Below are positions 1-17,485 of a DNA stretch of 17,485 nt, piece after piece (position 1 is the first letter of the stretch; each line of letters begins with the position of its first letter). The stretch comes from Breznakia blatticola (GTDB lineage Bacteria > Bacillota_I > Bacilli_A > Erysipelotrichales > Erysipelotrichaceae). The position numbers and the translations under genes are program-made. Below the pieces are notes generated by a model. The model saw only the letters and a program-made list of their open reading frames with translations. It had not been told where the DNA came from and ran no database searches. The stretch is from NCBI RefSeq assembly GCF_004365815.1, contig NZ_SODD01000048.1, positions 1 to 17,485 of the forward strand, read 5' to 3'.

Positions 1-60
1 ACCTTCCTTATTTTTATATGGTAATCTTACATTTCAATGTATCATCATACATGTAACAAT

Positions 61-1461
61 CTAAGTTAGGTGCGCATCGGTTGAATTAAGCCTAATTTTA
101 AATATGACTCCACCAGTTTCTACATTTTCTGCAACTACTTTATAGTTTGCTGAATGCACAACTTTGCTAACAATACTCAAACCAAGTCCAAATTGTCCGT
201 CACGACCTTTTTCATATGGTTTAAATAACGTTGGTAAAATTTCTTCTGGTATTTGTTCCCCATCGTTATAAATACACAATTGCTCCTCATCTAAGGTAAT
301 AACAATTTGTGTCTTTGCATAACGCAAGGCATTTTCTAATAAGTTTTCTACACATACACGCCAAGCTTCTTCATTCCCTCTAAAGAGCGATGACATGGTA
401 TTCTTTTCAATTTCAATTTCTGGACGGATAACTTTGGTATTCAAGACCACAGTATCCACGACATCACGCATGTCAGTGACAATTTCATCACTATCTTGAC
501 TTAAGATATATTCCACACGGTTCATAAATAGTAAACTACGAACCTTTTTTTCCAAACGATTGGCATTGTCGATAATAACATCTACACTTTTCTCCAATGT
601 ATCGTATGGGTAAATTCCATCCTTGATACTCTCCCCATAGGATTTAATGGTCGCAATCGGTGTTTTTAAATCATGCGAAATATTGTGAATCATTTCTTCT
701 TTTGTTTTTTCTTGTTTATTGAGTTCTTCTTGCATAGTTACAAGTGCCTCAGCAACCTCACCAATTTCATCCTTACGATTGATTTTCATCGTCGCTTCTT
801 TTCCAACACGAATACGATCAATATAGTTTTTGATAATATGTAATGGGCGAATAATATTTCCAACCCATAACATCATAATCACAAAAAATAGACCAACAAC
901 AAAAACCGTAATATCAATAACATTTTCAACAAACGTACTCTTGAATTCATTAATATATGCATTGTTTAGTAAAGAAACAAGTACCACATCATCTTCGAGC
1001 ATTCGAATGCTGTAATACGTATATTTATTTCCTGGATATACTCGTGCAATACTTTCATCCTCATAAAAAACTCCAAGTGGTCCTTTTTGGATAGCATCTT
1101 GAACTAGTAGATTGTTATAAACATCTGCATAGATTTTTTTATCATCCTTTAAGCCATCTGCATGATATTCTACATGATAGATGCCTTCGTTATCACGCTT
1201 AAAAAAGTAGCTATCAATCATACGATTATCATTTTGTGCAAGTTGCGTTGTATCGACATCCACAGAATGATAAATATAGCTTAAGTTATCTTGTGTTTCA
1301 CTTAGTTGGGTAAACATTTGTTCTTCGGTGTAGTTATTTACATTGGAATTGACAAAAATAAAGAAGAACACAGCAAAAAACGACACGAAGCAAACAATCA
1401 AAACAATCAATTGTTGCGACAAAGAAAGTCGTTTTACCCATAATCGGTTATTTACTTCCAT
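61..1461 (-). CDS. Two-component sensor histidine kinase (TM - extracytoplasmic domain - TM - HAMP - HisKA - HATPase_c)
   Basis: 466-aa ORF. Two hydrophobic segments (approx. res 15-37 and 183-205) bracket a ~145-aa extracytoplasmic region. H-box HNISHDLKTPIATIKSY, N-box ENLLENALRYA, G-boxes IYNDGEQIP and GLGLSIV. The start ATG overlaps the regulator stop in TAATG. Confidence 0.9.
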   Translation of the reverse strand: MEVNNRLWVKRLSLSQQLIVLIVCFVSFFAVFFFIFVNSNVNNYTEEQMFTQLSETQDNLSYIYHSVDVDTTQLAQNDNRMIDSYFFKRDNEGIYHVEYHADGLKDDKKIYADVYNNLLVQDAIQKGPLGVFYEDESIARVYPGNKYTYYSIRMLEDDVVLVSLLNNAYINEFKSTFVENVIDITVFVVGLFFVIMMLWVGNIIRPLHIIKNYIDRIRVGKEATMKINRKDEIGEVAEALVTMQEELNKQEKTKEEMIHNISHDLKTPIATIKSYGESIKDGIYPYDTLEKSVDVIIDNANRLEKKVRSLLFMNRVEYILSQDSDEIVTDMRDVVDTVVLNTKVIRPEIEIEKNTMSSLFRGNEEAWRVCVENLLENALRYAKTQIVITLDEEQLCIYNDGEQIPEEILPTLFKPYEKGRDGQFGLGLSIVSKVVHSANYKVVAENVETGGVIFKIRLNSTDAHLT

Positions 1462-2117
1462 TATCCTAATCGATACCCAAATCCATAAATCGTATGGATG
1501 TTCAAGTTTGGTAATTTCTTACGTAAACGACGTAATGTATCATCTACAACTCGATCACTACCAAAGTAGTTATCTTCCCATACATTCTCTAAAATCATTT
1601 CACGTGAGAAGGCAATTCCTTTATTGCGAATAAACATCATCAACAAGTCAAATTCTTTCGTTGTTAGATCAATTTCTTCGTTACCTTCAAAGACTTTACG
1701 TTGCACTTCATCAAGCTCATATCCATCAATTTGAATACGGTTGCTTTCTTTGTATGCACGCTTCATCAAGTTATTTACACGCAATACCAATTCTTTAGGC
1801 GAGAATGGTTTTGTAATGTAGTCATCACTACCTTTTTCTAAACCGATAATGCGGTCAAATTCTTTATCACGCGCACTCATGAAAATAACTGGTATTTCAC
1901 TACCTTGCGAACGTATTTCTTCAATTAGATCAAAGCCGCTCTTGTTATCTAACATGATATCTAAAATCCATAAATGCACATCTTCATCATTGATATGCTC
2001 ATATGCTTCATTATAAGTCAAATATGAACGTACTTCGTATCCTTCTTTTTCTAGATAACGCTTTACAAGTTCATTTAAATCTTTTTCATCTTCTACGACA
2101 CATATAACTTTTTTCAT
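1461..2117 (-). CDS. OmpR/PhoB-family DNA-binding response regulator
   Basis: 218-aa ORF. Receiver domain with acidic pocket VVEDE, phospho-acceptor context LWILDIML and conserved KPF. C-terminal winged-helix region (LTTKEFDLLMMF ... TIYGFGYRL). Translationally coupled to the kinase. Confidence 0.92.
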   Translation of the reverse strand: MKKVICVVEDEKDLNELVKRYLEKEGYEVRSYLTYNEAYEHINDEDVHLWILDIMLDNKSGFDLIEEIRSQGSEIPVIFMSARDKEFDRIIGLEKGSDDYITKPFSPKELVLRVNNLMKRAYKESNRIQIDGYELDEVQRKVFEGNEEIDLTTKEFDLLMMFIRNKGIAFSREMILENVWEDNYFGSDRVVDDTLRRLRKKLPNLNIHTIYGFGYRLG

Positions 2118-2139
2118 AGTTTGTACCTCTTCTTCCTCT

Positions 2140-2148
2140 ATTGTAACA
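2140..2148 (-). promoter_or_regulatory. Candidate extended -10 promoter (TGtTACAAT) for the two-component operon
   Basis: Minus strand reads TGTTACAAT about 22 nt upstream of the regulator ATG, immediately downstream of the glmM terminator. The -35 position is only a T-run. Confidence 0.35.
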
Positions 2149-2162
2149 AAATTATGTGATAG

Positions 2163-2198
2163 AAAAAAGGACTTTACTGCCTGAGCAGCTTATAGTCC
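2163..2198 (-). terminator. Intrinsic terminator after glmM
   Basis: Minus strand GGACTATAAGCTGCTCAGGCAGTAAAGTCC, with outer arms GGACTATA/TAAAGTCC (one mismatch) and inner CTGC-TCAG-GCAG, followed by TTTTTT. The glmM stop codon (2190-2192) lies in the 5' arm. Confidence 0.6.
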
Positions 2199-3527
2199 TT
2201 GTTCTTTTATATATTCAACAACTTGTGTAACGTATTTTTCGCAAAGTGCGTCCGTTTTTGCTTCAACCATAACACGTACAAGTGGTTCTGTACCACTTGG
2301 TCTTACAAGAATACGACCTTCATCACCAAGTTCTTTTGCAACTTCATCAACTTGTGCAAGTAAGCCTTCATCTTTTAATGCAGCTTCTTTATCTTGTACT
2401 TCAACATTGATTAATAATTGTGGGTAAATAAACAATTCTTCACCAAGTTCTTTTAATGATTTCTTTGTTGATGTCATCATCTCCACTAACATTAGTGCAC
2501 TAAGAAGCCCATCTCCAGTCACTGCATGTTCTCTAAAAATAATGTGTCCAGATTGTTCTCCACCTAGAGAATAATCATGTTTTTCCATTTCTTCAGTTAC
2601 GTATTTATCACCAACTGGTGTTTGTACATACGTAATTCCAAGTTCATCCAATGCTTTATATAATCCTAAGTTTGCCATTACTGTTGTGACTACAACATTG
2701 TCATTTAAGCGATTTTTATCACTTAAATATTTACTTGTTGTATATAAAATGTAGTCTCCATCGAAAAGATTTCCATCTTCATCAACAGCAATCAAACGGT
2801 CCGCATCCCCATCAAATGCAAATCCAACATCATACTTTCCTGATTTCATCAATTTTTGTAAGTCTTCAGGATGTGTCGAACCACAGTGGTTATTAATGTT
2901 CGTTCCATTTGGCATAGAGTGAATAACTTTCACATTCATTCCTAAGTCAGTAAATAAATCAACAGCTGTACTAGTTGCACTACCATTTGCTAAATCAAGT
3001 GCAACATTTAATCCAGTTGCATCAATGTGATTGATTGTATTTTTCAAGTAACTTTCATAAATCGCCAATCCACGTGCAAAGTCAACAGATTTTCCAATAT
3101 CGTCACCTTTAGCTGGTTCAATACTAATTTTACCATCCATATAATCTTCGATGCTAGCTTCCAAGTTTGGATCCATCTTCTTGCCTTCAAAGTTGAATAA
3201 TTTAATTCCATTATCATAGAATGGGTTGTGCGAAGCACTAATCATAACCCCACAATCAAAGTGTTCTTGCTTTACCAAGTAAGAAATACATGGTGTTGGA
3301 CATACACCAACTGCATATACATTTGCCCCTGTACTAATTGCACCAGCACTAATTGCTAATTCAAACATGTCACTAGATAAACGTGTGTCTTTCCCAATGA
3401 TAATTTTTGCTTTCTTATTTTTTGAAAAATAATGCCCCAAGTATTGACCGATTTTCACAGCCATATCTAATGTTAGTTTTTCATTTGCCTTCCCGCGGAC
3501 ACCATCTGTTCCAAAATATTTACCCAT
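2190..3527 (-). CDS. glmM: Phosphoglucosamine mutase
   Basis: 445-aa ORF starting MGKYFGTDGVRGKAN. Catalytic phosphoserine loop ISASHNP, metal site FDGDADR, sugar loop GGEQSGH and RPSGTEP near the C-terminus. Conserved position after cdaA-cdaR. Confidence 0.96.
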   Translation of the reverse strand: MGKYFGTDGVRGKANEKLTLDMAVKIGQYLGHYFSKNKKAKIIIGKDTRLSSDMFELAISAGAISTGANVYAVGVCPTPCISYLVKQEHFDCGVMISASHNPFYDNGIKLFNFEGKKMDPNLEASIEDYMDGKISIEPAKGDDIGKSVDFARGLAIYESYLKNTINHIDATGLNVALDLANGSATSTAVDLFTDLGMNVKVIHSMPNGTNINNHCGSTHPEDLQKLMKSGKYDVGFAFDGDADRLIAVDEDGNLFDGDYILYTTSKYLSDKNRLNDNVVVTTVMANLGLYKALDELGITYVQTPVGDKYVTEEMEKHDYSLGGEQSGHIIFREHAVTGDGLLSALMLVEMMTSTKKSLKELGEELFIYPQLLINVEVQDKEAALKDEGLLAQVDEVAKELGDEGRILVRPSGTEPLVRVMVEAKTDALCEKYVTQVVEYIKEQGL

Positions 3528-3540
3528 AATACTCTTCTCC

Positions 3541-4896
3541 TCACTGAATCTGTAATTCTATTTCTTCATTTTCTAATTTATAACGTAATTGGTTGTTTGT
3601 GTTTTTTAATTGTAAGCGGATTGTATACGTTCCAGGTGCTTCACATTCTTGTAAATCTGCAACTAGATAAATATCCTCTGCTTTTAGTTTATCAATTACA
3701 CTTTCCAAACCACTTACGGTTACCTGTTGTTTCAACGTATCTCCATTAAGTACCCCTAAATCATCTTTTAAATTTGTAAAACGAACGGGTACATCATCAA
3801 ATGTTTTTGTTTTCCCTTTTCCAAAGTTAACTTTCACACTTAATGTTAATGTGTCCCCTTTAACTGCAGTTCCATTTGGTAGTTTTACTGGAACTGTTAC
3901 TGTTTTTGTGCTCATATCTTTGGTTACATTGTTTAATGGAATACTTACAGATAATTCATTTAAATTATCCAAGACTTTAGTTGAACCATAGATGGTTACT
4001 TCTTCTTGATCAAGTTCAAAACTTGAAATTGCGACATCTTCTGGCAGTTCACCAGTAAAGTCTAATTTTATTGGCACAACTTTATGTGGTGAGCTTACAG
4101 CTACTTCAACTCCAACTGTTGCAGGCAGTATATCCACAGCTAGTCGATCTCCATTTGCATTGTATGCAACAATTTGGGCATCTTGTCTAAAGTCTGCCTT
4201 TTTATCTGCAACGTCAATTAATGCTTTCACATATGCGATTTCTTGCATACGTTCATCACTGGCACGAATGATAACTTCGTTTTGATCAAACACTGGTTCA
4301 GATAAACTATAAATATCATCCATTTGGTTCATATTTACAAAATCATAACCAAGTGAGAAACTACGACTGACTTTTTTTCGTACCGTAACTAAAGCCACTG
4401 ATGGGTTGACGCTTACATCAACCTTATCTGAGAAGTTTAATGGAACAAGTTCTACTTCGTATGTCCCAACTCCTTTATCACTCAAGTTTGCCATAACTTG
4501 ATAATTGTCTTTTCTTTGACTTGCGTATTGTACATCACCAGCATCACCAGTGATAGTTACTGTGACTGTTTCAGGTAAGTCAATTACTTCATATTCTGAT
4601 GAAGAAATATTGGTTACTACTGGAATATCTTTTACATCTGTTGCTGAACGAATTTGATTTGTAAAGATATTTCCTTCAATATCTTGTGAGACAACTGCAA
4701 ATAGTAATGCGGCAATGGCTACTGCAATCACTTTTGCATACCGTTGACTAAAGAGGATGCGATCCACCCATTTCGAAACGATTCCAAACAAACGCAACAC
4801 GACTTGTTCAGCTTTTGAGTACGTGTTCTTAAATGAAGTTGTACTTTTTACAATTGGCTTTGGAATTTCCGTTTTTCGTGTTCTATTTTTTCGCAT
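3541..4896 (-). CDS. cdaR: CdaA regulatory protein CdaR (YbbR-repeat protein)
   Basis: 451-aa ORF with a basic N-terminus, a single TM segment (YAKVIAVAIAALLFAVV), then a long beta-rich extracytoplasmic region with repeated roughly 80-90-aa YbbR-like modules. Perfect SD (AAAGGAGGAAAG) inside the cdaA 3' end, with a 14-nt overlap with cdaA. Canonical cdaA-cdaR-glmM synteny. Confidence 0.85.
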   Translation of the reverse strand: MRKNRTRKTEIPKPIVKSTTSFKNTYSKAEQVVLRLFGIVSKWVDRILFSQRYAKVIAVAIAALLFAVVSQDIEGNIFTNQIRSATDVKDIPVVTNISSSEYEVIDLPETVTVTITGDAGDVQYASQRKDNYQVMANLSDKGVGTYEVELVPLNFSDKVDVSVNPSVALVTVRKKVSRSFSLGYDFVNMNQMDDIYSLSEPVFDQNEVIIRASDERMQEIAYVKALIDVADKKADFRQDAQIVAYNANGDRLAVDILPATVGVEVAVSSPHKVVPIKLDFTGELPEDVAISSFELDQEEVTIYGSTKVLDNLNELSVSIPLNNVTKDMSTKTVTVPVKLPNGTAVKGDTLTLSVKVNFGKGKTKTFDDVPVRFTNLKDDLGVLNGDTLKQQVTVSGLESVIDKLKAEDIYLVADLQECEAPGTYTIRLQLKNTNNQLRYKLENEEIELQIQ

Positions 4897-5872
4897 TTGT
4901 CTTTCCTCCTTTCGCCTTACCTTCTTTTGTATTTTCCTTTAAAGGTGTGCTCGGTTGAACTACAATTGCTTCTGCTTCAATTTTTGCATCTTTTTTACGT
5001 GATCTCTTTTTAATCAAAGGTTTCACTTCTTTTATTGGTACATCTTGTGTAGGTGATGCAGGTGCTTGTTGTGTTTCACTAGTTGTTGTACTTACCACCG
5101 GATCACTTGCTTGCAAGGCTCTAACAAGAGTTGCACGTAAGTTTACTGCATTTACTTGCGTCAGAACTCCTTCTTTAGCAATCGATACATTTCCAGTTTC
5201 TTCAGATACAACAATTGTTATACTGTCGGTTACTTCACTAATTCCAACGGCTGCTCTATGACGTGCTCCATATTGACGTGGGAATTCACGAGTCGTCGGT
5301 GGAAAGAATGCACTTGCACATGCAATTCGATTCCCACGAATAATAACCGCCCCATCATGTAATGGTGTTCCTTCCCAGAAAATCGTTCCTAATAATTCAT
5401 CACTTACATCTGCATCAAGTGCTGTTCCGGTTGCAATATAATCATCAAGCGAGTTGGTTTGTTCCAAACAAATCAAAGCTCCTGTCTTACTGTTTGCTAA
5501 ATCATTTGTTGAGCGAACCAGTTCATCAATCAAGCGTTCTTTTTCAGATTGATTCAAACTCGAAATACTTGTAAATGTCGTCTTTCCAAGTTTTTCTAAC
5601 AGCGAACGAACTTCAGGTTGGAAAATAATAAAGATGACCAATACTCCCCAGTTTAGAACTTGTGTAGTAATAAAGGCAATGGTACGCAACCCTAAAGTTT
5701 GCGCAATCCAGTTTATAAGTAACACAAACAAAATACCTTTCACTAATTGAATGGTTCTTGAGTTGTTTTTTACAATTTTCAAACAATAGTAAATGATGAT
5801 TGATACAACACCTACATCAAGTACAATTTTTAAAACGGCAATCAGATTGCTTAAGGTTAAGTAATTTAACAT
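4883..5872 (-). CDS. cdaA: Diadenylate cyclase CdaA (membrane-anchored, DAC domain) with an extended C-terminal tail
   Basis: Three N-terminal TM helices, then a DAC domain with the DGA (PLHDGAVII) and RHR (GARHRAAVG) signature motifs. I prefer the ATG at 5872 (GAGG SD 5 nt upstream) over the GTG at 5878 used by the ORF track. Confidence 0.93.
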   Translation of the reverse strand: MLNYLTLSNLIAVLKIVLDVGVVSIIIYYCLKIVKNNSRTIQLVKGILFVLLINWIAQTLGLRTIAFITTQVLNWGVLVIFIIFQPEVRSLLEKLGKTTFTSISSLNQSEKERLIDELVRSTNDLANSKTGALICLEQTNSLDDYIATGTALDADVSDELLGTIFWEGTPLHDGAVIIRGNRIACASAFFPPTTREFPRQYGARHRAAVGISEVTDSITIVVSEETGNVSIAKEGVLTQVNAVNLRATLVRALQASDPVVSTTTSETQQAPASPTQDVPIKEVKPLIKKRSRKKDAKIEAEAIVVQPSTPLKENTKEGKAKGGKTNAKK

Positions 5873-5894
5873 AAACACCTCATTTTCTTTTTCA

Positions 5895-5903
5895 ATTATA
5901 GCA
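5895..5903 (-). promoter_or_regulatory. Candidate extended -10 promoter (TGcTATAAT) for cdaA-cdaR-glmM
   Basis: Minus strand TGCTATAAT lies 22 nt upstream of the cdaA ATG, downstream of the maf terminator. No well-spaced -35. Confidence 0.4.
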
Positions 5904-5945
5904 TAAATCCATTATAGAATGTGAAGCAATAGAATGGGATCTCAC

Positions 5946-5972
5946 AAAAAAAGAAGCATCTACTGATACTTC
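5946..5972 (-). terminator. Intrinsic terminator after maf
   Basis: Minus strand GAAGTATC-AGTA-GATGCTTC (8-bp stem including one G-U pair, 4-nt loop) followed by TTTTTTT. The maf TAG stop sits inside the hairpin. Confidence 0.75.
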
Positions 5973-6517
5973 TTCAGTCTTTGATATAATTCTCCAATTG
6001 GCAATCCCATGATGGTAAAGTAATCTCCATCAATGGATTTCACAAATGCTTTTGCTTTTTCTTGAATTCCATAAGCTCCTGATTTATCGTACGGTGCTTC
6101 TGCTTCAATATAATCTTCAATTTCTTGATCACCCAATTCATAGAAGTATACTTCACTTACACTAGCAAAGCTTTCAACATGACCATTTGCGATAATTGCT
6201 ACTCCACTAATCACTTGATGGGATGTATTGCTATACGATTTCAACATACGAAATGCTTCATCTTTATCTTTTGGTTTTCCTAAAATTTTTCCATCTTGAT
6301 ATACAATGGTATCACAGCCAATAACAATACTATCTGGATGATCTTTAGCAACTGCAAATGCTTTTGCACTTGCTACTTCTTGAATCGCATCTCGAATATC
6401 AATTTCCATGTTGAACGTTTCTTGACTATCACTTACAATCACAGAAAACTCAAGTCCAACACTTTCCATCAATTCTTTTCTTCTTGGACTTTGACTAGCT
6501 AAAATGATTGGTTTCAT
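5960..6517 (-). CDS. maf: Maf-family nucleoside triphosphate pyrophosphatase (septum formation protein Maf)
   Basis: 185-aa ORF with N-terminal ILASQSPRRKELM, an internal GCDT motif and C-terminal KSGAYGIQ, which are typical Maf/YhdE signatures. The start overlaps the ilvE stop (TAATG). Confidence 0.9.
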   Translation of the reverse strand: MKPIILASQSPRRKELMESVGLEFSVIVSDSQETFNMEIDIRDAIQEVASAKAFAVAKDHPDSIVIGCDTIVYQDGKILGKPKDKDEAFRMLKSYSNTSHQVISGVAIIANGHVESFASVSEVYFYELGDQEIEDYIEAEAPYDKSGAYGIQEKAKAFVKSIDGDYFTIMGLPIGELYQRLKKYQ

Positions 6518-7578
6518 TAAATCTTACGTACCCATCCATATGGATCTTCAAGATTTCCCCATTGAATCCCTGTTAAGGTTTCATACAGTTTATGTGTAAT
6601 TGGTCCAGTCTTAAAGTTATTGATAATTTGTTCATTCCCTTTGTAGTTAAGTTCACCAATCGGTGAAATAACTGCAGCAGTTCCTGTTCCAAATGCTTCT
6701 TGTAGTTTTCCTGTTTTTGTCCACTCCATCAAATCGTTAATATCGATGTGTGTTTCTTTTACTGTGTAACCCCAATCACGAAGGATACGAATACATGAAT
6801 CTCTAGTAATTCCAGGCAATACACTTCCTTCTAATGGTGGTGTTAAAATTTCTCCATCTACCACAAACATAACATTCATCGTTCCAACTTCTTCTACATA
6901 TTTACGGTGTACACCATCAAGCCATAATACTTGTGTGTATCCTGCATCTTGTGCTTTTACTTGTCCAATGATACTTGCTGCATAGTTTCCACCACACTTA
7001 GCAAATCCTGTACCACCAACAACCGCGCGTACATATTCATCTTCTACGAAGATTTTTACTGGGTTTACACCTTCAGGGTAGTATTGTCCAACTGGACTTA
7101 AAATTACCATGAATTTATATGATGTTGCTGGGTGTACTCCAACAGCTGCTTCTGTAGCAAAACAGAATGGACGAATATATAATGAGGTTCCTTCGCTTGT
7201 AGGAATCCAGTCTTTTTCATAACGTACCAGTTCTTCTACTGCTTCAACGAAAATTTCTTCAGGTACTTCTGCCATACATAAACGTTCATTACTTTTTTGC
7301 ATACGTAAGGCATTCATTTCTGGACGGAAGATCAGAATATCATCACCATTACGGTAGGCTTTCAATCCTTCAAATGTTTCTTGTGCATAATGCAATACCA
7401 TGCTTGCAGGATCCATTGGAATTGGTCCATAAGGTATAATTTGTGCATTGTGCCAACCTTCATCTACACTCCAATCCATCATAAACATATGATCTGTATA
7501 GTACTTACCAAATCCTAAGTTTTCTTCATCCGCAGGTTTTGCTTTTAATGTTTCTGCTTTGGTGATTTTTATATTCAT
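6517..7578 (-). CDS. ilvE: Branched-chain amino acid aminotransferase (class IV PLP enzyme)
   Basis: 353-aa ORF with EGLKAYR, LYIRP, KCGGNYAAS, EEVGTMNVMF, LPGITRDS and FGTGTAAVISP motifs characteristic of Firmicute IlvE/YbgE-type BCATs. SD AAGGGGGA upstream. Confidence 0.93.
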   Translation of the reverse strand: MNIKITKAETLKAKPADEENLGFGKYYTDHMFMMDWSVDEGWHNAQIIPYGPIPMDPASMVLHYAQETFEGLKAYRNGDDILIFRPEMNALRMQKSNERLCMAEVPEEIFVEAVEELVRYEKDWIPTSEGTSLYIRPFCFATEAAVGVHPATSYKFMVILSPVGQYYPEGVNPVKIFVEDEYVRAVVGGTGFAKCGGNYAASIIGQVKAQDAGYTQVLWLDGVHRKYVEEVGTMNVMFVVDGEILTPPLEGSVLPGITRDSCIRILRDWGYTVKETHIDINDLMEWTKTGKLQEAFGTGTAAVISPIGELNYKGNEQIINNFKTGPITHKLYETLTGIQWGNLEDPYGWVRKI

Positions 7579-7629
7579 ATTCGCTTCCCCCTTTTTATCT
7601 ATATTTGATAATATTTTACGCTTCTTTTA

Positions 7630-8337
7630 TTAAGAATACAATACTAGGCTAACTTTCTTTCTTCGTAGTAAATACACGAAACAAATGATGCCAATTAGAA
7701 CAAAGAGTCCAACAAACACCACAAGAATTCTTGTAACAAGTGCTTGGAAAACTGCTTCTGGTAACATGCGAATCATAAAATCAGTCGCTGGATTTAATAA
7801 CCACAAATCATTACTGAAGAACACACCATGAAACGATGTCCAAAAACTACTGAAATCGACTGCTGCATATAATCCAAGTGCACCCAAACATATGACAAAA
7901 ACAATACTCATTCGTAAATACCCAACGCTAAATACACTCATAAAATCTTTTGGTGCATCAACCAATACAATTAACAATAAACATATCGCAAAAATGATAC
8001 AAATTATTGCTACCATGCGAAAATCTAAATATAAGTCTTTTACATCTACCATATGTTTCGCTTCTTTTTCATTAAACATATCTCTTGTTTCTTCTTGATA
8101 CGTAATTTCAGTGTAGATATCTTCACGGTTTCCTTGAATGTAACTTAATAGATTTTCCATCGATGTTTGATAATCATTTTCACTCACATGCATACGTTGG
8201 TGAATACCCAGTCGTGCATCTTGTTTTGCATAAAAACTACTGTTAAGGGCAAATCCTTGGATACAACCAAAAAGTACACCTATCCAGATGCACAAAGCTA
8301 TAATTGCACTTAAACATACTTTTAATCCATATCTCAT
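7630..8337 (-). CDS. TIGR01906/DUF1461-family integral membrane protein (same family as lipoprotein intramolecular transacylase Lit)
   Basis: N-terminal TM, an extracytoplasmic segment containing FNEKEAKHMVDVKDLYL (the E..HM.DVK motif I associate with this family), then 3-4 C-terminal TMs. I favour the ATG at 8337 (MRYGLK...). The ORF-track start (TTG at 8361) lies inside the glmS terminator T-run. Neither start has an SD. Confidence 0.6.
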   Translation of the reverse strand: MRYGLKVCLSAIIALCIWIGVLFGCIQGFALNSSFYAKQDARLGIHQRMHVSENDYQTSMENLLSYIQGNREDIYTEITYQEETRDMFNEKEAKHMVDVKDLYLDFRMVAIICIIFAICLLLIVLVDAPKDFMSVFSVGYLRMSIVFVICLGALGLYAAVDFSSFWTSFHGVFFSNDLWLLNPATDFMIRMLPEAVFQALVTRILVVFVGLFVLIGIICFVYLLRRKKVSLVLYS

Positions 8338-8352
8338 AGTTCTATTATACGC

Positions 8353-8385
8353 AAAAAACAAAAAAGAGAAAGGTGAAACACCTTT
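8353..8385 (-). terminator. Intrinsic terminator after glmS
   Basis: Minus strand AAAGGTG-TTT-CACCTTT (7-bp stem) followed by CTCTTTTTTGTTTTTTG. The stem begins within the glmS TAA stop. Confidence 0.65.
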
Positions 8386-10201
8386 ACTCTACGGTTACTG
8401 ATTTTGCAAGGTTTCTTGGTTGGTCGATTTCACAACCACGTAAGTTTGCCACTTGATAACTTAATAACTGTAATGGAACAACGCCTACAATACCTTGAAT
8501 TAAACGATTTACCTTAGGAATACTAATTTTATAATCATAGTAATCTTGTGCAACTTGTAAGTCTTCACGCACAACTAATATCACATTGGCTCCACGAGCT
8601 TTTACTTCTTTGATATTACTTATTGTCTTTTCATATAAACGCTCTTCTGTGCAAATCGCTACAACTGGCGTTCCTTTTTCAATTAATGAAATCGTTCCGT
8701 GCTTTAATTCTCCTGCTGCATATGCCTCACTATGAATATATGAAATCTCTTTTAGTTTTAAGCTACCTTCCATGCAAAGTGCATAATCTAAGCCACGTCC
8801 AATAAAAAATACATTGTTGTGGCGAGAAATGATTTTTGCAGCTTTGACATATTGCACATCATCAATCATATGTTGTAGCATATCCGGCAGTTGTTGAATC
8901 TCTTTAATGATTTCATTTGCTTGTGCTTTACTTACTTTACCATGTACATACGTAAGATTTAATGCCACTAAAGATAATAATGCTACTTGTGTACAATATG
9001 CTTTAGTCGTTGCAACTGCAATTTCAACTCCTGCATGTGTATATGCAACATACTTCGCTTCACGAGCAATACTACTTCCTACCACATTTACTATAGCCAT
9101 CGTATCAACACCTTGTTGTTTCGCTAATAATAAAGCTGCTAAACTATCTGCAGTTTCTCCACTTTGACTTACCACTAGTACAAGTGTATTTACATCATAG
9201 ATTGGATCTTTATAACGATATTCACTTGCAATTTCTACATCGACACGAACACGCGCAGCCGATTCAATTAAACTTTTTGCGATCATTCCTGCATACATTG
9301 CACTACCACAAGATACAATATGAATTTGTTGGTATTTTGATAAATCAGGTAGTGATGCTACAAGTTGATCAATATCATCTTGTACATAACTAAACATGGT
9401 TTCACGAACCACCCGTGGTTCTTCATGAATTTCCTTTAACATAAAATGTTCATATCCATCTTTAGCAATTGCACTTGCATCCATCGTTGCCGTTTTAACT
9501 TCATAATCAACGGCATCTAAATCAAGTGTATACACTTGAATTTCATCTTTACGAAGTACTGCAATTTCATCTTGATCAAGTAAAATATACTGTTTTGTAT
9601 ATTTCAAAATAGCTGGCACATCGCTTGCGATATAATTCTCATTTTCACCAACAGCAACAATCAGTGGTGAATTTCTACGCATCGCATACAGTGTATCTTG
9701 TTCATCTGAAAAAATAATTCCAAAGGCAAATGAACCGCGAAATGCTCGATTGGCTTCTTGCAATGTTGCTAGTTTATCTAAGCCTTTTGCATACACATAA
9801 TCAATATACGCTGCTGCAATTTCTGTATCTGTTTCACTTTCAAAGACATAGCCTTGTTTCAACAGTACTTCTTTTAGTTCCCCATAGTTTTCAATGATTC
9901 CATTATGAACTAATGTCACCTTGCCATGATGATGTGGGTGCGCATTACTTTGATTTGGGATTCCATGAGTTGCCCAACGTGTATGTGCAATTCCTAATAC
10001 ACTTGATGGTACTTGCAAATCCTGAATCTTCTTTTCCAGATTTGCCACTTTTCCGCGTGTTTTTATTACACGCACTTCTCCATTGACGATACTCGCCATT
10101 CCCGCTGAGTCGTATCCACGATACTCAAGCGACTTTAAGCCGTCCAAAAGGACTTGGTTTGATTTGGGGTTTATTCCAACATAACCTACAATTCCGCACA
10201 T
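8384..10201 (-). CDS. glmS: Glutamine--fructose-6-phosphate aminotransferase (isomerizing)
   Basis: 605-aa ORF starting MCGIVGY (N-terminal nucleophile Cys2), followed by two SIS domains and the C-terminal LAKSVTVE typical of GlmS. SD GGAGGAAAAG upstream. Preceded by a glmS ribozyme. Confidence 0.97.
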   Translation of the reverse strand: MCGIVGYVGINPKSNQVLLDGLKSLEYRGYDSAGMASIVNGEVRVIKTRGKVANLEKKIQDLQVPSSVLGIAHTRWATHGIPNQSNAHPHHHGKVTLVHNGIIENYGELKEVLLKQGYVFESETDTEIAAAYIDYVYAKGLDKLATLQEANRAFRGSFAFGIIFSDEQDTLYAMRRNSPLIVAVGENENYIASDVPAILKYTKQYILLDQDEIAVLRKDEIQVYTLDLDAVDYEVKTATMDASAIAKDGYEHFMLKEIHEEPRVVRETMFSYVQDDIDQLVASLPDLSKYQQIHIVSCGSAMYAGMIAKSLIESAARVRVDVEIASEYRYKDPIYDVNTLVLVVSQSGETADSLAALLLAKQQGVDTMAIVNVVGSSIAREAKYVAYTHAGVEIAVATTKAYCTQVALLSLVALNLTYVHGKVSKAQANEIIKEIQQLPDMLQHMIDDVQYVKAAKIISRHNNVFFIGRGLDYALCMEGSLKLKEISYIHSEAYAAGELKHGTISLIEKGTPVVAICTEERLYEKTISNIKEVKARGANVILVVREDLQVAQDYYDYKISIPKVNRLIQGIVGVVPLQLLSYQVANLRGCEIDQPRNLAKSVTVE

Positions 10202-10254
10202 ATTTACTTTTCCTCCACGATAAAAAAGCCTTTTTTAAAAGGTCTACTTTTGTT

Positions 10255-10395
10255 GTGGTGGCAAAGTAATTTTTAAACCCTATTATATTGGTCTTTGTTT
10301 TACTTCTAACGAATCACCATATCCGCGATAGTACCCGCCGAAACTTTCGATAACTACCGACCTCGTCAACAACCTATGTTGTCCTGGCGCTGATT
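10255..10395 (-). ncRNA. glmS ribozyme (GlcN6P-dependent cis-regulatory ribozyme-riboswitch) in the glmS 5' UTR
   Basis: Minus-strand RNA reads A|GCGCCAGGAC AACAUAGGUUGUU GACGAGG UCGGUAGUUAUCGAAAGUUUCGGCGGGUACUAUCGC .... This matches the conserved core as I recall it from B. subtilis (AGCGCC.GAAC, P1 hairpin, GACGAGG, UUAUCGAA.UUUCGGCGG). A peripheral P3/P4-like helix follows (GGUG...AGAAGUAA...UUACUUU..CCACC). The predicted cleavage site is between 10391 and 10390. Confidence 0.9.
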
Positions 10396-10419
10396 ATGCA
10401 ACTGGCATAACTGGTTTCC

Positions 10420-10448
10420 ATTATAAAGAATAAATACTCAAAAGTCTA
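10420..10448 (-). promoter_or_regulatory. Candidate sigma-A promoter for the glmS ribozyme-glmS transcript
   Basis: Minus strand TAGACT - 17 nt - TATAAT. The -10 lies about 28 nt upstream of the ribozyme cleavage site. Confidence 0.45.
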
Positions 10449-10472
10449 CTGCAACTACAACATCTACGTATG

Positions 10473-10494
10473 AAAAAAGCTACCCGAAGGTAGC
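10473..10494 (-). terminator. Intrinsic terminator after the PII-like gene
   Basis: Minus strand GCTACC-TTCG-GGTAGC (perfect 6-bp stem, UUCG tetraloop) followed by TTTTTT, 3 nt after the stop codon. Confidence 0.85.
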
Positions 10495-10497
10495 AAA

Positions 10498-11199
10498 TTA
10501 TTCTTCATTTTGTAATTCTAAACCACTAACAAACTGAGCAGGCAAAGTAAATATCACCTTTTCACGGTCTTCAGCTAGTGCTTGCATCACCGCATTTGCA
10601 ATACGATCTTTTTCATGACTTGCAACTAAAATTGTGGTTACATCTTTTTTATCCTGTAATGACATACCAAAGAATTTTCCAAGTTCTTTACTTCCTTTTC
10701 GTAATGCATGGAACGTTGTTCCACCAGTTGCACCTGCTTCACGCGCAGCTTCCATGATTTGTTCGTTTCGTCCTTCTTCACTCAAGATGACAAGTAATTC
10801 ATGATTTGATTGTGTTTCCATAGTTTCTCCTGTTATATCATTTTGCCACTTATGTGCAATTTTCTTATCTTTACAAATTGTAGGTACCATCATTGATGAA
10901 ATTGGAATTGAAAATGCAATTCCTGCACCACGTCTAGCTAAGTGCAAATGTTCACTTAGATGACGAATGACAAGTGGAACCCACTGTTTCACCATAAAGC
11001 TAATCACAAAATCATTTTCAATATCACCTAATCCCAACAAATCCATCATCGATGTGCTTGCTGTTCCCTTAGCTTTGATGACAAATTGGCGAGGGACACG
11101 TAATTCACGTAATGCATCAGTTACAATTTTTCGTCGTTTATGATTCACGATAACAACAAGGACATGTAAATCCTGAAAACGAGCATCTAGTTGTTCCAT
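10498..11199 (-). CDS. Tandem (two-domain) PII-like signal-transduction protein, function unknown
   Basis: 233-aa soluble ORF made of two ~93-aa halves (res ~11-103 and ~133-225). Each has a beta-alpha-beta / long loop / beta-alpha-beta pattern. Half 2 resembles GlnB/PII (LLVILS...IMEAAREAGATGGTTFHALRKG...VTTILVAS...IANAVMQAL...VIFTLPA). Half 1 aligns but is degenerate (VLVVIVN...VTDALRELRVPRQFVIKAKG...). SD GAGGAGGA sits inside the upstream gene and the junction reads TAG-ATG. Confidence 0.7.
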   Translation of the reverse strand: MEQLDARFQDLHVLVVIVNHKRRKIVTDALRELRVPRQFVIKAKGTASTSMMDLLGLGDIENDFVISFMVKQWVPLVIRHLSEHLHLARRGAGIAFSIPISSMMVPTICKDKKIAHKWQNDITGETMETQSNHELLVILSEEGRNEQIMEAAREAGATGGTTFHALRKGSKELGKFFGMSLQDKKDVTTILVASHEKDRIANAVMQALAEDREKVIFTLPAQFVSGLELQNEE

Positions 11200-12714
11200 C
11201 TATTCGTCCTCCTCTCCAAGCAAAACAGGAAACGAATCTGCTTCTGTTGCTTTTGATTTAAATAATCGAACATTGGTTGAATAAATCAACCCTAATACTT
11301 GCACCGCAATAAGTGGTACAACTGCGACCATTGCCACAATCCCAAAGGCATCACTCATGATATTTCCACCGACAGCTTCACAAGCTCCCATCGCAAAGGG
11401 AAGTAGGAATGTAGAAGTCATGGGTCCACTTGCAACTCCACCACTATCGAAGGCTATCCCTACATATATTTTAGGCACAAAGAAACTTAATGCCAAGGCA
11501 ATTCCATATAATGGAATTAAAAACCACATAATGTGAAGTCCTGTAAGTACACGTAACATCGCTAAACCAACCGAGATAGCAACTCCAATGGATAAAGTAT
11601 ACTTCAATGCTTTTGCGGATATTTCTCCATCAGATACATCTTCAACTTGTTTATTTAACACATGTACAGCAGGTTCAGCTGCCACAATAAAGTATCCAAT
11701 TAACATCCCAAGTGGAATTAGTAAAATTCGTAAGTTTTCACTTGCAAGTTCACTACCAAGTAGTTTCCCTACCGGAATAAACCCTGCATTTACTCCTGTT
11801 AAAAACAAGACCAGTCCAGCAAAGGTATAGATAAATCCAACACTCATTTTCATCAGTTGTCGTTTTCGAAATTGCTTTGTGAATAGTTGAAACAAAATAA
11901 ACACTATACCTAAAGGCAATAATGCACGTGCGACTTCACCTACAATAATTGGTAATTCATGTGCAAAGACTTTTGCGACATCCTGCATCGTATCAAGTTG
12001 TGGCACAATTACTGGATCGTAGGTTGCTTCACTTGGATGATAGATAATTCCAAGTAACATCACAGCGATAATAGGACCAATACTACATAAAGCAACAAGT
12101 CCAAAACTGTTCTCATTGGCATCTTTATCATTGGAGCGACTTGCTAGACCAACTCCAAGTGCCAAAATAAAAGGCACAGTGATTGGACCGGTTGTTACTC
12201 CTCCTGAATCAAAAGAAACCGGTAGAAAATCATCAGGAACAAATATTGCTAATGCAAACACAAATATATATAAGCCGATAACGAGCTTCGAAAATGAAAC
12301 TTGAAAGATAATTCGTAAAATCGCAATTACCAAAAAGACCCCAACTCCAGCTGCTACTGTGAAAATAATAACATCATCTGGAATACTTGCTACTTGACTA
12401 GCAAGTACATCTAAATCTGGTTCTGCAATGGTAATTAGAAATCCCATCAAAAATGTTGAGAGAATAATCATCCATATCTTTTTCGCTTTTGTAAATTTCG
12501 AACCAATCGCTTCACCCATTGGCATCATCGACATTTCAACACCTAAAGTAAATAAACCCATACCCACGATTAATAATACTGCTCCCACAAAAAATAAAAG
12601 TACCGTATCAGTTGATAGTGGCACTACAAAAATACTTAGGAAAAGTACAATTAACGTGATTGGTAAGACTGAGGACAACGCTTCAGATATTTTTTCTTTT
12701 AGTTTTTTATTCAA
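11200..12714 (-). CDS. Polytopic membrane protein with two DUF1538-type repeats (putative transporter/channel, uncharacterised)
   Basis: 504-aa, highly hydrophobic ORF with a TTG start 7 nt after GGAGGTGA. Clear internal duplication: GMGLFTLGVEMSMMPMGEAIGS / AGLVLFLTGVNAGFIPVGKLLGS; ITIAEPDLDVLASQV / IVAAEPAVHVLNKQV; VSFDSGGVTTGPITVPFILALGVG / IAFDSGGVASGPMTSTFLLPFAMG; FGLVALCSIGPIIAVMLLGIIY / FGIVAMVAVVPLIAVQVLGLIY. The DUF1538 assignment is from memory of this family and its usual PII-gene neighbour. Confidence 0.7.
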   Translation of the reverse strand: MNKKLKEKISEALSSVLPITLIVLFLSIFVVPLSTDTVLLFFVGAVLLIVGMGLFTLGVEMSMMPMGEAIGSKFTKAKKIWMIILSTFLMGFLITIAEPDLDVLASQVASIPDDVIIFTVAAGVGVFLVIAILRIIFQVSFSKLVIGLYIFVFALAIFVPDDFLPVSFDSGGVTTGPITVPFILALGVGLASRSNDKDANENSFGLVALCSIGPIIAVMLLGIIYHPSEATYDPVIVPQLDTMQDVAKVFAHELPIIVGEVARALLPLGIVFILFQLFTKQFRKRQLMKMSVGFIYTFAGLVLFLTGVNAGFIPVGKLLGSELASENLRILLIPLGMLIGYFIVAAEPAVHVLNKQVEDVSDGEISAKALKYTLSIGVAISVGLAMLRVLTGLHIMWFLIPLYGIALALSFFVPKIYVGIAFDSGGVASGPMTSTFLLPFAMGACEAVGGNIMSDAFGIVAMVAVVPLIAVQVLGLIYSTNVRLFKSKATEADSFPVLLGEEDE

Positions 12715-12742
12715 CCAATCACCTCCATATATTTATGTATAT

Positions 12743-12771
12743 ATTGTAACATGAGGGCAATTTCATATCCA
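12743..12771 (-). promoter_or_regulatory. Candidate promoter (TGGATA - 17 nt - TACAAT with TGn extension) for the DUF1538/PII-like operon
   Basis: Minus strand ...TGGATATGAAATTGCCCTCATGTTACAAT.... The extended -10 TGTTACAAT lies about 28 nt upstream of the TTG start, giving a very short leader. Confidence 0.45.
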
Positions 12772-12816
12772 TTCATCCACTTAAACAATTACAAGATTCA
12801 GATAGCGTTCACAAAC

Positions 12817-12850
12817 AAAAAAAACACCCCTCTTACGTGTAAGAATGGTG
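12817..12850 (-). terminator. Intrinsic terminator after tRNA-Leu
   Basis: Minus strand CACCATTCTTA-CACG-TAAGAGGGGTG (about 11-bp stem with one mismatch and one G-U pair) followed by TTTTTTTT. Confidence 0.8.
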
Positions 12851-12863
12851 TAAGTATTTCTAT

Positions 12864-12949
12864 TGGTGCACGGAAAGGGACTTGAACCCTCACGGACGTA
12901 CGTCCACTACCCCCTCAAGATAGCGTGTCTGCCATTCCACCACCCGTGC
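12864..12949 (-). tRNA. tRNA-Leu (anticodon GAG), class II with long variable arm, CCA encoded
   Basis: Hand-folded as GCACGGG TG GTGGAATGGCAGACAC G CTATC TTGAGGG GGTAG TGGACGTACGTCCGT GAGGG TTCAAGT CCCTT TCCGTGC ACCA. It has a 7-bp acceptor stem, anticodon loop TT-GAG-GG, a 15-nt variable arm (GGACG/CGTCC) and a TTCAAGT T-loop. Length 86 nt. Confidence 0.93.
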
Positions 12950-12962
12950 GTTATTTCCATCT

Positions 12963-12990
12963 ATTATACACGATTTTAAATTGTTATCAA
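12963..12990 (-). promoter_or_regulatory. Sigma-A-type promoter for tRNA-Leu (TTGATA - 16 nt - TATAAT)
   Basis: Minus strand TTGATAACAATTTAAAATCGTGTATAAT. The -10 ends 13 nt upstream of tRNA position 1. Confidence 0.55.
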
Positions 12991-13009
12991 AGGGTGAATA
13001 CGTTATAAT
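12981..13009 (+). promoter_or_regulatory. Sigma-A-type promoter for proBA (TTGTTA - 17 nt - TATAAT)
   Basis: Plus strand TTGTTATCAAAGGGTGAATACGTTATAAT. The -10 ends 24 nt upstream of the proB ATG, with SD GAGGTGG in between. Confidence 0.55.
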
Positions 13010-13033
13010 TATGAAAAGTTGAGGTGGACAGAA

Positions 13034-13813
13034 ATGAAACGAATTGTAATTAAAGTCGGCTCGAGTACGATTACGCACAAGAGCGGACTACTAAACCTAA
13101 AGAAGGTTGAAGAACTTACTAAGGTCATTAGTGATCTAAGTAACATGGGAATGCAAACCATTCTTGTCTCTAGTGGAGCAGTTGCTGCTGGAATGGGACG
13201 AATGAATATGAATGAAAAACCCGACTCTGTCCCCGAGAAACAAGCACTTGCATCTATTGGTCAATGTGAATTGATGTATATCTATGATAAATTCTTTTCA
13301 CAATTTGGCAAAGTAGTTGCGCAAATGTTAATGACAAAGCGTGTGCTTGAAGTAGACATGCTTCGTCAAAATGCCATTCGCACATTAAACCAATTACTAA
13401 GTTATAACGTCGTTCCTATTATCAATGAAAATGATAGTGTAGCAACCGAAGAACTCGTATATGGGGATAATGATACGCTTGGTGCCATTACTGCAGAATT
13501 AATCCAAGCAGACTTACTTCTTGTATTAAGTGACATTGATGGCTTATACGATAAAAACCCAAATATGCACGCTGATGCAAAACTAATCCCAGTTGTAGAT
13601 GAAATCACATGCGATATTGAAGCAATGGCTGAAGATACTTCAACGAAAGTTGGAACAGGTGGAATGATCACCAAACTTCAAGCTGCTAAAATTGCTACTG
13701 AAGCAAACTGCGATATGATTATTTGCAACAGCAAAGACTTGCGCGTAATTTATGATGCCGTCGAAGGAAAACAAGTCGGTACATTGTTCAAAAGGAGAAG
13801 TTCTTATGAATGA
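13034..13813 (+). CDS. proB: Glutamate 5-kinase (short form, no PUA domain)
   Basis: MKRIVIKVGSS..., SSGAVAAG, NENDSVATEE, GDNDTLGA, LSDIDGLY and GTGGMITKL motifs. I place the start at ATG 13034 (GAGGTGG SD 6 nt upstream) rather than the TTG at 13019 in the ORF track. Only ~259 aa, so the C-terminal PUA domain of E. coli-type ProB is absent. Confidence 0.93.
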   Translation: MKRIVIKVGSSTITHKSGLLNLKKVEELTKVISDLSNMGMQTILVSSGAVAAGMGRMNMNEKPDSVPEKQALASIGQCELMYIYDKFFSQFGKVVAQMLMTKRVLEVDMLRQNAIRTLNQLLSYNVVPIINENDSVATEELVYGDNDTLGAITAELIQADLLLVLSDIDGLYDKNPNMHADAKLIPVVDEITCDIEAMAEDTSTKVGTGGMITKLQAAKIATEANCDMIICNSKDLRVIYDAVEGKQVGTLFKRRSSYE

Positions 13814-15050
13814 ACTACAAACTAAAGGAAAACTATGTAAAGAAGCAAGTTGGGAGTTAATGAATCTTTCAACTGACACAAAAAATGAGATTCTTGCCGC
13901 AATTGCAACATCATTGATGAAACACGTTGATGATATTCTTGCCGCAAATGCTAAAGATGTTGAAAATGCAGAAGCAAATGGACGTCCTGAAGCATTCATT
14001 GATCGTTTAACATTGGATGAAGCAAGACTGAGTGCAATTGTAAATGGTGTAAACCAAGTAATTTCACTCGAAGACCCAAGTAATAAAATTATCGAAACAT
14101 GGCCACGTGAAGAACTATTCATCAGTAAGAAAAGCGTAGCAATTGGTGTCATCGGAATGATTTATGAAGCACGACCTAATGTAAGTGTGGATAGTGCATC
14201 ACTTTGTTTAAAAAGTGGAAATGTTTGTTTCCTACGCGGAAGTAAAGATACTATCTATTCAAACATAGCACTAGTAAAAGCGATGAAAGAAGGAATTACT
14301 AATACTGGATATAATGAGCACTTTATTGAATTGCTTGAAGATACATCTAGAGAAAGCGCTACTGCATTTATGAAACTTAACGAATATTTAGATTTACTGA
14401 TTCCTCGCGGAGGAGCAAATCTTATTCAAAGTACCATTGCAAATGCGACAGTCCCTATCATTGAAACAGGAACTGGAAATTGTCACGTGTATGTAGACAA
14501 AGAGTTTGACGCAACAAAAGCACTTGCTATTATTGAAAATGCAAAAACACAACGTGTGAGTGTATGTAATGCTTGTGAGAGTGTTTTACTACATAAAGAT
14601 ATTGTAAATCCATTTGCACACAATCTAATCAAAATGTTGAAACGTCACCATGTAATTATTCATGGAGATGAAATCATTCAAGGCTTTGATGATAGTGTTC
14701 TAGCAGCTAATGAAGAAGACTATGGAAAAGAATATCTTGATTATGAAATTAGTATTAAAGTTGTGGATGATGTCAATGAAGCAATCCGACACATCAACCA
14801 CTATAGTACACACCATTCAGACGTGATTGTTACTGAAAACAGTGACAACATGGAAGCTTTCTTAAATCAAGTTGATAGTGCAGTTGTTTATGCTAACGCA
14901 TCAAGCCGCTTCTCTGATGGAGAGGAATTTGGTTTTGGTGCTGAGATTGGTATTTCAACACAAAAGATTCACGCTCGTGGTCCTATGGGCTTAGAAGCAC
15001 TAACAAGCTACAAATATATCGTTAAAGGAAACGGTACCATTCGTAAATAG
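13806..15050 (+). CDS. proA: Glutamate-5-semialdehyde dehydrogenase (gamma-glutamyl phosphate reductase)
   Basis: Starts MNELQTKGKLCKEAS (ATG 13806, SD AAGGAG upstream, 8-nt overlap with the proB stop: ATGAATGA). Aldehyde dehydrogenase-type motifs IYEARPNV, LRGSKD, LIPRGG and VCNACESVLLH (catalytic Cys), plus HHSD and the C-terminal GxG...IRK typical of ProA. Confidence 0.94.
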   Translation: MNELQTKGKLCKEASWELMNLSTDTKNEILAAIATSLMKHVDDILAANAKDVENAEANGRPEAFIDRLTLDEARLSAIVNGVNQVISLEDPSNKIIETWPREELFISKKSVAIGVIGMIYEARPNVSVDSASLCLKSGNVCFLRGSKDTIYSNIALVKAMKEGITNTGYNEHFIELLEDTSRESATAFMKLNEYLDLLIPRGGANLIQSTIANATVPIIETGTGNCHVYVDKEFDATKALAIIENAKTQRVSVCNACESVLLHKDIVNPFAHNLIKMLKRHHVIIHGDEIIQGFDDSVLAANEEDYGKEYLDYEISIKVVDDVNEAIRHINHYSTHHSDVIVTENSDNMEAFLNQVDSAVVYANASSRFSDGEEFGFGAEIGISTQKIHARGPMGLEALTSYKYIVKGNGTIRK

Positions 15051-15097
15051 AAAAAAAGCGAAATTGATCAACAACATGATCGATTTCGCTTTTATAT
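15051..15097. terminator. Bidirectional intrinsic terminator shared by convergent proA and the lipoprotein gene
   Basis: AAAAAA-AGCGAAATTGATCA-ACAACA-TGATCGATTTCGCT-TTT. The stem is 14 bp with one G-U pair, flanked by an A-run on the left and a T-run on the right, so it reads as hairpin plus U-run on both strands. Confidence 0.75.
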
Positions 15098-15100
15098 GTT

Positions 15101-16276
15101 TTAGTAACTTTCGTATGTTTCTGAATATCCGTCGTAATAAACGTATACCTCATCATCACCATCAACTACTGTATAATATGCACCATAGATTGTCCAAGTA
15201 CTTGTATCTAACCCAGCTAGTTCATCACTATCTGATTCAACTTTAATTTCCACTTCTTCACCAGCACCAATTGATCCTTCGTAAGAAATATCTGCATAAT
15301 CAGCGTCGTATTCGTATTCAATTTCAATATCACCTACAGCGTATTTTGAGTTGTTTTTTACTTTTGCTGCAATGAATGTTTTTCCATTTTCTTCAATAAC
15401 TTTTAAATCAGAAACAGCAAGTTCATCAATTTTCACGATTGCATCTTTACTTGCCATACCAAATTCATCTACAGGAACTTCAAAGTCTTTTACATCATTG
15501 ATTTTTGTGACTTTGATATCAAAGTATGCTTCATTGATTTCAATAGAATCCTCTGCTTTGTCTTCATCAAGCATACTTCCCATTTGTTCTTTTAATGCAT
15601 CTAACATTGGTTTTTCTAAATCCATGTAAATACGTGCAAGTTCTCCACCATCTTGGTAGTACTCAACTTCTACAGGAATTTTAAAATCTTCCCCTAACAT
15701 TCCGCTAGCTGCATTGTCGCTTCCCATTGAGCTTGATAATGCGCCAAACATTTCTTCATCGATTTCACCTTTTAATTTGTAGGTTTTCTTACCATCAACT
15801 TCACCAGTTCCATCTTTTTTTAATTTAAAGTCAGTTAAATCTGTAGCATCTGGACCAAGTGTGTCAGCTCCATTTGATGCTGCTTCTTCAACTGTCCAAT
15901 CATCACCATCTTTTTCTTTAGAAGCGGTGTACATTGAACCATCTTCTTCAAACATGTACATTTCCATTGATGTTTTTTCATTCATCCCAAAAGCTTTAAT
16001 TGATACATCTGTTGTTCCGTGTGCTTTGTTGTCTTTTTCGAAATAGTCCATATCCATGTCCATTCCCATTTTGACTGCCACTTTCGAACCATCGATATTA
16101 ACTGCGACATCAATATTCATTTCCATATCTAAATGTCCTGATTCGATATCTTTTGCTTTCTTCGCACCTGTTTCAACAATTTCTTCTGCGCTTGGTCCTG
16201 ACGAACCTGAACATCCTGTCATGATCACAGAGAACATAACTAACATGCTCACTAATAGTAATTTTACTTTTCTCAT
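15101..16276 (-). CDS. Acidic, Met-rich lipoprotein of unknown function
   Basis: 391-aa ORF with a type II signal peptide, MRKVKLLLVSMLVMFSVIMTG|CSGS (lipobox M-T-G-C). The mature protein is visibly rich in D/E and M (HLDMEMNIDV, KMGMDMDMDYF, SMEMYMFEEDGSMY). The C-terminal ~110 aa are beta-rich and very acidic (IEIEYEYDADYADISYEG...DGDDEVYVYYDGYSETYESY). SD AGAGGGA. Confidence 0.8.
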   Translation of the reverse strand: MRKVKLLLVSMLVMFSVIMTGCSGSSGPSAEEIVETGAKKAKDIESGHLDMEMNIDVAVNIDGSKVAVKMGMDMDMDYFEKDNKAHGTTDVSIKAFGMNEKTSMEMYMFEEDGSMYTASKEKDGDDWTVEEAASNGADTLGPDATDLTDFKLKKDGTGEVDGKKTYKLKGEIDEEMFGALSSSMGSDNAASGMLGEDFKIPVEVEYYQDGGELARIYMDLEKPMLDALKEQMGSMLDEDKAEDSIEINEAYFDIKVTKINDVKDFEVPVDEFGMASKDAIVKIDELAVSDLKVIEENGKTFIAAKVKNNSKYAVGDIEIEYEYDADYADISYEGSIGAGEEVEIKVESDSDELAGLDTSTWTIYGAYYTVVDGDDEVYVYYDGYSETYESY

Positions 16277-16345
16277 TTGTTTCCCTCTTTCTTAAACACT
16301 AATTCGTATCAATAATACGATTCTATTATTAGACACTCTATACTT

Positions 16346-16374
16346 ATTTTACACATAGATAGCTAAAATATCAA
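16346..16374 (-). promoter_or_regulatory. Candidate sigma-A promoter for the lipoprotein gene (TTGATA - 17 nt - TAAAAT)
   Basis: Minus strand TTGATATTTTAGCTATCTATGTGTAAAAT. It predicts a ~60-nt 5' UTR containing a small hairpin (TCGTAT-TATTG-ATACGA, 16304-16320). Confidence 0.5.
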
Positions 16375-16387
16375 ATCATCTTTATAC

Positions 16388-16414
16388 AAAAAAGCTGCAT
16401 GATTCTTATGCAGC
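16388..16414 (-). terminator. Intrinsic terminator after the lipid kinase gene
   Basis: Minus strand GCTGCAT-AAGAATC-ATGCAGC (7-bp stem) followed by TTTTTTG. The TAA stop (16406-16408) lies in the loop. Confidence 0.75.
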
Positions 16415-17314
16415 AGTTTCATTCATTTTTGGCAAGTATAGTGTAATTTGTTTTTCTAAGATTTCAATCACAGGATCTTTGACTTTAATTGTCTCACCAT
16501 CCATATTCAATACAACTTCTTTCTTTCCTATAATTTGCATTTTTTTACATCGAAATTCTTTCACAAAATCAAAACTTCGATGTTCACCTGCTTTATATTT
16601 TTTAATCAATGTCATTACACGTAGGCGACTTAATGCATCAATGGTAATCACATCAATAAAACCATCATTAATTTTAGCATCAGGTGTTGGGTGAAATCCG
16701 CCACCATAGTAACTTCCATTTGCCGCAACAATAAAAATATAGTTCTTATAGCCAATATATGTATCATCAATTTTTAATGCTTGATGAAACTTCATCGATG
16801 CTAAGAAACTATTAAATACACTTAAGATATATGCAAATCCACCATTCACAAAAGGTAAGCGTTTAAAACGCGCAACTTTTTGCACAACGCGTGCATCAAA
16901 TCCAACCGATGCAATATTCAAGCACACACGGTTATTGGAATAGATTAGATCACATGGCAAATCTTGACCATCTTTATATCCCTCTAAATTTAAGAAATCA
17001 TCTTTTGAGATTTTCTTGAAGAATTTGATAAAGTCATTTCCAGTACCAATTGGTATTAGAGCTAACTTTGCATTCTTATATTTATACATCCCATTTACTA
17101 CTTCATTTATCGTCCCATCTCCACCACAAGCAAAGATGATCATTTCTTCTTTTGTTGATGCATACATCATTGCAATTTCTGTAGCATGTCCTGGATATCT
17201 TGTATATTCAACAATGAAGTCTGTATCCTTAAAGACACTACGAATTTCATTATCCAATTCGACTTTACTCTTTTCTTTTCCAGCTTCTGGGTTTATGATA
17301 AAGATATATTTCAT
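16406..17314 (-). CDS. Diacylglycerol kinase-family lipid kinase (DagK/YegS/DgkB-like)
   Basis: 302-aa ORF starting MKYIFIINPEAGKEK. Nucleotide-binding signature ACGGDGTINEVVNG, IPIGTGNDF, and a C-terminal beta-sandwich region ending with an MDGE motif (NMDGETIKV). SD AGGAGAA 7 nt upstream. Confidence 0.88.
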   Translation of the reverse strand: MKYIFIINPEAGKEKSKVELDNEIRSVFKDTDFIVEYTRYPGHATEIAMMYASTKEEMIIFACGGDGTINEVVNGMYKYKNAKLALIPIGTGNDFIKFFKKISKDDFLNLEGYKDGQDLPCDLIYSNNRVCLNIASVGFDARVVQKVARFKRLPFVNGGFAYILSVFNSFLASMKFHQALKIDDTYIGYKNYIFIVAANGSYYGGGFHPTPDAKINDGFIDVITIDALSRLRVMTLIKKYKAGEHRSFDFVKEFRCKKMQIIGKKEVVLNMDGETIKVKDPVIEILEKQITLYLPKMNETAA

Positions 17315-17419
17315 GGGTATATTCTCCTGTTATGAAGTGACCATTGTCAAGAGTAAATTTACATTCATAATAACCTTAATTATTAAATTTTCATCAATGG
17401 CACATAAAAGCCCCGAATA

Positions 17420-17485
17420 AACAAGATCTTATCGACAGTTAACCACTCTGTTATTCTAGGATTGGTTACCTCAGGTTAATGGCCT
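17420..17485 (-). ncRNA. Possible 3' portion of RNase P RNA (rnpB), truncated by the window edge
   Basis: Minus strand reads ...GGCCAUUAACCUGAGGUAACCAAUCCUAGAAUAACAGAGUGGUUAACUGUCGAUAAGAUCUUG. By eye this resembles the 3' conserved regions of bacterial RNase P RNA as I remember them (B. subtilis ...AUUGCCGCCUGAGUACGAGGUGAUGAGCC...GGAACAAAACAUGGCUUACAGAACG...; E. coli ...ACAGAACCCGGCUUAUCGGUC...). Only ~65 nt are visible, so this is tentative. Confidence 0.35.

What the first reader, a model, noticed from the sequence alone, without database searches (positions are those of the whole stretch)
10473..12771. Self-contained two-gene module: fused DUF1538-type membrane protein plus tandem PII-like protein (candidate ligand-gated transporter of unknown substrate)
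Seen in the sequence: the unit has its own candidate promoter (12743-12771), a very short leader, and a TTG start behind a strong SD. The 504-aa polytopic membrane protein has a TAG stop followed directly by the ATG of a 233-aa soluble protein, whose SD (GAGGAGGA) lies inside the upstream gene. A clean GC-stem/UUCG terminator follows (10479-10494). Established knowledge: PII-family proteins are typically encoded next to, and physically gate, a membrane transporter (GlnK-AmtB, SbtB-SbtA). PII-like proteins (PstA/DarA, SbtB) bind adenine nucleotides, including c-di-AMP. Inference: this pair is a transporter or channel with a dedicated nucleotide- or metabolite-sensing plug. I know of no experimentally characterised member of the DUF1538 family, so substrate and signal are open. 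The c-di-AMP cyclase operon (cdaA) lies about 4.6 kb downstream of this unit's terminator on the same strand. That makes c-di-AMP a natural ligand to test first, but it is not evidence of a link.
Basis: partly seen in the sequence, partly recalled or inferred. Interest (0 to 1): 0.7.

Follow-up and report, generated by a model that had tools for sequence, protein, structure and literature searches.

The report
Fused antiporter-like protein with PII partner

Summary
On the minus strand, a 504-aa protein with two DUF1538 domains (11200-12714) is followed with no gap by a 233-aa protein (10498-11199). The predicted structure of that protein is two PII-like domains. Terminators bracket the unit.

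The pairing is not chance:
- 79 of 80 genomes with a fused DUF1538 gene carry a tandem PII-like gene directly downstream. The other contig ends too early to tell.
- 75 of 80 metagenomic loci with split DUF1538 A+B genes carry a single-domain PII gene downstream. The other five contigs end too early.

No other neighbour recurs around the fused form, so the nearby cdaA is coincidental.

UmpAB of Halomonas zhaodongensis is a DUF1538 heterodimer with Na+(Li+,K+)/H+ antiport activity. Split-form loci often sit beside P-type cation ATPases and Usp genes.

Lysine/arginine counts in the loops indicate that the two DUF1538 repeats have opposite membrane orientation. The predicted fold matches no solved structure.

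Best reading: a cation/proton antiporter-like transporter regulated by a dedicated PII-like subunit that probably binds an adenine nucleotide. Regulation, ligand and substrate are untested here.

The parts
12816..12851 (-). Hairpin plus U8 tail after tRNA-Leu(GAG). It is a likely terminator that insulates the module from upstream transcription.
   Evidence: tRNA at 12864-12949. The fold of 12812-12863 gives -12 kcal/mol, z = -2.8.
12743..12771 (-). Promoter-like site: TGGATA, 17-nt spacer, TACAAT, with an extended TG.
   Evidence: 9 of 12 matches. Such sites are not enriched over shuffles, so this one is plausible only.
12712..12726 (-). Ribosome-binding site GGAGG (12722-12726), 7-nt spacer, TTG start codon (12712-12714).
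   Evidence: Sequence. The start agrees with the family N-terminus MNKKLKEK.
11200..12714 (-). Gene for the 504-aa fused DUF1538 (UmpAB-family) membrane protein.
   Evidence: Pfam PF07556, two stretches, E 1.3e-143. NCBIfam UmpA E 5.8e-56 and UmpB E 1.2e-42, both below the equivalog cut-offs. AF2 model pLDDT 81, pTM 0.80.
12040..12714 (-). DUF1538 repeat 1 (aa 1-225). Predicted seven membrane segments, N-terminus in the cytoplasm and C-terminus outside. Motifs AEPDL (97-101) and FDSGGVTTGP (168-177, at a helix break).
   Evidence: Lys+Arg counts in the loops alternate 3.2, 0.03, 2.9, 0.09, 2.2, 0.4, 1.9.
11275..11943 (-). DUF1538 repeat 2 (aa 258-480). Predicted orientation is inverted, with the N-terminus outside and the C-terminus in the cytoplasm. 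Motifs AEPAV (346-350) and FDSGGVASGP (422-431, at a helix break).
   Evidence: Lys+Arg counts in the loops run 3.5, 0.3, 1.6, 1.0, 0.7, 0.03, 3.5, so equivalent loops are mostly on the opposite side from repeat 1.
11197..11214 (-). Translational coupling region: GAGGAGGA (11207-11214) inside the upstream gene, stop TAG (11200-11202), then ATG (11197-11199).
   Evidence: Sequence. Abutting or overlapping stop and start codons also occur in Treponema, Anaerotruncus, Mailhella, Paraclostridium and Peptoclostridium.
10498..11199 (-). Gene for the 233-aa tandem PII-like protein.
   Evidence: Pfam P-II on aa 135-222. AF2 model pLDDT 79.5, pTM 0.78, two ferredoxin-like domains. Foldseek top matches are GlnK/GlnB/SbtB.
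10903..11169 (-). PII-like domain 1 (aa 11-99), with a T-loop-like loop at about aa 46-59 and a B-loop-like segment RRGAGIAF.
   Evidence: G45, T46, A47, G56 and G93 are nearly invariant in 116 homologues.
10525..10803 (-). PII-like domain 2 (aa 133-225), with the motif AAREAGATGGT and a T-loop-like loop at about aa 167-183.
   Evidence: G143, A152, G156, A157, G159, G160, T161 and G178 are nearly invariant.
10473..10494 (-). Intrinsic terminator: GCUACC-UUCG-GGUAGC followed by U6, starting 3 nt after the stop codon.
   Evidence: -9.8 kcal/mol, z = -4.8.

Best explanation
The region is a bicistronic, translationally coupled operon for a secondary transporter and its dedicated cytoplasmic regulator.

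The 504-aa protein is a single-chain version of the UmpA/UmpB-type DUF1538 heterodimer. It has two homologous repeats of seven membrane segments each, inserted in opposite orientations (an inverted repeat). Each repeat carries a conserved Glu-Pro motif and a helix-breaking Asp-Ser-Gly-Gly-Val motif. These are the likely ion and proton sites. By homology with UmpAB, the most likely activity is monovalent cation (Na+, K+, Li+)/H+ antiport.

The 233-aa protein is two diverged PII-like domains in one chain. By analogy with GlnK-AmtB and SbtB-SbtA, it most likely binds an adenine nucleotide. It would then use its two flexible T-loop-like loops to dock on the cytoplasmic face of the transporter and open or block it according to the energy or signal state of the cell.

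Shown here: the architecture, the fold class of both proteins, the inverted topology (from Lys+Arg bias) and the conserved pairing.

Inferred: the substrate (from one characterised homologue and from neighbouring genes in the split form), physical binding, the ligand and the direction of regulation.
For: Architecture and start and stop sites.

Homology to the characterised antiporter: NCBIfam UmpA and UmpB hits. UmpAB is a heterodimeric Na+(Li+,K+)/H+ antiporter that is active in E. coli KNabc without any PII partner (PMC5484666). This fits a regulatory rather than catalytic role for the PII-like protein.

Conserved pairing:
- 79 of 80 fused loci in Clostridia, Synergistaceae and Spirochaetes have a tandem PII-like gene directly downstream.
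- The same pairing occurs in Treponema, Anaerotruncus and Mailhella, with entirely different flanking genes.
- 75 of 80 split A-B loci are followed by a single PII gene.
- RefSeq-annotated examples: Methylocystis, Chelativorans, Paraclostridium, Peptoclostridium.

No other neighbour recurs in the fused set.

Cation context of the split form: a type II P-type cation ATPase upstream and a tandem Usp downstream, and a CPA2 exchanger with TrkA nearby.

PII fold.

Flexible T-loop-like loops: pLDDT is low at aa 46-59 and 167-183, with invariant G56 and G178.

Inverted repeats with conserved carboxylates at helix breaks.

A machine-learning study lists DUF1538 among the gene families that predict growth pH (PMC13255231).
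Against: - No interaction, ligand binding or transport was measured or modelled here.
- The substrate rests on one study of a roughly 30%-identical homologue. The scores fall far below the UmpA and UmpB equivalog cut-offs (189 against 490, and 146 against 500).
- The N-terminal PII-like domain is not detected by Pfam. It shows no BLASTP similarity to the C-terminal domain.
- The canonical B-loop (GDGK) is absent.
- This window's protein departs from two nearly invariant family positions: N62 where the consensus is K, and K184 where it is E.
- No riboswitch or other regulatory RNA that would indicate a substrate was found in 34 related loci.
- Canonical PII proteins are trimers. How a two-domain chain would dock is unknown.
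Confidence: 0.55

Rival explanations
1. The PII-like protein is specifically a c-di-AMP receptor. The pair is then a c-di-AMP-gated K+ or cation exporter within the osmotic-homeostasis regulon of Bacillota.
For: cdaA-cdaR-glmM lie 4.6 kb downstream on the same strand. From established knowledge, PII-like PstA/DarA and SbtB bind c-di-AMP, and c-di-AMP controls K+/H+ antiporters such as CpaA and KhtTU. SbtB is among the best structural matches and shows the highest identity among the top matches, 22-24%.
Against: - cdaA adjacency is not conserved. In 80 fused loci no neighbour other than the pair recurs in more than 4 loci.
- There is no hit to the PstA/DarA family at E <= 0.1. No PstA chain appears among the PDB sequence matches at E <= 10.
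- The same transporter-PII pairing is common in Alpha- and Gammaproteobacteria and Acidobacteria. To my knowledge these groups mostly lack diadenylate cyclases, so c-di-AMP cannot be the ancestral ligand. A lineage-specific switch remains possible.
Confidence: 0.15
2. The physiological substrate is not Na+ or K+. It could be another ion or a small metabolite such as bicarbonate, ammonium, a divalent cation or an organic acid. The alkali-cation/H+ antiport of UmpAB would then be a side activity picked up by the KNabc screen.
For: - Only one functional study exists. It used heterologous complementation and everted vesicles.
- Known PII-gated transporters carry ammonium (AmtB) or bicarbonate (SbtA).
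- The P-type ATPases next to the split forms score best against Ca2+-type models.
- The membrane protein is unusually conserved, about 60% identity across phyla. This suggests a specific and important substrate.
Against: - UmpAB showed pH-dependent Na+, Li+ and K+/H+ antiport, and salt and alkali rescue.
- Conserved membrane-embedded Glu and Asp at helix breaks fit cation or proton binding.
- The split forms sit among cation-homeostasis genes.
Confidence: 0.22
3. The PII-like protein is not a ligand-responsive regulator. It is a constitutive structural subunit or an assembly or stability factor of the transporter.
For: Near-obligate co-occurrence and translational coupling suggest fixed stoichiometry. 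The canonical B-loop is absent, and in this window's subfamily each domain retains only part of the canonical nucleotide-site motifs.
Against: UmpAB functions without such a partner in E. coli. The GAxGGT motif and the glycines at the base of the T-loop-like loops correspond to PII nucleotide-site elements, and they are nearly invariant in 116 homologues. That argues for a retained ligand site.
Confidence: 0.08

Closest known systems
UmpAB, the two-component Na+(Li+,K+)/H+ antiporter of Halomonas zhaodongensis (DUF1538/PF07556; NCBIfam NF041627 and NF041628)
   Same: Same Pfam family. There are two homologous DUF1538 units, and gene order A then B corresponds to the N-half then the C-half. The EP and D-x-G-G-V motifs are shared with split forms.
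   Different: Here the two units are fused into one 504-aa chain. Scores are far below the equivalog cut-offs. Transport was not tested. The UmpAB paper does not mention a PII partner, and I could not inspect its locus.
GlnK-AmtB (a PII protein plugging the ammonium channel)
   Same: A PII-fold protein is encoded directly next to, and co-transcribed with, a membrane transporter. It has flexible T-loop-like loops. GlnK structures are the best structural matches.
   Different: The partner has a different transporter fold. Here the PII-like protein is a two-domain chain, not a 112-aa trimer subunit. There is no GDGK B-loop and no Tyr51 uridylylation motif. Ligand and docking are unknown.
SbtB-SbtA (a PII-like protein regulating the Na+/bicarbonate symporter; binds ATP, ADP, AMP, cAMP and c-di-AMP)
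   Same: A PII-like regulator dedicated to one adjacent cation-coupled secondary transporter. SbtB is among the top structural matches and has the highest identity of them, 22-24%.
   Different: There is no SbtA homologue and no C-terminal redox R-loop; the protein ends ...GLELQNEE. The architecture is tandem.
PstA/DarA (the c-di-AMP-binding PII-like protein of Bacillota)
   Same: PII-like fold, found in a Bacillota genome that encodes CdaA.
   Different: There is no sequence-family match. PstA/DarA is not, to my knowledge, paired with a transporter gene.
Oppositely oriented homologous membrane-protein pairs and their fused inverted-repeat descendants (for example EmrE-like SMR pairs and Fluc/CrcB)
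   Same: The split A and B subunits have opposite Lys+Arg bias. The fused form keeps the opposite orientations of the two repeats.
   Different: These are unrelated families with four-helix units. DUF1538 units have about seven membrane segments and come with a PII partner.

Membership tests
DUF1538 (Pfam PF07556) | Significant match to the family model | tested here: met
   E 1.3e-143, 475.9 bits against a cut-off of 22.6, two stretches. The halves are 30% identical, E 5e-32.
UmpAB Na+(Li+,K+)/H+ antiporter (NCBIfam equivalogs NF041627 and NF041628) | Score above the equivalog cut-off | tested here: not met
   189.5 bits against 490 (UmpA) and 146.2 bits against 500 (UmpB). The protein is a homologue, not an equivalog.
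UmpAB Na+(Li+,K+)/H+ antiporter | Two separate subunits forming a heterodimer | tested here: not met
   A single fused 504-aa chain. Split forms exist elsewhere.
UmpAB Na+(Li+,K+)/H+ antiporter | pH-dependent alkali-cation/H+ antiport activity | not testable with these tools
   Needs everted-vesicle or KNabc complementation assays, as in PMC5484666.
PII superfamily (Pfam P-II, PF00543) | Match to the family model above the gathering score | tested here: met
   C-terminal domain, aa 135-222: 31.9 bits against 25. The N-terminal domain is not detected by Pfam.
PII superfamily | Beta-alpha-beta-beta-alpha-beta fold with a T-loop between beta 2 and beta 3 | tested here: met
   Both domains in the AF2 model. 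The top Foldseek matches are GlnK/GlnB/SbtB, probability 1.00, target TM-score 0.58-0.73. Profile alignment of both domains to PII chains is weak, E 0.1-0.2. This rests on a predicted structure, not a solved one.
Canonical GlnB/GlnK | Single domain of about 112 aa with the B-loop T-G-x-x-G-D-G-K-I-F and the T-loop Tyr51 motif | tested here: not met
   233 aa and two domains. The B-loop positions read RRGAGIAF in the N-domain and EDREKVIF in the C-domain. There is no Y-[KR]-G-[AS]-[AE]-Y motif.
Canonical GlnB/GlnK | Homotrimer with three inter-subunit ATP/ADP/2-oxoglutarate sites | not testable with these tools
   No multimer prediction or coordinates were available.
PstA/DarA c-di-AMP receptor (Pfam PF06153) | Match to the family model | tested here: not met
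   No hit at E <= 0.1. No PstA chain among the PDB sequence matches at E <= 10.
SbtB | Adjacent SbtA gene and a C-terminal redox R-loop (Cys pair) | tested here: not met
   The partner is DUF1538, not SbtA. The C-terminus GLELQNEE has no cysteines.
PII-regulated transporter systems (the kind, not a family) | PII-type gene conserved next to, and co-transcribed with, the transporter gene | tested here: met
   79 of 80 fused loci and 75 of 80 split loci; the remaining loci stop at contig ends. Stop and start codons abut or overlap.
PII-regulated transporter systems (the kind, not a family) | Ligand-dependent physical binding that changes transport | not testable with these tools
   Needs biochemistry or complex modelling.

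The most novel reading that the evidence does not exclude
DUF1538 transporters are a secondary-transporter fold with no solved representative. They are built from two oppositely oriented seven-segment repeats. Their PII-like partners would be the first PII-type regulators that work as a non-trimeric two-domain unit matched one-to-one to the two repeats.

In this window's subfamily the two PII domains have kept complementary halves of the canonical inter-subunit nucleotide site. The N-domain keeps the T-loop base, and in most family members the K58 equivalent and a B-loop glycine. The C-domain keeps the GAxGGT strand. A single composite ligand site between the domains of one chain would then control the plug.
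Probability: 0.3. Interest if true: 0.7.

Novelty: new variant of a known kind. Interest (0 to 1): 0.55.

Why it matters
PII proteins that plug transporters (GlnK-AmtB, SbtB-SbtA) are a classic model of metabolic control of transport, but only a few such pairs are understood.

This pair is widespread. The PII-like profile finds about 1,000 clusters at 50% identity with E <= 1e-30, and about 4,900 with E <= 1e-3. More than 8,000 close DUF1538 relatives were found. The pair is common in gut Clostridia, Spirochaetes and Synergistetes, and occurs as a split form in soil Proteobacteria and Acidobacteria.

The transporter family has one functional report, no solved structure, and a predicted fold without a structural match. 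If the model is right, it would show how many anaerobes tie cation and pH homeostasis to energy state. It would also provide a new architecture for PII signalling: tandem domains docked on an inverted-repeat transporter.

The experiments are simple. Both genes are small, the operon is self-contained, and an established assay system (E. coli KNabc) already works for a homologue.

Tried and rejected
- Riboswitches as a clue to the substrate. Rfam at gathering thresholds found only the downstream glmS ribozyme in the window. Nothing lay upstream of the DUF1538 genes in 15 fused and 19 split loci.
- Natural DUF1538-PII fusions as evidence for interaction. None appeared among the best 120 DUF1538 hits or the best 150 PII-like hits. 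The long hits P0078 and P0090 are internal duplications, probably assembly artefacts.
- Solved structures. No PDB chain matches the membrane protein by sequence at E <= 10 or by fold (best E 0.02, TM-score <= 0.22). Foldseek can miss helical-bundle similarities, and the query is a model with pLDDT 81.
- A conserved third gene in the fused form. None was found, so functional linkage to cdaA, glmS or proBA was rejected.
- Literature. Six papers mention DUF1538, and only PMC5484666 is functional. Searches combining PII-like with PF07556, antiporter or tandem PII gave nothing on this pairing. Three candidate papers were opened and were irrelevant.
- The UmpAB locus of Halomonas. I could not retrieve it.
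- The source contig of the window. The exact PII-like sequence is not on record. The nearest named relative is from Erysipelotrichaceae bacterium MTC7, at 72% identity.
- BLASTP between the two PII-like halves gives no alignment. The tandem nature therefore rests on the predicted fold and on profile alignment.
Full report
**1. What is in the window**

On the minus strand, the ORF listing gives a 504-aa ORF (11200-12714, TTG start). A 233-aa ORF (10498-11199, ATG start) follows it directly.

The sequence shows:
- GGAGG seven bases before the TTG.
- The stop TAG immediately followed by the ATG of the second gene.
- GAGGAGGA inside the end of the first gene.

The TTG start is right. The N-terminus MNKKLKEK matches the invariant N-terminus of 27 homologues.

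The hairpin GCUACC-UUCG-GGUAGC plus U6 starts three bases after the second stop codon. It folds at -9.8 kcal/mol, and none of 200 shuffles does as well. Upstream, tRNA-Leu(GAG) is followed by its own hairpin and U8 tail. The proposed promoter comes next. It matches the consensus (9 of 12 plus TG), but such matches are as common in shuffled sequence. Downstream, a glmS ribozyme and glmS begin a separate unit.

The 'self-contained two-gene unit' is therefore confirmed at the stated coordinates.

**2. What the two proteins are**

*The membrane protein.* It has two DUF1538 domains (E 1.3e-143). Its halves are collinear and 30% identical (E 5e-32). NCBIfam places it nearest to UmpA and UmpB, the subunits of a Na+, Li+, K+/H+ antiporter, but far below the equivalog cut-offs.

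*The small protein.* It passes the Pfam P-II threshold only in its C-terminal half. An AlphaFold2 model built on 38 homologues (pLDDT 79.5, pTM 0.78) shows two beta-alpha-beta-beta-alpha-beta domains (aa 11-99 and 133-225). A disordered linker joins them, and each domain has a low-confidence loop between strands 2 and 3. Foldseek against the PDB returns GlnK, GlnB and SbtB as the best matches, at probability 1.00 and one domain at a time. A family profile aligns both domains weakly to canonical PII chains.

It is not a canonical GlnB or GlnK. It has no GDGK B-loop and no Tyr51 motif, and it has two domains. It does not match the PstA/DarA family.

**3. Is the pairing real?**

Starting from the PII-like protein, distant relatives (25-34% identity) in Treponema, Anaerotruncus and Mailhella all sit directly after a fused DUF1538 gene. 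Stop and start codons overlap, and the flanking genes are completely different.

Starting from the transporter, a scan of one genome per species returned more than 596 relatives. I scanned the best 80 with HMMs built from my alignments.
- These 80 are Clostridia, Synergistaceae and Spirochaetes including Breznakiella.
- 79 have a full-length tandem PII-like ORF directly downstream on the same strand.
- The 80th contig ends at the transporter gene.

Clustering all flanking ORFs of these loci found no other family in more than 4 loci. The module is two genes and nothing else. The nearby cdaA operon, glmS and proBA in this window are not conserved partners.

**4. The split form**

A tblastn search against plasmids found annotated loci in Methylocystis rosea and Chelativorans. 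Two DUF1538 genes of about 230-245 aa are followed by a single 'P-II family nitrogen regulator' of 112-122 aa. Fused plus tandem (222 aa) versions occur in Paraclostridium and Peptoclostridium.

A metagenome scan seeded with the split B subunit gave 80 loci. The order is always A (N-half type), B (C-half type), then one PII domain of the C-terminal type. This holds in 75 loci, and the other five contigs end before the position. The same arrangement occurs in Povalibacter, a Nitrobacter-type contig and Vicinamibacterales.

In my samples, a fused transporter always goes with a tandem PII and a split transporter with a single PII. This may reflect a single evolutionary event, so I do not treat it as independent co-variation.

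The family is large. The PII-like profile finds 4,906 clusters at 50% identity with E <= 1e-3, and 1,001 with E <= 1e-30.

**5. Clues to function**

UmpAB of Halomonas zhaodongensis are paired DUF1538 proteins that form a heterodimer. They rescue E. coli KNabc on NaCl, on LiCl and at alkaline pH. They show pH-dependent Na+(Li+,K+)/H+ antiport in vesicles (PMC5484666). This activity needed no PII protein. That fits a regulatory role for the partner.

Split-form loci repeatedly carry a type II P-type cation ATPase upstream and a tandem universal stress protein downstream. In one case a CPA2 exchanger with TrkA domains lies nearby. A machine-learning study lists DUF1538 among the gene families that predict growth pH.

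No riboswitch was found in 34 related loci.

**6. Anatomy of the transporter**

The AF2 model (pLDDT 81, pTM 0.80) is all-helical. Helix breaks fall exactly at the invariant FDSGGVTTGP (168-177) and FDSGGVASGP (422-431) motifs. Short helices lie at AEPDL and AEPAV.

I counted Lys+Arg in the loops of 80 fused homologues.
- In repeat 1 the counts alternate 3.2, 0.03, 2.9, 0.09, 2.2, 0.4, 1.9.
- In repeat 2 they run 3.5, 0.3, 1.6, 1.0, 0.7, 0.03, 3.5.

Equivalent loops are therefore mostly on opposite sides of the membrane. Split A and B subunits show the same opposite bias. By the positive-inside rule, the two repeats are inverted relative to each other. This is the usual design of alternating-access secondary transporters.

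Conserved carboxylates (E98, D100, D169, E347, D423) at helix breaks fit cation or proton binding. This is inference.

Neither sequence nor fold search finds any solved structure of this kind.

**7. Anatomy of the PII-like protein**

In 116 tandem homologues the nearly invariant positions are:
- N-domain: G45, T46, A47 (base of the T-loop-like loop), G56, K62 and G93 (B-loop position).
- C-domain: G143, A152, G156, A157, G159, G160, T161 (the GAxGGT strand), G178 and E184.

From recalled knowledge of PII-ATP structures, not tested here, the nucleotide site of canonical PII lies between subunits. One subunit supplies the T-loop base, K58 and the B-loop. The neighbouring subunit supplies the G27-T29 strand.

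The single-domain partners of split transporters, and both domains of the Peptostreptococcales tandem proteins, keep both sets of motifs. In this window's subfamily each domain keeps only one set. This suggests one composite site between the two domains of a chain.

The window's own protein is a divergent member. It is 25-34% identical to most relatives, while its transporter is about 60% identical to its relatives. It has N62 and K184 where the family has K and E.

**8. Conclusion**

The finding is real, and its core interpretation holds up as the best model: a transporter with a dedicated PII-type regulator. The model needs one correction. The transporter family has a characterised cation/proton antiporter member, so the substrate is not fully open.

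The c-di-AMP idea is a weak rival. The cdaA neighbourhood is not conserved, there is no PstA-family signal, and the pairing is common in phyla not known for c-di-AMP signalling.

No paper in the searchable library describes the DUF1538-PII pairing or the tandem PII architecture. I class it as a new variant of a known kind of system. It is of moderate to good interest because it is widespread, structurally unexplored and easy to test.

Noticed in passing
window 10253-10402 (-): A glmS ribozyme (61 bits, E 3.7e-12) lies directly downstream of the module's terminator and upstream of glmS (8384-10201). A promoter-like site, TAGACT then 17 nt then TATAAT, lies at 10420-10448.
   Followed up: partly
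window 2190-8361 (-): glmS is separated from cdaA-cdaR-glmM by genes for a Lit-family lipoprotein transacylase, a class IV aminotransferase and Maf. A response regulator and a histidine kinase (61-2117) follow glmM. This is an unusual insertion into the common cdaA-cdaR-glmM-glmS neighbourhood.
   Followed up: no
window 10498-11199 (-), aa 62 and 184-186: This lineage's PII-like protein has N62 where 90% of 116 homologues have K. It has K184-K185-D186 where the family has E-K-E. The 72%-identical relative from Erysipelotrichaceae bacterium MTC7 shares the deviation. Ligand specificity or constraint may have changed in this lineage.
   Followed up: partly
L011 5531-6316 (+): In one Oscillospiraceae MAG, a 261-aa ORF is inserted between the DUF1538 gene and the PII-like gene. 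It has aminoglycoside-phosphotransferase-like motifs (HGDFCFPN..., GYIDLGRAGIGDKW). It is the only locus of 80 with a gap in the pair.
   Followed up: no
L063 5522-6206 (+): In Mobilisporobacter senegalensis DSM 26537, the tandem PII-like gene appears as two overlapping ORFs in different frames, one per domain. This is either a genuine split into two single-domain genes or a frameshift.
   Followed up: no
L095, L096, L171, L173 (split-form loci): A recurrent four-gene arrangement: a type II P-type cation ATPase, DUF1538-A, DUF1538-B, PII and a tandem Usp. It occurs in Proteobacteria and in metagenomes. The Usp protein is another likely nucleotide-binding regulator.
   Followed up: partly
P0078 (692 aa) and P0090 (560 aa): These DUF1538 database proteins are longer than usual because they contain exact internal duplications of a segment. 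They are probably assembly artefacts rather than new architectures.
   Followed up: partly
window 13019-15050 (+) and 13640-14152 (-): Divergent proB-like (amino-acid kinase) and proA-like (aldehyde dehydrogenase family) genes overlap by about 60 nt as called. A 170-aa antisense ORF with no family match is probably spurious.
   Followed up: no
PDB entry 9p1x, chain H: The best sequence match of the PII-like profile in the PDB (E 0.005) is a 105-aa 'P-II family nitrogen regulatory protein' present as 12 chains in a single entry. I could not find out what that structure is.
   Followed up: no
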